From the sequence record PZ445449.1: a DNA stretch of 64,000 nt. One strand, given 5' to 3'. This DNA comes from a phage. The notes under the pieces were generated by a model. That model had not been told where the DNA came from and did no database searches. It was given only the letters and a program-made list of their open reading frames with translations. The position numbers and the translations under genes were made by a program. This document shows, piece after piece, positions 1 to 64,000 of this stretch; positions within the stretch are counted from its first letter, which is position 1; the number at the start of each line of letters is the position of its first letter.

Positions 1-482
1 GATACCTTGACGAAGTTGGTAATCAACTTGGTATTCTTAGGAATGGACTTTCAGATGCTGATTTTCGTGCCACACTAATTATTCAGCAGGCCGCAGCATC
101 AAGGGGCGGGACTCGCGAAGATGTCATCTCCACCTTGCGACAATTGTTCGGAAGAGACAATTTCGATACGTGGAAAGGAGACAACTTCAGGTTTGACATA
201 AATATTAGAAAAACTTGCTTTGACATATTGCAGTCTATCGATCAGATCTTAGATATGCTACCATTGCCTTGTCATTTGCGTCTTACAGAATCGCAAGGGC
301 AAGCTTTTGGTTTTGAAGGGGACTCTACAGCTCTGGGCTTCGGATCAGTGTGGGAAGAAAACCAATTCGGAGTTGGTGGGCTGGCTACTTTGCTATATGT
401 TCCTGACGTAAGACCTGATTGGGACACCACAACCATTTATTGTGAAAGTATTACAGTAAACGCAACTAGACAGGAGGGTTAA
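1..482 (+). CDS. structural protein, C-terminal part (5' end lies outside window)
   Basis: Reading frame open from window start (frame 3) to TAA at 480-482; stop overlaps next start (TAATG); sits in tail module. Confidence 0.5.
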   Translation, partial: YLDEVGNQLGILRNGLSDADFRATLIIQQAAASRGGTREDVISTLRQLFGRDNFDTWKGDNFRFDINIRKTCFDILQSIDQILDMLPLPCHLRLTESQGQAFGFEGDSTALGFGSVWEENQFGVGGLATLLYVPDVRPDWDTTTIYCESITVNATRQEG

Positions 483-2554
483 TGGCAACAGCTGTTTTTA
501 AACCTTACCGTGATTACTCTACAATGGCTGCACAGTTTCATTACCGCACAGTTCAGGATACTGCCGTTCCTGGTAGAGATTATGATCATGTTGAGGGCGA
601 TGTAACTATCCCAGTTGGGGCAACCAGTATTGAGATCCCAGTGGAAATTGTTGACAAATTACCCAACAGGTTGCCAAGAAGCTTCTTTATGGAGTTTTCA
701 TCAAAATCTCAAGGAGTGATGATTGGAACACAAAGGGCGAAATGTACAATAGTTTCAGATGAGAATCTTGACAGGATATCTTGGGATACTGTTGAGGAGA
801 GAATGTTTCACCCAAGATACTGGGTTACAACCACTCAGCAGACTGAAAGTACCTGTATTGTTGCAGATAACAACTGTTGTATTAACCGTTTAGTGTCAAG
901 AACATATGGAGGTATGGCTGGGTGCATTTGGGAAACAGTTGACAAGTATGACCATTTCGGTATTGGGTTTGATGATCACTATGAGATGAGAAACACCAAG
1001 CTTTGGTTCAGAATGTCAATAACCAACGCCAGCAACTTCTCCACTCCTGAAAAGATGATTATGACTGTAGACCTTGTTGATGGCACAATCATCTATGTTC
1101 CTTTAGCTCAATATGCTGTCAGCATCTCAGAGGATAAAAATGTTGCAGAAATTCATATTGATTTTGAGGACTGCGTCGGGATGGACCAGAACAACAACAT
1201 GATGGGTGTTGATCCTCGGCAGGTGAGAAGGATTTTAATACCACTTATGCCTAAAGACTGGGTAAGTAATAGCACAGATCCAAGAACGGAAAATGTAGAG
1301 TGTGAGTTGCGCCTAGATCTGCTTCAGCCAGACACAGGCTGGAAAATGATGCAACTTAATAATATCCAGGTGAGAGAGCACGACGTTGGGATCTGCACCG
1401 CATATGACGATATGTGGAACGTGTCCCCTTTAAGGGTGTTGAACAATATCAAGCGTCTGGGCTATACCGGAACCATAAACCATTATGTTGGTATGAGTCA
1501 TTATTATGACTACACATGGTCAGGAACCCAATGGTCTATAAACAGAACAGGAGCGCTAAACGCTGCAGCTTATAAATGGCATGATGATTTTATGTACAAT
1601 GCCAAACGACATAACTTCGACGTTATGCAATCTGTAAGTTTTGAGCTTTTCAGCGATGCCTGCCCGTTGGAATGGACCCAAAGAGACTGGAACGATAACT
1701 ACGCTAAAACAGGGTATACACCTTGTAGCTACCTCCTGTCTCCAACCATTGAAGAGGGTATGAATTTCCTTACTGCAGTATTTAAGAATTTTGCATCAGC
1801 CGCTATGAGAAACAACCTGCCAGTGATTATGCAGGTTGGTGAACCGTGGTGGTGGTACAATACCGATACTCGTAGACCTTGTATTTATGATTACCCTACA
1901 AAACAGGCGTTTTATGATGAGACAGGCGAGTATGCATTAGATATTGGGACTATTGACGATCCTAAAACTGGCGGTGTTTACGATAAGTATGTAGCATTTT
2001 GTCGTGGTAAGCTTGGCGCTCGTATTGCGGCTATTTCAAAGGCAATAAAGGCACACGCTGCATCAGCTCAGATGACAGCTCTACTGTTTTTCCCAACCAT
2101 TATGGAAACCGAGCTTACGCAAAAGCTTAACCTTGCTGACCAATATAAAAAGGAAGCAGGTGCTCTTGATTTCTTCTGCACCGAGTGCTACGATTGGGTG
2201 ATGCAGGGAGGTATTGAAAAGGCAAAAGAGTCTGTAAACATACCTATCGTTAAGTTAGGTTGGCAACCGTCTGAAATACAATACCTTGCAGGGTTCGTTC
2301 CTAGTAAAGAGCTTGCTCCGGTATATGGTTACGACCCAACCAGGAATTACCAAGAATTTTTATGGAGATGTATTTGCGGAAACATGGCAACTATAGAGTA
2401 TAGATATCCTGAGGTAAAACAGTATGTGTGGGCATACCCGCAAGTAATGTCTGACAGCATCACTGTTACCGCTAGAGATTCTACCGTGCTTCATATGGGG
2501 CAGGTTGCTCTGAAAGGGTATGTAGAAGATGTTGTCCCGCCAGACTTCTCATAA
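482..2554 (+). CDS. virion structural protein (tail/baseplate-associated), N-terminal Calx-beta-like motif
   Basis: 690-aa ORF, ATG overlapping upstream stop; N-terminal segment GRDYDHVEGDVTIPVGATSIEIPVEIVD resembles Calx-beta pattern; position upstream of tail fibres. Confidence 0.6.
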   Translation: MATAVFKPYRDYSTMAAQFHYRTVQDTAVPGRDYDHVEGDVTIPVGATSIEIPVEIVDKLPNRLPRSFFMEFSSKSQGVMIGTQRAKCTIVSDENLDRISWDTVEERMFHPRYWVTTTQQTESTCIVADNNCCINRLVSRTYGGMAGCIWETVDKYDHFGIGFDDHYEMRNTKLWFRMSITNASNFSTPEKMIMTVDLVDGTIIYVPLAQYAVSISEDKNVAEIHIDFEDCVGMDQNNNMMGVDPRQVRRILIPLMPKDWVSNSTDPRTENVECELRLDLLQPDTGWKMMQLNNIQVREHDVGICTAYDDMWNVSPLRVLNNIKRLGYTGTINHYVGMSHYYDYTWSGTQWSINRTGALNAAAYKWHDDFMYNAKRHNFDVMQSVSFELFSDACPLEWTQRDWNDNYAKTGYTPCSYLLSPTIEEGMNFLTAVFKNFASAAMRNNLPVIMQVGEPWWWYNTDTRRPCIYDYPTKQAFYDETGEYALDIGTIDDPKTGGVYDKYVAFCRGKLGARIAAISKAIKAHAASAQMTALLFFPTIMETELTQKLNLADQYKKEAGALDFFCTECYDWVMQGGIEKAKESVNIPIVKLGWQPSEIQYLAGFVPSKELAPVYGYDPTRNYQEFLWRCICGNMATIEYRYPEVKQYVWAYPQVMSDSITVTARDSTVLHMGQVALKGYVEDVVPPDFS

Positions 2555-2566
2555 TCAGGAGATAAA

Positions 2567-3607
2567 ATGTCAAAACCTAGTTTTCCATTAGAGATTTGGG
2601 CAGAGGAGGATCAGGTTCTGCCTAACACCCACAGACAGAACAGGCTACGCCCGATTGATGATTTGTGGAGAAAAGGTTGGGATCTTGGTCAAAAGCCCTC
2701 ATGTGAAGAACTTAACTATATTTTCAATATGCTCGGGACTTGGGCAAAATACATCGCTGACGAGCAGATCCCCGCTCAAGAAGGCCGTTATCTGGTACGT
2801 GATAATAACTTGAGTGATCTTTTGAACATTCCTGTTGCCCGTAGAAACCTTGGGATTATTACTAAGGAAGAGGCAGACGCCAGGTATGTAAAAGTTACAG
2901 GTGATACAATGACAGGCCCATTGGGTTTGCAACGTATCAACTTTAAAGCTGCCGAGTCAGATAAGGCTTGGATAGAGACAACTATTGGCCCAGATAAGAC
3001 AACTCTCGACTTTGGGTTAAGTGATAATACCGGGTCGTTTGATGATGGTGGTACATCTACAGTGGATGCGTTCCGTTGGAGATTCCAGCCAACTCAGCCG
3101 GATATTAATCCAGAGTTCACTTTGATGTACCTTAACGCGATCACGGCTAACCGTGCGCTGTTGAAAGTGGTAGGCAATGTTGAAGTTGTCGATAACATGA
3201 GGTGCAATAACCTTACTATCAGCAATACAGCGACATTCACCAACTGTAATGTGGCTAGTCAGTTGACGGCTGGGTCAGTGTATGTTAATGGTGGTGCAAG
3301 TTGTGACAGTATGGTTGTAAGAAGCCAGCACTGTGTTGTCGGTAACAGAAATGTGGTTCGCTCTGTGAACGGAGTGACGGCTAACGGTAACGGTGATGTA
3401 ACGATCACTATCCCGCAGACAGGTGTGCAAGACATCAGAATCGGTGCAAGACTTGTTGACGGCGTTTCCGAATCTCCAATTCGCAACGGCTACGTTGTCA
3501 CAGGCTGGCATTTCGGTGACAAAAAAGAGATGCGTGGTTCAACCTACTGGGCAGGACCCTTACAAAAACTTGTAAATGGTCAATGGATCACTGTTAATTA
3601 TGCATAG
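2567..3607 (+). CDS. tail fibre protein, paralog 1
   Basis: 346 aa; RBS AGGAG upstream; N-terminus (PLEIWA..W..GW) and C-terminus (QKLVNGQWITVNYA) shared with ORF 4619-5665; Gly/Asn/Thr/Val-rich beta-rich middle. Confidence 0.7.
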   Translation: MSKPSFPLEIWAEEDQVLPNTHRQNRLRPIDDLWRKGWDLGQKPSCEELNYIFNMLGTWAKYIADEQIPAQEGRYLVRDNNLSDLLNIPVARRNLGIITKEEADARYVKVTGDTMTGPLGLQRINFKAAESDKAWIETTIGPDKTTLDFGLSDNTGSFDDGGTSTVDAFRWRFQPTQPDINPEFTLMYLNAITANRALLKVVGNVEVVDNMRCNNLTISNTATFTNCNVASQLTAGSVYVNGGASCDSMVVRSQHCVVGNRNVVRSVNGVTANGNGDVTITIPQTGVQDIRIGARLVDGVSESPIRNGYVVTGWHFGDKKEMRGSTYWAGPLQKLVNGQWITVNYA

Positions 3608-3621
3608 ATCGGAGGACTAGC

Positions 3622-4206
3622 ATGAAAATACTTCAAGAGTTTAAACTTTACCAACCGGGATCTGGCGAATACCACTCCAACAAGGAAACCAAGGAGCTGA
3701 CCCCTCAAGAGGTCGAGGATTACACCGCATACACTGGGTATTTTTTACGTAATGATGATGGTGATTGGTATGTGCAGTCACGAACATTACGACAAGAAAA
3801 TCCAGGGTGTATCTTCCTACTTGTTGACGAGAAGGGAATTCTTAAGACATCTACAGAAGAACCTGATGCCTTATGGCCTGCTCCAGGTCTTCGTGTGGTT
3901 ATCGCCAAAAAAGAAGAGGTACCAGAAAACATTATGCTTCACCACGACGCTTTGCGTTTAGTTGGTGATGAATTTGTCACAGACAATGAATTCTTTGTTC
4001 AACAGGCAGAGGGTGTCATAGAGACAGAACTTGCTTGGGCTACTGCTAGAATTGGTGCCTATCAAGACATGATTGACCTTGAATATGATCTTACTGATGA
4101 CCAGAAACGTAACATCAGAGATTTGAAAATGTACAGGGTAAAACTTCTTGAAATAGATACATCTAAAGCCCCTGACATTTTCTTCCCGGAGCGACCTACC
4201 CTCTAA
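3622..4206 (+). CDS. tail fibre assembly / chaperone-like protein
   Basis: 194 aa directly downstream of a tail fibre gene; C-terminal ...DIFFPERP resembles the conserved end of tail fibre assembly proteins. Confidence 0.5.
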   Translation: MKILQEFKLYQPGSGEYHSNKETKELTPQEVEDYTAYTGYFLRNDDGDWYVQSRTLRQENPGCIFLLVDEKGILKTSTEEPDALWPAPGLRVVIAKKEEVPENIMLHHDALRLVGDEFVTDNEFFVQQAEGVIETELAWATARIGAYQDMIDLEYDLTDDQKRNIRDLKMYRVKLLEIDTSKAPDIFFPERPTL

Positions 4207-4217
4207 GAGGAGGTGTT

Positions 4218-4532
4218 GTGGAGTTGGATTTGGCGGCATTGTACGGTATCTGCATGGGTACCGTTGTCCCAATCTGTGTATGGGCTTTCAACCAGTGGCA
4301 CACCAAATGGAAAGGCATTTCCAAGAGGTTGGATGAGCTGGAGAAAGACCTCATCTTAGTGAAAAACAGTATGGTTACAAAAGATAAACTTGATTCCGTT
4401 ATAGAGACCCGGTTAAGCAAGCTAGAGGCCGATATTAACGACCTTAAGCAGGATGTCAGGACAGATGTCTCCGGCATCAGAGCCGATGTACAAAAGATTT
4501 TGCACATGCTCGTAGAGCATAGTAAAAGGTAA
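4218..4532 (+). CDS. small membrane protein with coiled-coil region
   Basis: 104 aa, GTG start with AGGAGG 6 nt upstream; hydrophobic N-terminal helix then heptad-like charged region. Confidence 0.45.
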   Translation: MELDLAALYGICMGTVVPICVWAFNQWHTKWKGISKRLDELEKDLILVKNSMVTKDKLDSVIETRLSKLEADINDLKQDVRTDVSGIRADVQKILHMLVEHSKR

Positions 4533-4541
4533 ACAAAGGTC

Positions 4542-4575
4542 AGAACGGAAAGGACTCCGTTCTTGCATTTTGTTC
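4542..4575 (+). terminator. intrinsic terminator
   Basis: Hairpin GAACGGA-aaggact-TCCGTTC followed by T-rich tract, after stop of 4218-4532. Confidence 0.5.
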
Positions 4576-4618
4576 CCTAAAGTGTTAAAATAGTCCTAAG
4601 GAATTTTCTCAGGAGAAC

Positions 4619-5665
4619 GTGATGACTAAACCAGTTATCCCTCTTGATATTTGGGCCAATCAGGATGTTGTGCTTGAAAATACGGGAGAGTTGAATAAGT
4701 CTCAACCAAAAAAAGAAGAGAGATTGAAAGGTTGGGATATGACACAAAGAGTGGCATGTGAAGTTGTTAACTTTGAACTTCACATGCTTTCTGCGTGGTT
4801 AAAGCATTTAACAGAAGATGTTGTCCCAGGATGGGATAATAGATTCTTAAGGGTCACTAATAATCTAGCAGACGTTCCAGACAAAGCTGCTGCACGTCAA
4901 GTTCTCAATGTATACTCGCCTGAAGAAATGGACGATCTGTATGTTGACAAGTCTGGAGACATAATGACTCAGACTCAAACTTTAGGCCTTCAAAGAATCG
5001 AGTTTGCATCTGCGTCAACAGACAATGCGGCAATATATACCACCATAACTCCAGACAAGACGACGATGGATTTCTGGATTATGGACAACATCGGTGGTGC
5101 TGACGGCACAGACCTTGATGATCCTTCTCACCAAATAGACGGGTTCCGTTGGAGATTTCAACCTTCTGGTGGGCAGCCTGTGTTTTCGGCTATGAAGCTC
5201 AATGCTATAACTGCCAACCGTGCAAGACTGGCCATCCAAGGAAATCTTGAATGCAACGATGCAAAAAGTTCCTCTGCAAATGCCAATGCGGTCACGATAC
5301 CAAGAGCCACTGTTAACGGACAACAATCCTGCGGAAGCGCTCAAATAGGTGGAAGAGTTGATTGTAACGATGAAACAGTCAGGGGTCAATATGCAACAGT
5401 TGGTGGAAGAAACGTGGTCCGCAGGGTAAATGGTAACGGCGCAGACAGTAGTGGCAACCTTACTATCCCTATGCCCAGCAGAGGGGTTGATGATGTAAGG
5501 ATAGCAAACCGTTTCAAAACCACCTACAGAGAGTCAAGAGTCTACCCTGGACATGTGATGTGCTCTGGTAACTACGCTTATAAACACCCTTATCAAGGTG
5601 ATTACTGGACAGGTGCTATCCAAAAACTTGTAAATGGTCAATGGATCACTATATCTTATGCTTAA
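4619..5665 (+). CDS. tail fibre protein, paralog 2
   Basis: 348 aa; shares N- and C-terminal blocks with 2567-3607 (C-term QKLVNGQWITISYA); identical 30-nt stretch at 3' ends of both genes. Confidence 0.7.
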   Translation: MMTKPVIPLDIWANQDVVLENTGELNKSQPKKEERLKGWDMTQRVACEVVNFELHMLSAWLKHLTEDVVPGWDNRFLRVTNNLADVPDKAAARQVLNVYSPEEMDDLYVDKSGDIMTQTQTLGLQRIEFASASTDNAAIYTTITPDKTTMDFWIMDNIGGADGTDLDDPSHQIDGFRWRFQPSGGQPVFSAMKLNAITANRARLAIQGNLECNDAKSSSANANAVTIPRATVNGQQSCGSAQIGGRVDCNDETVRGQYATVGGRNVVRRVNGNGADSSGNLTIPMPSRGVDDVRIANRFKTTYRESRVYPGHVMCSGNYAYKHPYQGDYWTGAIQKLVNGQWITISYA

Positions 5666-5676
5666 AAAGAGGGTAA

Positions 5677-5943
5677 ATGAAACTAACTCAGTTTTTATGG
5701 GGACTGGTTGCGGCATCTGATGACCCTACGAAAGTGTCCCAAACTAAGCTATGGTCGAACATAGGCATGGCGGTGATGACTGGGGTGTTTATTCATATGG
5801 GGTATAATGATACGCTTCCTGAATGGTATGCGTGGATATACGCGCCTTCGGTAGCTTGCCCCCAGCTTATTAGCAAATTCATCTCGCTCCGGTGGGGTTG
5901 CCAGCACCCTGACCACGTTAAAAACGAAGAGCAAAAAGCTTAA
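5677..5943 (+). CDS. hypothetical small protein
   Basis: 88 aa, ATG with AGAGGG RBS; between tail fibre genes. Confidence 0.5.
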   Translation: MKLTQFLWGLVAASDDPTKVSQTKLWSNIGMAVMTGVFIHMGYNDTLPEWYAWIYAPSVACPQLISKFISLRWGCQHPDHVKNEEQKA

Positions 5944-5952
5944 GGAGAAATC

Positions 5953-7698
5953 ATGGCGCAAGACATGACAAGCTTTGAGCAGGCGGTAGATCAAGTAATT
6001 GTTGATTCTGAACGTTTGCACCTGATTGTCAACGGTAACGCTGTGGATGAAGTTGTCGTAGAGGATGGGACCACCATCCCTACGGTACGAAAAGCCATGC
6101 TTGACACCCTTTATTTTAAAACGCCACCGATCCCTTGGGCGTATGGTGCATCCACAACAGTTTTTAACCAGCTGTATGAGTTTAAAGGGGATACAGGCCC
6201 TCAGTGGTGGTACGCTCCCGCAGCATCAAAATCTAACCCGGTTAGAATGCCAGCAGATCCTTCACAATCTCCAAACTGGAGATTATACACCGACTCTGCA
6301 GTAATGGCAAAATACTACGCAAAACTTAACAGCCCAAGGTTCGAAGGTGACCCGCGAGTACCTACACCTCCAATGGACGATAAGTCAGAGTCCATAGCAA
6401 ACACAGAGTTTGTTGTTGACTATGTTGATAGCATATTTGAAGCCATGGAGGGGATGAAAGTTACTGTAGGGTCTTTGGTGGTAAAAGGTCTTACAGAACT
6501 CGCCAACACCATAGTTGGGGGCACCCTTACCTTACATGGACCTGTTAATGGAGCAGATTCTACTGCACGCTTCAGGAACCTAATCCTCACGGCAAATACT
6601 TCTACACTTACTTTTGCGTGGAGCGATCCTAAGCATACAGACTGGAGAAGTACAGAGCTGCAACCTCATGAAGTGTCCACCCACAGGGTTATAGCTGACA
6701 CTATAACTTCTGGGAAACCAGTGGCTAATAATAACGATGTGCATTTTGATGGTCTGGGTAATAACTTTTTTGACTACGTGTACATTCGTGGTAATGCCAT
6801 GAAGGCAGCAACCGAACCGACATTGCAGGTCGATGGGACCACCAGGGTTAAGAACCTTGAGGTGACAGGTACCGTTACAGGGATAACATACTCTGTCGAT
6901 GGCACCATGATCTACCCTAGCTATATTGAAAGCACGGGTGATGCATTGATAAATGGCGATTTGGAGGTTGGCGGGTCTGTAGTTATTCGAGGTACAGCCT
7001 CTATCCAAAATATAGCTCTGAATACTCTAAGAGTCAATGAGCGTGCAACTTTTGAAGGAGAAGGGCTTACAGCCAATAAAGGTACAATTACCGAGCTAAC
7101 CACCACCACTTTAACTGCAACAACTGCAAACTCTGAAAACTGCAACATTACCAGAAACTTGCAGGTAAATGGAGATGTTAGTTTAAACGCCGCAGGGACT
7201 GGCACCACCCACCTTCACAACCTTGAAATATCCGGCACAGTGACCGGGTGGCTGCCAGACTTCTCTAATGTCAACTTTGTCTGTAATGGCATTAACTCCA
7301 GTGGTAAGATAACCACCTCTCAAGAAATTGAGGCGGGTAAAACCATTACTGCCCCCACTTTCCACGCAGGAAAGGTAGATTTTGACTTAGAGGAGGTTGA
7401 CGCGTCCAGTGGGACATGGACACCTAACGGGCAGGCCAGCATGTATGTTGTCCACGCGAAAGGGGATTTTACAATAGGACAGTGGCCTGGGACATCAGCG
7501 GAAGATAAACCTTATCCATTCACTGCAGTTATCTATGTCATTCAGGATGCTGTAGGTCACAACGTGACTTTGCACGATAAGTATGCTATCCTGTCGGCAA
7601 CACCTGTTATTAACAACAAGGCTAACAGTGTTACCTTGCTGCAATTAACGTATTGTGGTGTTGGTGATATTGTAGACGTAGTAATTGCACAACGTTAA
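5953..7698 (+). CDS. tail fibre / tailspike-like protein with beta-helix repeats
   Basis: 581 aa; repeated LEVTGTVTG / LEISGTVTG / LQVNGDVSL units typical of fibrous beta-structure; RBS AAGGAG. Confidence 0.65.
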   Translation: MAQDMTSFEQAVDQVIVDSERLHLIVNGNAVDEVVVEDGTTIPTVRKAMLDTLYFKTPPIPWAYGASTTVFNQLYEFKGDTGPQWWYAPAASKSNPVRMPADPSQSPNWRLYTDSAVMAKYYAKLNSPRFEGDPRVPTPPMDDKSESIANTEFVVDYVDSIFEAMEGMKVTVGSLVVKGLTELANTIVGGTLTLHGPVNGADSTARFRNLILTANTSTLTFAWSDPKHTDWRSTELQPHEVSTHRVIADTITSGKPVANNNDVHFDGLGNNFFDYVYIRGNAMKAATEPTLQVDGTTRVKNLEVTGTVTGITYSVDGTMIYPSYIESTGDALINGDLEVGGSVVIRGTASIQNIALNTLRVNERATFEGEGLTANKGTITELTTTTLTATTANSENCNITRNLQVNGDVSLNAAGTGTTHLHNLEISGTVTGWLPDFSNVNFVCNGINSSGKITTSQEIEAGKTITAPTFHAGKVDFDLEEVDASSGTWTPNGQASMYVVHAKGDFTIGQWPGTSAEDKPYPFTAVIYVIQDAVGHNVTLHDKYAILSATPVINNKANSVTLLQLTYCGVGDIVDVVIAQR

Positions 7699-7705
7699 TA
7701 TATCT

Positions 7706-7733
7706 AACCGCTCCTGACGGGGCGGTTTTCTTA
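7706..7733 (+). terminator. intrinsic terminator
   Basis: Hairpin AACCGC...GCGGTT followed by TTTTCTT just after stop of 5953-7698. Confidence 0.45.
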
Positions 7734-7746
7734 TCTGGAGAACACA

Positions 7747-10700
7747 ATGCTTCCAATCCCTTTGCTAAAACTTGGTCGTCATTTCCTCGATAAGAGGGGT
7801 GGAATTAAGGAACTTGCTGTTCTGTCATACCCAATAGACAACAGTGATGGTACAAGCAACACAGTATCCTATGTAAATAGCTTAGCTATACTTTTTGATG
7901 ATGGTCAGCTTAATATTACTGGCTATAATAGGTTCGGAGAGTGTCGGACTGGAGATCTTGATACAATAAACTATCCTAATGAGGCAGCTTGGAACGTAGA
8001 CCATGTTTGGAGAGCTGACCGTGCATTTGTAATCCGCACATTCGATAATAAATTTTTCTATATTGGTTGCACAGCTGGTCTTATCGGATCGGAGGCAGCA
8101 GGTGGAAACGATGTTTGTGTCAGAGAGTGGACACCTTTGCCGGAACAGATCGTAACAGGGTTGCATTTGGACACCCATCCTGAGAGACTTGTTGAAGTAA
8201 TGGGTGGCGTAAACAATACAGTGTGGGTAATTGCTGCACCAGAGGCTGATGGTATGCTTCACCTGTACGGCTCTGGCAATAATACTTACGGCTCTCTTCA
8301 TGTTGACAAAAGTCAACACGCTACTCCAGTTAAGATCGGTGAAACATCTGAAAGTCCAGAGACAGGTCCTTGGAAAAATCCAAGAATTAATTGTGAAGTT
8401 CATGACAACTCGGTTATTTTTGGTGGTCCTAACGGATTCTGGATTGCAGGTTACGATTTCTTAAGAAATAACAGCAAAAACACACTAGTTTATCCAGCCG
8501 AGCATGTGACTCTTGACCAGTTTAAAGGCATCCCGGTGGGCGAGACATGGAAAGGGTTCATGTGTGGACCTAATGGTGCAATTATAGCCACAGAAAGGAT
8601 GCACAAACCTGATGACCAACAGCTTGTTAATGTGTTTTATGGTCAGGATGTTTGGGGTGACGACACGTGGAGAAGCCTTAACATCACCTATACCCATGAA
8701 GTAATTATGGCTCGCGGGTACGGGACTAGTGGAATTTTCTTCAATAATGGTACAAAACAGTACCGTGGTTTCTCCAGAAACCTGTGTAACGATATTGGTG
8801 CTCAATCTGCTAATAATAGTCCTAGGGCCAATTTTATTCATTACAGAGCGCTGGCAACAGCTAAGTTTGTTGAACAGACAGAGCCAGTAAGCTGGACAGA
8901 AAGCGTTTATTTTCAAGGGATCCACAGGGAAGGTTTCTTAGGCACATTCTGTGTGGTAAATGGAAAGCTTTGGTGGTCAGGAATACCACGTGGTAGTTTT
9001 TCAGGATCTAATAACCTCTTTGGCGGCAGACTTAACAGCCAAGGGTTCACAGAGATTCCGGAGAATTGGTATAAAAATGTCCCGGTAGATAGCTGGGGTA
9101 TCGAAGACATCTTTGATGTCAATGGTGTGAGCAATGTTAGCAACATTTACATCGGAGATACTGTCAAGATGAAATTGAAACCTCAGCCGGAGGGTGCTAC
9201 GTTCATTATTGACAAGATTGAGTTGGTAAATGCTGCAGGCACTGTTGTTACAGATGCAAACTATCAGTTCTCCACTAACTGGAACCATGGTGGTGCTAAC
9301 GAAGTTGTGGTCACCCAGTATAACCGTAACATCAACAGACGTGGTTTGTATTCTATCAAGATCACCTACCATGACAAGCATGGCACTGGAAGAACCTATA
9401 CGACAAGGACTTTGAACTGGAACACTATAGTTCCTGCGTATCCGTCCAACGGCAAGTGGCATACCGTTGGTAGAAACAAGCAGTTCCATGTTAACGATAC
9501 TGTATACTTTGGGCTGAATGGGACCCAGCCTGCAGTAGAAGGGGATACATCGTATATGGTCAGACTCCACAGAATGGATGCTGGATCAGTCACTTATGAT
9601 GTGACCCAAGAGATCTACGATCAAAGACGCTCCACGTATGACAATATTGTGAAAACACAAGCCTTGTGGGAGTTCAATCCTAATGGCAAGGGTGGTAAAA
9701 TGTTGCAGGTTAATGAGCAGAACGGAACGTCGTTGACTGTTCACGAACACCCAGACCCTTGGCCTGATCCTGGAAAACCTCACCCGGGAGCTCGTACACT
9801 GAAAATTGTCAGCCATGATGCAGGATATTTCGGAATACACTGGGAAGCTACAGTAAGATATGTCGACGGGACAACAAACAACATAGGGATTACACTTGGC
9901 GGCACTAGTGAAGATAACTCGCTGAAAATTGCCTACACGCCCAGAGGTATCTCTATTGATAATATGGATGTTGTTCGCAATGGTTACGGCGATGTGAATG
10001 TCAAAGTTACTCTTGGCGAACATCTTGGTGGGGAAAGGATCATCATGTATGCCTTTGATCATGATCCACGCACCAATGGAACTTATGCAAATCAGGCATG
10101 GAGTTACCTGATAAATGCACCTGAGCCGAATACTAAAGAGTTCTACTATGGTATGAAGCGAGATGTGTGCAAGAAAACAGGAACACATGACTGGATTGCT
10201 ATCTGCGTTAAAGATGAGCGCACAGCTTGGGATGAGCCTGTTAACAGATGGTTCATAGGTATTCCTACCAGAAGTGATAAGTATGTCGCAGAATATATTG
10301 TATGCATGGGCGGTACCAACCTAAACATGTGTTGGAACGAAGATGTAAACAAATACTCTGATTATGACTATATGAGGGATTACTCTTGTAATTTGTGGTT
10401 TAACCAAACTACAGGTTACCCTCCAAGACAGGCGAGAGTAAACCCTGCAATCTTCACAGACACGCAGGTTTTCTTGACAAAACAGGCCAACGAGGTCCAG
10501 ACCTTCAAGAACAAATACGACCCTAATAAGTGGTTCTATAACTGCTATGGGGCATTTTTCTGGGGACCTGGAGAATTACCTGGTGGTGGCTCTTGTTTTG
10601 AGGCTGCAACTTACGCCAGTGACAGATTTATGGGCCAGGTCAAGAAATACAAGATAATTCCAGGGCCTGAAACTTTAGGCAACGCTGTCGACCCCTATAT

Positions 10701-13383
10701 CATCATGAGTGATCTAAGATCGAACATGGATGGAACATCCATATCTATGCAAGTTCCGGTAACAAACGGATACAAGCGTGTTGTGATGATCATTAAGTGC
10801 GATCTGATAGGTAAGCAAGTTCTTGCAGAGAACGGAACTTCCACCCACCTATTTGAGACTGCTCTGCACTATCAGTTTGCTGATTCACCTTTTGCAGGGG
10901 ATAAGAGAATATCTGACACAGACGCTGTGCGATGCAAGAAATTTATGCTAGGTGGTGGGTGGTGGTGGTATGAATTTGACTTAACAGACAAATTCACCGA
11001 CACGTCTAAAGTAGTGACGGGGCTTCGTCTAGACCTTGGCGAAAACATGCACAAAAGTGTTTGTGATGGCACCTACGGTGACCCAACAATCTACTTAAAG
11101 TATGTCTCTTTTGAGCACCCAGAGGATGTTGTTTATGGTCCAAAACTGAGACTGTTTGGCAATTGGATTGCTAAAGACAGGGTAGGTATGGGCAAGAAGG
11201 TAAGAGGCTTCTTAATGGATGCCGGTACAGAGGACATGCTAGTCAATGCAGTGTGGCCTGAATTACCTGGGACTCAGTGGAACAACTCAGCCAAATCTAT
11301 AAACTGGTTCAATATCCACAGGGCTATGTGGACAACCAACTGTTACCTGTGGAAAGAGCTGAATGACGGCGCTTTCGGGTTCACAGGCGGCAGAAGAATG
11401 GCAATCATTTGCTGGACAACGTTGCAAAGATGTTATGACCATGACTACGAGATTGGAGGTAGGGCATGGAAAAATATTAGGGATAGAATCATAACCAACT
11501 TTGCAGATCCTAACGGTGGTGGAGCGTATGGCTTCGACTGCAGCAGGCTCATCCATTTGAACGGATCCTCTGCCTACAAGAAAGAAGGTTACTCTGGGTC
11601 TATGATAGAATGGGGCCTGGTGAAAGATGCTCGCGTGCTGATGGGTCAACAACTTGCTGCTGCAATAGGTCCTAATGCAGTGCAATCTGTTAAACCTGCG
11701 TGGTTTGATATCCCATTGTGGTCATCCGGTACACCAGGAACTGCTGCAATCAACCCTACCACGGGGGATCTGGAAATCTCTTGGGAGGACTTGAAGCAGG
11801 TTGGAGGCTGGGATAAAACAGGGTATCAGGTCCAGTGGTGGAGGGCTGATGGATCTTTAGCCGCTGATGAGTTTGTTAAGGACAATTTCTACACCATGTC
11901 CTCTGCAAAAGCACAGGAATTGTTAGGTCAGGCAACTCCGTCAACGATCACCATGTCTATGTGCTGTAAAGACAACAGGACTGGAGCTTTGGGGCCAAGG
12001 GTTGCTAAAGTTTTCTCAGGTATTAAATGGAATCTACCTGTCCAAAGTATTTCATGGAAGCAAATAGGTGATAACAAGCTGCTGGTTACCCCTGCCTGTC
12101 AGTTCAACGCAACTCTTAACGTTGATCCTGCTGTTGCGGCAAACTCAGCTAAAGCCTCTGACTTCTCTGTGTCTAACACTGCTATGGCAGATGTGAGGAA
12201 GATTGACACGCTGAACGCCAGAATTACCTGTAAAAACACTTATGGCACATTCCAAATCATCAACAACTTCACAGATGCTGATTCTAAGGTAGTGAGGACA
12301 GCAAGCCAGACTCTGAGTTTAGGAACTCTGGCCTATGCGGCCCTGATCACCGAGCAGTCGGCAACACTCCAAGGAGGTGGTGTAGGCAAGTCCATTGCAA
12401 CACCTGTGTGGAAGCCAAATGAGTGGGTTGTGTTTGATTTGACTGTGGACTTCTCCAGCGATAATAACTGGACATGGGTAAGGAATTGTTTGTCACAATT
12501 GATGGGAGGTCCAAGCTCCGTTAGTGATAGTCACGACTCTACTGACCCGAGTGTGTTCCAGGTAGGTAAAACTCACCCAGAGACTGGAGAAACGTTGCCT
12601 GACAGGAAGTATGCGTTGGTTTGCATCTCTTACGGGAAGGCAGATGTCACCTTCTCAGGGACACACACTTATAACGGAACCTACAATTTCTCAAGGAAGT
12701 ATAGTCTCAAAGCAGGGAACATTATAGACGAGGTTGGTGCACTGTATAATCCTGGCAACGGCATAGGGATTGTGGGCGGTAAACTGCAGATGCAGGAACC
12801 TTCTATTACCCCTTCCAACGTATCTGGGATTAGAAAGACTTGGGAAAGTAGCAATACCAACATTGCAACAGTGGATGCTACCACAGGACTGGTAACATTT
12901 AAAGCTACTGGGAATGTCACCATAAAGTTTGTAGTTACAGATGATGCAGGCCGCAAAACGTCCTCAACATCTTTTACTGTTAAACAGATGGCACCACAGT
13001 GGAGAATGTGGATAGGTACAGCAACAAACGGGGCATACCCTAATCCGGCAGGTACTTCTGGTATGAAGACTTTCTCTACAAGCAAACCGATGGAGTACGG
13101 CAGCGGTCCTAAGGTAGGGCAGATGGTGTACTTTGGTGCGTATATTCCTGAAATTATAGGGCTTCCGAGAAGTCAGCTTCAGTTGCTGTTTGGGGCTGGT
13201 GTTGACGATCTTGCCACTTTCGGGTATAGCGACAACATCGAGGCTGCAAGGAGTTCAGGATGGGTAGGGTTCAGAATGGAGTCTGGAAAGGAAGGCAGGA
13301 TTCTAGGGACAGCCTCTATAGGTGTTATGTTCCCTGGTGACCAGCAGTATCGTCTAGAAGCCTACGCAACCTTTTCTCGTTAA
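7747..13383 (+). CDS. giant structural protein (long tail fibre / host-recognition protein) with Ig-like (Big_2-type) segment
   Basis: 1878-aa uninterrupted ORF; segment ~12.78-12.98 kb (SNVSGIRKTWESSNTNIATVDATTGLVTFKATGNVTIKFVVTDDAGRKTSSTSFTV) matches bacterial Ig-like group 2 pattern; last gene of tail module. Confidence 0.7.
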   Translation: MLPIPLLKLGRHFLDKRGGIKELAVLSYPIDNSDGTSNTVSYVNSLAILFDDGQLNITGYNRFGECRTGDLDTINYPNEAAWNVDHVWRADRAFVIRTFDNKFFYIGCTAGLIGSEAAGGNDVCVREWTPLPEQIVTGLHLDTHPERLVEVMGGVNNTVWVIAAPEADGMLHLYGSGNNTYGSLHVDKSQHATPVKIGETSESPETGPWKNPRINCEVHDNSVIFGGPNGFWIAGYDFLRNNSKNTLVYPAEHVTLDQFKGIPVGETWKGFMCGPNGAIIATERMHKPDDQQLVNVFYGQDVWGDDTWRSLNITYTHEVIMARGYGTSGIFFNNGTKQYRGFSRNLCNDIGAQSANNSPRANFIHYRALATAKFVEQTEPVSWTESVYFQGIHREGFLGTFCVVNGKLWWSGIPRGSFSGSNNLFGGRLNSQGFTEIPENWYKNVPVDSWGIEDIFDVNGVSNVSNIYIGDTVKMKLKPQPEGATFIIDKIELVNAAGTVVTDANYQFSTNWNHGGANEVVVTQYNRNINRRGLYSIKITYHDKHGTGRTYTTRTLNWNTIVPAYPSNGKWHTVGRNKQFHVNDTVYFGLNGTQPAVEGDTSYMVRLHRMDAGSVTYDVTQEIYDQRRSTYDNIVKTQALWEFNPNGKGGKMLQVNEQNGTSLTVHEHPDPWPDPGKPHPGARTLKIVSHDAGYFGIHWEATVRYVDGTTNNIGITLGGTSEDNSLKIAYTPRGISIDNMDVVRNGYGDVNVKVTLGEHLGGERIIMYAFDHDPRTNGTYANQAWSYLINAPEPNTKEFYYGMKRDVCKKTGTHDWIAICVKDERTAWDEPVNRWFIGIPTRSDKYVAEYIVCMGGTNLNMCWNEDVNKYSDYDYMRDYSCNLWFNQTTGYPPRQARVNPAIFTDTQVFLTKQANEVQTFKNKYDPNKWFYNCYGAFFWGPGELPGGGSCFEAATYASDRFMGQVKKYKIIPGPETLGNAVDPYIIMSDLRSNMDGTSISMQVPVTNGYKRVVMIIKCDLIGKQVLAENGTSTHLFETALHYQFADSPFAGDKRISDTDAVRCKKFMLGGGWWWYEFDLTDKFTDTSKVVTGLRLDLGENMHKSVCDGTYGDPTIYLKYVSFEHPEDVVYGPKLRLFGNWIAKDRVGMGKKVRGFLMDAGTEDMLVNAVWPELPGTQWNNSAKSINWFNIHRAMWTTNCYLWKELNDGAFGFTGGRRMAIICWTTLQRCYDHDYEIGGRAWKNIRDRIITNFADPNGGGAYGFDCSRLIHLNGSSAYKKEGYSGSMIEWGLVKDARVLMGQQLAAAIGPNAVQSVKPAWFDIPLWSSGTPGTAAINPTTGDLEISWEDLKQVGGWDKTGYQVQWWRADGSLAADEFVKDNFYTMSSAKAQELLGQATPSTITMSMCCKDNRTGALGPRVAKVFSGIKWNLPVQSISWKQIGDNKLLVTPACQFNATLNVDPAVAANSAKASDFSVSNTAMADVRKIDTLNARITCKNTYGTFQIINNFTDADSKVVRTASQTLSLGTLAYAALITEQSATLQGGGVGKSIATPVWKPNEWVVFDLTVDFSSDNNWTWVRNCLSQLMGGPSSVSDSHDSTDPSVFQVGKTHPETGETLPDRKYALVCISYGKADVTFSGTHTYNGTYNFSRKYSLKAGNIIDEVGALYNPGNGIGIVGGKLQMQEPSITPSNVSGIRKTWESSNTNIATVDATTGLVTFKATGNVTIKFVVTDDAGRKTSSTSFTVKQMAPQWRMWIGTATNGAYPNPAGTSGMKTFSTSKPMEYGSGPKVGQMVYFGAYIPEIIGLPRSQLQLLFGAGVDDLATFGYSDNIEAARSSGWVGFRMESGKEGRILGTASIGVMFPGDQQYRLEAYATFSR

Positions 13384-13395
13384 CAAGGGGTAAAT

Positions 13396-13426
13396 AAAAA
13401 GGGGCCGTTTGGCCCCTTTCTTTTTA
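13396..13426. terminator. bidirectional intrinsic terminator between convergent genes
   Basis: AAAGGGGCC-gttt-GGCCCCTTT hairpin flanked by A-run upstream and T-run downstream; lies between stop of 7747-13383 (+) and stop of 13430-13630 (-). Confidence 0.7.
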
Positions 13427-13429
13427 TAG

Positions 13430-13630
13430 TTAGTAATACTCCCAACATGCCCCATCTTCAGACGGCTTGACGCGCTTACCTTTATGGTCAACATAGGTAT
13501 AGCCACAACCTTCACAAATAACAGGTGCTGCATAGCCTTCCTTCCACTGATCCTCAGTGATCAGACCTTCCAAATCTTTGCAGTCAAAGCCAAACAACTC
13601 TTCAGAGCAATCTTTACAAAAATCAGCCAT
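13430..13630 (-). CDS. small Cys-rich (zinc-ribbon-like) protein
   Basis: 66 aa with CKDC ... CEGC pairs. Confidence 0.5.
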   Translation of the reverse strand: MADFCKDCSEELFGFDCKDLEGLITEDQWKEGYAAPVICEGCGYTYVDHKGKRVKPSEDGACWEYY

Positions 13631-13633
13631 TTC

Positions 13634-14080
13634 TCAGTCCTCGCATTTAACAAATTTTTCTACAGATCCACCAAGCACAGCTTGTTGTTTGATGGCACTT
13701 TCTTCATCATAGTGGATAGACTTATGTTCCGTACCTCCAAACTTACCTGTGTGGAAGGTGTGCACCCAAATCTCTTTAGGAAGGGATTTATTCTCTTCTT
13801 CCACCAACTCCCACATTCCCCATAAGTGATCTGTGATATCTCTGATGAAATATCCCTCGCCGAGGTTTGTATTCACACTATAAGCTGATTCGTGATCTCC
13901 ACAAATATAACGGAAGGCTGTGTACTCTTTACCTGGTGTGAAGTGAGTGTCCATTAGTATAGCTGTTAAAGAATAAGGGTCTCGAAAGCCCAAGAACTTT
14001 AGCTTAACAATTTCGACATTTACATCTGCAAGATTGTTCATGACGATCTCCTCTGTTTGGTTGGTGAGATAATCATACAT
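13634..14080 (-). CDS. hypothetical protein
   Basis: 148-aa ORF, codirectional with neighbours, 3-nt gap to downstream gene. Confidence 0.5.
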   Translation of the reverse strand: MYDYLTNQTEEIVMNNLADVNVEIVKLKFLGFRDPYSLTAILMDTHFTPGKEYTAFRYICGDHESAYSVNTNLGEGYFIRDITDHLWGMWELVEEENKSLPKEIWVHTFHTGKFGGTEHKSIHYDEESAIKQQAVLGGSVEKFVKCED

Positions 14081-14205
14081 AGATCTGATGTTGTGGTCAA
14101 GCTTAATTTTAAACGATTTTGGAGAGGTATTTTGTTCAGGAGGGTAATCACATAAGGTAGGACAATTTATGAAGGCACAGGCCTCGTTTGAGGCCTTAAA
14201 ATCGA

Positions 14206-14586
14206 TTATGACACTTTTACGTAGCGCTCTGACAGGGCTGGAAAGCCAAAAGCAGTACCTATACTACCGTACGCTACCCACCATTGAAGTTCATCGTGAC
14301 ACCATTTTCCGATCAGGAAGGTGCTGGGGTAGCGGGTCAGTATTTTGGCATAAGCTTTAGGGTCTGCATCTTCTGGGATAATGATACTTGGAACATCTTT
14401 GTTATGACCACAGCAGCAGTTTAGAGTTTTCAATCCTGCCGCCCATAGACTCATGATAGGCTTAACCATGCACTTATCAAGGCACACACGTTTTTTGCCG
14501 TCACGGAGCTTTTTAGGCACATCAACGATAACATTTTGATGCTTGGCACCTTTCACTTTCCAATTATAGGATTTACACTTGCACAT
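14206..14586 (-). CDS. hypothetical Cys-rich protein
   Basis: 126-aa ORF with several Cys clusters (CKCK, CLDKC, CCCGH). Confidence 0.45.
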   Translation of the reverse strand: MCKCKSYNWKVKGAKHQNVIVDVPKKLRDGKKRVCLDKCMVKPIMSLWAAGLKTLNCCCGHNKDVPSIIIPEDADPKAYAKILTRYPSTFLIGKWCHDELQWWVAYGSIGTAFGFPALSERYVKVS

Positions 14587-14616
14587 TTAATCAGTCTCCA
14601 TCTAGAAAGCAATACT

Positions 14617-14787
14617 TTACTTAAAATCTTTGTCACCTATTACGATTGCACGAATCCACTCATTGTGATGTTCAATGGCGGCAAGGCGTAACATAATGCA
14701 GTGATTGTCATTACTAAACACGGTGCGGTAAGCTTTAGCAGCACCATGATATAACTTCCACATCAGGTAATGATATCTTCGCCTCAT
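14617..14787 (-). CDS. hypothetical small protein (56 aa, below ORF-track cutoff)
   Basis: ATG 5 nt downstream of stop of 14793-15263 with GGAG upstream; fills otherwise empty 200-nt gap. Confidence 0.3.
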   Translation of the reverse strand: MRRRYHYLMWKLYHGAAKAYRTVFSNDNHCIMLRLAAIEHHNEWIRAIVIGDKDFK

Positions 14788-14792
14788 GGCTC

Positions 14793-15263
14793 TTACTCCG
14801 GTTCAGGATCTGGGTAATCTTCAATAATAAAAGGCCATCCGTTCCGCTTAGCCTCAGACTTATACTCGATCTCCTTCATTGCAAACTCTAACTGATTTTT
14901 AGCCGGAATACATGCAGGAGAATCATCAATCCAAATATCTGGGTAGATATCAAACTGCGCCAGATAGGCTGCCTTCTGAACACCTCCAGTATAAAACACA
15001 CCAACATCAAGCTCCTTGCGCCAATACTCAATGTCTACATTGTCTTGAGTAATGAATCGGAAAGTCACAAGGTAGACTGTCCACCCCTCCTTCTTCAGAT
15101 CCCTGATCAGGCGGGAGAAGATGAAAGGGCTCGCATTAAATGTTCCATCAAAGTCAATGGCAATGATGTGTGTGCCGTGGCGTGTCTCATATGGATTGCT
15201 TGTGGTAAGATTGCTGTAGTTAAAAGGGACCTCTTCCCCGCAGTAGCTGTAGTCCATATTCAC
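14793..15263 (-). CDS. HAD-superfamily phosphatase / nucleotidase-like protein
   Basis: 156 aa; motif IIAIDFDGTF matches HAD motif I (DxDGT). Confidence 0.55.
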   Translation of the reverse strand: MNMDYSYCGEEVPFNYSNLTTSNPYETRHGTHIIAIDFDGTFNASPFIFSRLIRDLKKEGWTVYLVTFRFITQDNVDIEYWRKELDVGVFYTGGVQKAAYLAQFDIYPDIWIDDSPACIPAKNQLEFAMKEIEYKSEAKRNGWPFIIEDYPDPEPE

Positions 15264-15535
15264 ACCTTCTCGTTGATAAATTTACGGGCGGTTTGGTGAG
15301 TTGTTTCTGCTGTCTTCAGAATGATATTAATTTTATCGTCAAGATCATTCATCTCAGCAGTTAATTCAGGAATCTCTCCGGCATGCATGGTGAAATCATA
15401 CATAGACATGCCCAGAATCTCATTGATTCGGCGGTTGCATTCTGCAGCACGCTGGTTCATTTTCCAAGCCAACACCAGAGCCTCTTGCGTAGCCTCCAGT
15501 GCAAAGTCTAATACGTCAGCTTCTTCTTTCGTCAT
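15260..15535 (-). CDS. hypothetical protein
   Basis: 91-aa ORF, stop overlaps next gene start. Confidence 0.45.
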   Translation of the reverse strand: MTKEEADVLDFALEATQEALVLAWKMNQRAAECNRRINEILGMSMYDFTMHAGEIPELTAEMNDLDDKINIILKTAETTHQTARKFINEKV

Positions 15536-15590
15536 CTCAATCTCTCTTGTTGTATTGTTAGTAGGTGCATGAACACCTTATATCTCACTT

Positions 15591-16157
15591 TTATTCAAAC
15601 TGCAATAGCAAGTCCACCACCGCGCTAGGTCTGTCAACAAATTCCCCAGGTCCACATGCCCACAGAGGGTATCCGTCCACATACCGCCAAATCCAACCTG
15701 CAGTGTGGAGTTCGAGCAGGGCAGTACCGTCCTTACTGTCAACCACTCTTTCCCACAGTGTTGGGCAGCGAAGCTTGAGAATCGGATCACCTCCCTTATA
15801 CCCGTCCATGTAGATACCCATTGCAAAGTTCAGCATCATCTTTTTGTGCACTGATCTCTTACTGAGGGTGCTCATCACTTCCTCTTTGTGAATGTTTGTA
15901 AGCTTCTCTTTGGCTACCCGCAGATCGTTGCAACCATTGTTCAGCAGATCTTCCAGACACTTGATCCGGAGGTCGTGAATGTCTTTGTCGTGTACCGTTG
16001 GCACAGGGTCGTAGCGGTATAGCACTGTTGATACAAGGTTGCTCGGGTGTGGGTCTGACAGCAACCCATAACCCCAATACTCTTCTGTATCTGAAAGGAC
16101 AAGACACCCAATGTCTCTGTCAAGCTTTCCTGTGTTGTAAGCCACATTGACCGCCAT
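15591..16157 (-). CDS. hypothetical protein
   Basis: 188-aa ORF in codirectional block. Confidence 0.5.
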   Translation of the reverse strand: MAVNVAYNTGKLDRDIGCLVLSDTEEYWGYGLLSDPHPSNLVSTVLYRYDPVPTVHDKDIHDLRIKCLEDLLNNGCNDLRVAKEKLTNIHKEEVMSTLSKRSVHKKMMLNFAMGIYMDGYKGGDPILKLRCPTLWERVVDSKDGTALLELHTAGWIWRYVDGYPLWACGPGEFVDRPSAVVDLLLQFE

Positions 16158-16159
16158 GA

Positions 16160-16405
16160 CTATAGCTCCACTAGCAAAGTGCTTTCAAAGTGCCGTTCAT
16201 GCAGACCGTTGTAAGGGACCACTTCCACAACACCATCACGGACATACGGGGCCATCATAGTGGTATAATCTCCAAACGGGTTGGTATTGTCACTAACCAC
16301 AACCACCTTCTGCCCTTCCTTGGCAGAGTGCCAAATAGATCTACACTTCATCAGGTGTTCGAGAGCTCCAGGTAAAATTTTGTTACGTTCTTTACGGGTC
16401 TTCAT
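16160..16405 (-). CDS. hypothetical protein
   Basis: 81-aa ORF, tightly packed with neighbours. Confidence 0.45.
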   Translation of the reverse strand: MKTRKERNKILPGALEHLMKCRSIWHSAKEGQKVVVVSDNTNPFGDYTTMMAPYVRDGVVEVVPYNGLHERHFESTLLVEL

Positions 16406-16851
16406 AAAAGATATAGCTCCTTATGAAAGTGGTCTTTTAATTTCTCACTGAGAAACTTCTTGATACCTTCCTCTAAAGTGTTTTCGATGTAGTCCAGCTT
16501 AACTGCTTCGATGGACATATCATAGATTGCCAGCTCTAAGCTGTCAAGTCCCATCATAGCATGAACCATAAGATTTTCATCTTCAGATACATTCAGGGGA
16601 CTTCCTATAACATCTGGAGGCAGAATAGTTTCCCAATTATTCTGGGTGGTAGTTCTCCCGCCATCTACTTTACGGCGCAGTTCGAATGTGTTCTTAGTGT
16701 AGAACACTTCATAAGAAACGATACGACTGTCACTCTCATAATAAACGAAGTTCAGGTAGGAGCCTAGCCGCAGTCGGCAAACTTCCACCCCAAACCATTG
16801 TTTCTTATAAGAATTCAGGCTAATGCTGTCGCATTCACGTTTGCTCAACAC
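16402..16851 (-). CDS. hypothetical protein
   Basis: 149-aa ORF overlapping downstream start by 4 nt. Confidence 0.5.
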   Translation of the reverse strand: MLSKRECDSISLNSYKKQWFGVEVCRLRLGSYLNFVYYESDSRIVSYEVFYTKNTFELRRKVDGGRTTTQNNWETILPPDVIGSPLNVSEDENLMVHAMMGLDSLELAIYDMSIEAVKLDYIENTLEEGIKKFLSEKLKDHFHKELYLL

Positions 16852-16867
16852 GGCTATCTCCTTTTTG

Positions 16868-17101
16868 TTAATCTTCGTAAATCAGGATTTCTGCTTTAGG
16901 TTTTCGTGCTTTCAGGTCCAGCTCTATCCAGTGCACCATAGCTGTTTCAAGAAAAACAGCTTGGATGCATCCGTCCTCAGCGTGCCCCACCAACATAACG
17001 AGATCTTCACCTTCGTCATCTGCATCACGAACATAAAGAATCTCTCCAGATTCGAAGTCTTTCACAACCTGATTGCTAGATAATTTTCGAATTTTTGCCA
17101 T
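16868..17101 (-). CDS. small protein, member of tandem paralog family (4 copies)
   Basis: 77 aa; shares G-x-V-V ... V-G-F pattern with the three adjacent ORFs. Confidence 0.5.
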   Translation of the reverse strand: MAKIRKLSSNQVVKDFESGEILYVRDADDEGEDLVMLVGHAEDGCIQAVFLETAMVHWIELDLKARKPKAEILIYED

Positions 17102-17102
17102 A

Positions 17103-17366
17103 TCAGAAACCCTCTAAAAAGCTCTTGTAGAAAACAATCTCAGTATCCACACCAGTCACAATCTTGTCGTTCCTGATTTCATCGGTAAGATAGGTGTCAA
17201 AACGCAGAACCTGTGTGGTGTTGTCACACATCCACTCAGCTGTGACCATTGCGAAAATCTTAGCATCTTCATTATCTGGTGTGAATGTTACCACCTCACC
17301 GCACTTAAACTTTTCGATAGGCTGAGTGTTAGCTTTCGGTTCTGCGATAGTGATTTTTGTGGTCAT
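17103..17366 (-). CDS. small protein, tandem paralog family
   Basis: 87 aa; CGEVVTF...; start/stop abut neighbours. Confidence 0.5.
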   Translation of the reverse strand: MTTKITIAEPKANTQPIEKFKCGEVVTFTPDNEDAKIFAMVTAEWMCDNTTQVLRFDTYLTDEIRNDKIVTGVDTEIVFYKSFLEGF

Positions 17367-17629
17367 TATTCTCCTCCTTCTTTTGAATAGCTTGTCTCTC
17401 CAAGGATGGTAATTTTGGTGTCAAGCTCTGTAACTTTCATGTTTGGCGGCAGATCGTACAACTCATTATTTTCTAAATCGAACCCCCACACACAATGTTC
17501 TCCTGTTTTGACAATCATAACTATGTTTTGAATGCCGTCTCCGTCGCAACTTACCACGGTCCCACACGGAAAGCTGTCTGCACGCTTTTTGTTCTTCACC
17601 TTAGAATTGAATACAATGCTGGTAGCCAT
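17366..17629 (-). CDS. small protein, tandem paralog family
   Basis: 87 aa; CGTVVSC...; identical length to neighbours, 1-nt overlaps. Confidence 0.5.
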   Translation of the reverse strand: MATSIVFNSKVKNKKRADSFPCGTVVSCDGDGIQNIVMIVKTGEHCVWGFDLENNELYDLPPNMKVTELDTKITILGETSYSKEGGE

Positions 17630-17892
17630 TATTGTTCCTCCACCATAACTTCGCCAAGAATTTCTATGCAGGCATCCATTTCTGTAACAACCAAACTGTG
17701 AGGTAGTTCTACAAACACCTTTCTGAACAGGTCAAATACCCCAACATATATGTTTGCAGGATGTGATTTTACAACAAGTGCTGTATTCACATCCCCAAGT
17801 TCATCAACAAACATCACCACAGTGCCTGGAGCTACTGAGGACAGATACTTCTTAGTTTTACGGTTTGATGCAAATTTTAACTCTGTTGCCAT
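17629..17892 (-). CDS. small protein, tandem paralog family
   Basis: 87 aa; PGTVVMF...; first gene of array. Confidence 0.5.
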   Translation of the reverse strand: MATELKFASNRKTKKYLSSVAPGTVVMFVDELGDVNTALVVKSHPANIYVGVFDLFRKVFVELPHSLVVTEMDACIEILGEVMVEEQ

Positions 17893-17907
17893 AAATAACC
17901 TCCTCTC

Positions 17908-19389
17908 TTACTTAGCGTACTCGATTAATTCCACAGTTTTCCCAAAGCTCGGGATATAATTTTTATTATACCCCTCAGTGAGGACCCATAGAGTATCGTA
18001 CTTTTTCCACTTGTTGTCAACAACCTTTTGTTCAAAGTTATGCTCAAAGTATAGGTCGGTCAGGACGATGACATCTTTTGCATTCGGTATGTTGGCATCC
18101 AGATACTCGAACACGCAAGCAGCTGTTGTGCCCCATGTTGAGTGGACCTCATAGTTGATCATCTCGTCTATGTTGCCGCGAGTGTATACTTTAACCTCTC
18201 CAACCTCAGTTGACCAACAGAACATTGTAACCTTAAACTCTTTATACAGATTGCACAATCCGGTGATTTCATTGAACATTTTCTTTAAAGTTCTTTGAGA
18301 GATCGAGCCAGAAACGTCTAAAGCCACCACAATATCTATAGTGTTTTCCGGATTACGACCAGGAACAATAACGTGCTGGTTCTTGTTTATAGCCCCAACT
18401 TTTCGCATTGTGCTGGTCAAAGACCCAGATCGGCGACCAGGTTTTCTGTAGGTCAGTTCGGCCTTTCTTTTAGACAACATGCGTTGCTTAATGATGTCTA
18501 TATAGTTGATTACAGGCTTACCTCTGTTCTTGACAAACTCACGCACCGCCTCAGGGCAACGGCCTCCGGACGCTTGCATTGCTGCCTCCAGCATATCGCC
18601 AGAGTCCTGCATGGCCTGATCTTTATCAGATTGGCTGATTACAGGTTGTGGCTGATCATACCCCATAGCCTTTCCAAGATTATCACTGGTGCCACCATTC
18701 CCACTCATGTGATCATCGGTTTGTCGCTTATCACCTTGAGAGTTCTCACCTTTACCGCTCTTACTTTTACCGTTATTCTGATCTCTTTGCTTATCAAGAA
18801 CTGCATAAACGTTCTCAGCAATCCATCCATGAAACTTCATGTCGCAGTAGCAGCTGGCTAAGAAGCCAAAAGGCTTACCTTTCACGAACGTAGTGCTTTT
18901 CCCCTTCGGGAAGAAAACACAAGGAGGTTTGCTAAAGTCAACCACAAGGCCTGTGTTGATAACGTGATCACAAGCAATATTGAACAGTTCCGGCTCAAAG
19001 CTTTTACCACGGACTAGGTGATCACAGATAATATGCCCCACCTCATGTGACAGAAGGAAGGCCACCTCTTTCACAGATTTTGGGGAATAGAAAACTTCAG
19101 CCATCTCAAACTGCTCGTCAGTTAGAGAAGCCTTAAGAATAGCCTTGCGTTCATCAGCCAATCCCATAATGAACTCAGGACTGTAATAGATGCGTTTATG
19201 GTCGGTTGCCATGGTGGAGCACCATGTGTGGTTTTCTACGAACTGCAACCCTGACAGTAGTGTGCCATAAAACGGCAGCTTTTCAAGGAGATACATACGT
19301 GCAGCCTGCAACATTCTCAGGGCATCATCTTTTTGTGAGGCAATGATTTCTGAACTTCTGCTATCCATTAAAACTCCAGAAGTGGCCAA
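17908..19389 (-). CDS. vWA-domain protein with N-terminal HExxH metallopeptidase-like domain
   Basis: 493 aa; HEVGHIICDH (HExxH) in N-terminal half; VVALDVSGSIS (DxSxS MIDAS motif) in C-terminal half. Confidence 0.7.
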   Translation of the reverse strand: MATSGVLMDSRSSEIIASQKDDALRMLQAARMYLLEKLPFYGTLLSGLQFVENHTWCSTMATDHKRIYYSPEFIMGLADERKAILKASLTDEQFEMAEVFYSPKSVKEVAFLLSHEVGHIICDHLVRGKSFEPELFNIACDHVINTGLVVDFSKPPCVFFPKGKSTTFVKGKPFGFLASCYCDMKFHGWIAENVYAVLDKQRDQNNGKSKSGKGENSQGDKRQTDDHMSGNGGTSDNLGKAMGYDQPQPVISQSDKDQAMQDSGDMLEAAMQASGGRCPEAVREFVKNRGKPVINYIDIIKQRMLSKRKAELTYRKPGRRSGSLTSTMRKVGAINKNQHVIVPGRNPENTIDIVVALDVSGSISQRTLKKMFNEITGLCNLYKEFKVTMFCWSTEVGEVKVYTRGNIDEMINYEVHSTWGTTAACVFEYLDANIPNAKDVIVLTDLYFEHNFEQKVVDNKWKKYDTLWVLTEGYNKNYIPSFGKTVELIEYAK

Positions 19390-19401
19390 TGGCCCCTGTC
19401 A

Positions 19402-20442
19402 TTATTTAACGTGTTTGAAAATACCTGCCAACTCGGTCATTGTCATGCGGGTGGTCTTCATAAGATCTGTCATAGCTTTCTCCATAATTGGAGATACTAC
19501 CATAAAGTTTCCTTTAGTGAAACCTTTATTCCAGTCGGTCACCAACAGGGGTTTAAGTCCAGCTCCAAGACGTTCACCAGTTAAAGCACAGCATTTGCGA
19601 ATATACGAACTCTTAAATTGGCTGAACGACAGATCAACTTTCATACCTGCATCGTAGAACGTTTGACAATAGAAAGTGTAAGCCTTAGCAATCTCAACAT
19701 CATCAGGCAGTGCAGGAACCTCTTCTGCAATCCCCTCTTCGACCTCCTGAGGCTCTTTTTCCTCTTCAGAGTTCTGTTCTTCAACTTCTTCTGTCACAGT
19801 CTCGTTCACGATGTCTGAAATGTGTTTGTTGGCTGCACGATCAGCCATGAAATTTTTAAAGTCCTGCATTGGTGACATATCTTCTTCCTCTTCGTCAAAT
19901 AGTGCTAGTTTATCCTCTTCCGTTCCATATTGCAAGATGAAATCTTCAAAAGTATAATCACCTTTCAATTTCTCCATACGCTCTTCGCTCAGGTGGAGCA
20001 TCATCTGCTGGACAATTTTTCGATCAGTTTCGTCTTTAATCAGGATTGCAGTCTTTTTATCTACCAGACAGTCTTTCAGAGCATTGCACCTCAACCCTAC
20101 CACACAACAATTGTCAATTGCGTAAGGGCCTTCATCATCTATACGCTCCAAAGATGGGTAGAAAGGATTCCCCAGCCCGTTTTCATCTGTGTGCATGTCA
20201 AAAGGTATAAGGGTATAGTCGCATACTCCATCTCCTAAAAGTTTTTTACCAAATAGGAGGTATTCTTCCCATGACAGGTCGAACTCTATATCTCGTTTCC
20301 GTGCGTTATTCTGTTTGCGTCTATATTTTTTGAGCAAGCGCTCTAACTCTTCTGGTGTATAATATTTTTCAAGATTCATGAGTCGTCTCTCGTGCTCTGT
20401 AAGTGAAGAAATCGTATCAATTGTCTCAACAGATGTCAACAT
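19402..20442 (-). CDS. hypothetical protein with internally duplicated domain and acidic linker
   Basis: ATG at 20442 (track start 20445 is TTG); N- and C-terminal segments resemble each other; central EEEED/EEVEEQNSEEEKE stretch. Confidence 0.5.
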   Translation of the reverse strand: MLTSVETIDTISSLTEHERRLMNLEKYYTPEELERLLKKYRRKQNNARKRDIEFDLSWEEYLLFGKKLLGDGVCDYTLIPFDMHTDENGLGNPFYPSLERIDDEGPYAIDNCCVVGLRCNALKDCLVDKKTAILIKDETDRKIVQQMMLHLSEERMEKLKGDYTFEDFILQYGTEEDKLALFDEEEEDMSPMQDFKNFMADRAANKHISDIVNETVTEEVEEQNSEEEKEPQEVEEGIAEEVPALPDDVEIAKAYTFYCQTFYDAGMKVDLSFSQFKSSYIRKCCALTGERLGAGLKPLLVTDWNKGFTKGNFMVVSPIMEKAMTDLMKTTRMTMTELAGIFKHVK

Positions 20443-20452
20443 CAAAAACGTG

Positions 20453-20481
20453 TTGACTTTACTCTAACTCTACAATATAGT
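20453..20481 (+). promoter_or_regulatory. sigma70-type promoter for rightward replication-module genes
   Basis: TTGACT - 17 nt - TATAGT in divergent intergenic region before 20522. Confidence 0.5.
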
Positions 20482-20521
20482 GCACCCATTCGAAAGAAAA
20501 CTAACATAGGAGCACTTACTT

Positions 20522-21421
20522 ATGGCAAATCTTAACAGTTTTAGTACGCGGTGGAAACAGGACATAACAACCAATCTTTCAGCTGGGGACATCCTTTCTG
20601 CAATTTACGAGGCTTTAGATGATAAAGCTACTTCAAAAGCGGTTTGTACCAACCCGCTAATTCCTGTAGTGATGAAGGTTATTGAGCGTAGATTGGTATC
20701 TGGGTCTGATAAGTGGACATATTTAGATAATGAAGGACACACCTATTCCAATGGGTACGTCGATATAAAAGTAGAATACGCGGTATCATACCGCCGGAGC
20801 GGTTCTGTAACTTTCAACTTCTCTGGAGGTTTTCGATCTCTGGCTACCTCACCTTTTGTTTCCTCAGAGGAGAAGTATGAGCTGCCATTTCTTTGGATGA
20901 TGGCTAACGCGACAGGAAAAACCCCCGTTAGCATCCGAGTAAAATACAACTACAACGGATCTAGTAAGATCTATGCCGAAAGTGTCTCAGCAAGTTTTTA
21001 TTTTGTGATGGGAGATGGAATCCTCAAACATATAAAGATGTGCGATATGCATGATGTTATAAATGAAGTGACTGATAAGAATGTTCTAGTGAAAGACCTC
21101 AACAATTTTTATACACCCGGAGACTATTACGTCAGCCGTCCACTGTGCATCTTTAATGCCGCACACCCTCTAGGTGAGTATTTGATCGCCAATAGCGATA
21201 TTGCCAATAACCGATTCGAGGTAGCAAGAGTTCAGAATGAGGTATTGACATCTTGCAAGAGTGGTGATAAGTTTACCGAAGAAGAGATGAGTGTTTTAGA
21301 AATGATGGGATATAAGTGTAGCCTTTGGGTAGATGAGGTGTTTAATGATTGCATCTATGGACAGGATATTTACCCATTAAAGAAGTATACTGATACAAGT
21401 TTAATTTATGCGAGGGTTTGA
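20522..21421 (+). CDS. hypothetical protein
   Basis: 299-aa ORF with AGGAG RBS, first gene after divergent promoter. Confidence 0.55.
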   Translation: MANLNSFSTRWKQDITTNLSAGDILSAIYEALDDKATSKAVCTNPLIPVVMKVIERRLVSGSDKWTYLDNEGHTYSNGYVDIKVEYAVSYRRSGSVTFNFSGGFRSLATSPFVSSEEKYELPFLWMMANATGKTPVSIRVKYNYNGSSKIYAESVSASFYFVMGDGILKHIKMCDMHDVINEVTDKNVLVKDLNNFYTPGDYYVSRPLCIFNAAHPLGEYLIANSDIANNRFEVARVQNEVLTSCKSGDKFTEEEMSVLEMMGYKCSLWVDEVFNDCIYGQDIYPLKKYTDTSLIYARV

Positions 21422-21696
21422 CTATGATGAAGGCATGTGGTAATGTATATTACGTCGGTGAACATGTTCAGGCAGACAGTGTGTGGAAATCTACTAAGTC
21501 CACCACTGACGATGCCTTTCTGAGTGGACTATGTTTCCCCAATCCGGGAGACATCCTCCCTCATCCTGGAGATTTTGTTGTCAACAAGATGGACGGTTAT
21601 ACCGTGTGCCTGATGGTTGAAAAAATCTTTTTAGACACTAGACACAATCACCGTCTTGTGTTAAAATTTCAAGAATGTAAAATGACAATTGCCTAA
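21418..21696 (+). CDS. hypothetical protein
   Basis: 92-aa ORF overlapping upstream stop. Confidence 0.45.
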   Translation: MTMMKACGNVYYVGEHVQADSVWKSTKSTTDDAFLSGLCFPNPGDILPHPGDFVVNKMDGYTVCLMVEKIFLDTRHNHRLVLKFQECKMTIA

Positions 21697-21709
21697 GGAG
21701 ACCTTACCG

Positions 21710-22066
21710 ATGTCTAAAGTTACTTATCGTGCAGCTATTTACTGCAATGAACACCCAATCAACAATGATGGTCACTGCCTTTTTAAAGAAAATCAGTTGG
21801 GATGTATTGTCCTCCCTGATGAAGGGAAAGGTTATCTGATTGCATTGACAGGGTTTGAACCTGAAGCTCTGGAAGCCAATCTGGACTACCTGGTAGAAGA
21901 GGGTGCTGCAGACCTGGTTGCCAATGGCTTCTCCATAAGCCTTGACGAAGTGGAGCGCTTCATGGGCAATTACCGTGTAGTGCGTGAGTTTACTATCGAG
22001 GTGGAAACTCCAGAGTGGGGTAGCCATGAAACTAATGCCGAAGAAAAAGAAGAGGAGGTAGAATAA
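21710..22066 (+). CDS. hypothetical acidic protein
   Basis: ATG at 21710 preceded by AAGGAG; acidic C-terminus (EEKEEEVE). Confidence 0.5.
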   Translation: MSKVTYRAAIYCNEHPINNDGHCLFKENQLGCIVLPDEGKGYLIALTGFEPEALEANLDYLVEEGAADLVANGFSISLDEVERFMGNYRVVREFTIEVETPEWGSHETNAEEKEEEVE

Positions 22067-22323
22067 TGAAAGTGCAGATCTTGACTAATGCCGAGAAGAT
22101 GTTTATTGAAGATACACCTTTTGAAGCTGGTGAGCTCCAGTTCATTTATTTTGTTGACTTAGATAAGGTGTTCCCTGCACTGAATCTTGGTCTGGATGAA
22201 GTTCCTCATAAGGTTTTGTGCCAAGTTGTTCGTGCATTAGCGGCAGATGGGGAGTTCCACACCCTTGAAGATGTCCAGACCTACGGGTATCTTGAACTAC
22301 AACGAGAAGAAGAGGTGGACTGA
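22066..22323 (+). CDS. hypothetical acidic protein
   Basis: 85 aa, ATG overlapping upstream stop. Confidence 0.45.
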   Translation: MKVQILTNAEKMFIEDTPFEAGELQFIYFVDLDKVFPALNLGLDEVPHKVLCQVVRALAADGEFHTLEDVQTYGYLELQREEEVD

Positions 22324-22325
22324 TA

Positions 22326-22706
22326 ATGGCTCGGTGGAAGACAACAGTTGACCTTCATGATCAGTGGTTAGGACGCATCACTGAAGACGGGAAGCTAGTG
22401 GAGTGGGACAATAAGCATGTTAGCGAGTTGGCAAGTATTGTGGCTGGCAAGTTACGCTCCAAGTTCCCTGAACAACTGGATCCTGATAGTTCAAAGTTCG
22501 ATCCTGAGTTGGAGGATGTTGTATACTACTTCGACACCGTTGATGACTACGACGCGTGGTTTGCAGCACGGGAGCTTTACCCACAAGGCTCTGCTATGCG
22601 TCAGATGGAAGAAGATTATCCTCCGTGTGAGCAATTCAATAGTGCAATGACTTGCCTCTATGATTGGGCAGATAAGAACCTTGTCTGGATTCGGACTGCA
22701 TTTTAG
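22326..22706 (+). CDS. hypothetical protein
   Basis: 126-aa ORF. Confidence 0.45.
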   Translation: MARWKTTVDLHDQWLGRITEDGKLVEWDNKHVSELASIVAGKLRSKFPEQLDPDSSKFDPELEDVVYYFDTVDDYDAWFAARELYPQGSAMRQMEEDYPPCEQFNSAMTCLYDWADKNLVWIRTAF

Positions 22707-22750
22707 TGAGCAGGAATGGCGGCAAGGATGCTGCTTAAGGAGTAGTAGAG

Positions 22751-23020
22751 ATGTTATACCAGCAATATGAACTTCGTGCAGAAAAAGAGTTAAATTTTGA
22801 CAAAGATATTCACAGATATTATTATGGGAAAGTTAGAGGGCAAGCAAGAAAGTGTACTCCAACACTCTTTTATGCCAGCAGACGACTAGCGCCAGAAGAG
22901 GCAACAGCAGAAAGGGTTGCGTACAACTGGAGAGTCACGTATGATATTGACAGATCCGATGTGATATCTGTTTTGGAAAACTTTGAAAACACTTACACAC
23001 AAGTAGAGGACTTTTACTAA
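22751..23020 (+). CDS. hypothetical protein
   Basis: 89-aa ORF, stop overlaps next start. Confidence 0.45.
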   Translation: MLYQQYELRAEKELNFDKDIHRYYYGKVRGQARKCTPTLFYASRRLAPEEATAERVAYNWRVTYDIDRSDVISVLENFENTYTQVEDFY

Positions 23021-24204
23021 TGTCAAGAAACGTATTCGAAAGTGGTCAAATCGCTGTCCGTGAGTTGCCAGCTATTATTCAGTTTGCCCAACGTCATAGC
23101 CGATCTGTCCTAATTTTGGGACCAATGGGTGTGGGTAAAAGCCAGGTGATGAAGCAGATCGCTGATAATATGTTCGGTGAGCGAGATGACAACCTTGTTG
23201 ACGTGCGACTGTCAGATAAAGATCCTGCCGACTTATCTGGGCTACCTATCCCTGTAGAGGCGGATGGAACTACACGTACAGTGTTTGCAATTCCAGAATT
23301 TTGGCCTGCGGATCCTGACTGGAGCGGAATTATCTTTCTGGATGAGCTCACTCATGCAGATAACTACCTGCAAAAGGTTGCAATGCAAATTATGCTTGAC
23401 CACAAGTGCGGTACCTATGCATTCCCTAAGGGTTCTGTTTTTGTGGCTGCTGGTAACCGTTCTACAGATGGTGCGGTTCTTTCGGCGCTCGAAGCCCCTC
23501 TGGCTAACCGTTTTATCATTGTAGAGGTTACAAGCAATGCAGAGGTGTTTATTGAGGACTACGCATTCCTTAATGGGGTGCACTCCTCTGTAATTGGATA
23601 TCTGAAAAGAGTTCCATCAGCTATTGATAATTATGAGGCCATGGCTGAGATTAATTGTCCATCTTTTGCCACACCGCGATCTTGGGTTGCTGCATCTGAT
23701 ATCTTGCACGATTTTGACAGCGGTATTATTTCTGACGCTATGGCCCGTGTTCTTCTGCAAGGTGCTATTGGTCACACTGCAGCGGTAGAGATCTGGACAT
23801 ACCACACCAAGAAACGCAATTTACCTGAAATCGGTCGGATTATGGCAGGTGGTTGCAAAGAATACGTAGGTCCTAAGCAGCCAGACATTTTGTGGATTCT
23901 TGGATCTGAAGGTTGTATCGCTATTCGCAATATGATGGAAAATGCAAGTATCTCAGACGAAGATCTTGTCAGCTGCGTGGCAAACTTCCTCGATTTCCTT
24001 TGGGAAAACTTCAAGGACGAGAACCGAGATTTTGTATTCTCAGTCTTTATGGCGATGATGAAACCTAATGCCTTAGGAAATGCCTTGCTTATCGGTAAAG
24101 GGCGTGACAAGATTGTTGCTCAGCTGATCAAAGCATACCCAAACCTGATGAAGATTGTAAAAGAGTTTGGTGAAGAGTTTAGCGCCATTTTGGCTAAAGC
24201 TTAA
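23020..24204 (+). CDS. MoxR-like AAA+ ATPase
   Basis: 394 aa; Walker A GPMGVGKS, Walker B IIFLDEL, sensor AAGNRS. Confidence 0.75.
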   Translation: MSRNVFESGQIAVRELPAIIQFAQRHSRSVLILGPMGVGKSQVMKQIADNMFGERDDNLVDVRLSDKDPADLSGLPIPVEADGTTRTVFAIPEFWPADPDWSGIIFLDELTHADNYLQKVAMQIMLDHKCGTYAFPKGSVFVAAGNRSTDGAVLSALEAPLANRFIIVEVTSNAEVFIEDYAFLNGVHSSVIGYLKRVPSAIDNYEAMAEINCPSFATPRSWVAASDILHDFDSGIISDAMARVLLQGAIGHTAAVEIWTYHTKKRNLPEIGRIMAGGCKEYVGPKQPDILWILGSEGCIAIRNMMENASISDEDLVSCVANFLDFLWENFKDENRDFVFSVFMAMMKPNALGNALLIGKGRDKIVAQLIKAYPNLMKIVKEFGEEFSAILAKA

Positions 24205-24214
24205 GGGGGGTTGT

Positions 24215-24595
24215 ATGGCTAAAGTAGGTAAGCGGGGAAACTACCTGGTGGTATTGACCGAGGAGCCGGAGAAGGAGTACGAATGCAGCTCCACTTGCGT
24301 GATCGATATCCGAGAAAAAGATGTAGATGAAATCTGGTTTAAAATATTGGACGCTTGCGACAGCAGTGATTATTTCTTCATCTATGTCAACGATAAGGCT
24401 GGGTTCTTCCATGACGACGGAGAGTTGCCGTATGAAATCTATGAACTTGTAGAGGCTTGCCATCGTGGAGATGCGGAGTTGTTTGGCTTACGGCTGAAAA
24501 GCGGTAAATTCTTCTATCAAGATGAGTGCATGAATCTTCATAACTTTGTAGAGGGAACTTGCAACGATGGAGAGATTTTGGCACACTACGATTAA
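24215..24595 (+). CDS. hypothetical protein
   Basis: ATG at 24215 with GGGGGG RBS (track start 24167 is upstream alternative). Confidence 0.5.
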   Translation: MAKVGKRGNYLVVLTEEPEKEYECSSTCVIDIREKDVDEIWFKILDACDSSDYFFIYVNDKAGFFHDDGELPYEIYELVEACHRGDAELFGLRLKSGKFFYQDECMNLHNFVEGTCNDGEILAHYD

Positions 24596-24605
24596 TTTCT
24601 AAGAC

Positions 24606-24636
24606 CTCCCCCGCTTCGGCGGGGATTTTCTATTTG
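24606..24636 (+). terminator. intrinsic terminator
   Basis: CCCCGC-ttcg-GCGGGG hairpin followed by ATTTTCTATTT. Confidence 0.6.
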
Positions 24637-24644
24637 GAGTTATT

Positions 24645-25145
24645 GTGAAAATTAAGATCTTTGCTATTATTTTGAGCGCATTTTTATCGCTGCCTGTTGT
24701 TGCAGCACCAAAACAAAAAGTATACCATACTTGCAAGCCATCAGATACTAAGGAAAACATTCTAGCATGCAATATCTACAGGGAAGCTAGAGGGGATGGC
24801 ACGATGGGTATGCTGGCATCTGGGTTTGCCACCCTAAACAGGAAATCTCACCCCAAATACCCAGACACCATAAGAAAGATTGTCTACCAACCTAACCAGT
24901 TTTCGTGGACAAACCACGGCAAAACTTTTAAGGTGACAGAAAAAGATTCATGGGATCACGCTAAAAGTCTTGCAAAGATGCTTCTAAAGGTCTATAATAA
25001 CAACCATGTTGCATACATGGCTATGGACATAACAGGTGGAGCAACACACTACCATACAACCAAAGTACGACCGAAATGGGCAAAAAAGATGCAGAGGACA
25101 GCTCAATTCGGGAGCCATATCTACTACAAGGAGCGCAATAAATGA
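24645..25145 (+). CDS. secreted cell-wall hydrolase, SleB/CwlJ-like family
   Basis: 166 aa; N-terminal signal-peptide-like segment MKIKIFAIILSAFLSLPVVAAP; motifs NIYREARGD and VYQPNQFSW characteristic of SleB/CwlJ hydrolases. Confidence 0.6.
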   Translation: MKIKIFAIILSAFLSLPVVAAPKQKVYHTCKPSDTKENILACNIYREARGDGTMGMLASGFATLNRKSHPKYPDTIRKIVYQPNQFSWTNHGKTFKVTEKDSWDHAKSLAKMLLKVYNNNHVAYMAMDITGGATHYHTTKVRPKWAKKMQRTAQFGSHIYYKERNK

Positions 25146-27124
25146 TTGTAAACAGTAATGAAACTAAAGCAGTGCTAACCGGAAATATGGAGGTCACCAG
25201 GGGCTCAATTTCTCTTAACAAAGAGACTTTTGGGCTAATCATTAAAGGGATTTACGAAGATAAGGTGCTGGCAAGCTGCCGTGAACCAATCTTCAATGCT
25301 GTGGACTCTCATGTTGAGTCTGGACGGGGTGATGTGCCGATCATTATTCACTCTCCTACAGACCTTGAACCATACTTCTTTGTGCAGGACGTTGGATTGG
25401 GCATGTCAGAAGAGATGGTCCGCAACACTTTCATGAACCTCGGTGAGTCAACCAAGCGCAACAGCAACGCTCTGGTTGGCAATAAAGGTGTTGGTTCAAA
25501 GGCTCCGTTCAGCATGGTGGACACTTTCGATGTTATCAGTGTGCACAATGGTATTGAAAGCACATATCTATTGTTCTTGGATCAGGGTATCCCAAACGTT
25601 ACCAAGATCCGCGAGCGGAAGACTGAAGAGCACAACGGGGTAAAAGTTCAGTTCCATGTTAAGAAAGAGCATGTCCTGAAATATCGCACTGCTATTGCAT
25701 CGTGCTTACGCTATGCGAAGTTTCCGTTCATCGTCACCGATCCCATGACCAGTAAGATGTTAGAAGGTGACAAGGTTGAGGCACAGTATCATTACGAGAA
25801 GGATGGCTGGAAAATGACCATCCTGAAAGGTTATACCAGTTCTGATGAGAGCCGTGTTGTGATGGGTCACCAACCTTACCGCTCCAAGTTCCTGGAGACA
25901 TTGACCGATTACCCTGCAATCTGCGTGGAAATTCCTATTGGGGATTGCAATATTAACCCTGGGCGTGAATGGACCATAGAGGGCCATGACGACGGTGGAT
26001 TCCAGGATCGCCTGGAGGCATTTGTCAAAGAAGGTATACGTCTTCGCGGGGCAGAAGTTGTTGCAGAACTGGAGACGGCAAAAACCTCCGCAGAAGCACG
26101 TGAAATGATGAAGAATAGTGGAGTGTTCGGACACATCTTCGGCAAGAACTTTATGTGGAACCGTTGGGAAGAAACAGGGCTTGGCGACTTAGGCGATTGT
26201 GAAATTTTCGCTGGCGGCTTAAATAAAGGCCGCATAGGCTATGCTTGTTACGGAAAGTCGGAGTTCTTACGAGGTGTATACCTTGTATTTAACGACGGAG
26301 ACGGCAAATATAACCGGAATAAGTGTAACTACTTAAGCGAGATCACCGGACGCAACGTTTTCTATTGCCGGAACACGGATCTGGTGAAAGAGTTTAAAGA
26401 GGCGGCACACCATCCGTTCTTTGCAGATACGGTCAAATTGTTATCGGAGCTTCCACGCCGACCTGCGAAGAAAGGTGAAACCAAAACTCGTTACGAGCCA
26501 GGCTACTGGGTTAAGAAGCTTAGAGAGGATGGCTACTTCCATCGTGAGCGCCTCACGAAGGCAGAGTTCAAGAAGATTAAGCATTGCATCCCTTATGAGG
26601 GGGATATCCAACGGGGAAGCTGCTGGCTGGGCCAGATGAGTAACATCTACCAGCAAAATTATGACCGTGTGCGTGCTGCACTCCAGATTCCTGAAGGTGA
26701 AGATCTGTACCTGGTATCAGAATCTCGTCTGCTTTGGACTGATCCTGATTGCCAGTATGTTACAGAGAAGAATGTGGAACATTTGTTGAAAGAGGATGCT
26801 TGGAAATTCTTACTGACTCGCGCAGCAAATGAAACTTCATATGACAGCCTGTATAGACAATTAGGGAAAATTATCCCCATGCAGGATTTTGGAAATTATC
26901 GGCCACATTTCCACAAGTGGGAAGGTAACACCACGTGGAAGCACAGTGAGCTAAATCATCGTGCCAAAATCTTAATCGCCAACCTAGTTAAATGCGGGAA
27001 GGCCTATATTGCAAGATTGGAAAAGAAATACCCACTTTTGAAGCATGTAGGCTTGAAATATTGGGACACCCCTGCTATGATTGAATACCGTGAGCTGATT
27101 GATACAAAGAATAACACCAAATAA
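25142..27124 (+). CDS. GHKL-type ATPase-domain protein (Hsp90/MutL/MORC-like ATP-binding fold)
   Basis: 660 aa; N-box-like FNAVDS, G1 box VQDVGLGM followed by ...NLGESTK..., G2 box GNKGVGSKA, in canonical order; rest of protein unrecognised. Confidence 0.6.
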   Translation: MIVNSNETKAVLTGNMEVTRGSISLNKETFGLIIKGIYEDKVLASCREPIFNAVDSHVESGRGDVPIIIHSPTDLEPYFFVQDVGLGMSEEMVRNTFMNLGESTKRNSNALVGNKGVGSKAPFSMVDTFDVISVHNGIESTYLLFLDQGIPNVTKIRERKTEEHNGVKVQFHVKKEHVLKYRTAIASCLRYAKFPFIVTDPMTSKMLEGDKVEAQYHYEKDGWKMTILKGYTSSDESRVVMGHQPYRSKFLETLTDYPAICVEIPIGDCNINPGREWTIEGHDDGGFQDRLEAFVKEGIRLRGAEVVAELETAKTSAEAREMMKNSGVFGHIFGKNFMWNRWEETGLGDLGDCEIFAGGLNKGRIGYACYGKSEFLRGVYLVFNDGDGKYNRNKCNYLSEITGRNVFYCRNTDLVKEFKEAAHHPFFADTVKLLSELPRRPAKKGETKTRYEPGYWVKKLREDGYFHRERLTKAEFKKIKHCIPYEGDIQRGSCWLGQMSNIYQQNYDRVRAALQIPEGEDLYLVSESRLLWTDPDCQYVTEKNVEHLLKEDAWKFLLTRAANETSYDSLYRQLGKIIPMQDFGNYRPHFHKWEGNTTWKHSELNHRAKILIANLVKCGKAYIARLEKKYPLLKHVGLKYWDTPAMIEYRELIDTKNNTK

Positions 27125-27134
27125 GGAGATAGTT

Positions 27135-28340
27135 ATGATTTTCATCTACGAACACTTCAAAACTCGTAAAGAAGCACGCGACCGCCGTGCAGAACTTGAG
27201 AAGAAGGGTTTCACATGTGCCATTGAGAAAGGCGACACAACCTGGACACTGGCAGTTGGTGCCCCAGAGTTGTTCGATCCTGACCGTGACAGCGTCTGCT
27301 ACACCCGTGAGGATTTTGAAACCCGTGAAGAGGCCCGTCTATTTCGATATGGGCTGGAAGATAATGGTAAGTACGCCATGATCTTAGACTTAGGCGAAGG
27401 TTCCGTTAAACGTTGGGGCGTGGTATACCCACTGTGTGTTGTTCACGGTGTGGGGTTCACTGGGGTGGCAATCAAGTCAGAAGAACCTTTAGTAGAAGTC
27501 AAAGACCCGGTGCTGGAGGTGGTGAGCAGTGTGTCTCAGCAACAGACTCGAAGCATCGAGCCTTTAGTAGTTATTTGTGGGGAACTCCTCCAGATCACCT
27601 GCAACGAAGGCATTTTTGAAATTCGCCGCAGCGAAAGTGAGGAAGTTTACCAGAAAGTCTTCGACCATATCTCTGTTCAGGAATATGATGAGGCAATTGG
27701 TGAAATCCTTGTCTGGCTGGAACGCAAGAATGAGTTCACCACACTTGCAGACAACCTGATCATGAAAGATGGTAAGCTCTACTACTACGGTGTAGAGATG
27801 CGATCCACCATTGCAAAGAAAATTGAGAAAGACTATGCAGACGGAACACTGGATGACCGCTATGTGAAATTCCTCGTTCGCCTGCTACGCAATCCTTCTG
27901 CAAAATCTGTAAACATGCTCTACGATTTTATGCAGGCCAACGATATCCAGATTGCAGAAGATGGTCGAATCATTTGCTACAAAGGGGTTCAGTTTAACGG
28001 CAGCAAGTGGGTGGATTGGCACAGTGGTAAAGTTCCACAATACCAGGGTGCTTTTGTATCCATGCCTCGTAACTTTGTAGAGGATGATCCTGAAGCTGCG
28101 TGCTCCTATGGCTTACACTGCGCCAGCAAGGAGTATGCAAAGAGCTACGGCACTGTAATGACTGTCATGGTTGACCCTGCAGATGTGGTTAGTGTGCCAT
28201 ACCAACACAATAGCGCTAAGTGCCGTGCATGCCGCTATGAGATTGTGGTAGCTCCGGAAGCACGCAAGGACGGAGACCCGATTGAATACGTGGTTGACCG
28301 AGACGGTAACACTATCGACATTCTTTACGAGGAGGCGTAA
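27135..28340 (+). CDS. hypothetical protein with duplicated N-terminal motif
   Basis: ATG at 27135 with AAGGAG RBS; repeated F-x-TR-x-EAR ... G segments near N-terminus; no recognisable catalytic motif. Confidence 0.55.
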   Translation: MIFIYEHFKTRKEARDRRAELEKKGFTCAIEKGDTTWTLAVGAPELFDPDRDSVCYTREDFETREEARLFRYGLEDNGKYAMILDLGEGSVKRWGVVYPLCVVHGVGFTGVAIKSEEPLVEVKDPVLEVVSSVSQQQTRSIEPLVVICGELLQITCNEGIFEIRRSESEEVYQKVFDHISVQEYDEAIGEILVWLERKNEFTTLADNLIMKDGKLYYYGVEMRSTIAKKIEKDYADGTLDDRYVKFLVRLLRNPSAKSVNMLYDFMQANDIQIAEDGRIICYKGVQFNGSKWVDWHSGKVPQYQGAFVSMPRNFVEDDPEAACSYGLHCASKEYAKSYGTVMTVMVDPADVVSVPYQHNSAKCRACRYEIVVAPEARKDGDPIEYVVDRDGNTIDILYEEA

Positions 28341-29710
28341 TGGAAAAAGGGCAGTATGATGTAGGCACAGATGCTGCCCTTGTTGCAATCATGAGCGGTG
28401 AGAATGTCTTCGTTTCAGGACCTGCAGGTTGTGGGAAGACGTATCTCATCAACATGATCCAGTCAATGTATGGAGACTCTTGCATAACGGTTGCCCCGAC
28501 AGGGGTAGCCGCTTTAAACGTTAATGGAGCAACAGCACACCGAACCTTCGATCTTGCAGCAGGTGTGAGCATGGAGTCAGACTGGACCGCAATAAGGGCA
28601 AAAACAGCAAAGCCTTTGAAAAGCAAGGCATTTACCATCCTAATTATCGATGAAATCTCTATGATCCGTGCTGATAAGTTTATAGAGATGGATAGGAAAC
28701 TCCGCTTCCTTCGAAAAAATGACAAACCTTTCGGAGGCATACAGGTCATATTGTTTGGCGATTTTTACCAGGCACCTCCTGTTGTCTCTTCTATGGAGAA
28801 GGAAGCCTACTTCAACTTCTACCATACGGACCTGTGTTGCTATACCGAATCTTGGAAAGAGCTTGACCTCCACAACATAGCCCTAATAGATCAGTTCCGA
28901 CAGGAGTCTATTCGATTTGCTACAATGCTCAACTGTGTTCGTGAGGGTCGTCGCATAAAAGAGGTTGTAGCAGAACTTAATGCTCGCTGTTACAAAGGAG
29001 GTGTACCAACAGACGCTCTCACAATTTGCGCCACCAACAAACAAGCAGAGGAAGTGAACAGAAGGTTCTATGATGCCATCAACGCCCCAGAGAAGGTATA
29101 CACTGGTGAAATGAAGGGTAAGTTTCCCTCCACCCTACCAGTTGAGCAGGAGATGAAGTTGAAAATTGGCATGAAAGTTATGATAACCGCCAACGATGTT
29201 GACCCGACGCACAAAGTACCTTATTATGTTAACGGAACACGTGCTACAATTGTTAAATTTAAGAACAAGGCGGTGGTGGTAGAGCTTGAAGATGGAACAC
29301 AGGTTGACATAGAGCAGAGGTTGTGGGAGAATAACGAGTATAAGCCATCTCAGAGATACAACATTGCAGAAAGGAAGATGGAGAAGTTTATAGAGAGGGT
29401 AGTGATTGGGTCATACAAGCAACTTCCTCTGAAATCTGGGTACGCCGTAACATCTCATAAAAGTCAAGGACTTACACTAGATTGTTACAACCTAGACCTT
29501 GGAAAGAACGGAGCTTTCTCTCCTGGGATGACGTATGTCGCTTTGAGTAGAGTTAAGACAATACAAGGAATAAACTTGTTGCGTCCACTAAGAGAGGTTG
29601 ACATTATTGTTGACCCGCGAGTCGTAGAGTTTTACAATACAACATTCCCTGACTTAGACAAAATTGTCAGGAAAGATTTTGAAACCAGAGCAGAAGAGGG
29701 GGACGTATGA
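28340..29710 (+). CDS. PIF1/Dda-like SF1B DNA helicase
   Basis: 456 aa; Walker A GPAGCGKT, TVAPTGVAA...TAHRTF, Walker B IIDEISM, C-terminal VTSHKSQGLT...TYVALSR. Confidence 0.8.
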   Translation: MEKGQYDVGTDAALVAIMSGENVFVSGPAGCGKTYLINMIQSMYGDSCITVAPTGVAALNVNGATAHRTFDLAAGVSMESDWTAIRAKTAKPLKSKAFTILIIDEISMIRADKFIEMDRKLRFLRKNDKPFGGIQVILFGDFYQAPPVVSSMEKEAYFNFYHTDLCCYTESWKELDLHNIALIDQFRQESIRFATMLNCVREGRRIKEVVAELNARCYKGGVPTDALTICATNKQAEEVNRRFYDAINAPEKVYTGEMKGKFPSTLPVEQEMKLKIGMKVMITANDVDPTHKVPYYVNGTRATIVKFKNKAVVVELEDGTQVDIEQRLWENNEYKPSQRYNIAERKMEKFIERVVIGSYKQLPLKSGYAVTSHKSQGLTLDCYNLDLGKNGAFSPGMTYVALSRVKTIQGINLLRPLREVDIIVDPRVVEFYNTTFPDLDKIVRKDFETRAEEGDV

Positions 29711-30048
29711 GTTTGTGGAGAAATATCGTTAACTACGTGTGCGGCAATCCAACTCCTGAAGAGAAGGATGTTGTGATTCACGATTTTACTAAAAGATCTC
29801 GTGAAAAAGATCTACTGCTAACAAAGGTGACTGATAAAGATCCTGCAGTAGGGGACTGGGCAGGTTTTGCGTTTACATCGGACAAATACACCTTTAACAA
29901 AGGTGACTACCTTGTTGTGGATTTTAACGAAGACATTGAGGGTGCTGAACCTTACTATCAAACCCTTATTGTTGCAGGGTGTGTTGATCTCTCTGCAGGC
30001 ATGCACAGTTTGATTCTTTTTGAGCTTGACTCTGAAGACCTTGAGTAG
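29707..30048 (+). CDS. hypothetical protein
   Basis: 113-aa ORF overlapping upstream stop. Confidence 0.45.
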   Translation: MSLWRNIVNYVCGNPTPEEKDVVIHDFTKRSREKDLLLTKVTDKDPAVGDWAGFAFTSDKYTFNKGDYLVVDFNEDIEGAEPYYQTLIVAGCVDLSAGMHSLILFELDSEDLE

Positions 30049-30108
30049 TAAGATGTGAGTATAAAGGGGAGGCACTCCTCCCCACAAAAACTAAGGAAGC
30101 ACTAAACG

Positions 30109-30411
30109 ATGAAACGTTATAAACCATACACTTTTGAAATCGATTTCGAACTTGACGATATGTTTACTGTGGAAGCTCAGGCAGTTGTCCAGTTGCCAGA
30201 CTCGGAGTGCCGTGACTCTGATGTTGACTATTACGGGTTTAGACAAATTACCGATGTGCGTGTTTACCACAACGGTGAAGAGGTGGACTTCCACCAACTG
30301 CCAAACGATATGCGCCACTCAATTTACAAACGTGCAGCCCGTGAACTAGAGTCCTATCTGGATGCAGCGACGACAGCAGCTGCATTTGCTGAAGAAGTGG
30401 GAGGTTTCTGA
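30109..30411 (+). CDS. hypothetical protein
   Basis: 100 aa; preceded by hairpin GGGGAGG-cac-TCCTCCCC and AAGGAAG RBS. Confidence 0.5.
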   Translation: MKRYKPYTFEIDFELDDMFTVEAQAVVQLPDSECRDSDVDYYGFRQITDVRVYHNGEEVDFHQLPNDMRHSIYKRAARELESYLDAATTAAAFAEEVGGF

Positions 30412-30806
30412 TGATTACAGGTGTGAAGATTATCCAATACCACTTAACCAAATTGGAAGATGCTGAAAAAGAGCTTGCAGAAGTTCTGAATAGTGGATAT
30501 ACTTTGCTATCATGCGCCTGCTCAGACACATACGCTGTGTGGACACTTATCCGGAAGGAAGAGCCTGCGGGGATCTTGGTGCCAAACCCTAAGATCATTA
30601 GTGAGGTGGATGACTACGCTCAGGACGGCCTGCCAGAAGGCTGGGAAGTATGGGAAGGTGGTGAAAACCCTGCACCAGGTAAGTGGGTAAAATACAAACT
30701 GCGTAGTGGCGCACAGTACGCTGACTATTCTGATGACCTGGACTGGAGTCATTCTTCACCAGAATCATCTGCAAGTTCCTATGATATCATAGCTTTTAAG
30801 GAATAA
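30411..30806 (+). CDS. hypothetical protein
   Basis: 131 aa; ATG overlaps upstream stop. Confidence 0.5.
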   Translation: MITGVKIIQYHLTKLEDAEKELAEVLNSGYTLLSCACSDTYAVWTLIRKEEPAGILVPNPKIISEVDDYAQDGLPEGWEVWEGGENPAPGKWVKYKLRSGAQYADYSDDLDWSHSSPESSASSYDIIAFKE

Positions 30807-30818
30807 GGAGAAGGTGGT

Positions 30819-31301
30819 ATGTCAGATTTTATGTGGAAAGTTGGTTATTCCTCCCCTGAAATGTGTAAGGCCTGTTTTGTGAAAATAGGTCGCGAGGATA
30901 TCGACAAAGTGATTCTTAAGTTTCGTGATGTGGCTGTAATCGGCAACCGAGTGCTTAAGCACTTAAAGAATCTGAAGCTCACCAAAAAGAAGTTCTTTGG
31001 ACTTTTCGAAGAGAAGGTTGATGCTTGGACCCATTGCATTCAGGAAGCTAAATCTCACTACAGTGCTATCATTACCCCAGAACGGGTAGCCAAGATGGAA
31101 GGATTCATCAACAGCACAGAGTTTGAGTGCCTGAAAGCTGCACTTGATAGTTATCCGAAATGCCTCAAGCACTTGGACAAGTATGTAGAAAAGGATGGGG
31201 AAATGTACCTAACCCTGGACGCATATTATGAGATGCAAGAAATTTTAAATTTAGATTTGACATTGGTATCCACCGAGTATACAATAGGTATCCGGGTTTA
31301 A
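30819..31301 (+). CDS. hypothetical protein
   Basis: 160 aa; GGAGAAGG RBS. Confidence 0.5.
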   Translation: MSDFMWKVGYSSPEMCKACFVKIGREDIDKVILKFRDVAVIGNRVLKHLKNLKLTKKKFFGLFEEKVDAWTHCIQEAKSHYSAIITPERVAKMEGFINSTEFECLKAALDSYPKCLKHLDKYVEKDGEMYLTLDAYYEMQEILNLDLTLVSTEYTIGIRV

Positions 31302-31306
31302 CACTA

Positions 31307-31335
31307 GGCCCTGCCCGAAAGGGTGGGGCTTTTTG
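31307..31335 (+). terminator. intrinsic terminator with GAAA tetraloop (copy 1 of 2)
   Basis: GCCCTGCCC-gaaa-GGGTGGGGC followed by TTTTT; same element recurs at 43531-43560. Confidence 0.6.
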
Positions 31336-31352
31336 CATTAGGAGACAGCAAA

Positions 31353-32114
31353 TTGAAATTCATCTACAAAGAACACTACCACAAAGGTGTTGTGTGGAGT
31401 CTATTTGACGGGTCTGGTGGTGCAGTTATTGACTGGGCGAAAGCTGGGTACCTGTGCCTGTGCTTTAATGCAGAAGGTGCTGACCACGGCAGTTATGCAG
31501 AGGTGATAACCGATCATCCTAACATTCACTATGTGGATTATTGGATTGACCCATGGTTCCCTCAGGAAACTTTTTGCATGTATCCAGCTCCAGACTTTAT
31601 TCTTGCATTTCCTCCGTGCACGCATTTAGCGGTATCAGGTGCTGCACATTTTAAGAAAAAGCTGGCTAAGGATCCTTTGATCCAAATTAATGCTGTAAAG
31701 GATGCTCGGGTTGCGGAAGAGTTGGGAGAGATTTACGATTGCCCGTGGCATGTAGAGAATCCTGTAGGGGTTATGTCCACACTGTGGCGAAAACCTGATT
31801 ACCGTTTTCATCCTTCGGATTATGGTGGGTATTTACCGGAGGATGATGTAAACCCCTGGTTTCCTGAATTTATAGCTCCACGTGATGCCTATCCAAAAAT
31901 AACTTGCGGCTGGATAGGCAATGGATTTATAATCCCGGCCACAAAACCTGTCCCGCAAATAGTTGACGCGGTTAGCGGGTATTCCATGCAACACGCCAAG
32001 CTGGGTGGAAAGAGTGCAAGAACGAAGATGATTCGAAGCCTCACACCACGTGGCTGGGCAAAAGCCGTATTCTTAGCAAACGAGCCTGCAGTAAGGAGAA
32101 GGTCCAATGGTTGA
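31353..32114 (+). CDS. DNA (cytosine-5)-methyltransferase-like protein
   Basis: Motifs in order LFDGSGG (motif I-like), AFPPCTHLAVSGA (PC catalytic motif IV-like), HVENPVG (ENV motif VI-like); start assigned to TTG 31353 after AGGAGA, uncertain. Confidence 0.45.
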   Translation: MKFIYKEHYHKGVVWSLFDGSGGAVIDWAKAGYLCLCFNAEGADHGSYAEVITDHPNIHYVDYWIDPWFPQETFCMYPAPDFILAFPPCTHLAVSGAAHFKKKLAKDPLIQINAVKDARVAEELGEIYDCPWHVENPVGVMSTLWRKPDYRFHPSDYGGYLPEDDVNPWFPEFIAPRDAYPKITCGWIGNGFIIPATKPVPQIVDAVSGYSMQHAKLGGKSARTKMIRSLTPRGWAKAVFLANEPAVRRRSNG

Positions 32115-32778
32115 CTGGAGCAAGTATTTCACCTATCGCGACGGCAAACTGTTCTGGGCGTATACCGCAAAAGCCGGAAGGGGCAGGATCATACATTACG
32201 CAGGTGAGGAGGCCACAGGCACAGATAAAGATGGCTATAGAGTAATAAATGTGTCAGGTGTTGGGAGTGTTCGTAGGCATAGAATAATTTGGGAGATGCA
32301 TTACGGAGAGATACCTGAAGGTCTTGTTGTGCGGCACAAGAACGACATGGCAGGGGATGATAGGATAGAGAACTTAGTCCTAGGGACACAGGGTGATAAT
32401 GCACGAGACATGATCTACAGTGACAAGCTGAACATTAATAATACCTCAGGGTATCGTGGCGTGCGCTATCATAGAGGTATAAAAAGATGGACTGCATCTG
32501 CTGGAGACATATACTTAGGGTGTTTTAAGACAAAAGAGGATGCAATTGCATGCAGAAAGTTATGGGAGAAGGGAAAATTCGTCCCGCAAGAATTAGATGT
32601 TAGAAACACTAGCGGTGTGACAGGGGTGTTCTATGTGCCGAGCTCTGGAAGGTGGAGAGTCCGAGTGCAAAGCGGCAAAAAGAGAAAGAGCTATGGCACT
32701 TACAACACTTTAGAAGAAGCAAAAGCTGTAAGGGATAAAGTGATGAAAGATATTGAGGAGTTTAAAGATGGGGAATAA
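32107..32778 (+). CDS. HNH homing endonuclease with AP2-type DNA-binding repeats
   Basis: 223 aa; HNH_3-type segment HRIIWEMHYGEIPEGLVVRHKNDMAGDDRIENL; two SGYRGV / SGVTGV ... W AP2-like repeats. Confidence 0.7.
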   Translation: MVDWSKYFTYRDGKLFWAYTAKAGRGRIIHYAGEEATGTDKDGYRVINVSGVGSVRRHRIIWEMHYGEIPEGLVVRHKNDMAGDDRIENLVLGTQGDNARDMIYSDKLNINNTSGYRGVRYHRGIKRWTASAGDIYLGCFKTKEDAIACRKLWEKGKFVPQELDVRNTSGVTGVFYVPSSGRWRVRVQSGKKRKSYGTYNTLEEAKAVRDKVMKDIEEFKDGE

Positions 32779-34846
32779 GTTTATACCCTCTGCATATAAC
32801 CGCTATGGAGAACCTAACCCAGTTGCAACAAGATACAAAAGCGGAGGTAGTATGAAACGAGACTATCGAGATGAAAAAGAGGTTGAAACCGTAGAGACCG
32901 TTTTAGAAAATACTAAAATTGTCCCTGTCCCACAACAAAATATCGGTCTAATGGCTGCACAATATTTTGGTGTGCGATCAGCATTGTCCCAAGAAGATGG
33001 TGTGACAGTGACTGCAACATATTTCCCATATTACGACCGCTACGGAAATCTGTCCGGTTTCAAAAAGCGTGATTGGTCTAAGCCAAAAGAGCAGAAAGGG
33101 CACTGGTCTGTGGTAGGCATAGTAAAGGCTAACTCCCAGATGTTTGGTCAAAAGCTGTGTGCATCTTCCAACAACCGTAAGCAGATTAACGTTTGTGAGG
33201 GAGAAGGTGATGTTATTGCAGCATGGCAGGCTGCATATCAGATACAAGTAAAAGGGATTCTCACCAACGCTAAAGCCCCGGCAAAGGTGAAGCAGTGGGC
33301 TAAAGAGGTCCAGGACGGAATCGATGCAGTTATCAACGGTGGTGATCTGGCAGGAAAACCCTGCCTGCCTTTTGTTGGAATTAACTGTGGATGTGCAAAC
33401 GCAGTAGATACTTTTGCAAACAATGAGAAGTTTATCCGTAGCTATGGAACAGTTGTGCTGGCAATGGATAACGATGCAGCTAACGAGGTAGAGAAGCAAA
33501 AACACGTCATTAAAGGTGTTGAGGCCACGCACAATATCGCAGCATTTTTGATGGCTGATAACGTTTACCACGTAGAATACCCTGGTGAAGTAAATGACCC
33601 TGACGGTGTAAAAGATATCCGAGACATGCTGAAGGCTAAAAAGCTGGAAGATATTGTCAACATGTTCCGGCACCCTGTTAAATATGTGCCTGATGCTGTG
33701 TCGGATTTAGAAGACTTCTCTATCGAGTCTTTGCGGAAAAAGACTTCCAACGGGGTAGATATCAGTGCAGAGTTCCCAAAACTGCAAAAAATGCTAAAAG
33801 GCTTGCACAAAGGGACACTTGTAATGCTTACAGGTCCATCAGGCGGCGGTAAAACAACCGTGGCTAAAAAACTGGAACACTGTATTGCAAGATACCTAAT
33901 GGACCCGACATGCCCGAAGGCCGATGACTATGAAGAGGATGATCGTCTATGCATGATCCATCTTGAGGAGGATCCAGAGGAAGCAATTAACTCCTTGTAT
34001 GCAAACCAGTTAGGGTTTGATGTTAAAGAGTTTGTTGAAGATCCTAGCCAGTTTTTAACTGATCAAGAACACGCAGAGATTCACCAATCATGGGCAAAAG
34101 CTGGAAAAATCAAAGTGTTCAAACATTTCGGGTCTATTCCGGTGGACGAGTTGATTACCAAGCTTAAGCAAATGGTTTGCCTGTACCATTGTCGTTATAT
34201 TGTGCTGGATCACCTGTCCATGGTAATTTCAGGGCTTAATGTTAAGGATGAGCGAAAAGAACTGGACATGGCTATGACCCAACTGGCTGCGTTTTGTAAG
34301 CAGTTTAACGTGTTTATCTTGGTGATCGCTCACCTCAAACGTACAGAGATTGTGCCCCCTAAGGACAAGGATGGTAACCCATTACCTTTCTGGTATCCTG
34401 TGCGAAAAGAGAATTTGCGAGGATCGGCTGGGCTTGAACAGTTGAGTTGGGTAGTCATAGGTGTCGAGGCCGAAGAAATGGTGGATCGTTCTCGTGGACG
34501 TGTCCGTCTGGTAGGTCTTAAAAACCGTCCAGCAAAAACTTTAGGTATTGCTGACACTTTAGTTATGGATCCGCATACAGGTAAGTTCCACGATGCCAGT
34601 AATTGGTACTGGGACAAAGAAATGCAGATGTTCACAGACGGAGAAGGTGGGGAGGTTGTTTGGAGACCTCAGGCTATGTTTGAGGATCAGGAGCATGCAG
34701 TTGTAGAAACACCTATGGGCAAGGTTGTGGCTGATAAGGTTGTAACACCCACTGTCAAGCCTATTGACACGCAGGAAGACCTCCAATACGATGATCCATC
34801 CTCTGATCCGGTCCCTGGTTTTGAGGATGATGAAACACCTTTTTAA
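32768..34846 (+). CDS. bifunctional DNA primase-helicase (T7 gp4-like)
   Basis: TOPRIM-like VCEGEGDVIAAW in N-terminal half; DnaB-family Walker A LTGPSGGGKTT and H4-like region in C-terminal half; ATG 32768 with AGGAG RBS. Confidence 0.75.
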   Translation: MGNKFIPSAYNRYGEPNPVATRYKSGGSMKRDYRDEKEVETVETVLENTKIVPVPQQNIGLMAAQYFGVRSALSQEDGVTVTATYFPYYDRYGNLSGFKKRDWSKPKEQKGHWSVVGIVKANSQMFGQKLCASSNNRKQINVCEGEGDVIAAWQAAYQIQVKGILTNAKAPAKVKQWAKEVQDGIDAVINGGDLAGKPCLPFVGINCGCANAVDTFANNEKFIRSYGTVVLAMDNDAANEVEKQKHVIKGVEATHNIAAFLMADNVYHVEYPGEVNDPDGVKDIRDMLKAKKLEDIVNMFRHPVKYVPDAVSDLEDFSIESLRKKTSNGVDISAEFPKLQKMLKGLHKGTLVMLTGPSGGGKTTVAKKLEHCIARYLMDPTCPKADDYEEDDRLCMIHLEEDPEEAINSLYANQLGFDVKEFVEDPSQFLTDQEHAEIHQSWAKAGKIKVFKHFGSIPVDELITKLKQMVCLYHCRYIVLDHLSMVISGLNVKDERKELDMAMTQLAAFCKQFNVFILVIAHLKRTEIVPPKDKDGNPLPFWYPVRKENLRGSAGLEQLSWVVIGVEAEEMVDRSRGRVRLVGLKNRPAKTLGIADTLVMDPHTGKFHDASNWYWDKEMQMFTDGEGGEVVWRPQAMFEDQEHAVVETPMGKVVADKVVTPTVKPIDTQEDLQYDDPSSDPVPGFEDDETPF

Positions 34847-34904
34847 TGTTTAACAAAGAGTGGGAGGGGTAGTACAACCGCCTCCCCTTTAAGGAGAACT
34901 GTAT

Positions 34905-37328
34905 ATGAGCATGTGGTCGTTCGATTTTGAGTCATCCGGTTTGCTGGAAGACCCAGATCTTTATTATCACTGCGGTCTGTTTAAAGAGCTGAATAAGAAC
35001 CGTTTTATGCTGTTCCTTCCTCTAAATGACCGCACACACTACTCCGAGGAGGATATAGAAAAGGCTAAGAACTTCATTCTGGCAAAGAAAACTCTTTATA
35101 AAGATTTTGAAGTTCGCATAGCAGATTTTTCGGAGTTGGAAGGTTGGCTTACAGGCAATTCTGACTGGTCACCAACAGCTTTGAACTGCCATAACTGCTA
35201 CAGTTATGACTTTATGCTGATGGAAAGATTATCCGGTATTCATTTTGATATGTTCCGTGATCCTAAATGCATGGGAACTATCAACGACCACCAGGTTAAC
35301 CTGTTTGATACGTTGGCGATGAGCCGAATCTTGTGGCCTGATCGCCCTTTACCAAAAGGTTGTCCGGACTCTGTATTCAACCCGGTTACTAAGAAAATGC
35401 AGCCTGTTGGTCCTCACGGCCTTATGGCATGGGGCTACGCCCTTGGTAACCAGAAAGTTCAAATTGATGACTGGCGCGATCTTCCGTTGTGGAAGTATGT
35501 GGATCGTGTATTCGAGGACGTTATCATCCAGGAGCTGCTCTGGAAAGAGCTGGTAGCGGAATCAAAAGGTGTATTCTACGGCAAATCTGACATGCAGAAC
35601 TTTATGTACGATCCAGCCAAAGAGAAGCCGAAAGGGTTCAAGAAAATCACCTGGAAGAACGCATTACGCCGAGGCATGCTGCAGCACTTCCTGATGGAGC
35701 TGCAGGCCCGTCAGGGTGTGTATTTCGACATAGATGGGGCTATTGCTTTACGTGACCGTTGCGATGCGTGGATGAAAGAGATCGCTGATCGTGTTGAACC
35801 TCAACTTCCTTTAAAAGAGTTGTCAATGTCTCAGCGGCCAAAGTTCCCTGAAAAGCCGTTTAACCAAGATGGGACAATCTCCAATAATGGTTGGAAATGG
35901 TTAAAAGATAAGCTTGGCTATCCTGTAGACATGAGCGCTTTAGAATTCAAAGCCCCGCCTAAGCGAGCATTTACCTCCACAGGAGATGTCAGCAAGATGG
36001 GGATAAAATGGTGTGAAGAGATGGGCTGCAAAGACCCAGACAAGATGGCTGATTTCTTGAGAGGTTATATTAAGGGCACCTCCACACCACAACCTTTACC
36101 TAAAGAGCTGATGGATCAGGCAATAAGTGATCTGCAGCAGAAGCGAATGCCTGACTGCAAGATACCTATGAAAATCAGCAATCAGGACGACATTAAGCGA
36201 TACCTGATCAGTGCTGGTTGGCTTCCGACAATGTGGAGAACTAAGGATGTAACTAAGGACAGCAAGAAGAAAGCTCTACCTGATGCAGATGTTGATGCAC
36301 GAGTATATGCATACATGGACGAGCTTTTAGAGTCAGAGTATTGTGACCTAATTATCAACTTCTGGAACAAAACTGATGCTAAGTTTCAGACAACAGTGCA
36401 CAAGTTCCGAAGCTTTCCTAACTCCGAAAGGATTAAAAAGGAAGTGTTCGGGAAAATACGCAGAAAAGCCAGGGCACTTATTACTTCTCCGCAACTGAAA
36501 GATACGTTTGGACACCTATGTCCGAATCTTGAAAAATTGAACGGAGAGATGGCTAAAGATATCGTCTTGTGGTTATCATTGCGAAACCGCAGATCGGTCC
36601 TTGATCCAATCAAGGAGGATAAGGTTGATACTGGTCTTCTTAATCACCCACGTTTGAAGATTGACCATAAGCTTCCTGCTAAAAGCTCTGGATTAACAAA
36701 CACTTCCCGACAGAAACACAGTATTTGTGCAAACATGCCTAAACCATCTCCTAAAGTGGTTATGGGTAAAGAGATGCGTAGCTTGTGGGGTGTTCCTCCT
36801 GGATACTTTGAGATCGGTATTGACGGGTCCAACTTAGAGCAGCTTATCGGGGCTTGGGGTGCCTTTGAGTTCGACAACGGCTTGTACTATGATGTTGTAA
36901 GTAACGGGGACGCACACCAAAACAATGCTGAGGCATATACAAAAGTAGCAGGCAGAGAGGTGTCTCGTAACGACGGTAAACCTATCACGTATGGGGTTAT
37001 GTACGGGGCACAAAAAGATAAAGTTGCAGATATGCTGGATATCTCCCCAGAGTTGGGGCAAAGGGTGATCGATGCACTTTGGGATGCCAACCCCGGTCTT
37101 AAGGGGCGCAAAGAGGATCTGGAGAAATTCTGGGAAGCAACAGGTAAGAAGTTTATCTACTCTTTTGATGGTCATGCTATCTGGACCCGATCTAAACACT
37201 CTTTACTTAATGCATACCAACAAAATGGTGGTGCATCGCTGTGTGACTTAGTTGGGATACTCATGCACCACCAAATGGTGAAGCGTGGGTGGTACGATGA
37301 AGGTGTCCGTCGTATTATCTATTACCAT
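34905..37328 (+). CDS. DNA polymerase family A, exon 1 (exonuclease and polymerase motifs A and B)
   Basis: Exo I FDFESSG; motif A IDGSNLEQL; motif B KPITYGVMYGAQ; ORF ends ...RIIYYH then K-stop exactly where motif C (HDE) is expected. Confidence 0.75.
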
Positions 37329-38170
37329 AAATAACATTGTGGCTTCGTGCAGTGATGCACGTCGAAAACCTCTTTAATTGACGGGAAGGCTAAGTTGACT
37401 TTTACACCTAAACATGGTAAAAGCTCAATATGCTAATCCGCAGCGAAGACTAAAGGGGTGTAGTTAAAATGGCTAGATCAGCTGATTATCACGGATATAC
37501 CGTGTTTGATGATGGAACAATACCTTTATCGAAACGTGATCATACAACAATGTTTTGTTTTGATAATGGTCGAGGTTACCTTTGCGTAACCATGCTCATT
37601 GAGGGGAAGCAGTGCACAAAAGGTGTCCACCACTTGGTTGCTGAATGCTTTGTATCAAACCCTGATCCTGAAAAGCTCACATGGGTGAACCATAAGGACG
37701 GAAACAAGTACAACAATGCATACTGGAACCTTGAATGGACCACCCCTGGTGGAAATATCAAACACGCCTATGATAATGACCTCAGAGTAAGGCCAGTTGG
37801 TGAGTATAATGCCAACGCTGTGCTGACCGAGGATGAGGTAATGGAGATTTGTGAACTGTTGCAGAGTGGTCTACGACAATGGGAGATTAGGGATCTTGGG
37901 TATCCTTATGAGACGGTCAGAGCCATAAAGCAAAGAAGACAGTGGAAACATATCTCTAAAAACTACACCTGGTAGTAACGTTCAGAGACTATCGAAAGCA
38001 TAGCTCCAACATAGTTTGGTGTGAAGAAGCGAGTAGAGTAGGCCAGCAAGTGCGGTCGAAATGAGAGGTGCCTTGGTAACAAGGTAGTGAGATAGTCCGA
38101 TCCATACAGGAAACCGTATGGCTGTGCACGTAATGGTGCGGGGTAGCTTAACGACCTACCTGAACTATTG
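37329..38170 (+). mobile_element. candidate group I intron carrying an HNH homing endonuclease gene, inserted in the DNA polymerase gene
   Basis: 842-nt insertion between ...YYH (last exon-1 nt is T) and DEYQLQV...; last inserted nt is G; contains free-standing HNH ORF 37469-37975. Confidence 0.55.
37469..37975 (+). CDS. HNH homing endonuclease (insertion-encoded)
   Basis: 168 aa; HNH_3 motif VNHKDGNKYNNAYWNLEWTT; AAAGGGG RBS. Confidence 0.7.
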   Translation: MARSADYHGYTVFDDGTIPLSKRDHTTMFCFDNGRGYLCVTMLIEGKQCTKGVHHLVAECFVSNPDPEKLTWVNHKDGNKYNNAYWNLEWTTPGGNIKHAYDNDLRVRPVGEYNANAVLTEDEVMEICELLQSGLRQWEIRDLGYPYETVRAIKQRRQWKHISKNYTW

Positions 38171-38524
38171 GATGAGTACCAACTTCAAGTCCCTGACACG
38201 CCTAAGTATAAGACTGTGTACACCTTCGACACAATCGAAGAACTGGAAGCATTTAAGGCAGAGCAGGAGGCCAAACTTCATGTGTTCGACGGTCATAAGT
38301 ACAAAAAGGCACGCAAGGATGAGGACGGAAACGAAGTGGTTGACAGAGACGGAAACACGGTGTACGATCCTATCCTGAACGATGACGGAAAGCTTGAACT
38401 TATCTGGAGCCCTGTGGGTGAAATGGTGGTGCATTGCTTCTGGCAAGCTTCTAAAATGATGGGCGTCCCGTTCCAGATCACAGGTGAATACCTGTGTGGT
38501 CGTAATTGGGGTGATTGTCACTAA
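38171..38524 (+). CDS. DNA polymerase family A, exon 2 (motif C to C-terminus)
   Basis: Frame opens just upstream and reads DEYQLQV...; C-terminus ...GRNWGDCH resembles T7 DNA polymerase terminus ...GPNWAICH as recalled from memory. Confidence 0.6.
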   Translation, partial: DEYQLQVPDTPKYKTVYTFDTIEELEAFKAEQEAKLHVFDGHKYKKARKDEDGNEVVDRDGNTVYDPILNDDGKLELIWSPVGEMVVHCFWQASKMMGVPFQITGEYLCGRNWGDCH

Positions 38525-38573
38525 TGTAAACTATCAACACATGGAAGTGTTGTTGAGCAAAGAGGAGACTTTT

Positions 38574-38858
38574 ATGGTAGTAGAACCAACAAAAACATTT
38601 ACATCCATGACTATCCCTGTTATTATGCAGGTGGAGTGTGTTCAGGTATCTCAAGTGTGGCCAGGCACTAAAATCCCAACAGGGCCTGATTTCTTTCAGG
38701 TTGGGAAAGTGTACAATGTCTGGAAGGCACCAAATTGCTACCCTTTCATCAAAGATGACCGTGGAATGCTGTGGTATCTTGGAAATGATTTGACACTGCA
38801 CCTTGGGAATGCTATTATTGCAGTATTCAGACTTAACAAGAAGGAGACCGATCAATGA
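38574..38858 (+). CDS. small protein, paralog family A
   Basis: ATG 38574 with AGAGGAG RBS; KDDRGMLWYLGND motif shared with next two ORFs. Confidence 0.45.
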   Translation: MVVEPTKTFTSMTIPVIMQVECVQVSQVWPGTKIPTGPDFFQVGKVYNVWKAPNCYPFIKDDRGMLWYLGNDLTLHLGNAIIAVFRLNKKETDQ

Positions 38859-39082
38859 CGACTTTGGTTAAAGCTACCTTTGTAGAAGAAAAGATGACAG
38901 ACATGTCATTCTTTAAAGAAGGAAAGACCTACGAGGTTTATTACGATAAAGCTCGTGCAAACAAAATGATTAAAGACGAGGAAGGGGTTGACTGGTATAT
39001 CTCTCACCTGGCAAACGGTGAGTATCATATCTACGGAACCACTTTGCTTGCCAAGTTTGTAGTTGTTGAAGAGGACCTATGA
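38855..39082 (+). CDS. small protein, paralog family A
   Basis: 75 aa; KDEEGVDWYISH motif. Confidence 0.45.
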   Translation: MTTLVKATFVEEKMTDMSFFKEGKTYEVYYDKARANKMIKDEEGVDWYISHLANGEYHIYGTTLLAKFVVVEEDL

Positions 39083-39273
39083 AAGTAAAGTATCTTGCTG
39101 AAGGTATGAATAGGTATTTTACCCTTGGTGAAGAATATTGGCCCTTTACAAACAACGGCGATGTCTACGTGAAAGATAATTTCGGCACGCCGTGGTTTCT
39201 GCACTCTAATGGGCTGGGATACTCCATTTACTGCGGTGCAGTGAACAACACAACTCTTGCAGAGTTCGTTTAG
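39079..39273 (+). CDS. small protein, paralog family A
   Basis: 64 aa; KDNFGTPWFLHSNG motif. Confidence 0.45.
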   Translation: MKVKYLAEGMNRYFTLGEEYWPFTNNGDVYVKDNFGTPWFLHSNGLGYSIYCGAVNNTTLAEFV

Positions 39274-39283
39274 AGGAGGTAGG

Positions 39284-39655
39284 ATGTTAGTAAAAGGTAC
39301 CCACACAGTTAAACAACGTATTGAAGTTGAGATTGATGATTGTGAGCTGAAGCATATTTTACGGTCATGCTCCAACGTTTTGCTCCTTAGTATTCTTCAG
39401 GAGCGAGCGGAGAATGAGTTCTTAAATGCATTGGCAGGCCGTCCCGGTGACTTCTGTGTGCGTAAGCGTGGTGACAACAAGTCATGGTTGTGGGAAATCG
39501 ATGCCGACTGGGATTACCACAAAAATGAGGGTATAGATGAGCCTATTCGTGAACTGACTGAAAACGAAGTTCAGATGTACGAAGATGTTTGCCAGTGGGC
39601 AAAAAGTCAACAAACCTACCTTGATCCTTGGTGGATGATTGAAAATAGTCGTTGA
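39284..39655 (+). CDS. hypothetical protein
   Basis: ATG 39284 preceded by AGAGGAGG. Confidence 0.5.
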   Translation: MLVKGTHTVKQRIEVEIDDCELKHILRSCSNVLLLSILQERAENEFLNALAGRPGDFCVRKRGDNKSWLWEIDADWDYHKNEGIDEPIRELTENEVQMYEDVCQWAKSQQTYLDPWWMIENSR

Positions 39656-39680
39656 CAAGAAGTAAGGTTAGATGTAAGAT
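39652..39680 (+). promoter_or_regulatory. sigma70-type promoter
   Basis: TTGACA - 17 nt - TAAGAT. Confidence 0.45.
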
Positions 39681-39731
39681 ACTCCTCACAAACAGAGTAT
39701 TGATTGTTAAATAATTAAGGAGACCTCTAAG

Positions 39732-39986
39732 ATGAAAATCATGTTGAAACCAGAATGCGTTGCAAACGACCGAGCTTTTAAAGATTGCACACTTGGCGCT
39801 ACTTATGAAGCAGAGTTTTGTGAGAACCCTTTGGTAAAAGCCCTTTTGGAAGAAGGGGCCCCTCTATCACAAGAAGAGCTTGATGAGCTGGAAAACTCAG
39901 CACAGTGCCTTACCTTTAAAGATGATGAAGGAGACTCTGTCTGGTGCACTGTTAACGAAGTAGTTTTTGTAAAAACTGAACATTAA
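39732..39986 (+). CDS. small protein, paralog family B
   Basis: 84 aa; KPECVANDRAFKDCT... aligns with 40050-40310 product. Confidence 0.5.
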   Translation: MKIMLKPECVANDRAFKDCTLGATYEAEFCENPLVKALLEEGAPLSQEELDELENSAQCLTFKDDEGDSVWCTVNEVVFVKTEH

Positions 39987-39989
39987 TAC

Positions 39990-40018
39990 TTGACAACAGC
40001 GATAGGACCTAATACAAT
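39990..40018 (+). promoter_or_regulatory. sigma70-type promoter
   Basis: TTGACA - 17 nt - TACAAT; its position supports the 40050 start for the next gene. Confidence 0.5.
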
Positions 40019-40049
40019 GGTCCTATCAAAACGAAAGGGGACCACAGCA

Positions 40050-40310
40050 ATGACCAAACAATATCAACGAATTAAAGCCAAGGTTAAGCCAAACTATCTA
40101 GAGAAGGACTCTGCTTTTCGGGACTGCACAGCCGACAAAGTTTACACAGGGACTGTCCTGTTGAACGATAAACTTGAAGTGGATGTGCTGGGTAAAGAGG
40201 CCGTTATCGAGGATGACAACGGTGACTGTGTTTTCTGCACCACACGAGAGCTAGAAGTCTTAGAATATTTCGGTGAAATCTTCAACTCCTTAGACGACGA
40301 GGAAGCGTGA
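40050..40310 (+). CDS. small protein, paralog family B
   Basis: ATG 40050 after AAAGGGGA; KPNYLEKDSAFRDCT... paralogous to 39732-39986. Confidence 0.5.
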   Translation: MTKQYQRIKAKVKPNYLEKDSAFRDCTADKVYTGTVLLNDKLEVDVLGKEAVIEDDNGDCVFCTTRELEVLEYFGEIFNSLDDEEA

Positions 40311-40699
40311 TGAAAAATATTTGGGATATCGATATCTTTGAAGCCTCTAAGCTTGACGGTGCTGATGGAGTGATTATGGTGTCTGATGGCAAGGCAACAC
40401 TAACTTCCGGAGATATCATCTATGCCTTGGACGAGCTGGCGCTTCTGAAATCTACCGGTAACACTTTGGAGGAGCGTCTTCAAGGATTCGCTTTCAAAGA
40501 AGGTACAAATACAGCCATGATGTGCACCACACGGACAGTTCAGGTTGGTAACGGTGTCTATATGATTATTGCTGTGTGTCCTAAATTCAGCAACGTCAGC
40601 AAAGATGATGCTGACGCGGTCAACGATGTGGTTGTTCTCTTCGTGGGTGACGCTATGGCAGATCTGATGAATGCAGGAGAAGCAGCAAATGAAGACTGA
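40307..40699 (+). CDS. hypothetical protein
   Basis: 130-aa ORF overlapping upstream stop. Confidence 0.5.
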   Translation: MMKNIWDIDIFEASKLDGADGVIMVSDGKATLTSGDIIYALDELALLKSTGNTLEERLQGFAFKEGTNTAMMCTTRTVQVGNGVYMIIAVCPKFSNVSKDDADAVNDVVVLFVGDAMADLMNAGEAANED

Positions 40700-40991
40700 A
40701 AACATCACCCCAGCAGGGTTCTTAAAAGTATACCGTGAACTGCTATATACTACAGAGGACAGTGTTCTAGAGTATCCAGAATATCTTTTGCTGTATAAGT
40801 ATCTGCAGGAGGCTGGTGAAAATCTGCCAGTTAGTGCAGAAGGTGGTCCAAACTGGATATACAGCGCATGGAGAAAGGTTGACATTCTCCCCGACCCAGG
40901 TAAAGATATGGTAGTTTGGCAGCTTATTAACAACATCGGGATTTCAATCTTTGATGAAGCTGTTAAAATATATTTTGAACTTGACGATTAA
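40689..40991 (+). CDS. hypothetical protein
   Basis: ATG 40689 after AGGAGAAG. Confidence 0.45.
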   Translation: MKTENITPAGFLKVYRELLYTTEDSVLEYPEYLLLYKYLQEAGENLPVSAEGGPNWIYSAWRKVDILPDPGKDMVVWQLINNIGISIFDEAVKIYFELDD

Positions 40992-41008
40992 TATCAGGAG
41001 ACCTTAAG

Positions 41009-41254
41009 ATGACTGAAGTAGTTGCTCGCGCAGGACAGAAAGTACGTTGTGTTGAAGTAGGTTTTGGTGGCAAAGGGTGTCAAAACTTGACTCAAGGTAA
41101 GGAATACGCTGTTATTTCTGGTGGTGGCGACGAAAGTATTGTGTTCGAGGGCCACATCCTGGATGCTGAAAACTTTGAAATCTTTGACGACGATGGGGAT
41201 CCGATCACCTGCCTGCTGGACGGGAATTGGGGAACTTTCGAAGTGATTGGCTAA
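41009..41254 (+). CDS. hypothetical small protein
   Basis: 81 aa; AGGAGA RBS. Confidence 0.45.
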   Translation: MTEVVARAGQKVRCVEVGFGGKGCQNLTQGKEYAVISGGGDESIVFEGHILDAENFEIFDDDGDPITCLLDGNWGTFEVIG

Positions 41255-41337
41255 CAAATACCTATTGTAATTTGCAGAAGGGGATGCTAAAATAGTGTCT
41301 ACTTCTATGTTGTTCAAATAAAATCGGAGATTCCATA

Positions 41338-41703
41338 ATGGAACAAATGAACGATCAAGCGTCGGTTGCGATGAACGAGCAAGAACAACCTCAAGAATTT
41401 TTCTTAGGGTTAAGTAAAGATCAAGTGTCTCTTCTGCTAGTGCTTTCTTCTTTCATGGGAAGACTTCAGGAGCTCACACAACAGCCAGAGGCTGAACAAT
41501 TATTTCAGGCTCTGCGTGAAGAAGAAAAATATCGTCGTTTGGACTATGCCTTAGGTTGGGTAGCTCAACAACGAGATATGCTGATGGCCCTCTCTGGGAC
41601 CACAAGTTTTGCAATGGGCCTGTTGGCTCAAGTTCAGGACAAATTAATTCAAGCAGGGTTTGCACACACGGCAAACACTAACGAAGAACAAGGAGACAAA
41701 TAA
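41338..41703 (+). CDS. hypothetical protein
   Basis: 121 aa; GGAGA RBS. Confidence 0.5.
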   Translation: MEQMNDQASVAMNEQEQPQEFFLGLSKDQVSLLLVLSSFMGRLQELTQQPEAEQLFQALREEEKYRRLDYALGWVAQQRDMLMALSGTTSFAMGLLAQVQDKLIQAGFAHTANTNEEQGDK

Positions 41704-42929
41704 TGAGCGTTATTCAACAATTCGCTAACCCGATGAATCCGCGTGAAACTGTTTTACTAGCTCACGGCATGATTAAACGTGTCAGCATCAAGCCTATCAA
41801 AGGTGCTGATCCTACAACAGGTATTAAAACCACTGTGTGGCAAGGTAAGAAAATTGAATCCAGCCACACCATCTCTTTACTGATTTCTGAACTGGATTCC
41901 TCTGATAACCTACTTCAAGGTGGTGAAGAAGTTTGGATCAGCATGGGCGATAAGCTGCTTAAACCGGGTCATCAAGACTCCGTCTCTGTTAAAATTGATG
42001 ACAAGTGGGAAACCGTAACGCCAGGATGGATCGTAAATATCCCTCTGAAGGCAAACGAGCATAACGGTAAGACCTATTACAAAGGCTCACTGGCTAAGAT
42101 GGTCAAACTGGGTGCAGGAGAGGCTCCAGCAGCGACTCAGCAGCAAAAACAGCAACAAGGTGCACAATCACAAGGTCAGAAGCAGAAACCCCAGCAGAAT
42201 GCCAATCAGGACGTTTTACGCATCTATGGCGATGTGACTCAGATTGTTGGCAACGTGGTTACTGTTAATGACCACAAGATTGGCGAAGGTGCTATGGTTG
42301 TCACTGATGAGCAGCTTAAAGACCTGGTGGTAGGTGGTCGTGTTGCAGCCATTGTTGACAAAGACACCGGAAACATTATCAGTGGTTTCAAAGCCTATCC
42401 ACCTAAGGCAGAGAACGGCACTCAAGGCTCTGGTGGCAAGCGTAAATCCTCTTACGACCCTATTGGTGTAGAGACGGGGCATAGCATCAATGCTTTGCAG
42501 ATCATCCTGGATCGCGGGTTTAAGGTGGATGACCCACTAAGCGTGGCTAAAACACTGCACGTAGTCACCATTGAGCTTAAGAAAGAGTATGCTCAAGCCA
42601 CCAACCGAACTGAAGATGAAGTAGGTGCCAGTGTCGGTAATGCGGTGTTGAACGCTTGTCGCCGTATTGACAAGAAAACGAAAGTTGATGATTTTGCAGC
42701 GGCAATTACTGCAGAAGCAAAAGATGTCTTGACTAATCTTGCTGAACCGTTGTATGATTGGATCAAGAACGGTGCGGGAGCCACTGACCATCAAGAACCT
42801 CAAGCTGCCAAACAGGAAGCTGCTCCGCAGCAAAACACTGTAGACGCTCCTCCTGTAAATGACGAGGAAGATGACCCGATGGATCAGAATCCAGCACAGT
42901 ATGAGTTCGATGACTCGATCCCTTTCTGA
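41703..42929 (+). CDS. single-stranded-DNA-binding-like protein with SSB-type acidic C-terminal tail
   Basis: 408 aa; C-terminus ...EEDDPMDQNPAQYEFDDSIPF resembles the E. coli SSB tip (DFDDDIPF); Q-rich linker QQQKQQQGAQSQGQKQKPQQ; lies next to replication genes. Confidence 0.5.
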   Translation: MSVIQQFANPMNPRETVLLAHGMIKRVSIKPIKGADPTTGIKTTVWQGKKIESSHTISLLISELDSSDNLLQGGEEVWISMGDKLLKPGHQDSVSVKIDDKWETVTPGWIVNIPLKANEHNGKTYYKGSLAKMVKLGAGEAPAATQQQKQQQGAQSQGQKQKPQQNANQDVLRIYGDVTQIVGNVVTVNDHKIGEGAMVVTDEQLKDLVVGGRVAAIVDKDTGNIISGFKAYPPKAENGTQGSGGKRKSSYDPIGVETGHSINALQIILDRGFKVDDPLSVAKTLHVVTIELKKEYAQATNRTEDEVGASVGNAVLNACRRIDKKTKVDDFAAAITAEAKDVLTNLAEPLYDWIKNGAGATDHQEPQAAKQEAAPQQNTVDAPPVNDEEDDPMDQNPAQYEFDDSIPF

Positions 42930-42937
42930 GGTCAGTT

Positions 42938-43516
42938 ATGAAATGCAAACGTTGTGGAGAGGACAAGGAGGCCTCCGACTTCTACACCAGTAACAAATCA
43001 ACGTGCAAAGAGTGTTGCAAGAAGGCCAGCAGGGAGGCTGACCAATTTGCTAAAGACTCTTCAGAAAAAGGTGTAATACGCGTGCTGTACAAGGCTCAAA
43101 AGTGCAACAGCAAGCAAAGAGGTCACCCGCCTCCGACTTACACCAAAAAAGAGTTTAAGGAGTGGCTATACCTAAACGGTTACAAAGAGTTGTATGATCA
43201 ATGGGTAGCCAGCGGATACGACAAAAGGAAAAAGCCTTCTTGTGACAGGATAGATGATTTCAAAGGGTACTCTTTTGATAATATCCGTTTAACGACTTGG
43301 GGAGAAAATAAAGACAAGCAGACAGAGGATATTCTGTTGCATAGAAGCACCAGCGGTAGACGGTGCAAAAATGTAAGGAGGTTGGACATGAATGGTAACG
43401 TTCTTAAAGAATGGGTATCTCACAACTCTTGTAGCAGAGAAACCGGAATATATATTGGTTACTACATTCATGAAAAAATTCCAGCTCCAGATGGATACTT
43501 ATACGAATACTTTTAA
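42938..43516 (+). CDS. zinc-finger protein with degenerate HNH-like segment
   Basis: 192 aa; N-terminal CKRC...CKECC; segment CDRIDDFKGYSFDNIRLTTWGENK resembles HNH-type core. Confidence 0.35.
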   Translation: MKCKRCGEDKEASDFYTSNKSTCKECCKKASREADQFAKDSSEKGVIRVLYKAQKCNSKQRGHPPPTYTKKEFKEWLYLNGYKELYDQWVASGYDKRKKPSCDRIDDFKGYSFDNIRLTTWGENKDKQTEDILLHRSTSGRRCKNVRRLDMNGNVLKEWVSHNSCSRETGIYIGYYIHEKIPAPDGYLYEYF

Positions 43517-43530
43517 CACATAACTAACAT

Positions 43531-43560
43531 AGCCCTGCCCGAAAGGGTGGGGCATTTTTG
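43531..43560 (+). terminator. intrinsic terminator with GAAA tetraloop (copy 2 of 2)
   Basis: Same GCCCTGCCC-gaaa-GGGTGGGGC + T-run as at 31307-31335. Confidence 0.6.
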
Positions 43561-43578
43561 TATAAGGAGATCTGAAAA

Positions 43579-43995
43579 ATGACATTAGAAGATATCATTG
43601 TTAAACCTGAGAACTATGACCAATACAACCTGTCAACTCAATCTGTAGACCTTGGATGCGCCACGGTCAGTGCGTGGCTGGTTAACGGAAAAGAGCTTGA
43701 CGAGTGCCTGGAAGCACACATGTCGGTGAATAAATTTCTTGATGAAAATACCCACTGGCTAGAGGGTGCAGGAGTATATGCTTCATGGTTGGAGAGTATG
43801 GGATTCGACTACCAATCTGAAGAGGGGTGGTGGAGCTATTTAGCTATCTGCCCAGAGACGCTGCAATGCTTCATGAAATATTCTGAAGATTTGGAGTACC
43901 GGGCGGTGGTTGATAGTGCTATTGCCCGTTATAGCCGTAAACCTTTTTCCCACGACATTAAAACTGTGGAAGAATTTGTTGAAGTTTTCTGTTGA
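43579..43995 (+). CDS. hypothetical protein
   Basis: 138 aa; AAGGAGA RBS. Confidence 0.5.
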   Translation: MTLEDIIVKPENYDQYNLSTQSVDLGCATVSAWLVNGKELDECLEAHMSVNKFLDENTHWLEGAGVYASWLESMGFDYQSEEGWWSYLAICPETLQCFMKYSEDLEYRAVVDSAIARYSRKPFSHDIKTVEEFVEVFC

Positions 43996-44020
43996 CACAA
44001 GTTGAAAGGTGTGCAATTAT
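43992..44020 (+). promoter_or_regulatory. sigma70-type promoter
   Basis: TTGACA - 17 nt - AATTAT. Confidence 0.45.
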
Positions 44021-44091
44021 AACTTCATAGAACGGGAGGACGTGATGAACGAAGAAAACTGGGATGTATAACTAACAGGAGGCCACTGCCC

Positions 44092-44289
44092 ATGATTTAT
44101 CGAATCCGTGTAAGAGAAGATGCACCAGGCTGTTACTTTGACTGGCGTGGGTGGTGGTTTCTCCACCCGATGGATGGACTCACAGATAGAATGCTGGATG
44201 CTGCCCTTTATACAGATACCGACATAGAATATAATCTCTATCTGAAGGACGGTATAGATAACGGTCTATTTGAAGCAATTCCTGTGTAA
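44092..44289 (+). CDS. hypothetical small protein
   Basis: 65 aa; AGGAGG RBS. Confidence 0.45.
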   Translation: MIYRIRVREDAPGCYFDWRGWWFLHPMDGLTDRMLDAALYTDTDIEYNLYLKDGIDNGLFEAIPV

Positions 44290-44357
44290 GAGACTGTGAT
44301 AGCTATGTTTTATGATCTTCCTGTAGCACCACCACCTGTTGAACCCGGAGAACTAAG

Positions 44358-44783
44358 ATGATCTATGAAATGCCAAAACTGATTCGTGACGATGCCCAAA
44401 ACGCTCACACCATTATTATGGGCAAACGCATGGATATTATTTGTCATAAAGATTTCTGGGAAGGAAGTTACTTCACAGAGTATTTTGGTAAACTGGACAA
44501 TGGTCTGCTGATCCAGTTCTACACCGATGCGGAAAACAACATTCACTGGGAGTTCGAAACTGAAGATATCCATAAACTTTTCACCTTCCTCGGTATCAAG
44601 GTTGAGGCTAAGTTTGAAGAAGGCGAGTGCGACGATTGTGGATTCTATGAGGTAACAGATTTCTATCTTCCAAGTGGCAAGAACCTTTACTATGAGAGTC
44701 ACTTCGGAAACACCAACATGCCTCAAAGCTGGGAAGAATTTTTCAGTATCGTAGAAGAGGAGCTGGCATACCGTGATTATTGA
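44358..44783 (+). CDS. hypothetical protein
   Basis: 141 aa; GGAGAA RBS. Confidence 0.5.
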   Translation: MIYEMPKLIRDDAQNAHTIIMGKRMDIICHKDFWEGSYFTEYFGKLDNGLLIQFYTDAENNIHWEFETEDIHKLFTFLGIKVEAKFEEGECDDCGFYEVTDFYLPSGKNLYYESHFGNTNMPQSWEEFFSIVEEELAYRDY

Positions 44784-45231
44784 TACTGTAAAGGGAGATT
44801 TAATCTCCCTTTTTAAGAGCGGTGCTGGTCACCTAATCCACGGTTGTAACTGCTTCCACACAATGGGTAAGGGCATAGCAAAACAGATTGCCCGTGAGTT
44901 TCCTCAAGCATTGTCAGCCGACAAAGAGACCAGACACGGTTGCCTAAGTAAACTGGGTGCGTTCTCCCGATGGGAGCACTTATCTCCGAGAGGTATTGTC
45001 TACGGAATCAATCTGTATACTCAGTTCTACCCAGGGCCTAATGCTGAATATTTCTCAATCCTGAAAGGCTTTGAGCTAGTCAATGAGGTATTCAGTGGAT
45101 CGACTTTACCATTCTACATCCCTAAGATCGGGTGCGGCATAGGCGGTTTGAAGTGGGAGCACGTAGAGGACGTTATTAACCTCGCCACTTTTGATATAGA
45201 TATTATCGTGGTGGAGTACAAAGAGTGTTGA
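44773..45231 (+). CDS. macro-domain-like protein (ADP-ribose binding / ADP-ribosyl hydrolase fold)
   Basis: 152 aa; VKGDLI ... HLIHGCNC ... GKGIAKQIAREF follows macro-domain order (GDIT ... NAAN ... GGGVxGAIHRAAG); GTG start overlapping upstream gene. Confidence 0.45.
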   Translation: MIIDTVKGDLISLFKSGAGHLIHGCNCFHTMGKGIAKQIAREFPQALSADKETRHGCLSKLGAFSRWEHLSPRGIVYGINLYTQFYPGPNAEYFSILKGFELVNEVFSGSTLPFYIPKIGCGIGGLKWEHVEDVINLATFDIDIIVVEYKEC

Positions 45232-45257
45232 CAGCTGACTTTTGAGATGGTATAGTC
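45229..45257 (+). promoter_or_regulatory. sigma70-type promoter
   Basis: TTGACA - 17 nt - TATAGT. Confidence 0.5.
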
Positions 45258-45287
45258 ACCACAACGATTGAGAGAGGGAGCACCACT

Positions 45288-45488
45288 ATGGAGACTAAAA
45301 TCTTAATTCTGGCTGTGATAGATACGACCGAAGGGGCCGTGTTCGAATCTGCAGGAGGGTATTTCTACCTGCCCTACGGAAAAATAACTTCCGAACCGAG
45401 TAAAGATTCAATCCTTAAAGTGTTCCCTTGTGCTTTCTGGCTGGAGATTCTGGTAGAAGATTGCAGAGGATTGGGGAGAGAATTATGA
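45288..45488 (+). CDS. hypothetical small protein
   Basis: 66 aa; GAGGGAG RBS. Confidence 0.45.
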   Translation: METKILILAVIDTTEGAVFESAGGYFYLPYGKITSEPSKDSILKVFPCAFWLEILVEDCRGLGREL

Positions 45489-45679
45489 GAAACAAGAAAG
45501 AGCTTTACTCTGGCGAGTGGATCAACGATCAACAGGTCGGAGAGGTAACCTGCTTCCGGTGTTTTACTCGGTACAATCTTAAAACTGCACCAAAAAGTGT
45601 TCCAAAGACTGACGGTTATTACATAAAAGAACCTCATTGCCCAAAATGTAAATGCCGATTGTACTGGAGCAATCTATAA
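45485..45679 (+). CDS. small zinc-ribbon-like protein
   Basis: ATG 45485 overlapping upstream stop (ATGA); CFRC ... CPKCKC. Confidence 0.45.
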   Translation: MRNKKELYSGEWINDQQVGEVTCFRCFTRYNLKTAPKSVPKTDGYYIKEPHCPKCKCRLYWSNL

Positions 45680-45683
45680 GAGG

Positions 45684-45711
45684 TTGACATCTGAAAACTG
45701 CAGTGTATAGT
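45684..45711 (+). promoter_or_regulatory. sigma70-type promoter
   Basis: TTGACA - 16 nt - TATAGT. Confidence 0.5.
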
Positions 45712-45742
45712 ATACGCATAAACTAACAGAGAGCGATGTATT

Positions 45743-45934
45743 ATGGTAATTTTTAACCGGGATGGTATCATAGTTAGACAGCACCCGTTCCTTGAATACT
45801 ATCAAATTGAGCAATGGTGCTACGGGGATTGCAGTCACTCCTATGGGCAAAGTTGGGGATATCGTACAGTTTTTGAATCAACAGACCTTGACAAAGTAAG
45901 ACAGAAAGTTTTAGAACTTATTAACAACAAGTGA
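45743..45934 (+). CDS. hypothetical small protein
   Basis: 63-aa ORF downstream of promoter. Confidence 0.4.
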   Translation: MVIFNRDGIIVRQHPFLEYYQIEQWCYGDCSHSYGQSWGYRTVFESTDLDKVRQKVLELINNK

Positions 45935-45943
45935 GTATGATAC

Positions 45944-46276
45944 ATGGTAACATTAGAAAGACGTAAAGCTATCGCCGCCACACTGGCAGACATCTTTTGG
46001 GATTGCAACTTAAAAGATACCCGAAATTGTGGCGCATCTGTAGATGTATTATTCCCACGGCCCACCATTGTTGCAATGGGAAACCTGTTAAACGTAGTGT
46101 ACGGAGCATGGGACAAAGAAGGTGGATTCTATATCTGGCAACCTGACTACGGAGCCTGGAAAGAGGTAAGGGGTGCGGATGACTTTGGGCCTACAGTTGC
46201 TAAGATGGATGGCTGGGAAATTTATGTTGGAAACGACATGAAGCTGAAAGGCGAGATTGTTTACTGGTTACCTTAA
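45944..46276 (+). CDS. hypothetical protein
   Basis: 110-aa ORF. Confidence 0.45.
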   Translation: MVTLERRKAIAATLADIFWDCNLKDTRNCGASVDVLFPRPTIVAMGNLLNVVYGAWDKEGGFYIWQPDYGAWKEVRGADDFGPTVAKMDGWEIYVGNDMKLKGEIVYWLP

Positions 46277-46296
46277 GAAAGTGCAGGAGATAAAGT

Positions 46297-46542
46297 ATGA
46301 ACAAAGGGTGGACATTTGTAGACGGCGTTAAAAACATGCCTCTAGGAAAGTATATCGTAGCCATGGCTGATGAGGATGGCAATGTAGATTTCGGAGCTTG
46401 CGAGGTTGTTCTTGCAGGATCTGGTAACTATGTGAGTAAAACCGGGATAATTAACGGTCAGTTCTACTTTGATCACAACCCTGTTGTAGCGTATATGGCT
46501 ATGCCAGAGTTCAAGTTCCCAAAGGAGGGTGCAGATGTTTAA
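46297..46542 (+). CDS. hypothetical small protein
   Basis: 81 aa; AGGAGA RBS. Confidence 0.45.
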   Translation: MNKGWTFVDGVKNMPLGKYIVAMADEDGNVDFGACEVVLAGSGNYVSKTGIINGQFYFDHNPVVAYMAMPEFKFPKEGADV

Positions 46543-46732
46543 GCTTAAATCTGCATGGAACATCGCTGTGGGGGACGAGATCCGTATCCCAGGTGGAAAG
46601 ACCATTATGAAGATATCTCGTATTGAGTACGAAGGTGACCGTGTATTCCACATCTTCGCAGAAGATGGTCGAGAAATTTATATACAGGCAGGTTCTCACA
46701 TTTATATCCGTAAGAAAGGGGACGACAAATGA
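46535..46732 (+). CDS. hypothetical small protein
   Basis: ATG 46535 after AAGGAGGG. Confidence 0.4.
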   Translation: MFKLKSAWNIAVGDEIRIPGGKTIMKISRIEYEGDRVFHIFAEDGREIYIQAGSHIYIRKKGDDK

Positions 46733-47058
46733 CAGAGATCATCATTTCAACTGCAGGGTATGTGTTCCTGACAATCATTGCACTGACTATTTTGGTGACA
46801 GTGTATGGGTTTGTTATCCTTCCTATCCTTGAGACATTTAGTTTGTGTCGGTATTGGAGAAAAGCTTACGGTCCACAACCATGGAAGGACTGGCCCCACC
46901 TGGTGCGCTTAGCGTTCTCTTATGCTTACGATCACTCCAGTAGTGCATGCATAACCGGATACCACGCCCACAACTGGAGCTGGGAAGGATTGAGGAAATG
47001 GAATGTTACAAAGACCATACCTCTACGCATGTACAAACCTAAAAACAAAGACAGCTGA
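46729..47058 (+). CDS. small membrane protein
   Basis: 109 aa; N-terminal double hydrophobic helix. Confidence 0.45.
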   Translation: MTEIIISTAGYVFLTIIALTILVTVYGFVILPILETFSLCRYWRKAYGPQPWKDWPHLVRLAFSYAYDHSSSACITGYHAHNWSWEGLRKWNVTKTIPLRMYKPKNKDS

Positions 47059-48080
47059 TACTTGAAAATTCCTGGCATATCAAGTGTAAGGGGGATTTCT
47101 AAAATGGATTTCCTCCTTTTGATATTTCACCGGGCTGGATATTTTAAAATTCTTAGAAAATCAGAAAATGGATCGAAAACTAAAATGGATTTTTCAGAGT
47201 AGGCGCGACAAGCTGAATAACTCATCCTATCGTTTGCACCATATTCCAGGCCACCATTATAGATTTCCCACACATGCTAACCTCCCTCTACTAGAACTTC
47301 CTCCACTTGCCCTTAACCTTCTATGGTAACAATCTAACCACTATCTTGAAGTTGCGGTGCAGCTTTCCAAGTACTCGATCTACTTTTCATTTCATGGCTT
47401 GGATTTTCTGAAAATTTTTCTCGATAAATTTCTCAGTACTCGATCTGTTTTTCGTTTTCTGAATCGGATTTTCTGGAAATCGTTCCGGATCTCGACCTGA
47501 AATTTTTGGGGACGAAATCGATTTTTCGTTTTCAGAAATGGATTTTTAAAATTTCTATATGGGAATATTTTATGGGATACTGTTTTATAGGAAATTGTTA
47601 CGGAGGGTAATTAGCATGCTAATTAAATTTATTAAATGCGAGGAGTTCTCATTTAGAATTTTGAATGATAATCATTCTCGTTTGCAGAATAACGGGCAGG
47701 CCCGGTGATTGTCTCCCGGCCCCTGTTGCCCCGGCTTGTTATTATAGTAACACACAGGACAAAGAAAGCAAGAAGTTTTTGCATAAATTTTTATACGATA
47801 ATGATAATCGTTCTCATTTCATGCAGCGCCCATCCCCAGTGGTTGTCTCCCCCGTCACCGGTGCCTGCCGTCCTTTCGATAGGTATATTTTGCCACCTGG
47901 CGGGGCCGCTGTCAACACTTTTCAAAAAAAAAAAAAATTTCTAACCTGATGCGCTGACCGCTGCAACCTGGCGGGGCCAGCCTGGCAGGGACTAACTGAC
48001 CAGGTAGGAGAGAATGAAGGCTTGCAAACCTGGTGGGCCTATGCTATAGGATAGGTAACAATTGAAGAGGAGGTACAAAA
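47059..48080. repeat. about 1 kb non-coding region with short direct repeats, duplicated ~90-nt units and an A14 tract
   Basis: AAAATGGATTT x4, GTACTCGATCT x2, GGATTTTCTG x2, GATAATC(A/G)TTCTC...TTGTCTCCC units x2, CCTGGCGGGGCC x2, A14 at 47924-47937; no convincing ORF. Confidence 0.6.
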
Positions 48081-48263
48081 ATGGAAGGTAATATGATCCC
48101 CATGGAAAATGTAGCTATTAATGACGCTGAGGCTATCGCCTTGGTTGAAAAGGCTATGGCGGGAGCGTTGGAACATAAAGAAGAGTACGAAAAAATGATG
48201 GTTAACCTGGCAGGGGCGGCGGCTGGAGAATTCTACCCAAAAATAATTTTAACTAATGGTTGA
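48081..48263 (+). CDS. hypothetical small protein (first early-region gene)
   Basis: 60 aa; GAGGAGG RBS. Confidence 0.45.
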   Translation: MEGNMIPMENVAINDAEAIALVEKAMAGALEHKEEYEKMMVNLAGAAAGEFYPKIILTNG

Positions 48264-48288
48264 CAGCTCGGACAGTTCTTGTTATTCT
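48260..48288 (+). promoter_or_regulatory. sigma70-type promoter
   Basis: TTGACA - 17 nt - TATTCT. Confidence 0.5.
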
Positions 48289-48341
48289 TATCCTCGCAAG
48301 GTGAACAACACCACACCAATTAACAGAGAGGATAAAAAATC

Positions 48342-48539
48342 ATGAACGCCTACGGAATTAAAGTACGTCGCAACACTCGCCAGGTGGTCACCAATCAAGT
48401 GATTTGCCGGGTGGATGTAACCATCAACAACGGGCAAGGCCTTTATAAATTTCGTCGCGGTCATAGCTATACCCTGCAACAGCTTAACCGTTGCGCCCTG
48501 ACAAAAGGTCAGATCAACCACTGGTTTAATAAAAAATAA
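48342..48539 (+). CDS. hypothetical small basic protein
   Basis: 65 aa; GAGAGGA RBS. Confidence 0.45.
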   Translation: MNAYGIKVRRNTRQVVTNQVICRVDVTINNGQGLYKFRRGHSYTLQQLNRCALTKGQINHWFNKK

Positions 48540-48541
48540 TG

Positions 48542-48570
48542 TTGACATATGGTCTGACACAAAATATACT
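48542..48570 (+). promoter_or_regulatory. sigma70-type promoter
   Basis: TTGACA - 17 nt - TATACT. Confidence 0.55.
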
Positions 48571-48602
48571 GAAATCGCAAAAGACACTAAGAGGATAAAA
48601 TC

Positions 48603-49001
48603 ATGAAAACCACTACCTTTAATTTTGATAATGCGGACTTTTCTTTTTCTGATGTCAAGAACTGCCGCCGTGATCGTGGATTTTACAAGGCTTATAATCT
48701 GGTGGGCCTAGACGATGATAATAATTTGCACGAAGTAGCGGAGATCCGGTACTATGCCGCCGCCAGCGGTAACACTAACTACTGCGTTTTTTGGATACAC
48801 GACAACAAGAATAATAAGTACGGTTATACTGGTGGCAAGGCGAGCGGTCACGGTTATGATAAGGCCAATGCAGCACTTGAAAGCGCGTTAAATGCTATGG
48901 GGATCACTGCCAACGGCTGGATCTATGAAGATGAGTTTTTGTCAGCACTTGCTGCCCACCTGGGGTATAAAAAGCACATTGTGACATGCGCCCACGAATA
49001 A
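48603..49001 (+). CDS. hypothetical protein
   Basis: 132 aa; AAGAGGA RBS. Confidence 0.5.
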   Translation: MKTTTFNFDNADFSFSDVKNCRRDRGFYKAYNLVGLDDDNNLHEVAEIRYYAAASGNTNYCVFWIHDNKNNKYGYTGGKASGHGYDKANAALESALNAMGITANGWIYEDEFLSALAAHLGYKKHIVTCAHE

Positions 49002-49012
49002 AAAAAAAATTA

Positions 49013-49069
49013 TTGACACGCTGCAAAATTAAAGTAAACTAGACACAAAAGGCGGGAATGTTTCCCGCC
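49013..49069 (+). promoter_or_regulatory. promoter plus 5'-UTR hairpin cassette
   Basis: TTGACA 49013-49018 then -10-like AAAGTAAACT; hairpin GGCGGGAA-tgt-TTCCCGCC at 49051-49069 followed by ACACAAAGGA. Confidence 0.45.
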
Positions 49070-49089
49070 AACACAAAGGAAAAAAGATC

Positions 49090-49485
49090 ATGAATAAGAA
49101 CGTACGCCGCATCATGAACGAACTGGCAAACGATGAAAAAATTATTGATATGCATTTGGTCAACATTTGCCGCCGTTGTGTAACATATAACAACCGCGCC
49201 GCAAAAGCGCGTGAGATGAACGCAAAAGGCACCTTAAAGCCCTTTCAGGTGGTTGTAAAATCTATAACCAGTGCAGCAGGCCAGGCGCATGACCACAACA
49301 ACGGGAGCACTAATATTGATCCGTCTTACGTAATGAAACGGATCCGGACTTGCAAGAATAAAGAGCAGGTGTATAACGTCATAGATTGGCTGGACTCCCT
49401 GGGCGATGTGGTTTATAATAGGTTTTCTGCAGCTATCGAGATCCAGCTTGACAGACTGGACGGGAAAGTACTGAAAACTTACTAA
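49090..49485 (+). CDS. hypothetical protein
   Basis: 131-aa ORF. Confidence 0.5.
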   Translation: MNKNVRRIMNELANDEKIIDMHLVNICRRCVTYNNRAAKAREMNAKGTLKPFQVVVKSITSAAGQAHDHNNGSTNIDPSYVMKRIRTCKNKEQVYNVIDWLDSLGDVVYNRFSAAIEIQLDRLDGKVLKTY

Positions 49486-49486
49486 G

Positions 49487-49533
49487 TTTATTTTTAGATG
49501 GCCTTGACGCCAGGGCCATCAATAAAGTAAACT
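49487..49533 (+). promoter_or_regulatory. conserved 45-bp palindromic promoter element, copy 1
   Basis: TTTATTTTTAG-ATGGCC-TTGACG-CCAGGGCCATC-AATAAAGTAAAC; -35-like hexamer lies inside palindrome ATGGCC...GGCCAT; AT-rich UP-like tract upstream. Confidence 0.5.
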
Positions 49534-49564
49534 AATCCCAGTTAAGCTAAAAGGAGGCTTGAAG

Positions 49565-49684
49565 ATGAGCACTACACGCCAGCACACAAAGGTAACTATT
49601 ATCGTTTGCATCATTGGTTATATCCTGGCGCAAATGTTGATGGGTAGCGCCAACGGTGTCGCAAAATTTTTCTTAAACTTTTAA
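49565..49684 (+). CDS. small hydrophobic membrane peptide (39 aa, below ORF-track cutoff)
   Basis: ATG with AAAGGAGG RBS just downstream of conserved promoter element; single transmembrane-like helix. Confidence 0.4.
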   Translation: MSTTRQHTKVTIIVCIIGYILAQMLMGSANGVAKFFLNF

Positions 49685-49712
49685 TTGACAAGCTAACTTA
49701 GATCGGTATACT
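49685..49712 (+). promoter_or_regulatory. sigma70-type promoter
   Basis: TTGACA - 16 nt - TATACT; followed by hairpin GGGAA-aac-TTCCC. Confidence 0.5.
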
Positions 49713-49762
49713 AAACACATCAACGGGAAAACTTCCCAGAACACACAAAAGGAGAAAACACC

Positions 49763-50104
49763 ATGACCACTATGACCGCCGCAGAAAAAGCTATTCAGAT
49801 CGCTGCCCTGAAAAAACAGATCGCAGACCTTGAGAATAAGATCGATAACTTTGAAATCGACGAGGACAAGTACGACGAAAACTATGATGAATGGTTAGAC
49901 GAGATCTACGGCGAAATTATGATCGGAAACATTTCTTTTCTTCCGTCGCGTATCCTCAAGGAGCTAGATCCTATCGCTTACCGCTGCGGATTTAGCGACT
50001 ACATCGACAGCCTGGATATTGAGGACGATGAAGAATACCAGGAATTACAGACAGAGTTGGAAGAAGCAAAAGAAGAGCTTGCGGAGCTGGAAGAAAACGA
50101 GTAA
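49763..50104 (+). CDS. highly acidic coiled-coil protein
   Basis: 113 aa; strongly D/E-rich (EIDEDKYDENYDEW..., DIEDDEEYQELQTELEEAKEELAELEENE). Confidence 0.5.
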   Translation: MTTMTAAEKAIQIAALKKQIADLENKIDNFEIDEDKYDENYDEWLDEIYGEIMIGNISFLPSRILKELDPIAYRCGFSDYIDSLDIEDDEEYQELQTELEEAKEELAELEENE

Positions 50105-50106
50105 GA

Positions 50107-50152
50107 TTATTTTTAGATGGCCTTGACTCCAGGGCCATCAATAAAGTAAACT
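50107..50152 (+). promoter_or_regulatory. conserved 45-bp palindromic promoter element, copy 2
   Basis: Near-identical to copy 1 (TTGACT instead of TTGACG). Confidence 0.5.
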
Positions 50153-50193
50153 TTATACTGTTAACACTGAACTAATGCATAGGAGTTAAAACC

Positions 50194-50439
50194 ATGGCAG
50201 CACTAATCACTAAATATTACGCCCCTACCAACACCAAAAGCGCCCGTATCATGGTAAAAGGCTTCGGACGTAAAAAGGTTTACACCTGGGATTATTCCCT
50301 AGACATGGAAGACAACTACACCAACGCGATGACCGATTTTATTAATGAACTAAATAAGCAGATCTTAACCAATTATAAGGTGACCGACATCGCCTATGTT
50401 GGGGAAGGTGGGATCTGTTTTGTCGGTATTGTCAAATAA
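50194..50439 (+). CDS. hypothetical small protein
   Basis: 81 aa; TAGGAG RBS. Confidence 0.5.
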   Translation: MAALITKYYAPTNTKSARIMVKGFGRKKVYTWDYSLDMEDNYTNAMTDFINELNKQILTNYKVTDIAYVGEGGICFVGIVK

Positions 50440-50440
50440 G

Positions 50441-50490
50441 CTGTTTTTTCGGTGGCCCTGGTGGCAGGGCCATCTATAAAGATAGTTTAT
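50441..50490 (+). promoter_or_regulatory. variant of conserved palindromic element
   Basis: T-rich tract then GGTGGCCCTG-gtgg-CAGGGCCATC then TATAAAG; shares CCAGGGCCATC-(A/T)ATAAAG core. Confidence 0.4.
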
Positions 50491-50514
50491 TAACACCATG
50501 AAAGGAGAAAGTAC

Positions 50515-50868
50515 ATGATCAGCGGGGCTAGTTTTATTATTGGCGCTATTGCTACAGCTTTAATTGTAAACAAGATCCAGGATAAAAAGGAAAGAGGAAG
50601 TACCGCCCTTGCAGAATATCCATTTTGGACATTCAACGATAACGAAGATTATATTATAAAGTATAAAAATAAAGAAGGTGACCAAGTAACACCGCGACCG
50701 ATCCCGGCTTACAAGATGCAGGAAACACTATACCGCTTGGAGGCAGGGGGCGCAAAAATTGTAGACTTTTGGGGATACGATCACACAGATCAGGAAGTTA
50801 TAAAGCGCCGTATCCGGGCTATTCAGGCCAATATTGAAGTTAGCAAGGGGGGAATATATGAAGATTAA
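50515..50868 (+). CDS. membrane-anchored protein
   Basis: 117 aa; hydrophobic N-terminus MISGASFIIGAIATALIV. Confidence 0.5.
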   Translation: MISGASFIIGAIATALIVNKIQDKKERGSTALAEYPFWTFNDNEDYIIKYKNKEGDQVTPRPIPAYKMQETLYRLEAGGAKIVDFWGYDHTDQEVIKRRIRAIQANIEVSKGGIYED

Positions 50869-51055
50869 TTTTGAGAAAATTGTAAAGCGATCTCATGATT
50901 CCGAAGAGCTGCCGGAACGCCGCCAGCGTAACAATAAACTGAATAAGCCAAAAAGATTTGGGAAGATCTGGCGGAATCATTATGATCGTAAATTGCCGGG
51001 CCTCCTTTTGGAACGTGAACGGCAGGCGGAACGATACCGCCACAAAGGCAACTAA
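50858..51055 (+). CDS. small basic protein
   Basis: ATG 50858 overlapping upstream gene; Arg/Lys-rich. Confidence 0.4.
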   Translation: MKINFEKIVKRSHDSEELPERRQRNNKLNKPKRFGKIWRNHYDRKLPGLLLERERQAERYRHKGN

Positions 51056-51063
51056 CAACCAAC

Positions 51064-51091
51064 GCCCCGCCATCGTGCGGGGCTTTTTATT
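51064..51091 (+). terminator. intrinsic terminator
   Basis: GCCCCGC-catcgt-GCGGGGC followed by TTTTTATTT. Confidence 0.65.
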
Positions 51092-51213
51092 TCTACCCTA
51101 CGAATAGCGCCCCTGGTTGGCCCCACAACGCCCTAAAAGCCCCCTACCCATGCAATCCCATTTCTTAACCTGAAAACATCGTCAAAGGCTGTTTTAAAGC
51201 GTTAAAAATATTG

Positions 51214-51241
51214 TTGACATCTAAAATATTCTAGATATACT
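51214..51241 (+). promoter_or_regulatory. sigma70-type promoter
   Basis: TTGACA - 16 nt - TATACT. Confidence 0.5.
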
Positions 51242-51276
51242 AATCGCATCAAAGCGAGAAGTAAGGAGTAAACGCC

Positions 51277-51537
51277 ATGCGTAAATTAAAAAATTTTGAT
51301 AAAGTTGATATTGTCCTGAATAATTTTTACTACTGCAATAACAAGGCCGTTTGGTGGCGTGATAGTTCCACCGATAAAGTCAAGGCGCGCTTTCTCCAGG
51401 GGCACTGGCAAGGCCGCCCAGTGATTAAAATCATGGGGCAATTGGTAGCGTTTAAAAATTGCCGCCGTGTTGATGACGTTGAAGAGATTTTAAACATTTT
51501 GCGCCACAATAATTTAAAAAATAGTGTTGACAAGTAA
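51277..51537 (+). CDS. hypothetical protein
   Basis: 86 aa; AAGGAG RBS. Confidence 0.5.
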   Translation: MRKLKNFDKVDIVLNNFYYCNNKAVWWRDSSTDKVKARFLQGHWQGRPVIKIMGQLVAFKNCRRVDDVEEILNILRHNNLKNSVDK

Positions 51538-51583
51538 ATCTCAATAAGTATAATTAAAAACACAGGCGGGAAAACTTCCCGCC
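51527..51583 (+). promoter_or_regulatory. promoter plus 5'-UTR hairpin cassette
   Basis: TTGACA - 16 nt - TATAAT (51549-51554), then hairpin GGCGGGAA-aac-TTCCCGCC at 51565-51583, then ACAGGAG RBS. Confidence 0.6.
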
Positions 51584-51611
51584 ACTAACAAAGAAAACAG
51601 GAGAAAATATC

Positions 51612-52235
51612 ATGACCACCGTTAACATTACCACAGGTTGCAATTTATCTTTCGACGTGCTGACCGACGAACAAAAAGAAAAGGCTATTGAAATGGTCCG
51701 CGAAAGAGAAGAACACAGCGGAGAGGATTTTTTCGCAGAAAGTGTAATTGAATACTATAAAGAATATGTTTTTCCAGAGTACGGCCTTGAAGATACCAAA
51801 GTACATTGGTCCGGCTTTTGGTGTCAAGGCGACGGCGCATCAATTAGTGCTGAAAATGTAAACTTAGAAAAATTCTTGCGTAAGGTTAAAGCGCTTACAA
51901 AATTCCGCTTAATTAGACACTTGTTCGGCACAATGCATGATGGCGAACTGTCAGCCAGCGTTGAACGTATCCCGTTTAGCCATTATCATCACGAAAACAC
52001 AATAGGCGGGTGCATCGATACCAATTGGCTAGACCTGACCACCAAGCAAGAGGATAAAGTTGAAGAGCTGGAAGAGCTGATCACCGAGACGGTACGGGAG
52101 TTATCCCGCAAGGTTTACGTAGACCTGGAGCAAGCCTATCTTGAACAATTCACCACCGAAAACCTGATCGGCCTTATCGAGGCCAATGATTGGCGGTTTG
52201 ATGTGGATGAATATGGCGAGATGACTTTTTCATAA
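51612..52235 (+). CDS. hypothetical protein
   Basis: 207-aa ORF. Confidence 0.5.
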   Translation: MTTVNITTGCNLSFDVLTDEQKEKAIEMVREREEHSGEDFFAESVIEYYKEYVFPEYGLEDTKVHWSGFWCQGDGASISAENVNLEKFLRKVKALTKFRLIRHLFGTMHDGELSASVERIPFSHYHHENTIGGCIDTNWLDLTTKQEDKVEELEELITETVRELSRKVYVDLEQAYLEQFTTENLIGLIEANDWRFDVDEYGEMTFS

Positions 52236-52243
52236 ATAAAGTG

Positions 52244-52299
52244 TTGCAATAACCTAAAAACCTGCTATATTAAAACTCAAGGGGCAAGACGTTTGCCCC
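52244..52299 (+). promoter_or_regulatory. promoter plus 5'-UTR hairpin cassette
   Basis: TTGCAA - 16 nt - TATATT, then hairpin GGGGCAA-gacgt-TTGCCCC, then CACACAAAACAAAGAGG. Confidence 0.55.
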
Positions 52300-52324
52300 C
52301 ACACAAAACAAAGAGGTAAACATT

Positions 52325-52705
52325 ATGAAAAACACTACTAAAGCTATTGACACCGTTATGTTTAACCTGGTTACCTTTCGCGAGGACATGAAAGATCTTC
52401 CACGTGAAACAGTGTGCGATCACATTGAAAACTATCGCAAACTAATCAAAGAGTTGCCTTTAAAACGTGACCAGTATGCGGCTAACGCTATGCTCAACGC
52501 CATGATCAAAAAGATGATTCAGTGTGATTTAACCCTGGCCTATGATTATGCAGGTGGTCGTTTTGCAGTATACAATCAGCCCGTGCCTGGTATGGGCACC
52601 ACCGAAGAATTGCACGCGCTCAATCTAAAACAAGACGTGTGGGATAGTATGCCCCGCGTGGTGGTGTGGGCAGAAAGCGGAAAGATTTACGGCGATAATT
52701 TTTAA
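52325..52705 (+). CDS. hypothetical protein
   Basis: 126-aa ORF. Confidence 0.5.
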   Translation: MKNTTKAIDTVMFNLVTFREDMKDLPRETVCDHIENYRKLIKELPLKRDQYAANAMLNAMIKKMIQCDLTLAYDYAGGRFAVYNQPVPGMGTTEELHALNLKQDVWDSMPRVVVWAESGKIYGDNF

Positions 52706-52715
52706 TCAGGTAACA

Positions 52716-52742
52716 GGCGGCATATTTGCCGCCTTATTGTTA
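52716..52742 (+). terminator. intrinsic terminator
   Basis: GGCGGCA-tat-TTGCCGCC followed by TTATTGTT. Confidence 0.5.
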
Positions 52743-52766
52743 AACAGAACTGCAAAAGAGGTACAT

Positions 52767-53141
52767 GGAATGGAATTTATTATTTTGGCCGTATTAGTTG
52801 CCTTGTTTAACGCCTGGATCGCTGGCAAGATGGGTAGATCCGCCTTTTTATGGTTTATTATATCTATTTTCCTGGGGGTGGTTGCAACTATTGTACTTGT
52901 TATCCTTGCAATTGTTGACAAAGGCGATAATAGAAAGGGTAAAGTATTTTCCGACCTGTATGACGCGCAAACATTTGTCAACGCCTATTATAGTGATCTT
53001 CCAGTCTCCCTACGCTGCAGCCTTGCACAACAGGTTTTCGATGAAGCTAAAACCAGAGATCACGCCCATGAGATTTGTTTAACTGAGGCGGATCGCCTAT
53101 TTGAGAGGAATAGAAAATATGTGGGCCAGCCGTTTAAATAA
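52767..53141 (+). CDS. membrane protein
   Basis: ATG 52767 after AAAGAGG; two hydrophobic helices. Confidence 0.5.
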   Translation, partial: GMEFIILAVLVALFNAWIAGKMGRSAFLWFIISIFLGVVATIVLVILAIVDKGDNRKGKVFSDLYDAQTFVNAYYSDLPVSLRCSLAQQVFDEAKTRDHAHEICLTEADRLFERNRKYVGQPFK

Positions 53142-53364
53142 TACCACGTTAATTAATCCCTTTGATGAAGATTTGAAGCCAGCCGCCTGGCGTGATGGAT
53201 TCAATAACGAACGCTTTATTTTCAGGCCTGATCTTAAGGAATTTTATAACAATGGATCGAACAACGACAGAGATAATTTTTCTTGTGATGTGCGTGGTGA
53301 TGGTACTCCTGGGGGCCATTGTAAACCACGTCACTACTACCAGGATGAAAGGGGGAGACGATGA
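53119..53364 (+). CDS. hypothetical small protein
   Basis: ATG 53119 after GAGGA; overlaps alternative-frame ORF 53192-53377, so frame choice is uncertain. Confidence 0.3.
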   Translation: MWASRLNNTTLINPFDEDLKPAAWRDGFNNERFIFRPDLKEFYNNGSNNDRDNFSCDVRGDGTPGGHCKPRHYYQDERGRR

Positions 53365-53480
53365 CAACCAAGGATAAGCCCCGCACCGATAAGGTGCGCC
53401 GGGTTATGGTATGGCTTGAGATCATCGCCCTTGAAATATTGTTAGGCGTAGGGATGTATTTTATCGCTGTAAGTAACTGA
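53361..53480 (+). CDS. small membrane peptide (39 aa, below ORF-track cutoff)
   Basis: ATG after GGGGGAG RBS; hydrophobic helix; followed by terminator. Confidence 0.35.
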   Translation: MTTKDKPRTDKVRRVMVWLEIIALEILLGVGMYFIAVSN

Positions 53481-53484
53481 TAAC

Positions 53485-53515
53485 GGCCCCCGATCCCTGG
53501 GGGCCTAACTTTTTC
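53485..53515 (+). terminator. intrinsic terminator
   Basis: GGCCCCC-gatccct-GGGGGCC followed by TAACTTTTTC. Confidence 0.6.
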
Positions 53516-53537
53516 AAAAAATTTTTCTTCCGGGGTG

Positions 53538-53593
53538 TTGCAATCCGGTCCGAAATATGGATAATAATAATAATCAACGGGGAGCTAATCCCC
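53538..53593 (+). promoter_or_regulatory. promoter plus 5'-UTR hairpin cassette
   Basis: TTGCAA - 17 nt - ATAATA, then hairpin GGGGA-gctaa-TCCCC, then CACAAAAACCAGAAAGGAG. Confidence 0.5.
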
Positions 53594-53624
53594 ACCAACA
53601 CAAAAACCAGAAAGGAGAAACAAA

Positions 53625-53825
53625 ATGAGCAACAATATCCGCGTTATTAACTTCAAAAAAGAAGAAAAAATTGCCGTGCTGATTGACGGTCAAGAAATCT
53701 TTAAAGGTGATTATGAAGATCATCAAACGGCGATTAGTATCACTCGCGTGATTGGTTACCATAATTTTTACCCTCAAGGCGCTGAGGCAGCAGTAAAACG
53801 AATTAAAGAGATTGTAGGCCTGTAA
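53625..53825 (+). CDS. hypothetical small protein
   Basis: 66 aa; AAGGAG RBS. Confidence 0.5.
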   Translation: MSNNIRVINFKKEEKIAVLIDGQEIFKGDYEDHQTAISITRVIGYHNFYPQGAEAAVKRIKEIVGL

Positions 53826-53827
53826 AA

Positions 53828-53873
53828 TTTATTTTTAGATGGCCTTGACTCCAGGGCCATCAATAAAGTAAAT
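53828..53873 (+). promoter_or_regulatory. conserved 45-bp palindromic promoter element, copy 3
   Basis: Identical to copy 2 over the palindrome and flanks. Confidence 0.5.
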
Positions 53874-53916
53874 TTAAACCCTGTTAAAATAATCAGTGCA
53901 AAAAGGAGTAATGATC

Positions 53917-54216
53917 ATGTTTATCCAGGCTAATAATCTTTATTTCTTTGATGGTCAGATCGTAGACGGCGTGGAGGTGGAAATCACCGGGTGCCCTGGC
54001 GGTCAGGTTATGACTTTTCGGAATAATGCCTTTGATGATTCTCATATCGTTATGAGAATGGAAGTTAGTAAGCTGGATGACAAGAAAACACTTATCGACT
54101 ATTCCGTCAAAGATCATCCAGACTACCACATGATCTATGGTGATTTGTGCATTGTTGACCGTGACAAGGTGGGCGGCATTGTGATCGCTATTGTGAACGA
54201 TGTTTTCTCAAACTAA
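53917..54216 (+). CDS. hypothetical protein
   Basis: ATG 53917 with AGGAG 8 nt upstream. Confidence 0.5.
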   Translation: MFIQANNLYFFDGQIVDGVEVEITGCPGGQVMTFRNNAFDDSHIVMRMEVSKLDDKKTLIDYSVKDHPDYHMIYGDLCIVDRDKVGGIVIAIVNDVFSN

Positions 54217-54233
54217 TTTCAGCAGGTGATTTT

Positions 54234-54584
54234 ATGAAAGTAAAACTATATTACCTTAATGAGCTTAACCCCCTTGCCCAGGTCCGCGCCCTGGCTAATA
54301 CCTTGATTTGTGAGAAATCTGTATATTGTGTTGAGCTTAACGCCATGCGTGAACGTCTCAAAGGTGGTTACTTTGACATCCATGCTGCAATCAACGGCCT
54401 GAATATGGAATTTATCCGCTTACGTAACAGCCGCCAGAATCTGGCAAGAATGGAACAAGATCCGGCCCACCTTCGTAAGCTGGTTATTGAAAATCATCTG
54501 ATGTTTAATGCCGATGGTGATTATTACCATTTTCACCGTAAACGCTGGTACCGTAGCGGCAATATAGGAAAGAATGCAAAATAA
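54234..54584 (+). CDS. hypothetical protein
   Basis: 116-aa ORF. Confidence 0.5.
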   Translation: MKVKLYYLNELNPLAQVRALANTLICEKSVYCVELNAMRERLKGGYFDIHAAINGLNMEFIRLRNSRQNLARMEQDPAHLRKLVIENHLMFNADGDYYHFHRKRWYRSGNIGKNAK

Positions 54585-54621
54585 GGCCCCTGGCAGGGCC
54601 TGCAGCGATATAATCACATAA

Positions 54622-54652
54622 AGGCTATGCGGTTGCATAGCCTTTATTATTT
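54622..54652 (+). terminator. intrinsic terminator
   Basis: AAAGGCTATGC-ggt-TGCATAGCCTTT followed by ATTATTTTGG. Confidence 0.6.
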
Positions 54653-54702
54653 TGGCGTTACAGCGGCCCCCAAGGCGCTTAAAAAAATTTTTAAAGAAGT
54701 AC

Positions 54703-54732
54703 TTGCATCAAGTCCTACAATATGGATAATAA
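54703..54732 (+). promoter_or_regulatory. sigma70-type promoter
   Basis: TTGCAT - 17 nt - ATAATA. Confidence 0.45.
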
Positions 54733-54790
54733 AGGGTGTCGGGGGCGGTGAGGCCTCCAATCATTAACCGGATAGATAGGAGTTAAAACC

Positions 54791-55075
54791 ATGGCTATTG
54801 TTACCGTTGGCGATGTAGTAGAAATGGAAGCCAAATACTTAAAAGCTGGTATGCATATCATACGGAATGATCAAGAATTGTTATTAACCATGGTTGAATA
54901 TAATCCCGGTCAGGATTATCCAAGCATTGACTACTTTTTCCAGTATGTTGATGAAGAATTAAAAGAGGATGAGGCTTATCAGGGTGAATTCTGCAATTTC
55001 TTTTGCCCTGATGAGGTTGTAAAAGTTATCTATCAACCTGGCGTACCTTTCCCGCTGCACGCTATCAATAAATAA
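54791..55075 (+). CDS. hypothetical protein
   Basis: 94 aa; TAGGAG RBS. Confidence 0.5.
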   Translation: MAIVTVGDVVEMEAKYLKAGMHIIRNDQELLLTMVEYNPGQDYPSIDYFFQYVDEELKEDEAYQGEFCNFFCPDEVVKVIYQPGVPFPLHAINK

Positions 55076-55129
55076 ACCTGGCGGGGCCGAAAAGGCCCCA
55101 ATTATGAAAATAAAGAGAGGTAAATCATC

Positions 55130-55363
55130 ATGATGGAACAAATTAAACGCGCTGAGGCTATTAATGGCAATGTGATCTATTTTGTCAGCAAAAACGAAAA
55201 AGGCGTACCATATGCGGCGGTAATAGTACAACCTGACGGCGATTATTGGTTTACTGTATACGGATCTTATTCTTTTGGGCGTCCAGTGCATGATAAAATT
55301 TTGAAAGTAGCGAACCCCACCGGGAAGAATATCACGGCAGAAAAATTTTTTGAAAAGTGTTGA
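55130..55363 (+). CDS. hypothetical small protein
   Basis: 77 aa; AGAGAGG RBS. Confidence 0.5.
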   Translation: MMEQIKRAEAINGNVIYFVSKNEKGVPYAAVIVQPDGDYWFTVYGSYSFGRPVHDKILKVANPTGKNITAEKFFEKC

Positions 55364-55414
55364 CATGACCATATAAAACTGTAGTATATAAATCAAAGGG
55401 GGCAACAAGCCCCA
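55360..55414 (+). promoter_or_regulatory. promoter plus 5'-UTR hairpin cassette
   Basis: TTGACA - 16 nt - TAGTAT, hairpin GGGGC-aacaa-GCCCC, then CCACAAAGAGG. Confidence 0.5.
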
Positions 55415-55438
55415 CCAACCACAAAGAGGATAAAAATC

Positions 55439-55618
55439 ATGGCTATTATTGCAAAAACTGAGATCGTAGGCTTAGATTCTATTCTCCTCGCATATGAGGA
55501 AGCTATAGAAATGTATGTGGTTTCCTATGGTGAGTATATCCGTGAATATAAATCTATTGATCTGGCTTTTGAATGTTATATTCGCCAGGTAAATAAAGCA
55601 TATGATGATTATCGTTAA
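55439..55618 (+). CDS. hypothetical small protein (59 aa, below ORF-track cutoff)
   Basis: ATG immediately after promoter/hairpin/RBS cassette. Confidence 0.45.
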   Translation: MAIIAKTEIVGLDSILLAYEEAIEMYVVSYGEYIREYKSIDLAFECYIRQVNKAYDDYR

Positions 55619-55709
55619 AATAGTTTGGCAACAAACAACCATCTAACAAAGCATAATACATAAGGTGGTAGAATGATCCTCCACCCGGAACAAAGAAGAG
55701 GTAAACACC

Positions 55710-55814
55710 ATGAAACAAAAATTAATTGATGCTGTGATCCTTGTTATTGCCCTGGGTATTGTCCTGATTGCAACCATGGCTAATGTGATCTTGTCTTCCA
55801 ACGGTATCGGGTGA
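55710..55814 (+). CDS. small membrane peptide (34 aa)
   Basis: ATG after AAGAGG; single hydrophobic helix. Confidence 0.3.
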   Translation: MKQKLIDAVILVIALGIVLIATMANVILSSNGIG

Positions 55815-55823
55815 GGTTGGCAA

Positions 55824-56039
55824 ATGATCACTAACAAAACAGGCAAAACAGAATTTTTACGCAACTTGCAGATCGGCAAGCCTGAGATCTGGCATTGCAC
55901 TAAAGCGCCACGTGACGAAATGAAAGACTTCACCGCCACGCTGCAACGGGTAAAGATATCCATCACGCAGAAAAAGGCCTTAATAGTGGTGGAAGGTGAG
56001 ATCCCTCAAACCGTTGTTATAGTTGAGCGTACAGCATAG
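55824..56039 (+). CDS. hypothetical small protein
   Basis: 71-aa ORF. Confidence 0.4.
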   Translation: MITNKTGKTEFLRNLQIGKPEIWHCTKAPRDEMKDFTATLQRVKISITQKKALIVVEGEIPQTVVIVERTA

Positions 56040-56130
56040 TTTAATTTATACCGATACCCGAAAATTAACCAACAAAGCATAAACAGGCGGTTACCGCCGC
56101 CTTAAACGTAGCAGAAAGAGGATAGACACA

Positions 56131-56415
56131 ATGAAAAAGATGATCGCAGTGGTTGCCCTGGTTGTTGGACTTAATGCGCCTGTAATGGCTAAAGAGCTGG
56201 CAAAAGAGGTTAATCTAACGGATATTCATGCCGTCAATCAAATAGGGGTTACTTATCGCTTATGCCTTGCCGCTAAAACTTTTAAGGACGGCACGACAGA
56301 GTACTACGGATTCGAGGGTATCCGGTGCGGTGAGCTTGCTCGCGACCTTAAGGAAGATCCAGACCTGGAAGATCTGCCCATAACCGTGAACGGGAAAACT
56401 TACGTAAACCGTTAA
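56131..56415 (+). CDS. secreted small protein (signal-peptide-like N-terminus)
   Basis: 94 aa; MKKMIAVVALVVGLNAPVMA; preceded by hairpin GGCGG-tta-CCGCC and GAAAGAGG RBS. Confidence 0.5.
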   Translation: MKKMIAVVALVVGLNAPVMAKELAKEVNLTDIHAVNQIGVTYRLCLAAKTFKDGTTEYYGFEGIRCGELARDLKEDPDLEDLPITVNGKTYVNR

Positions 56416-56417
56416 CC

Positions 56418-56552
56418 ATGAGAAAGATAATTATCACCTTGGGGATTGTGGCGGGATCGCTGGCGCTCTTTCCCCTTATGGTTAGATATGTGCTGATCAG
56501 TATTGTCCTGATAGTCAGTGATCTATTGGAAACGGTTGGCACCTTGTTTTAA
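56418..56552 (+). CDS. small membrane peptide (44 aa)
   Basis: ATG 2 nt after upstream stop; two hydrophobic stretches. Confidence 0.3.
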   Translation: MRKIIITLGIVAGSLALFPLMVRYVLISIVLIVSDLLETVGTLF

Positions 56553-56564
56553 AGAGCGGTAAAA

Positions 56565-56756
56565 ATGAATATCGAACAAGTTAGAAAGGTATTAGCAGTA
56601 CTGCGTTATCATAATCATAGAAAGGTTATAGACGATCCTGATTATGTTGATTCAAGTCTGGAAGGGGATACACTGCAAGCCATAAGCAACATGCAAGAAT
56701 TGCTAAAGCGCATGACAGAGAAAAACCGACCGGACTACATAGGCGAAAAAATATAA
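56565..56756 (+). CDS. hypothetical small protein
   Basis: 63-aa ORF. Confidence 0.45.
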   Translation: MNIEQVRKVLAVLRYHNHRKVIDDPDYVDSSLEGDTLQAISNMQELLKRMTEKNRPDYIGEKI

Positions 56757-56773
56757 TCCTTATAAACTACAAA

Positions 56774-56803
56774 ACAGGGCTTGCAATGGTCCTGTTTTTT
56801 GTT
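56774..56803 (+). terminator. intrinsic terminator
   Basis: ACAGGGC-ttgcaatg-GTCCTGT followed by TTTTTGTT. Confidence 0.55.
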
Positions 56804-56884
56804 ATACTTGTTTCACGGCAGGCACCTGGCGACGGGGGGAGACAATCACCGGGTGTGCCTGCTATATAAAAACTATAAAAACCG

Positions 56885-56913
56885 TTGACATCTGCCAGGT
56901 GGTGGGGTAGCAT
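56885..56913 (+). promoter_or_regulatory. sigma70-type promoter
   Basis: TTGACA - 17 nt - TAGCAT. Confidence 0.5.
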
Positions 56914-56968
56914 TTATCTCGAAGGGGGCAAAAGCGCCCACACAACAACCGGAAGAGAGGAAAACGCC

Positions 56969-57241
56969 ATGTTAAGCTGGATTAACCAAGAAGTTGAATC
57001 ACGTTTTAATGCTATTTGGGATCTCATCGAAAAAGAGGACGGAACATCAAGCCCTTATCTCAATAATCTTGAATTCCATTTCGTGGAAGCGATGAACGCA
57101 GAACATGATCACGAAGGTGGTGCGGATGAATTCGCTAAAGGATATGGCTTCAACAATGCCAACGAAATGATCGAGGCGGTTGTACTCCAGGCTGAGGAAG
57201 ATTATCAATTAAAAACGCTTGAATTCTGCCGCCGTAAGTAA
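56969..57241 (+). CDS. hypothetical protein
   Basis: ATG 56969 after AGAGAGG. Confidence 0.5.
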   Translation: MLSWINQEVESRFNAIWDLIEKEDGTSSPYLNNLEFHFVEAMNAEHDHEGGADEFAKGYGFNNANEMIEAVVLQAEEDYQLKTLEFCRRK

Positions 57242-57301
57242 TAAGATAATGACACGGGCCAAAAGGCCCACTAATCAGAACCGCACAAAGAGGTAAACAT
57301 C

Positions 57302-57565
57302 ATGAAACGTCTTGATCAGCTCAAATTAGTTCAATATATGGCTTATCGTGTTCTTGAAGTCCAGAAAGGTAGCAAAAAAGAGGTTTGCGAGAAAGCTTAT
57401 AAGATCTTCACTCGCAAAAAAGATGACTGGATGCTACGCCAGACTAAAAAGGCTGACATCTTGGGGTACCTGGAAGAAGAGATCCGCCTTGAAGAGCAAG
57501 AAGAGATCCGCCGTAGTGAGGCAGATTATCAGGCAGCTTGGGAAAACTGGATGAGCAACAAATAA
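57302..57565 (+). CDS. hypothetical small protein
   Basis: 87 aa; preceded by hairpin GGGCC-aaaa-GGCCC and AAAGAGG RBS. Confidence 0.5.
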   Translation: MKRLDQLKLVQYMAYRVLEVQKGSKKEVCEKAYKIFTRKKDDWMLRQTKKADILGYLEEEIRLEEQEEIRRSEADYQAAWENWMSNK

Positions 57566-57631
57566 TACAACAAGTTACATGGTCAGGGGCAATAAAGCCC
57601 CTTGATCACATAAAAATTATGCTATCCCTGG

Positions 57632-57660
57632 TTGACAGGGATCGGCAGTTTTGCTATATT
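57632..57660 (+). promoter_or_regulatory. sigma70-type promoter
   Basis: TTGACA - 17 nt - TATATT. Confidence 0.55.
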
Positions 57661-57709
57661 CTTTTTTGAAGGGAAGTTGTAAGAAAATTAACTAAGAGGT
57701 AAAAACACC

Positions 57710-58129
57710 ATGAACATTAAATCTAATAATCCGGCATATAGCTTTGATAACGCTTTTTGTCACGGTCCGGCGGCGAAAGGATTCGAAATCGATGGTAAAC
57801 TAATTATTGTCAATGTTGACGGGGAAGAGGTTGCAGTATATCCGGTGGCAGACGTAAAAAGCCGTTTACAATGCCGCATGGATGTTACCGCCTATCAGCT
57901 TGATCCGGTCCGCATAGTTGCCCTGGTCCTGGAAGAAGAAATTAAAGCCATGCACCATAGCAACAGATTTATTGGTGACGCGCAGGATAATATGAAAGTA
58001 TGCCGCCATAAAGTTAATAAAGTGCTTAAAGAGTACGGCTATAAAGATCTTATGATCAAACGTGAGGAAAAATTCCGCTACCGTAACGACCTGGCAAATC
58101 GGATTTTTGAAATATACGAATCATTATAA
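57710..58129 (+). CDS. hypothetical protein (last gene of rightward early block)
   Basis: 139 aa; TAAGAGG RBS. Confidence 0.5.
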   Translation: MNIKSNNPAYSFDNAFCHGPAAKGFEIDGKLIIVNVDGEEVAVYPVADVKSRLQCRMDVTAYQLDPVRIVALVLEEEIKAMHHSNRFIGDAQDNMKVCRHKVNKVLKEYGYKDLMIKREEKFRYRNDLANRIFEIYESL

Positions 58130-58147
58130 TTTTTTAACTGAATTATC

Positions 58148-58173
58148 AAGGGGCTTAGGCCCCTTTCTTTTTG
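58148..58173 (+). terminator. intrinsic terminator
   Basis: AAGGGGC-ttag-GCCCCTT followed by TCTTTTTG. Confidence 0.65.
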
Positions 58174-58179
58174 TCTGCT

Positions 58180-60620
58180 CTTCTCCTACCATAAACGGCC
58201 CTACCTGGCAAGTGGAATAATTGACGAGCCATCAATCCCACACACTGTACAAATATACATGTAAAATAACTATTGCATAACCTTTCATTGTGTGGTAGCA
58301 AGTCCATTTTTACCCGTTTTCTCTCCCAAAAGTGCACGTAATGCCGCTATTGCACAAATTTTAACCTGATGCACATCTCCAATATCTTGTCAACAACTAA
58401 AAATCTTTATAAGTCATACACTTACACAGCATCGAAAGCGTGTTCTACGCGAAAAATCGAGTATAACTATAGCCGCCAGATCTCAGAATTCACGTACGCA
58501 CGCCATTCTATAGCCTGCAAAGTATTTATTCCAACCACAGAATAACGGAATAGTCAATACCTGCATAAAATAATTATTCGTGTAAACTGCATAACATAAA
58601 TCAGCTCAGGTGTCAACATTTTTCGTAAACAGTCCGAAATTATCACGATGAGTTATCATAAACAGAGAAATCTTTAGTCGTCTAATGTTTACTGTACATT
58701 ACTATACTGACTGGAATCATTAGATGACTAAGAGAAAGATAAGAAATAATTAATAATGTAATTATTTTACCTGTAACAATAAGGCAACTATGCAAACGAA
58801 TGGCATGGCGCGACGGAGTCGCGACATAATATAAAAGCAGTAACCATCACCCCCGTGATAGTTTGTCTGCAATCTATTAATCAGATCATAGTTGCCTTGT
58901 ATTTAGTTAATCATGACATGATAAGCAAGGCAACTATAGATCTTCTAATAGTTGCCCTGCTTTTATATTATGTCATCTATTGTAAACAAGTTAATTATTA
59001 TCATGCAAACGAATGGCATGGCTTATCATCTCTGTATAAACAGTTTATGCGTGAACAGTGAGGCATGCAATAGTAAGGGCGGGAATAATGAGAGTGTAAA
59101 CGGTCAGGCATGTCAATTATGTCAATCGTGTCAGTTATGTCACCATTATGTCAGACAAGTTTTTCCCCTCTTTGTCAAGTGCTGCATGAAAAATTTACAA
59201 GCTTGTATGGTAGCATTTTTGCGGCCCTGTTTACATTCAGTAATGTATGTATAACCCTTGATGTGTGGGCGCTTAGACGTCTAGACGGTCAGAAGTCTGC
59301 AGGTCAATATCTAATCTATCGGCTGCTAACTATATCCCACACAAATAGTAATAAATATAATTGTTATATGCGTAAACAGTGACTCATGTTATCAATCCCT
59401 GTATGGATCGCCAGTGGTGCGCATAATGGGTATTATGTTAAATTGCCCGTAATGATAACAGTTCTCACAATGATAGGTATTCTCATTCATCCACACAAAA
59501 TAGGTTGCAAATGTTGTGCCACTGTGTGAACGGCCTGGCCTATTAATTTCTCTCACTGCCTCGATATTTGAGAATTGTTATAAGAATGAGAAGTATTCCC
59601 ATTCCGTCCGCCTGGCAGCGCTCCTGTAGGTCCTGCAAGGACTCTAGCTGAAAGCTAGACCCTTCGGGCCTCCCTGTAGGTCAGGTCAAAATCGTGGTAG
59701 AATTGGGCCTATTCAGATATTTCTGGCTGACTCTTCAGGTCTGTGTGGGAAAAGCCAACCTCTCCGGCGGGGCAGGGGGAGGTCAATTAAAAAATTTACG
59801 TGGTGTATGAAGCGCTCTTCAGGTAAGGCAGGTATTATGGGATGAAACCCTCTTCAGGCAATGATATTTGTGGGTGTGATATTTGCTGGAAAGCCAGATA
59901 TGACGGGACTCCCGGCGGGGCAGGGGTAGTACAGACAGGGAAAATATGGGGATGTAGTTGGGGAAATTGATCAGACAGGTAGAGTATGGAATATGTTACA
60001 AGTATGTTAAATATGGAGGGTGAATATCTGTAGGATTTGTGTGTAAAATCAAAGACTTAAGCGGTGTTGTGGTATTTTCTATAAATAATTCAAGTTTAAT
60101 AGGCAATATTTGTCTCTATCCGTTTTGTGTGGTAAACAGATTCAGATTAGATTGGTTTACAAGTGTATACATAATATACAAATTAAAGATACAAGAAACC
60201 CCCCCTCCCCCCTTCGGCTACCATTCACCTTTTCCTCTGACTGGTACTTAAACACTTATTCAGACTCTTCAGGTTATCACCCATATATCATATGGCAGTG
60301 ACTGGTGTCCTCCGGCCCCTCTTTCGTCACCCGTCCGCTTCGCCATGCTAATGCCATAGCCAATGGTTCGGTTGTTCACCCTGTTCACTCAGGTGTATCT
60401 CCATACCCCTTCAAACCGAAGAGAACAGAAAACCCGAATTACTCGGTAAAAGAAAAGAGAAGAACTTAATTTTATCAGGATAGGCAAGAATGTCAAGGCA
60501 TGACTGCTCACTAAACAAGCAAACAGTCATGTGTGGGAGGTAAGTGATTGTGGTGGTAGGAAATTTAGTTGAAAGATGTGTTATAGGTGCTCCCAGCACT
60601 TTAGCCGGGTAGCTAATTGT
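58180..60620. repeat. about 2.4 kb non-coding, repeat- and hairpin-dense region between convergent transcription units
   Basis: No convincing ORF; ATGCAAACGAATGGCATGGC x2; inverted GGCAACTAT/ATAGTTGCC arms; five TGTCA repeats 59111-59153; CCTGTAGGTC x2; CTCTTCAGG x4; CCGGCGGGGCAGGGG x2; C-rich tract at ~60199. Confidence 0.6.
59101..59156. repeat. iteron-like array of five TGTCA repeats at 9-11 bp spacing
   Basis: TGTCA starts at 59111, 59120, 59129, 59138, 59149. Confidence 0.6.
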
Positions 60621-60623
60621 GTG

Positions 60624-60839
60624 TCAGTCCAGTGGTTCATCACCTACTTCACTGAAATCAATGTTCATGGTCTCCTCCCAACCATCAATCTCAGCACCAG
60701 AGTAGAGATCTTTAGGACTTACTCCCAAAGCCTCAGCAACAGAGTCTATATTTAACACCTCTGGCAGGTATGATTCATCGAATTCAAGGTAAATCAGGCC
60801 ACGAGTGTTGTCAGCTCCACCAAATATTTCTATCTTCAT
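60624..60839 (-). CDS. hypothetical acidic small protein
   Basis: ATG at 60839 preceded by AGGAGA (track start 60905 is upstream alternative). Confidence 0.45.
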   Translation of the reverse strand: MKIEIFGGADNTRGLIYLEFDESYLPEVLNIDSVAEALGVSPKDLYSGAEIDGWEETMNIDFSEVGDEPLD

Positions 60840-60959
60840 GAAATCTCCTCTGGAAATGAGAATGTGAACAGGGTTTATATGTTCCAATGCACTGGAATTA
60901 TGCACGTTTGCCTCTTCAGGCCATGCTTTAGCATGAGGAACCTGTGTGGGCTCGGTGCT

Positions 60960-61373
60960 TCATAGTCTACCACCTCTGAACTCTTCGTGCTCAGGCATAA
61001 TAGAGAACCAGATATCTACGATGTCTTCCCACGTTAGGTCATCAGCCTCAGGATCTACCTGGAGCGAAGATGGAGAATCTTCAGAATCGAAGTTTTCCTC
61101 TTGCACTGGCTCAGTCAAGGGACATATAGTCACTCCTTTGGATGTCTCTTCAGATGCATGTGTGTTTATCATGTTCCACCCGTGAGTATTCCGGCAACAG
61201 CCACTATGGACGTAATGATCATCAGGATCACCACCAAAACCTCTGACAATGTTTTCATTGTGTATCCCATATTCTCCAAACGATGTGTGGATACTATCAC
61301 TGGAGCGGCAATGTGTCAACAGAAACGCCGCGAGGGTTTGGTTAAAATCCGAGCGTATGGTGATTTGGGTCAA
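60960..61373 (-). CDS. hypothetical protein
   Basis: 137-aa ORF. Confidence 0.45.
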   Translation of the reverse strand: MTQITIRSDFNQTLAAFLLTHCRSSDSIHTSFGEYGIHNENIVRGFGGDPDDHYVHSGCCRNTHGWNMINTHASEETSKGVTICPLTEPVQEENFDSEDSPSSLQVDPEADDLTWEDIVDIWFSIMPEHEEFRGGRL

Positions 61374-61532
61374 AACGGACGTGCGTTCTCGCTACGCTCG
61401 AAATATGGGGTTGTTTGTAGGGAGCTCTTAAACGCTCTGTAATGAGATTAACTACCCAAGGTATGCAATCGTGCACCAGATAAAGAAAAGGACGCCACAG
61501 AGCGTCCTAGGTGTCTTAAATTTGATATTTTG

Positions 61533-61844
61533 CTATACCCACGAGGGCTTATCAAGGTTGGAGTAGCTGAAAGGTGTCAAAAGGTGACTGTCAAAATCTC
61601 TCAAACTATCCAAATCTTTTTCCTCGTCCTGACACCATCTGTGCCTACATTTGTTGTTGTAGTGCATGGAATGCATAGCGTTCTGCAACTTAACAGGCAC
61701 AAGTGATTCAGGAGTAGATAGTATTGTTGGGTATGCCAGAACCACCTCAAACAGTGGAAACACATCGAAACTAAAGTCTACCTCTGCAGAGGTTGATGGC
61801 ATATAGGAGTATTTAGCCGCCTTTGTAGACATAATCCACCTCAC
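61533..61844 (-). CDS. hypothetical protein
   Basis: 103-aa ORF, stop overlaps next start. Confidence 0.45.
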   Translation of the reverse strand: MRWIMSTKAAKYSYMPSTSAEVDFSFDVFPLFEVVLAYPTILSTPESLVPVKLQNAMHSMHYNNKCRHRWCQDEEKDLDSLRDFDSHLLTPFSYSNLDKPSWV

Positions 61845-62218
61845 ACAGGTTTGATAATACCTTCACCGAATAACTCTTCATATCTAATCTTATCCGGATC
61901 CCACTCCTGGATAATTTCGAAGACAATATCCAACCCAGGAATAATCACTTCTCCAGTGTCAAGTTTGGCAAGAACAAAACCAGAAGGCTGAATGGTTTCC
62001 CAGTTGCGACGATTGGAATAGAAGACCTCGAAAATATCACCGACCTTGATCTGTTGATCAAGATGTTCAAGATTCTCTTTCATATAGACGCAGCGGATTT
62101 TTCGTGCAGGCCATAGACCACCTGCATCACGTTCATTTAGCTCTTTCACAGTGATTGGCATTCTCATAGCTGGTTCCTTTTGCAAATAGTGAAAGAGGGG
62201 CCGTAGCCCCTCTGCCAT
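61841..62218 (-). CDS. hypothetical protein
   Basis: 125-aa ORF. Confidence 0.5.
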   Translation of the reverse strand: MAEGLRPLFHYLQKEPAMRMPITVKELNERDAGGLWPARKIRCVYMKENLEHLDQQIKVGDIFEVFYSNRRNWETIQPSGFVLAKLDTGEVIIPGLDIVFEIIQEWDPDKIRYEELFGEGIIKPV

Positions 62219-62219
62219 A

Positions 62220-62525
62220 TTATTCTACAGAGCGTTTGAACAGAATGTCTGCCTCAGACATGTGCTCAACCTCTTCTTCAATCTTAGCGCGACGTTTTTC
62301 AGCTTCGTAGCGGATATCAAACTCTGTAGCCACCAAAGATTTGATGAATTTAGGAGAATACAGATGATCCTGCTTCTCAACAAGAATGATATCCTTGATG
62401 GCATCTTTCAAATCTTTAATCTGAAGCTGGAGTTCCACCAGTTCTTCGATTGTTTTGCGAAGGCGATCACGCTCTGCAGTGTCAGAAGGAAGAGAGGTGA
62501 ACAGTTCAACTTTAGATTTAGCCAT
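62220..62525 (-). CDS. coiled-coil protein
   Basis: 101 aa; charged heptad-like sequence. Confidence 0.5.
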   Translation of the reverse strand: MAKSKVELFTSLPSDTAERDRLRKTIEELVELQLQIKDLKDAIKDIILVEKQDHLYSPKFIKSLVATEFDIRYEAEKRRAKIEEEVEHMSEADILFKRSVE

Positions 62526-62553
62526 AGTAAGAGTCTCCTTATGTTGTTTTAAA

Positions 62554-62805
62554 TTAACGTTCTACAAAAATACCGTTCAGTTCAATAACCAGGAATTTCT
62601 GGTCTTCACTATCGTCTCGTGCCAGCACCTCACAGACGTATCGGTCATCCCCATCATCATCGCAGTCAAATACAAGACTGAGGACTTTATCATGGTAAAC
62701 CTTCGCCACTACCGCCTCGTAAGTATTGCCGATTGTGAATCCAAGATAATCTCCGATGCATTTGACAACAACATGGTCTCCAGCATTTAAGTCAATCTTC
62801 GTCAT
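62554..62805 (-). CDS. hypothetical small protein
   Basis: ATG at 62805 after AAGGAG. Confidence 0.45.
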   Translation of the reverse strand: MTKIDLNAGDHVVVKCIGDYLGFTIGNTYEAVVAKVYHDKVLSLVFDCDDDGDDRYVCEVLARDDSEDQKFLVIELNGIFVER

Positions 62806-62932
62806 TACTGCGCTCCTTGGGTAATAATACTGTATGTAAAACTTTAACCAGAGATGTGAATAACGCCCCAAAACACACCGATAGCGCTAAAACAGACAAG
62901 GCCATCATTAAAGCTTCAGTAAAATCAGTCAT
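62792..62932 (-). CDS. small membrane peptide (46 aa)
   Basis: ATG after AAGAGGTGAGGA RBS; hydrophobic core; overlaps downstream gene start. Confidence 0.3.
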   Translation of the reverse strand: MTDFTEALMMALSVLALSVCFGALFTSLVKVLHTVLLPKERSNDED

Positions 62933-62960
62933 TCCTCACCTCTTGTTAGTCACTATACTA

Positions 62961-63224
62961 TCATTTATCCTTGTCGTCAAGAACTTTTTTAAATCTTTCA
63001 GGGATATCTCCCGTTCTTAGATAGTTCATGACCTCGCAAGGTTCCCACTTGAATTTCTTACAGAGCAGGGCGGCTGAGATTGTTTCATTGCGAAAAGAAA
63101 GGATATTAATATCCCACTCTGAGAACCCCAACTTCCGAAGGGTAGCTACAGAAATCCTCACCGCAACCCAGCAGCAAAAACATGCAACAAACGCCACTGC
63201 TACAACCCACATCAGGATGTTCAT
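62961..63224 (-). CDS. small membrane protein
   Basis: 87 aa; N-terminal hydrophobic helix. Confidence 0.45.
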   Translation of the reverse strand: MNILMWVVAVAFVACFCCWVAVRISVATLRKLGFSEWDINILSFRNETISAALLCKKFKWEPCEVMNYLRTGDIPERFKKVLDDKDK

Positions 63225-63313
63225 ATAAGCACCTTACTGAAATACAAGACACAGTGTTAAGGTTACTGACCAGCAAATAATTAGCAGGACCATTGCAACC
63301 TTGGCAAGATTTA

Positions 63314-63601
63314 TCATAGTGCCTCTAAGATTTCATATCCTTCAGGTCGAAATACAAGCCACTCCGTGGCTCCGTTTGGTCGATACGCTTTATACAGAAC
63401 AACCTGATCTCGGCACATGCACATAGCTACATAGTTTTCATCCACACCTGCAGCCTGCATTGCAGCTTCTTCTCCGGCAACTGCTTTGCTTACAACCTCC
63501 TTGGTAGGCAGGTGTGCGATCAGCTCGTCACCATCATTAATTCCAAAATGGCTGAGTTCTCCATTGGTATCTTTAATCTTAATCTTAACCAGATCTTTCA
63601 T
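63314..63601 (-). CDS. hypothetical protein
   Basis: 95-aa ORF, start abuts upstream gene stop. Confidence 0.5.
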   Translation of the reverse strand: MKDLVKIKIKDTNGELSHFGINDGDELIAHLPTKEVVSKAVAGEEAAMQAAGVDENYVAMCMCRDQVVLYKAYRPNGATEWLVFRPEGYEILEAL

Positions 63602-63930
63602 TAGTCTTCCTCCAGGTTCAAAGGCCCTAAGATTTCATATGCCAGATTAGAAGTTACCAGAGGGTCTTCTGCATCTTTAGTATTGTACCACCCGTGAATA
63701 ACCAGAGTCCCACTTTGTTTCATGTCCAACTGGAACTCTTCTGCCGTTTCCTCATCCAGCTCCAAGATTTCCATGAGGTATTTGATGTTAGGAAGGTATG
63801 CAGCTGTTACAGTTCCCTCCACCAAACCTTCGGGCCAACCTACATCCGGATGACAAGTAGGAACCAAGTTGGTCAACTTAATGGTGTACGCTTTTTCTGC
63901 ACGAGCCTTCAGTAACGGGTCAATCTTCAT
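63601..63930 (-). CDS. hypothetical protein
   Basis: 109 aa; GAGGAGG RBS. Confidence 0.5.
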   Translation of the reverse strand: MKIDPLLKARAEKAYTIKLTNLVPTCHPDVGWPEGLVEGTVTAAYLPNIKYLMEILELDEETAEEFQLDMKQSGTLVIHGWYNTKDAEDPLVTSNLAYEILGPLNLEED

Positions 63931-64000
63931 TATTCGTCCTCCTCTTCGGTACCTGCTTCCAGTAATAAGTTAAGAATATCTTCTGCACAAGGTTCATAGA
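63930..64000 (-). CDS. 3' end of a gene whose start lies beyond the window
   Basis: Minus-strand frame open to window edge, ends acidic ...EAGTEEEDE; stop overlaps start of 63601-63930. Confidence 0.3.
   Translation of the reverse strand, partial: YEPCAEDILNLLLEAGTEEEDE

What the first reader, a model, noticed from the sequence alone, without database searches (positions are those of the whole stretch)
41703..42929. Long SSB-like protein ending in an E. coli SSB-type acidic tip
The last residues ...EFDDSIPF closely resemble the host SSB C-terminal tip (DFDDDIPF) that recruits many genome-maintenance proteins, and the gene sits among replication genes. At 408 aa with a Q-rich linker the protein is much longer than canonical SSBs, so it may be an ssDNA-binding protein with extra domains or a protein that uses the tip to compete for host SSB-interacting partners.
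Basis: partly seen in the sequence, partly recalled or inferred. Interest (0 to 1): 0.5.

Follow-up and report, generated by a model that had tools for sequence, protein, structure and literature searches.

The report
Essential phage SSB with host-type tail

Summary
The ORF at 41703-42929 (+) encodes 408 aa ending YEFDDSIPF.

The window is a Vequintavirus (rV5-like coliphage). The protein is 403/408 identical to Bas52_0087. A 2026 preprint already predicts that protein to be SSB-like with an E. coli SSB C-tip, and shows genetically that it triggers the DRT10 defence system.

What my tests add:
- **Tip conservation:** The family has 247 clusters and is absent from Pfam. In a 128-member alignment, 125 end in Phe; the consensus is DFDDDIPF.
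- **Context:** The gene follows a T7-type primase/helicase and a family-A polymerase, also in distant relatives.
- **No alternative:** A complete relative genome has no other SSB.
- **Essentiality:** The Bas54 ortholog is essential in a published transposon screen.

Most likely this is the phage's replicative SSB. Nobody has yet shown that it binds ssDNA or that its tail binds partners.

Novelty is low, because the idea is already in the literature. One unexplained side finding is a conserved 15-aa extension after the IPF tip in sister alleles and in canonical mobile-element SSBs.

The parts
41703..42929 (+). Whole gene: 408-aa SSB-like protein (PHROG 4477). Ortholog of Bas52_0087, bas51_0089 and bas54_0087.
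   Evidence: ORF confirmed. PHROG 4477, annotated 'unknown function', E 8e-173. 403/408 identical to Bas52_0087.
41691..41705 (+). Ribosome-binding site AGGAG (41691-41695) and ATG start codon. The start overlaps the upstream ORF's TAA stop by one base (TAATG), which suggests translational coupling.
   Evidence: Read directly from the sequence (printout).
41703..42119 (+). Residues 1-139: N-terminal OB-fold domain. It is basic (pI 9.1), and the family conserves aromatic and basic positions H55, W78, K97, W102, K123 and Y126.
42120..42209 (+). Residues 140-169: disordered Q-rich linker (13 Q in 30 residues). Its length varies among close relatives.
   Evidence: pLDDT below 50. Composition. P0005 lacks 13 residues here.
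42210..42413 (+). Residues 170-237: small beta-barrel, probably a second IF1/S1-size OB-like domain. It is optional in the family: about 100 of 187 members lack it.
   Evidence: pLDDT about 85. Foldseek matches to IF1 over 65-71 columns with probability 1.0 but E > 0.05. Presence/absence counted. The preprint also reports two OB folds.
42450..42776 (+). Residues 250-358: four-helix domain, the most conserved part of the family. It carries G255xxxG259-H260, G308xxxG312 and D252. Both DRT10-escape substitutions of the ortholog (D252V, Y351C) fall in it.
42777..42899 (+). Residues 359-399: disordered acidic P/Q/E-rich linker. Residues 359-408, i.e. this linker plus the tip, carry net charge -12.
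   Evidence: pLDDT below 50. Charge. The sequence is hypervariable across homologs.
42900..42926 (+). Residues 400-408, YEFDDSIPF: an SSB-Ct-type acidic tip with a C-terminal Phe.
   Evidence: Sequence. Aligns to the E. coli SSB tip. F408 in 125/128 and P407 in 123/128 members.
41338..41703 (+). Upstream 121-aa acidic ORF (PHROG 7310, unknown function) that overlaps the SSB-like gene's start. Possibly a partner. Also labelled 'putative SSB' in GenBank record JLBYU08.
   Evidence: The Bas54 ortholog is scored 'Intermediate' for essentiality. No detectable homology to the upstream ORFs of distant loci.
32753..34846 (+). DnaB-type primase/helicase of the same replication module. It also ends in an acidic Phe-terminated tip, ...PGFEDDETPF.
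   Evidence: Pfam DnaB_C and AAA_25. Tail sequence.
34905..37334 (+). Family-A DNA polymerase, first part. The gene is interrupted by an 842-nt insertion at 37329-38170 and continues from 38171.
   Evidence: Pfam DNA_pol_A at E 1.5e-6, which is below Pfam's curated cutoff. Annotated as DNA polymerase in PMBT16 and Bas52. Insertion mapped by BLASTN against PMBT16.

Best explanation
This is the essential replicative single-stranded-DNA-binding protein of a Vequintavirus (rV5-like) phage. It belongs to a sequence-orphan SSB family.

**Proposed mechanism**
1. The basic N-terminal OB fold binds ssDNA exposed by the phage's T7-type primase/helicase and family-A polymerase, stacking bases on conserved aromatic residues. 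In the long form of the protein, the second small barrel helps.
2. The conserved four-helix domain mediates self-association or partner docking.
3. The disordered acidic tail presents a copy of the host SSB C-terminal tip (...FDD[D/S]IPF). This tip recruits host SSB-interacting proteins to phage ssDNA, for example ExoI, RNase HI, chi or PriA. It may also contact the phage's own replisome.
4. By coating ssDNA and competing for ExoI, the protein also becomes the feature of infection that the DRT10 defence system senses.

**Shown here or in the cited papers:** the sequence, the conservation of the tip, the gene context, the essentiality of the Bas54 ortholog, and the genetics linking the Bas52 ortholog to DRT10.

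**Predicted:** the OB fold and the domain architecture.

**Inferred:** ssDNA binding, oligomerisation, and the identity of the tail's partners.
For: - **Conserved contact-type residues.** Across 128 members, H55 is 93% aromatic/His, W78 73% aromatic, W102 93% aromatic and Y126 71% aromatic. K97 is 77% basic and K123 71% basic. The N-domain has pI 9.1 and the tail has net charge -12.
- **Tip.** The family consensus is DFDDDIPF; F408 is present in 125/128 members and P407 in 123/128. The family profile's only PDB sequence match is the E. coli SSB tail.
- **Synteny.** The order primase/helicase, family-A polymerase, small ORFs, this gene holds in the window and in distant contigs L003 and L004.
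- **No other SSB.** The rV5 genome paper names none. The curated Bas52 annotation has none. A tblastn/phmmer scan of the whole Bas52 genome with canonical SSBs hits only this gene's tail.
- **Essentiality.** In the HIDEN-SEQ screen, bas54_0087 has insertions at 8 of 57 TA sites and is called 'Essential'. Its downstream genes are non-essential, which rules out polar effects. T4 gp32 and the Bas37 SSB show near-zero insertion read counts in the conditional-fitness tables of the same study.
- **Independent prediction and genetics.** The ortholog Bas52_0087 is 403/408 identical. It was independently predicted to be SSB-like with a C-tip. Escapers from DRT10 were missense only (D252V, Y351C). ExoI dosage modulates the defence.
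Against: - There is no biochemical evidence for ssDNA binding or for tail-partner binding. The preprint contains no EMSA or binding data.
- No sequence-level link exists to any SSB family: Pfam, NCBIfam and PDB profile searches were all negative.
- The window's tip has Ser where E. coli SSB has the Asp next to Ile.
- Sister alleles, including the essential Bas54 copy, carry 15 extra residues after the tip Phe. That would block the free carboxylate which, to my knowledge, canonical SSB-Ct docking requires. Host-partner recruitment through the tip may therefore not be the essential activity.
Confidence: 0.7

Rival explanations
1. Decoy or competitor. The protein's main job is not replication. 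Instead it titrates host SSB-interacting proteins such as ExoI, RecQ, PriA and RecO away from host SSB, disabling host repair or defence.
For: The tip is essentially identical to the host's and stays so across phages whose helicase tails differ. The DRT10 genetics link the ortholog to ExoI/SbcB, and the preprint's authors suggest competition with SbcB.
Against: - The ortholog is essential in E. coli K-12 under laboratory conditions, which is unusual for an accessory anti-host factor.
- Expression of the ortholog alone did not affect host viability, so it does not strongly titrate essential host SSB interactions.
- It has a conserved OB fold with conserved aromatic and basic residues and sits in a replication module.
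- The genome has no alternative SSB.
Confidence: 0.1
2. T7 gp2.5-style SSB. The protein is the phage SSB, but its acidic Phe-terminated tail is aimed mainly at the phage's own polymerase and primase/helicase, as in T7, rather than at host proteins.
For: - The replisome is T7-type: a gp4-like primase/helicase plus a family-A polymerase.
- In this phage the primase/helicase also ends in an acidic ...FEDDETPF tip. From my own knowledge, not a tool result: T7 gp4 also has an acidic Phe-terminated tail, so the phage's helicase/SSB tail pair mirrors T7 gp4 and gp2.5.
- The T7 gp2.5 tail binds T7 polymerase and helicase, and loss of its terminal Phe abolishes the polymerase interaction (passage quoted).
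- The weak Foldseek list includes the gp2.5-like DUF2815 structure 4klk.
Against: - The tip stays DDDIPF in distant relatives whose helicase tails are unrelated (...PNKDF...PEGSY) and whose polymerases have diverged. A phage-internal contact would be expected to co-vary with these.
- The tip matches the host SSB motif, not the T7 one.
- The two roles are not mutually exclusive.
Confidence: 0.2
3. RecO-like recombination mediator or helicase loader. An OB domain followed by a helical domain could act as an annealing or loading factor rather than as a stoichiometric ssDNA coat.
Against: - RecO binds the SSB tip rather than carrying one.
- The helical domain searched alone did not retrieve RecO or any loader.
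- The N-domain contains no cysteine, so it has no zinc motif.
Confidence: 0.05

Closest known systems
Bas52_0087 (QXV84166.1) of Escherichia phage RudolfGeigy; bioRxiv 10.64898/2026.04.29.721553
   Same: It is the same gene: 403/408 identical, with the same numbering (D252, Y351) and the same position after the overlapping 366-nt ORF. The preprint predicts an SSB-like fold by Phold and AF2, with two OB folds, a disordered C-terminus and an FDDDIPF C-tip. It shows genetically that the protein is needed to trigger DRT10.
   Different: The window's copy ends FDDSIPF rather than FDDDIPF and has a homing endonuclease gene downstream that Bas52 lacks. The passages I read place the escape sites at a 'putative oligomerization interface' and do not mention a helical domain. 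In my model those sites lie in a separate, highly conserved four-helix domain.
E. coli-type bacterial SSB (Pfam PF00436)
   Different: There is no detectable sequence homology in the core. It has two additional folded domains between the OB fold and the tail. It is 408 aa against 178 aa. Its oligomeric state is unknown.
Phage T7 gp2.5 (DUF2815-type phage SSB)
   Same: Both are phage-encoded OB-fold SSBs with an acidic C-terminal tail ending in Phe, working with a gp4-type primase/helicase and a family-A polymerase.
   Different: There is no sequence match, and only a weak Foldseek hit to a DUF2815 structure (E 0.044). The tip copies the host SSB motif rather than the T7 motif. The extra barrel and helical domain are not found in gp2.5.
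Two-OB-fold SSBs of Deinococcus and Thermus
   Same: Both have two OB-like barrels in one polypeptide followed by an acidic tail. 1se8 and 2cwa appear in the fold-search lists.
   Different: Here the second barrel is small (about 65 aa) and optional in the family. A four-helix domain follows it. There is no sequence relationship.
Phage HK620 SSB (PMC5928155)
   Same: It is a distant phage SSB whose last six residues (NDYPPF, similar to DDDIPF) are needed to recruit a partner, Sak4. This is a precedent for phage SSB tails acting as recruitment handles.
   Different: HK620 SSB is small (21 kDa), is described as a distant homolog of SSB, and has a degenerate tip. The protein here has an exact host-type tip and extra domains.

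Membership tests
Bacterial SSB family (Pfam PF00436) | Sequence match to the SSB OB-domain profile | tested here: not met
   No Pfam hit at E <= 1 for the query. None of 128 family members hits it. NCBIfam gives nothing. The family profile matches only the tail of E. coli SSB in PDB sequences, at E 0.054.
Bacterial SSB family (Pfam PF00436) | OB-fold ssDNA-binding core | tested here: met
Bacterial SSB family (Pfam PF00436) | Disordered linker followed by an acidic C-terminal tip ending in ...D-D-D-I-P-F | tested here: met
   Residues 359-408 are disordered with net charge -12. The tip is FDDSIPF in the window and DFDDDIPF in the family consensus.
Bacterial SSB family (Pfam PF00436) | High-affinity, sequence-independent ssDNA binding, and homotetramer (or dimer of double-OB) assembly | not testable with these tools
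   No multimer prediction or biochemistry was available. The preprint reports none.
SSB-Ct interaction hub (tip docks on ExoI, chi, PriA, RecQ, RecO and others) | Terminal Phe with a free alpha-carboxylate, preceded by Pro, Ile and acidic residues | tested here: met
   The window's ORF stops immediately after IPF. Sister alleles in rV5, Bas49 and Bas54 add 15 residues after the Phe, so the feature is not met in those alleles.
SSB-Ct interaction hub (tip docks on ExoI, chi, PriA, RecQ, RecO and others) | Physical binding of the tip to host SSB-interacting proteins | not testable with these tools
   The only evidence is indirect genetics: ExoI dosage modulates DRT10 triggering by the ortholog.
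T7 gp2.5-like phage SSB (DUF2815) | Sequence or fold match to gp2.5/DUF2815 | tested here: inconclusive
   No Pfam hit. Foldseek hit to DUF2815 structure 4klk at E 0.044, TM about 0.29.
T7 gp2.5-like phage SSB (DUF2815) | Encoded alongside a gp4-type primase/helicase and a family-A polymerase; acidic tail with C-terminal Phe | tested here: met
   The helicase also ends ...FEDDETPF.
T4 gp32-like SSB | Zinc-binding (Cys/His) subdomain within the OB core; profile match | tested here: not met
   Residues 1-139 contain no cysteine. No Pfam match.
RecO | OB domain plus a RecO-type helical domain (with or without a zinc finger); binds rather than carries SSB-Ct | tested here: not met
PHROG 4477 / Bas52_0087 family (Vequintavirinae SSB-like, DRT10 trigger) | Full-length profile match and orthology | tested here: met
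   PHROG 4477 at E 8e-173 over the full length. 99% identity to Bas52_0087. Identical gene order.

The most novel reading that the evidence does not exclude
Two features the literature does not address could be new biology.

1. **The four-helix domain.** It has no structural relatives, it is the most conserved part of the family, and it holds both DRT10-escape sites. It may be a new oligomerisation or docking module that determines how immune systems recognise this SSB class.
2. **The post-tip extension.** A conserved segment of about 15 aa follows the IPF tip (AP[IV]GLQYxxxx[IV][YH]AL, or APVTLPFPRHAIHAI). It occurs in sister alleles (rV5, Bas49, Bas54) and on canonical SSBs from unrelated phages and enterobacterial assemblies. 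It may be a cap that masks or re-targets the SSB tip, which would be an unrecognised layer of control over the SSB interaction hub.
Probability: 0.2. Interest if true: 0.6.

Novelty: already known. Interest (0 to 1): 0.35.

Why it matters
It fills a long-standing gap. rV5-like phages, which are common therapeutic candidates, had no assigned SSB. The family spans at least 247 protein clusters, yet PHROGs lists it as 'unknown function' and Pfam lacks it.

The protein also sits at a meeting point of current interest. Phage SSBs trigger several defence systems, including Retron-Eco8, DARNA and DRT10. This one carries the exact handle that the host SSB uses to recruit its partner proteins.

The core idea has already been published for a 99%-identical ortholog, so the finding confirms and extends rather than discovers. 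The extensions that could matter are listed below.
- The link to essentiality data, which the two preprints have apparently not connected.
- The recognition of the four-helix domain as the site of the escape mutations.
- The post-tip extension.

Tried and rejected
- **Sequence searches for a known family.** Pfam (query and all 128 members), NCBIfam, and PDB sequences searched with single sequence and profile all found nothing except the E. coli SSB tail.
- **Foldseek on the three-domain model.** There were no hits at E <= 1e-3, probably because the relative domain orientations in the model are arbitrary. Only a weak OB-themed list came back.
- **Hypothesis: the post-tip extension is an artefact of a homing-endonuclease allele.** Within Vequintavirus the two do travel together. 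I rejected the idea because canonical SSBs and P0048 carry the extension with no endonuclease gene downstream.
- **Hypothesis: the helicase's acidic PF tip co-varies with the SSB tip across the family.** It does not. The helicase tip is confined to Vequintavirus.
- **Hypothesis: the upstream 121-aa ORF is a conserved partner.** It shows no detectable homology to the upstream ORFs in L003 and L004.
- **Large-database search with a tail-only query.** It returned only short fragments, so it could not measure how widespread the extension is.
- **Rfam scan of the window.** It gave 0 hits, so the polymerase-gene insertion is not a recognisable intron.
- **Literature.** The retron Eco2 and DARNA papers contain nothing specific to this protein.

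Full report
**1. The observation**

The ORF at 41703..42929 (+) is real. It has an ATG start and encodes 408 aa that end ...DDPMDQNPAQYEFDDSIPF, followed by TGA. An AGGAG motif lies 7 nt upstream. The ATG overlaps the TAA stop of the preceding 121-aa ORF by one base.

Residues 140-169 contain 13 glutamines in 30 residues.

Given the window's amino-acid usage, a tip of this type is expected about 5e-5 times among the window's 100 ORFs. Conservation, described in section 4, is the stronger argument.

**2. Where the window comes from**

The gene is 95-97% identical at the DNA level to more than 110 rV5-like phages of the genus Vequintavirus. In almost all of them it is annotated 'hypothetical protein'. 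One record, JLBYU08, calls it 'putative single-stranded DNA-binding protein'.

PHROGs places it in family 4477, 'unknown function'. Pfam, NCBIfam and PDB sequence searches find nothing.

**3. Structure**

An AlphaFold2 model built on 26 homologs has three confident domains separated by disordered linkers:
- an all-beta N-terminal domain, residues 1-139;
- a small beta domain, residues 170-237;
- a four-helix domain, residues 250-358;
- a disordered tail, residues 359-408.

*Whole model.* Foldseek gives nothing significant for the whole model. Its weak list is again OB-themed: tandem-OB proteins, phage SSBs 4klk and 2wkc, and IF1-size barrels that fit the middle domain.

*Charge.* The N-domain is basic, with pI 9.1. 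The tail has net charge -12.

**4. The family**

A profile search of 1.84 billion representative proteins finds 247 clusters.
- The commonest form is about 270-300 aa: N-domain, helical domain and tail.
- The form of about 400 aa has the middle barrel inserted; about 100 of 187 members lack it.
- None of 128 diverse members hits any Pfam SSB or OB family.

Conserved features across those 128 members:
- Aromatic or basic positions in the OB domain: H55 (93% aromatic/His), W78, K97, W102 (93% aromatic), K123 and Y126.
- Two GxxxG motifs and D252 in the helical domain.
- The tip above all: F408 in 125/128 (the other three are W) and P407 in 123/128, with consensus DFDDDIPF.

The family profile's only PDB sequence match is the E. 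coli SSB tail, aligning eppfDfDddiPf to EPPMDFDDDIPF.

**5. Genomic context**

In the window the gene lies downstream, on the same strand, of:
- a PIF1-type helicase (28340-29710);
- a DnaB-type primase/helicase (32753-34846);
- a family-A polymerase (34905-37334).

The same order (primase/helicase, then polymerase, then small ORFs, then this gene) appears in two very distant metagenomic contigs.

The rV5 genome paper lists this T7-like replication set and never mentions an SSB (PMC3606486). The curated annotation of the complete Bas52 genome has none. A local tblastn/phmmer scan of that genome with three canonical SSBs hits only the tail of this gene.

**6. What the literature already says**

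A bioRxiv preprint of 30 April 2026 (10.64898/2026.04.29.721553) studies Bas52_0087. It reports the following:
- Two Bas52 escapers from the DRT10 reverse-transcriptase defence carry D252V or Y351C in this gene.
- The protein alone neither triggers DRT10 nor harms the host.
- Supplying the wild-type protein in trans enhances restriction.
- ExoI (SbcB) dosage counteracts the defence.
- There is no DNA-binding biochemistry.

I located Bas52, which is phage RudolfGeigy (MZ501102). The window's protein is 403/408 identical to Bas52_0087 with no gaps.

**7. Essentiality**

A second preprint, HIDEN-SEQ (10.1101/2025.11.20.689424), mapped transposon insertions in Bas54, another Vequintavirus. Its gene bas54_0087 is 1272 nt. 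It is preceded by an overlapping 366-nt gene and followed by a homing endonuclease gene. The lengths of the next seven genes match those downstream of Bas52_0087 exactly.

bas54_0087 has insertions at only 8 of 57 TA sites and is classed 'Essential'. The flanking small genes and the endonuclease gene are non-essential, which excludes polar effects. T4 gp32 and the Bas37 SSB show near-zero insertion read counts in the conditional-fitness tables of the same study, and no Bas54 gene is annotated as an SSB.

The DRT10 escapers were missense only, which also fits an essential gene.

**8. Interpretation**

The best-supported reading is that this is the phage's essential replicative SSB.
- The OB fold, helped by the second barrel in the long form, coats ssDNA.
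- The helical domain probably mediates assembly or partner docking. Both escape sites lie in it. D252 is at the N-cap of helix 1 and Y351 is near the C-terminal end of helix 4. In an up-down four-helix bundle these two points sit at the same end; this is inferred from topology, not measured.
- The acidic tail presents a host-type SSB tip.

The tip stays DDDIPF in lineages whose helicase tails differ (...FEDDETPF...PNKDF...PEGSY). This argues that conserved host partners constrain it. In Vequintavirus, however, the helicase also carries an acidic PF tip. That arrangement recalls T7 gp4 and gp2.5, so a phage-internal role is not excluded.

A pure decoy role is unlikely, given the essentiality and the lack of toxicity.

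**9. Caveats**

The extended sister alleles raise doubt about whether a free terminal Phe is needed (section 10).

**10. Side findings**

*Post-tip extension.* In rV5, Bas49, Bas54, P0001 (a cluster of 533 sequences) and more distant members, the ORF does not stop after IPF. It continues for about 15 residues: AP[IV]GLQYxxxx[IV][YH]AL.
- The same extension follows the tip of canonical E. coli-type SSBs of phage BUCT618 and Vibrio phage phiV039C. It also appears on SSB fragments in E. coli and Salmonella assemblies.
- A second flavour, APVTLPFPRHAIHAI, occurs on fragments from E. coli and Klebsiella assemblies and on one unnamed JGI metagenome fragment.
- The extension does not depend on a downstream endonuclease gene.
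- I found no literature on it.

*Homing endonuclease polymorphism.* The endonuclease gene directly downstream (42938-43516) is present or absent among close relatives, and it comes in two alleles.

*Interrupted polymerase gene.* The DNA polymerase gene carries a precise 842-nt insertion containing an HNH ORF. Rfam does not recognise it as an intron.

**11. Verdict**

Novelty is low, because the idea is in a 2026 preprint and in one GenBank annotation. Interest is moderate.

The remaining open questions are biochemical: ssDNA binding, oligomeric state and tail partners. The roles of the helical domain and of the post-tip extension are also unknown.

Noticed in passing
Not in the window's copy, which stops at 42927-42929. 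Seen in L008:166-1437 (Bas49), rV5 DQ832317, P0001, P0006, P0017, P0044, P0048, P0051, P0059, P0092; L012:1366-1890; L013:577-1125; P0204-P0209 and P0212.: Many sister alleles and distant family members do not stop after ...DDDIPF. They read on for about 15 residues: AP[IV]GLQYxxxx[IV][YH]AL. The same extension follows the tip of canonical E. coli-type SSBs of phage BUCT618 and Vibrio phage phiV039C, and of SSB fragments in E. coli and Salmonella assemblies. A second flavour, APVTLPFPRHAIHAI, occurs on fragments from E. coli and Klebsiella assemblies and on an unnamed JGI metagenome fragment. The extension would bury the terminal Phe carboxylate that, to my knowledge, SSB-tip docking uses. It does not depend on a downstream endonuclease gene. 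No literature was found on it.
   Followed up: partly
window 32753-34846 (+), last 9 codons: The DnaB-type primase/helicase also ends in an acidic Phe-terminated tip, ...PGFEDDETPF. This resembles both the SSB-like tip and the T7 gp4/gp2.5 arrangement. The tip is conserved in Vequintavirus (JLBYU08, Bas52) but not in the distant loci L003 (...PNKDF) and L004 (...PEGSY).
   Followed up: yes
window 37329-38170 (HNH ORF at 37469-37975): Relative to PMBT16, the DNA polymerase gene is interrupted by a precise 842-nt insertion at ...IIYYH|DEYQL..., and the insertion carries an HNH endonuclease ORF. The coding sequence resumes at 38171. Bas52 annotates its polymerase as joined from two pieces. Rfam finds no group I or II intron here or anywhere else in the window.
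   Followed up: partly
window 42938-43516 (+); also 32107-32778 and 37469-37975: Three HNH-type homing endonuclease genes lie within 11 kb of the replication module. The one just after the SSB-like gene (PHROG 1035, 'endonuclease VII') is absent from Bas52, Bas48, Bas55 and JLBYU08. It is present in the window, Bas51 and PMBT16. In Bas49, Bas54 and rV5 it is replaced by a different allele that overlaps the extended SSB 3' end.
   Followed up: yes
window 41338-41703 (+): An acidic 121-aa ORF (pI 4.4; PHROG 7310, unknown function) overlaps the start of the SSB-like gene (TAATG). JLBYU08 also labels it 'putative SSB'. Its Bas54 ortholog is scored 'Intermediate' for essentiality. It is strongly depleted in one conditional-fitness comparison of the screen (log2FC -3.81, p 0.02, not significant after correction); I did not identify which condition. 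It shows no detectable homology to the upstream ORFs of distant family loci.
   Followed up: partly
L003:7837-8001: In a distant 45-kb contig, the short ORF overlapping the start of the family member hits Pfam Phage_T7_Gp5_9. To my knowledge, T7 gp5.9 is a RecBCD inhibitor. That would place an anti-nuclease gene immediately upstream of this SSB type in a T7-like module.
   Followed up: no
GenBank records MG065644-MG065689, found: About 16-20 records named 'Campylobacter phage', with host given as C. jejuni, are 96-99% identical to E. coli rV5-like or phi92-like phages in this gene. The host labels are probably wrong, or the records come from contaminating coliphages.
   Followed up: no
window 42120-42209 (residues 140-169), compared with P0005: The Q-rich linker varies in length among near-identical relatives. 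P0005 is 395 aa and lacks 13 residues of it, as expected for an unconstrained disordered spacer.
   Followed up: no
window 40671-40991 (+) and L014:5114-5389: A DUF7238 gene sits two genes upstream of the SSB-like gene in the window. It sits in the same relative position in a relative whose SSB-like protein is only 38% identical (the P0048 context), so this small-gene block is syntenic.
   Followed up: no

Follow-up and report, generated by a model that had tools for sequence, protein, structure and literature searches.

A stand-alone Gln-type macrodomain protein in the early region of a Vequintavirus, a probable counterpart of the T4 anti-DarTG2 factor Tk.4/AdfM

The phage DNA analyzed in this study (64,000 nucleotides of sequence record PZ445449.1, hereafter the window) carries a small ORF whose product had been described, in an initial annotation made from the sequence without database searches, as a macro-domain-like protein. 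The locus raises the question of whether this protein is a genuine macrodomain, to which class it belongs and what it may act upon in the infected cell. Detailed inspection confirmed the ORF at positions 44773-45231 of the plus strand, which starts with GTG, encodes 152 aa and contains all three sequence motifs quoted in the initial annotation. The features of the locus are summarized in Table 1.

Table 1. Features of the macrodomain gene and its surroundings (positions refer to the window)
Feature	Coordinates	Strand	Remarks
Intrinsic-terminator-like hairpin	43532..43553	+	9 pairs (7 G-C), followed by a T-run; closes the endonuclease VII-like gene
Candidate sigma-70 promoter	43992..44020	+	TTGACA-17-AATTAT, extended -10 TG; closest candidate 5' of the three-gene run 44092-45231 (putative)
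Upstream gene, 141 aa	44358..44783	+	Unknown function, phrog_8157; 11-nt overlap with the macrodomain gene
Shine-Dalgarno sequence GAGGAG	44757..44762	+	10 nt 5' of the GTG, within the 3' end of the upstream gene; read from the sequence
CDS of the stand-alone 152-aa macrodomain protein	44773..45231	+	GTG start, TGA stop
H23-G-C-N26-C27 motif	44839..44853	+	N26 codon 44848-44850, invariant
M31-G-K-G-I-A36, Gly-rich phosphate-binding loop 1	44863..44880	+	From alignment
N80-L-Y-T-Q84 motif	45010..45024	+	Q84 encoded by CAG, 45022-45024, invariant
P117-K-I-G-C-G-I-G-G-L-K-W128, second Gly-rich (diphosphate/distal-ribose) loop	45121..45156	+	From alignment
Near-consensus sigma-70 promoter	45228..45256	+	TTGACA-17-TATAGT, 11/12, extended -10 TG; -35 overlaps the macrodomain gene stop, starts the next unit

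Sequence comparison of the region identified its source as a Vequintavirus, an E. coli myovirus of the rV5 type. Its closest relative is phage AlexBoehm (BASEL Bas56), with 97.8% identity over the 3 kb surrounding the gene, and 115 records span at least 80% of this region at 90-99% identity. The orthologues include ORF194 of phage JES2013 and bas56_0089 of AlexBoehm, the latter still annotated as a 'hypothetical protein'; the labels found in other records are 'macro domain protein', 'macro domain-containing protein', 'O-acetyl-ADP-ribose deacetylase' and 'phosphatase'. Sixteen records of 'Campylobacter phage A1xx' (MG065644, MG065690, MG065662 and others) are 95-96% identical to E. coli Vequintavirus DNA across this region, and from this similarity it looks as if either their assignment to the host Campylobacter jejuni is wrong or the phage stocks were contaminated.

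The macrodomain gene is located downstream of rIIA/rIIB and of the genes encoding a helicase, a methyltransferase, a primase-helicase and the DNA polymerase, and forms part of an extended series of small genes without known function. Its overlap with the preceding gene suggests translational coupling, and the same overlapping pair (426 and 459 nt) is annotated in phages JES2013 and Bas54. The N-terminus of the protein aligns from residue 1 with those of all homologues, including Tk.4 of phage T4, and the GTG start is therefore secure. In Escherichia phage 241Ecol014PP (OR062943.1) the corresponding CDS is annotated at 21362-21730, i.e. 30 codons short; this apparent N-terminal truncation was dismissed as an annotation artefact, since the GTG start was missed and the 152-codon ORF (21272-21730) is intact.

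The hairpin listed in Table 1, which is the strongest terminator-like structure of the region, directly follows a gene (42938-43516, plus strand) for a Cys-rich endonuclease VII/HNH-like protein of 192 aa (phrog_1035, E=2.7e-32), whose non-essential Bas54 counterpart is described as a 'putative homing endonuclease'. This hairpin probably delimits, on the 5' side, the transcription unit that includes the macrodomain gene. A second near-consensus sigma-70 promoter is present at 45684-45711 (plus strand). The motif TTGACA-16/17-TATAGT occurs twice in the window (0.03 expected) and TTGACA-N16-18-TAnnnT 25 times (2.7 expected), mostly on the plus strand between 38 and 58 kb. This cluster of predicted promoters fits an early region read by the host polymerase as many short transcription units, the timing of which is presumed. 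Between the two near-consensus promoters lies an ORF of 83 aa (45428-45679, plus strand) containing a Phage_zn_bind_2 domain (PF23903, E=1.6e-22). Since the PHROG alignment covers this ORF only from residue 20 onwards and the product annotated in relatives has 64 aa, translation probably starts at an internal ATG; judging from the sequence, use of the TTG start, which overlaps the preceding gene, is unlikely.

The 152-aa protein matches the Pfam family Macro (PF01661) with 28.4 bits (gathering score 22; E=1.7e-6) and phrog_335 with E=7.5e-60, and a precomputed PF01661 match is present in most of its 85 homologues. A single-sequence search of the PDB retrieved the DarG macrodomain of Mycobacterium tuberculosis (5m3i, E=3e-7), as well as Poa1p, Bt_1257, SCO6735 and human TARG1; with a profile of the 85 homologues these matches improved to E values from 2e-18 to 1e-14. 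The structure predicted by AlphaFold2 from the same alignment (pLDDT 96.8, pTM 0.91) exhibits a three-layer alpha/beta/alpha fold with a mixed beta-sheet in the centre, and its top PDB match in Foldseek is TARG1 (E=4e-10, TM 0.78/0.84). The profile HMM and the predicted structure thus agree on the macro-domain identity, and structure prediction, which the initial annotation had named as a check capable of refuting it, returned a macro fold. Both Pfam and the predicted structure reveal a single domain only.

The nearest neighbours in sequence and in structure are members of the TARG1/DarG class, clearly apart from the MacroD, PARG and viral X-domain types. On the strength of the alignments and of the structural model, the domain is assigned to the TARG1/DarG/Poa1p (ALC1-like) class and not to the MacroD type. 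The parallel originally drawn with the GDIT/NAAN/GGGV signature was correct as to which motifs are equivalent, but its MacroD-type template represents the wrong class. Among the best structural matches in BFVD is 'tk.4' of Acinetobacter phage 133 (TM 0.89). The top match in this database (A0A481YV05; TM 0.93, 39% identity) comes from a Marseillevirus, a giant eukaryotic virus, in which the macrodomain forms part of a 302-aa 'SNF2 subfamily protein', and it is closer than most phage homologues; this modelled similarity hints at a possible cross-kingdom exchange of the macrodomain subtype.

Conservation was assessed in the alignment of 85 homologues, whose identity to the window protein extends down to 29%. 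Residues G24, N26, G34, A36, N80, Q84 and G120 are invariant, residues H23, C27, Y82, T83, G88, P117, I119, G122 and G125 are conserved in at least 90% of the sequences (H23 in 84 of 85), and G32 is found in 78 of 85. The conserved Asn and the two Gly-rich loops lining the predicted ADP-ribose cleft are present in the protein, and the conservation of ADP-ribose-contacting residues on which the initial annotation had made its proposal depend was indeed found (N26, G32/G34/A36 and G120/G122/G124-125 being invariant or nearly so). N26 is equivalent to Asn27 of SCO6735 and Asn23 of PhiKZ gp104, and H23 aligns with His23 of Poa1p. The second loop (IGCGIGGLKW) is most similar to the DarG loop PPLGVGNGGLDW.

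The catalytic positions distinguish this family from TARG1. In the alignments, Q84 stands where TARG1 (K84, within ITK), DarG (K80; FPTK in the M. tuberculosis protein) and PhiKZ gp104 (FPTK) have their catalytic Lys; this Lys is absent, with Gln in 85/85 homologues. The position of TARG1 Asp125 is occupied by G124, a site with Gly in 57 homologues and Ala in 27, and DarG likewise lacks a TARG1-type Asp125. Both canonical catalytic residues of TARG1 are therefore missing. The phage family possesses the pair found in SCO6735, namely Q84 and N26, and the NMIGQ sequence of Bt_1257 aligns with NLYTQ. In SCO6735 the Gln at the catalytic-Lys position is stabilized by the loop-1 Asn, and this residue (Gln85, equivalent to Q84) is essential (PMC9411070). 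The 'mobile loop' following the Gln is short and devoid of Lys (QFYPGPNAEY), with a 6-residue gap relative to Bt_1257. We regard it as very likely that the protein is a catalytically competent, ADP-ribose-processing macrodomain.

A tblastn search detected homologues in 2,728 of 50,697 phage records (approx. 5%), including T-even phages, where the homologue is gene tk.4, adjoining vs. T4 Tk.4 shares 39% identity with the window protein over its full length (E=4e-41, residues 1-150 versus 1-152), and Tk.4 of phage RB3 shares 44%. Like the window protein, T4 Tk.4 is a stand-alone phage macrodomain of approx. 155 aa belonging to PHROG 335. The two proteins have in common (i) identical HGCNCFHTMG and NLYTQ(F)xPGPN motifs with Gln at the catalytic position, (ii) the Asn/Gln pair, (iii) the short loop and (iv) the DarG-like second loop. 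There is no synteny with T4: tk.4 follows vs, whereas the gene in the window follows the unrelated 141-aa gene, and homology of the latter to T4 Vs was rejected (E=30). All ten neighbouring ORFs belong to PHROGs of unknown function, which, together with the lack of a Vs homologue, limits the contextual clue to a location in the 'early arm'. Base composition gave no signal of recent transfer (45.5% GC in the gene versus 43.9% in the window).

DarT2 ADP-ribosylates thymidine in ssDNA and thereby blocks phage replication, and the DarG macrodomain reverses this modification. In a HIDEN-SEQ screen (preprint, bioRxiv 10.1101/2025.11.20.689424), tk.4 was the only T4 gene significantly depleted when the host expressed DarTG2; its clean knock-out made T4 sensitive to this defence, and the gene was renamed adfM (anti-DarT factor Macrodomain). 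It is otherwise non-essential, 45/46 TA sites having been hit. These results lend support, by analogy, to the suggestion of the initial annotation that the protein may reverse host ADP-ribosylation-based immunity, since its 39% identical homologue does so against DarTG2; the NAD-metabolite handling offered there as another role is less likely. T4 is a member of the Straboviridae and the phage studied here of the Vequintavirinae, and protection from DarTG2 has been shown for T4 alone, by genetic means; we found no published DarTG2 phenotype for Vequintavirinae in the literature.

Direct biochemistry of DNA de-ADP-ribosylation is available for PhiKZ gp104 (Lys-type, 21% identical) and for SCO6735 (PMC13309987, PMC9411070). 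PhiKZ gp104, also named AdfM, strips DarT2-derived ADP-ribose from DNA in vitro and neutralizes DarT2 toxicity, and its N23A variant has reduced activity (PMC13309987). It resembles the window protein in being a phage-encoded, acidic, orphan DarG-like macrodomain with the conserved Asn, but it is only 21-23% identical, is Lys-type (FPTK) as is DarG, and is encoded by a chimallivirus and imported into the phage nucleus. The name AdfM was given independently by two groups; with the window protein as a proxy, gp104 and Tk.4 are approx. 21-23% identical. To judge from these comparisons, the two AdfM proteins are different lineages within one class. The use of one name for a Lys-type and a Gln-type protein constitutes a nomenclature trap for annotation pipelines.

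Identity with the DarG antitoxin itself was considered and rejected. DarG (M. tuberculosis and Thermus aquaticus; 5m3i, 5m31) has the catalytic K80 in place of the Gln, comprises approx. 330 aa with a C-terminal DarT-binding domain and is encoded next to darT, none of which applies to the window protein. The latter reaches only 47.7 bits with the NCBIfam DarG equivalog (NF048014; cutoff 250), matching model positions 2-143 of 338, and matches only positions 3-141 of 329 of the PADLOC model; it ends at residue 152, where the toxin-binding domain of DarG would start. Neither an ART nor any other toxin domain was found in the ten flanking ORFs with Pfam and PHROGs. The protein is a predicted orphan eraser. 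Other members of the class differ from it in further respects. Human TARG1 has a Lys84/Asp125 dyad (Gln and Gly here) and yeast Poa1p acts on ADP-ribose-1''-phosphate, each being a housekeeping enzyme of eukaryotes. The Gln-type ALC1-like proteins SCO6735 (Streptomyces coelicolor) and Bt_1257, with only 22-24% identity, are cellular and DNA-damage-regulated. Their mobile loop is approx. 5 residues longer and contains Lys89/Lys94 for DNA binding, which are absent from the phage protein (PMC9411070).

Taking these comparisons together, the Vequintavirus protein probably corresponds to Tk.4/AdfM of T4 and, as an orphan ADP-ribosyl glycohydrolase resembling DarG, would reverse the marks left by DarT2. 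The substrate and phenotype proposed are extrapolated from the literature, i.e. from the phenotype of Tk.4 and the biochemistry of SCO6735 and gp104. According to this model, host RNA polymerase would transcribe the gene early, along with the two small genes upstream, from the arm containing the replication genes. Host DarT2 freed during infection would ADP-ribosylate thymidines in the ssDNA of the phage and block its replication. The macrodomain would hold the ADP-ribose moiety with its two Gly-rich loops and hydrolyse the thymine-ribose bond without a Lys nucleophile of the DarG/TARG1 type; as proposed for SCO6735, Gln84, held by Asn26, may place the distal ribose for attack by water. Replication would then resume and the phage would resist DarTG2. 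Such a protein, with neither a toxin-binding domain nor a partner toxin, would be a pure eraser, dispensable in the absence of the defence. Points against this reading include the missing DNA-binding loop of SCO6735, the match of a loop to Poa1p, and a survey of phage macrodomains (Iyer et al., PMC9503650). Net charge proved uninformative as to whether DNA is the substrate: with a pI of 6.3 the protein is mildly acidic, but gp104, which acts on DNA, is acidic too (pI 5.1).

The reported activities of the class leave room for other substrates. TARG1 and SCO6735 remove mono-ADP-ribosylation from proteins (PMC9411070), and TARG1, DarG and SCO6735 also reverse ADP-ribosylation of uracil in RNA (PMC13036486). 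Given this activity of class members towards protein-Glu-ADPr and RNA-uracil-ADPr, the protein may have substrates besides DNA, or a main substrate other than DNA. It is conceivable, albeit rather unlikely, that AdfM of the T4/Vequintavirus type represents a third, mechanistically separate type of the TARG1/DarG class, possibly with broader substrates. Such proteins would be neither Lys-type, as are DarG and gp104, nor Gln-type with a long loop, as is SCO6735, being acidic and combining Asn26/Gln84 with a short, Lys-free loop. If this were true, the substrates may include uracil-ADPr on RNA or soluble ADP-ribose-derived signals, and a single small early protein would counter several ADP-ribosyltransferase- or NAD-based defences by erasing their products.

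We judge it unlikely that the protein is a small-molecule hydrolase acting on ADP-ribose-1''-phosphate, O-acetyl-ADP-ribose or an ADP-ribose-derived toxin or immune signal (a TIR/Thoeris product, for example). Such an enzyme would detoxify or silence metabolites derived from NAD and would not repair DNA. In the PDB sequence search the H23/N26/T30 loop matches that of Poa1p residue for residue, the RefSeq label reads 'A1pp phosphatase', and the systematic survey by Iyer et al. argued for soluble ADP-ribose derivatives as the targets of most phage macrodomains (PMC9503650). Against this, the phenotype of the T4 homologue is specific to DarTG2 (bioRxiv 10.1101/2025.11.20.689424), and the database labels are domain-based, not experimental, the RefSeq 'phosphatase' being a domain-era guess. 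No NAD-salvage, Nudix, NADAR, ART or sirtuin gene was detected with Pfam among the 56 ORFs scanned in the window, which represents about half of the genome. At the Poa1p active-site positions probed by deposited mutants, the family has His23 in 84/85 and Thr at position 30 in 58/85 homologues, and Gly at the position of Phe152. At the position equivalent to Gln84, Poa1p presumably carries Ser. The invariant Gln of the phage family is characteristic of SCO6735, a thymidine-ADPr hydrolase (PMC9411070).

Quite unlikely, in our assessment, is a de-ADP-ribosylase of proteins (Glu/Asp mono-ADPr introduced by a host ART toxin or a phage ART) or of RNA uracil, which would restore transcription or translation and not replication. 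The activities of TARG1 and SCO6735 on proteins (PMC9411070) and of TARG1, DarG and SCO6735 on U-ADPr RNA (PMC13036486) are compatible with such a role, as is the short, Lys-poor mobile loop, which is like that of TARG1/DarG and unlike the DNA-clamping loop of SCO6735. On the other hand, no phage ART was detected within the window, the mRNA modification by CmdT is described as irreversible, and the T4 phenotype is, again, DarTG2-specific. We know of no E. coli defence that produces Glu-ADPr or U-ADPr. Finally, a non-catalytic ADP-ribose reader or regulator, such as a YmdB-like 'RNase III inhibitor' (a name given to some homologues in databases) or a signal sponge, would be in keeping with the loss of the TARG1 dyad (K84 replaced by Gln, D125 by Gly) but is highly improbable.

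The dN/dS values among three Vequintavirus orthologues range from 0.09 to 0.19, which indicates that the protein is maintained by purifying selection. In Bas54, a phage of the Vequintavirinae, bas54_0092 (459 nt, with an 11-nt overlap with a 426-nt gene), whose orthology was set by synteny and length rather than by sequence, is non-essential, 31/31 TA sites having been hit (HIDEN-SEQ). Four homologues on Vequintavirus-sized contigs (13-135 kb) are disrupted alleles, comprising a fusion, an internal deletion and two frameshifts. In P0017 residues 1-53 encoded by the 141-aa gene upstream are joined to the C-terminal half of the macrodomain at a shared QFY microhomology, in P0020 the deletion lies between two WEH repeats, and P0038 and P0063 carry the frameshifts. 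From their sequences, these alleles suggest recurrent loss when the gene is unneeded. A gene that is maintained yet sometimes disrupted shows the pattern expected of a conditionally useful anti-defence gene.

Two other loci of the window were noted. An ORF of 408 aa (41703-42929, plus strand; phrog_4477, 'unknown function') is rich in Gln and of low complexity in its middle part and ends in ...YEFDDSIPF, resembling the acidic DDDIPF tip of bacterial SSB. It has no Pfam or PDB sequence match and is hypothetical in relatives; its positional orthologue bas54_0087 was scored as Essential, with 8/57 TA sites hit (HIDEN-SEQ). From the sequence, it is probably a phage ssDNA-binding protein or a hub for SSB-interacting proteins. 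On the minus strand, a 492-aa protein (17908-19389) combines DUF2201_N (putative metallopeptidase) with a VWA-like DUF2201, and the adjoining ORF of 346 aa (19402-20445) has no Pfam match. DUF2201/VWA proteins are usually paired with MoxR-type ATPases. A MoxR ATPase gene of Bas54, bas54_0063, is reported to be needed to overcome the predicted defence system DS-28 (HIDEN-SEQ).

The gene class described here is documented, in that several GenBank records already annotate the protein as a macrodomain and the function of the T4 homologue has been reported. Our analysis places the Vequintavirus gene in the T4-type AdfM lineage and recognizes this lineage as Gln-type and short-looped. Phages of the rV5 type are considered for therapy and for O157 biocontrol. 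For these phages (Vequintavirinae), whose early genes are almost all unannotated, the gene adds a likely anti-DarTG2 factor.

Follow-up and report, generated by a model that had tools for sequence, protein, structure and literature searches.

Predicted host Fur sites downstream of tandem leftward promoters in a conserved gene-free locus of rV5-like phages

Overview

The phage of sequence record PZ445449.1 is an rV5-like E. coli phage (Vequintavirus), and positions 47059-48080 of the window, the whole stretch of 64,000 nucleotides that was analysed, contain a strongly conserved gene-free control locus consisting of two halves (47088-47660, left; 47635-47943, right). Two sites for the host regulator Fur are predicted downstream of leftward promoters in the right half, an arrangement suggesting that the phage, though strictly lytic, senses the iron status of the cell it infects. 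Our tentative best explanation is that Fur controls whether non-coding transcripts enter an iteron element that acts in cis and may be a replication origin. The sequence shows boxes that match Fur sites, promoters at a constant distance from them, two paralogous modules, an iteron array and conservation of the locus across genera, and it is from these that we infer actual Fur binding, a transcriptional roadblock and a role for the iterons.

A conserved locus without genes

The original prediction described about 1 kb without a credible gene, and this was borne out: 47059-48080 holds no gene in any meaningful sense, and the repeats there are real. The longest open reading frame (47665..47949, 94 aa), to which some records give the name ORF198, has its start codon within a Fur box. 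A reading-frame comparison of 22 phages found that only 7 codons remain in one close relative and 14 in another, and 6-26 in phAPEC8, Mydo, GAP31, FENT2 and R7; altogether the frame is shortened in seven of the 22, the two close relatives included. Annotators disagree on every small reading frame in the region, and several records annotate nothing. A small minus-strand reading frame with a strong Shine-Dalgarno sequence at 47276 was rejected, being part of the variable spacer and lacking conservation. The features of the locus, together with a related module elsewhere in the window, are as follows.

47088..47195, plus strand: left motif cluster, with GGATTT and AAAATGGAT(T/C) motifs in a single orientation
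47196..47360, no strand assigned: variable C/T-rich spacer, with many substitutions in the genus alignment; the sole poorly conserved part of the region
47361-47407, 47426-47472 and 47500-47546, plus strand: three phased iterons (repeat families D1 and D2)
47497..47660, no strand assigned: AT-rich stretch, 66-76% AT (72-76% over 47500-47600), invariant within the genus
47635-47651, no strand assigned: degenerate distal Fur box, beside Fur box 1
47661-47679, no strand assigned: predicted Fur box 1, TTGAATGATAATCATTCTC, 15/19 to the consensus
47680..47736, minus strand: unit 1, predicted leader (~55 nt) of the P_mid transcript; hairpin with loop GAGACAAUCA, then UUAUUCUG
47741..47771, minus strand: P_mid, sigma-70-type promoter TTGCTT(47771-47766)-N19-TATAAT(47746-47741), read from sequence
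47797-47815, no strand assigned: predicted Fur box 2, GATAATGATAATCGTTCTC, 17/19 to the E. coli consensus GATAATGATAATCATTATC; 0.04 expected in the window
47816..47881, minus strand: unit 2, predicted leader of the P_right transcript; paralog of unit 1 with loop GGGGGAGACAAC (nhmmer E = 4e-28)
47887..47943, minus strand: P_right, TGTTGACA-N17-CAAAAT (47915 to 47887), with a TG extended -10; score 10/12
47944..48080, plus strand: GC-rich spacer containing CCTGGCGGGGCC / CCTGGCAGGG; some relatives have lost part of it
Within 47944..48080, plus strand: weak promoter-like TTGCAA(48022)-N17-TATAGG(48050), ahead of the gene at 48081
56776..56880, plus strand: third promoter and hairpin-leader copy, TTGCAA(56781)-N16-TATACT(56808), then the hairpin; no Fur box (nhmmer E = 4e-23)

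In the genus alignment, 47095-47190 and 47395-47940 are near-invariant across Vequintavirus genomes in which the flanking coding DNA has diverged. The non-coding region is conserved more than the flanking genes both within the genus and across genera. The layout of iterons, one to four Fur boxes, a leader and a promoter at a fixed 60-66 nt is kept across Vequintavirinae and Phapecoctavirus, unlike the genes that flank the locus, which are not conserved between genera. The locus sits between two plus-strand gene blocks as a conserved island, in agreement with the module boundary that had been proposed.

Searches for known elements were negative. Rfam gave no match at gathering or permissive thresholds (E up to 10) in the window and five distant loci, a scan for tRNA and tmRNA found none, and a test for a captured host promoter or sRNA detected no homology to E. 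coli chromosomes. Pfam and PHROG scans assigned no function to the flanking proteins of four genera, and tblastn found no homologue in the window for the neighbouring minus-strand genes of the other genera. The phiTE pseudo-ToxI / ToxI repeat had no match in the Certrevirus loci, the ToxI query sequence being approximate.

All of the individual features originally listed were found where they had been placed, among them GTACTCGATCT twice, CCTGGCGGGGCC twice, the A14 tract and the C/T-rich block. The fourfold repeat AAAATGGATTT proved approximate: AAAATGGAT is exact three times (47101, 47165 and 47182), and the fourth copy is GAAATGGATTT at 47535. Its GGATTT core occurs six times within 450 nt, always on the plus strand, against a window-wide rate of 0.55/kb on both strands, and other genera have short AT-rich repeats (families D3) at the equivalent place. 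The C/T-rich block (47250-47350) has a GC skew of about -0.6. Two copies of CCTGGCGGGGCC, where 0.07 would be expected in the window, lie in the right part of the region (47896 and 47967), and a further copy lies outside it at 55077.

Predicted Fur boxes at the heads of two units

The two related units of about 90 nt in the original prediction are real, and their heads are Fur boxes 1 and 2, the key feature that it had missed. Boxes 1 and 2 are the only sites in 64 kb with four or fewer mismatches to the Fur consensus. A family-style Fur pattern gave eight matches against 0.35 expected, confined to the two large non-coding regions of the window. The promoter-like site described in front of the second unit, TTGCAT(47779-47784)-N18-GATAAT(47803-47808), is present, but its GATAAT is the second hexamer of the Fur box and reads GATAAC in six of ten close relatives.

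The boxes have close counterparts in bacteria and in other phages. More than 120 bacterial genomes contain the 17-mer of box 1, GAATGATAATCATTCTC, without a mismatch. Of ten bacterial loci sampled, eight have it 20-130 nt away from where an iron-uptake gene starts (TonB-receptor plug, IucA/IucC, three Peripla_BP_2, an Fe3+ binding protein, a ZnuA-family protein and an EntD-like PPTase). One to four Fur boxes, often ~29 nt apart, occupy the orthologous position in about 30 phages of at least six genera, which include Phapecoctavirus, Mydovirus, Seunavirus, Certrevirus and unclassified relatives. T5-like phages also carry Fur-box arrays, as do more than 120 viral contigs. These matches make it very probable that host Fur binds the predicted boxes. 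Fur boxes and the use of host transcription factors by phages are each already known; a full-text literature search found no published description of Fur sites in virulent coliphages, and neither the rV5 genome paper nor a detailed study of the T5 repeat region mentions them.

Leftward promoters and hairpin leaders

The two conserved promoters lie on the minus strand, and the units are consequently taken to be read leftward. P_mid lies 60-66 nt and P_right 206-230 nt from the proximal Fur box, distances that are constant in about 20 phages, and neither box overlaps the -35/-10 elements of a conserved promoter. Instead, the Fur sites fall at about +57 to +85 of each predicted leftward transcript. 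Across genera the P_mid and P_right hexamers are conserved and their GC-rich spacers are divergent. Both promoters fire leftward into the gene-free left half with its iterons and AT-rich stretch, the DNA downstream of them being 70-76% AT. P_right fits the early-promoter consensus published for the rV5 group, AAAA-N3-TGTTGAC-N-TATAAT (PMC7344957). Another minus-strand candidate, GAGACA-N18-TATTCT directly upstream of box 1, was rejected by eye since it is not conserved and is missing from unit 2.

Units 1 and 2 are paralogs that are probably transcribed. Their repeat families, D6 and D9, lie 134-136 nt apart and have cores that are 88-90% identical. A second copy of the module also occurs in Mydovirus-like contigs, in the order promoter, leader, Fur-like box. 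Structure favours the promoter strand: fold z on that strand was -0.7, -1.1 and, in the third copy, -3.55, against about 0 on the other strand, and RNAalifold gave -14 kcal/mol on the promoter strand versus -10 on the other. For the plus strand of unit 1, RNAalifold on 29 sequences found no conserved structure (-2 kcal/mol). In an alignment of the minus-strand leader that was fitted to the structure model, 89% of cells are paired and four of 12 pairs change on both sides. The same structure-fitted alignment has a covariation score of 0.187 versus 0.137 in shuffles (0 of 500 reach 0.187), with 0.191 in a +3 slide control, and counts 34 G-U pairs in the sense against 15 in the antisense orientation. 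Some changes favour the opposite strand, as in the CB7-type CCTGG and in Alma, and the U-tract 3' of the hairpin is poor. The units are predicted, with good but not full confidence, to be minus-strand transcripts; our literature search found no transcriptomes or origin mapping for this phage group.

The A-tract and the right edge

The A14 homopolymer (47927-47940) belongs to an A14T3 tract (47927-47943) in the UP-element position of P_right. It had been flagged as a possible assembly error. Relatives carry A6T5 or A11-A14 alleles, with indels that are not multiples of three; on this comparison A14 is one allele of a natural length polymorphism, although sequence alone cannot separate such variation from homopolymer error.

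Iterons, AT-rich DNA and the question of an origin

The proposal of an iteron or partition-like binding array was half upheld: there are three phased repeats, at the same place in every related genus, while partition is unlikely for a strictly lytic phage. Each iteron has the core (G)TACTCGATCT followed by TTTTTC(A/G)TTT and GGATTTTCTG, and GTACTCGATCT is exact in two of them (47371 and 47436). Start-to-start distances of 65 and 74 nt place the repeats in helical phase. CR8, FENT2, ChuuTotoro and W70 have three to four equivalent repeats at a spacing of 52-78 nt, other genera being placed at 63-78 nt when helical phasing was assessed, and every related genus has three to four phased repeats left of its Fur boxes, with a genus-specific core and then TTTTTC. 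The adjoining AT-rich stretch contains an A/T tract, CTGAAATTTTTGGGG, homologous to GAAAAAATTTTTT of other genera, and an 18-nt perfect palindrome, TAATTAGCATGCTAATTA, at 47608-47625. The sole terminator-like site that was found lies at 47502-47539.

The left half thus has what characterises iteron origins, namely at least three helically phased direct repeats beside AT-rich DNA. Other hallmarks are missing: 46900-48200 contains no DnaA or IHF consensus site (TTWTNCACA, WATCAANNNNTTR), the region is not enriched in Dam sites (GATC), and no initiator gene was found adjoining the locus. GC skew follows gene orientation with no switch at 47-48 kb, and the rV5 authors reached the same conclusion on GC skew (PMC3606486). 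A second, larger gene-free region at 58.1-60.6 kb, located at a strand switch and also carrying Fur-like boxes, with a cluster at 59440-59610, is an origin candidate at least as good as the present locus. It is doubtful, on balance, that the iteron array is the replication origin.

A model for iron-gated transcription

The right half (47635-47943) can be viewed as two tandem minus-strand modules, each of which would comprise a sigma-70 early promoter, a hairpin leader of ~55 nt ending in the U-rich UUAUUCUG, and a Fur site. In an iron-replete cell, Fur-Fe2+ would occupy the boxes and would stop or attenuate the leftward transcripts just past the hairpin, by roadblock-assisted termination. Such a roadblock or attenuation by Fur is possible, and we advance it with reserve. 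With Fur unloaded, RNA polymerase would read through into the iteron and AT-rich element and alter its state. The most plausible outcome would be that a replication origin is activated or primed, on the pattern of the promoter plus AT-rich layout of T7 and T4; alternatively, read-through might displace an iteron-bound protein. Two observations run counter to the model. The Fur sites are ~57-85 nt downstream of the starts and not at the classical repression position over -35/-10, and transcription serving as primer or activator would be blocked when iron is plentiful, which is odd for a phage that needs an iron-dependent ribonucleotide reductase.

Alternative explanations

The locus might instead be an ordinary zone of transcriptional punctuation or regulation with no role in replication, made of generic early-promoter cassettes with 5' hairpins that stabilise or attenuate; a phage transcription factor bound to the iterons would set the timing of the early-to-middle switch, and the leftward transcripts would merely insulate against, or collide with, read-through from the upstream operon. 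The same module does head a normal early gene at 56776-56970, early promoters of the group are often built into terminator hairpins, and the position between two plus-strand gene blocks, like the lack of a skew switch and of DnaA/IHF sites, suits such a zone. We consider it unlikely, since it leaves unexplained the two strong promoters aimed away from all genes in every genus, a gene-free target that is conserved above its coding flanks, and the helical phasing of the iterons. Another proposal, that the boxes have no cis role and act as a Fur decoy, rests on a principle established by the plasmid Fur titration assay: hundreds of phage genome copies would soak up Fur and de-repress host iron uptake, yielding iron for the phage ribonucleotide reductase or more siderophore receptors. 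Tandem boxes of predicted high affinity are kept in many phages, including the T5-like arrays and more than 120 viral contigs, and a second Fur-like cluster exists elsewhere in the window. A decoy, however, needs no fixed distance of 60-66 nt to a promoter and hairpin, yet that distance is kept across genera and in paralogs. Moreover, cells contain thousands of Fur molecules, beside which two to six boxes per genome are modest, and the lytic cycle is too short for induced uptake systems to do much, so that this role is improbable.

Equally improbable is a pair of Fur-repressed plus-strand small RNAs of the RyhB/PrrF kind, with each box overlapping a weak rightward promoter (TTGAAT-N18-CAGAAT for unit 1, TTGCAT-N18-GATAAT for unit 2). 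Iron limitation would then release C-rich RNAs whose UUGUCUCCC loop pairs with SD-like GGGAGA or acts antisense to the leftward leaders. Promoter overlap is usual for Fur boxes, and TTGAAT-N18-CAGAAT (8/12) has the box itself as its spacer and keeps the same offset in about 11 phages. In addition, UUGUCUCCC is conserved and complementary to an SD-like sequence, and face-to-face promoters about 50 nt apart would result. Of the pair of small RNAs in the original prediction, the paralogous and probably transcribed units stand; the plus strand has no conserved structure or terminator (none in 47680-47950), its fold z is about 0, no Rfam match exists, and the conserved promoters are on the minus strand. 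The rightward promoter match is also a weak one: Mydo, CB7, phAPEC8 and L020 have lost it, and the second copy in Mydovirus-like contigs has it at another spacing. In addition, the unit 2 -10 is GATAAC in most relatives (6/10 close relatives), and the third copy has a leader without a Fur box. A packaging (pac) site, physical genome end or terminal-repeat edge is very improbable. Records PQ002170 and LC739538 begin or end inside the locus, but most database records open elsewhere, and the breaks coincide with the duplicated units, which are common assembler break points; nothing supports the terminal-repeat edge once proposed, published relatives being circularly permuted and terminally redundant (PMC3475682). 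Small proteins, that is ORF198 and ORF199-like reading frames, are scarcely credible as the product of the region: hypothetical proteins are annotated in the rV5, FV3, Murica and BASEL phage records, against which stand the start of ORF198 in the Fur box with no ribosome-binding site, its truncation in seven of 22 phages, the out-of-frame A-tract indels, and the discordant or absent annotation.

Implications

Fur-gated transcription into the iteron element, if it operates, would represent a class of host sensing that has yet to be described in lytic phages, through an unusual promoter-hairpin-operator module. More generally, at least two subfamilies of virulent phages of enterobacteria (Vequintavirinae and Stephanstirmvirinae), apparently together with T5-like phages and many uncultured viruses, may have wired Fur into conserved gene-free control regions, with the iron gate on non-coding transcription into iterons serving rV5-like phages as a checkpoint for replication or developmental timing; this wider view is speculative and rather unlikely to hold in full. 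Should Fur really bind, strictly lytic phages used in therapy and biocontrol would sense host iron status, and because iron limitation is normal in infected tissue, phage performance in vivo could change. A region that more than 250 genomes list as hypothetical proteins or leave without annotation is now a defined, testable cis-element, and it is the first concrete candidate for a replication or control locus of the rV5 group.

Comparison with known systems

The phage boxes resemble enterobacterial Fur operators, such as those of the aerobactin and fhuF promoters, in their match to the 19-bp GATAATGATAATCATTATC (17/19 and 15/19) and in their ~29-nt tandem spacing, and the phage 17-mer is identical to one that fronts bacterial iron-uptake genes. 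Unlike these operators, they are found in a strictly lytic phage, control no iron gene, and lie ~57-85 nt downstream of predicted non-coding starts. Cyanophages carry PhoB-dependent Pho boxes and NtcA sites in lytic genomes, where they precede auxiliary metabolic genes. The shared concept is that a virulent phage wires a nutrient-sensing regulator of its host into its own programme, whereas here the regulator would be Fur, responding to iron, and the sites are in a gene-free control region.

With RyhB and PrrF, the locus has in common short, conserved non-coding units next to a Fur box, paired in tandem like PrrF1 and PrrF2. It differs from them in having no sequence or Rfam similarity, no terminator or plus-strand structure, and its supported promoter on the opposite strand. 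The lambda nut and HK022 put sites are promoter-proximal RNA hairpins that modify elongation. They share with the phage leaders a conserved hairpin right after early promoters, in several copies per genome, but the predicted phage hairpin has no sequence similarity to them and no known partner protein.

The primary origin of T7 consists of two tandem promoters and an AT-rich region, and T4 oriF and oriG consist of a promoter and an unwinding element, with an R-loop primer. Here, too, tandem promoters are aimed at an AT-rich gene-free stretch, and the predicted leader RNA is G-rich. Unlike at the T7 and T4 origins, the predicted promoters are those of host RNA polymerase, with iterons and Fur boxes between promoter and AT-rich DNA. 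The rV5 replisome is itself T7-like and includes a polymerase of family A and a primase-helicase resembling gp4 (PMC3606486). Iteron origins (lambda ori, P1 oriR, and plasmid and satellite RepA_N; PMC7145576) likewise have at least three phased direct repeats beside AT-rich DNA, and the genus-specific iteron core is what one would expect had it co-evolved with its cognate binding protein. The present units are 65-74 nt in length and not about 20 nt, unlike those of iteron origins, and neither an adjacent initiator gene nor DnaA/IHF sites were found.

The left terminal repeat of T5 contains untranslated repeat regions, the injection-stop region with its DnaA boxes (bioRxiv 10.1101/866236). There is no homology between it and the present locus, which has no DnaA boxes, and rV5-like phages have neither two-step injection nor long terminal repeats. 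Both regions are nevertheless large and gene-free, rich in direct repeats and palindromes, with predicted or known sites for a DNA-binding protein of the host, and both are conserved above the neighbouring open reading frames; T5-like phages, moreover, carry Fur-box arrays in their terminal-repeat region as well.

Coding Status of the Locus

The region at 47059-48080 of the rV5-like myovirus (Vequintavirus) represented by the window is non-coding, in agreement with the original prediction of about 1 kb without a credible gene. Escherichia phage A6-1 is 98.9% identical over 46900-48300, an interval that 108 phage records cover almost fully. The flanking genes are:

46729..47058, plus strand, left flanking ORF
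48081..48263, plus strand, right flanking ORF

The rival reading that small proteins are encoded here depends on annotations that differ from record to record. The longest ORF (47665..47949, named ORF198 in the rV5 annotation) begins with an ATG inside a box for the host iron repressor Fur, and before a stop its frame lasts 7 codons in one close relative, 14 in another, and 6-26 in phAPEC8, Mydo, GAP31, FENT2, and R7. ORF198 was rejected as a gene on the grounds of this early breakage, the inconsistent annotation, and A-tract indels that, among the relatives compared, are not multiples of three.

All sequence features that had been listed for the locus are present, including two exact copies of GTACTCGATCT, two of CCTGGCGGGGCC (0.07 expected), the C/T-rich block, the A14 tract, and two related units separated by 134-136 nt (repeat families D6 and D9). 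Three of the four reported copies of AAAATGGAT are exact, while the fourth reads GAAATGGATTT.

Fur Boxes at the Heads of the Units

Judged by their sequence, the GATAATC(A/G)TTCTC heads of the two units are host Fur boxes. Box 2 (47797-47815) matches the consensus at 17/19 positions, with 0.04 such sites expected per window, and box 1 (47661-47679) at 15/19; no other site with four or fewer mismatches occurs in the 64 kb. The looser Fur-family pattern AATGAKARNNNTTCYCA has eight matches in the window (0.35 expected), confined to this locus and the other large gene-free region (59.45-59.60 kb). The exact 17-mer of box 1 is found in >120 bacterial genomes of several phyla, and the adjoining gene has an iron-acquisition function in 8 of 10 sampled loci. 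Other phage genera carry 1-4 Fur boxes at the orthologous place, commonly with 29-nt spacing.

Further Fur-like boxes (AATGATAACAGTTCTCA, AATGATAGGTATTCTCA, and AATGAGAAGTATTCCCA) are clustered at 59448-59605, at a strand switch within gene-free 59383-60623. This stretch and 58130-58951, also long and ORF-free, have their own direct and inverted repeats, among them a 20-nt sequence repeated exactly at 58790 and 59003 and two copies of CCGGCGGGGCAGGGG, and may be the region originally counted as the first non-coding repeat region.

Predicted Leftward Promoters and Hairpin Leaders

The units had been predicted to lie on the plus strand; promoters, a third copy, and folding instead favor the minus strand. 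The promoter elements are:

47915 to 47887, minus strand, P_right, TGTTGACA-N17-CAAAAT with a TG motif, score 10/12
47771 to 47741, minus strand, P_mid, TTGCTT-N19-TATAAT
56776-56880, plus strand, third promoter and leader copy, TTGCAA-N16-TATACT with a ~55-nt hairpin leader, loop GGGAGACAAUCACC, nhmmer E = 4e-23
L115:4993-5058 and L022:4328-4390 (Mydovirus-like contigs), minus strand, second module with Fur-like box GTAATGAGAATTACTCTCA at the usual distance

P_right fits the consensus published for early promoters in this group (PMC7344957). In about 20 phages, P_mid lies 60-66 nt and P_right 206-230 nt from the proximal Fur box, with hexamers kept and spacers unrelated between phages. The third copy is co-oriented with its neighboring genes and precedes a second promoter and the gene at 56970, with no Fur box after it. 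The second Mydovirus-like module lies some 7 kb away from the main locus and has its promoter built into a terminator hairpin.

Plus-strand, Fur-repressed sRNAs constitute the rival reading of the units. The promoter-like TTGCAT-N18-GATAAT that had been placed before unit 2 does exist as a sequence, but its GATAAT is the Fur-box hexamer and reads GATAAC in most relatives; the TTGAAT-N18-CAGAAT of unit 1 is a weak match that is not universal among the phages. Relative to shuffled sequence, the promoter-strand leaders gave z-scores of -0.7, -1.1, and -3.55, the last for the third copy, which folds best, and the other strand gave values of about 0. RNAalifold energy was -14 on the promoter strand versus -10 kcal/mol on the other, and -2 kcal/mol for an alignment of the plus strand alone. 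Leader covariation was assessed with a covariance model of the hairpin to which 41 matches were aligned. In this alignment, which is fitted to the model, 89% of cells pair and both partners change in 4 of the 12 pairs; covariation was 0.187 versus 0.137 in shuffles, although one slide control was equally high and the fitting applies here too. G-U pairs favor the sense strand 34:15, with a few changes favoring the other. As structural evidence for a minus-strand leader, the modeled alignment is only suggestive.

The A/T tract at 47927-47943 is A14T3, the longest among the relatives compared, which have A6T5 or A11-A13 with T2; five phages carry A6T5, which is a palindrome, whereas the window, MaxTheCat, FV3, and JEP1 carry A11-A14 with T2-3. 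The tract directly precedes the P_right -35 hexamer, in the position of an UP element, and its length variation could therefore tune P_right. The A14 length itself may be a homopolymer error.

Conservation and the Iteron Element

Among Vequintavirus genomes, 47095-47190 and 47395-47940 hardly vary, even where the flanking coding DNA and the 47196-47360 spacer have diverged. Sensitive blastn matched the unit 1 core in 251 phage records, spanning Phapecoctavirus (Stephanstirmvirinae), Mydovirus, Seunavirus, Certrevirus, and unclassified Serratia, Salmonella, and E. coli phages, always in a large gene-free gap whose neighboring genes vary by genus. The whole arrangement of modules and iterons is under purifying selection across two subfamilies.

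Left of the Fur boxes are three 47-62-nt repeats, with starts 65 and 74 nt apart; other genera have 3-4 equivalents each, spaced 52-78 nt, directly left of their Fur boxes and accompanied by the A/T tract GAAAAAATTTTTT. The core varies by genus (TACTCGATCT, GTCTCGATCG, TTCTCGATCG, or AACTTGAGAGG) and TTTTTC follows each, the pattern expected if iterons co-evolve with a cognate DNA-binding protein. The left half reaches 76% AT and contains six GGATTT in a single orientation. Between iterons and Fur box 1, an 18-nt perfect palindrome, TAATTAGCATGCTAATTA (47608-47625), is invariant in most Vequintavirus genomes, with no counterpart seen in other genera.

Two further elements were observed outside Vequintavirus:

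L005:1677-1750 (GAP31; equivalents in L003, L004, L006, L007, and L138-L145), ~75-nt element CTACCGGCGATCCACCTTCC...GTTAGCCCCGCCTTTTCGCCGTGGGGTGGCG
L138:1270-1490, L145:1174-1440, and L006:1776-2198, minus strand, gene for a small protein with a helix-turn-helix-like motif (..WQGGTVHQVA..TGL.VE..L.L..)

The almost invariant ~75-nt element lies between P_right and P_mid, in the place of unit 2 of rV5-like phages; its hairpin is kept only in part, and it has no Rfam match. Phapecoctavirus, W70, and CB7 encode the protein directly right of the locus, to whose DNA it could bind as a partner; no homologue was found by tblastn in the 64-kb window.

Proposed Function

Both tandem modules, each comprising a predicted early promoter, hairpin leader, and Fur box, point leftward into the phased iteron/AT-rich element and away from all genes. 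We infer that Fur-Fe2+ would bind at about +57 to +85, immediately beyond the hairpin ending in UUAUUCUG, and block or terminate the leftward transcripts; under iron limitation, Fur binding would be lost and RNA polymerase would enter the iteron element.

T7 has a primary origin composed of tandem promoters and AT-rich DNA, features that the locus shares, and the layout of the locus also resembles the R-loop origins of T4. Together with the T7-like replisome of rV5 (PMC3606486), this likeness makes an origin or replication control the leading guess for the iteron element, albeit a doubtful one. Counting against an origin, the locus has no DnaA or IHF sites, no skew switch, and no adjacent initiator gene, and 58.1-60.6 kb is a second origin candidate. 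A Fur decoy and a purely transcriptional regulatory zone are rival explanations, as is a terminus or pac site. Two database records have an end inside the locus: position 1 of PQ002170.1 falls at CGAAAAAATTTTTT, and LC739538.1 ends within unit 1. Assembly breaks at the duplicated units account for this more probably than real termini do.

Fur Boxes in Other Phages

A full-text literature search found phage Fur boxes only before the sitABCD operon of temperate lambdoid phages (PMC6969025) and nothing for virulent phages; the rV5 paper does not mention Fur (PMC3606486), nor does a detailed preprint on the T5 repeat region, which lists DnaA boxes (10.1101/866236). T5-like phages nevertheless carry tandem, near-perfect Fur-box arrays in the 1.9-kb untranslated repeat region of the terminal repeat:

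L272:2570-3170, Fur-box array of phage DT57C, about 7.0-7.6 kb of the left terminal repeat

The exact Fur-box 20-mer AATGATAATCATTCTCRTTK occurs in at least 120 unrelated viral contigs (IMG/VR, loci L008-L127; e.g., L009, L028, L035, L080, L117, and L118), often as tandem arrays, with some copies directly after a consensus promoter (L009) or beside DnaA-box clusters (L035 and L117). Fur boxes seem to occur widely among phage genomes. Because the search found nothing on Fur in virulent phages while T5-like phages and viral contigs carry its boxes, we regard the locus as a case of a known principle, phage use of host transcription-factor sites, with an unusual module architecture and a plausible link to replication control.
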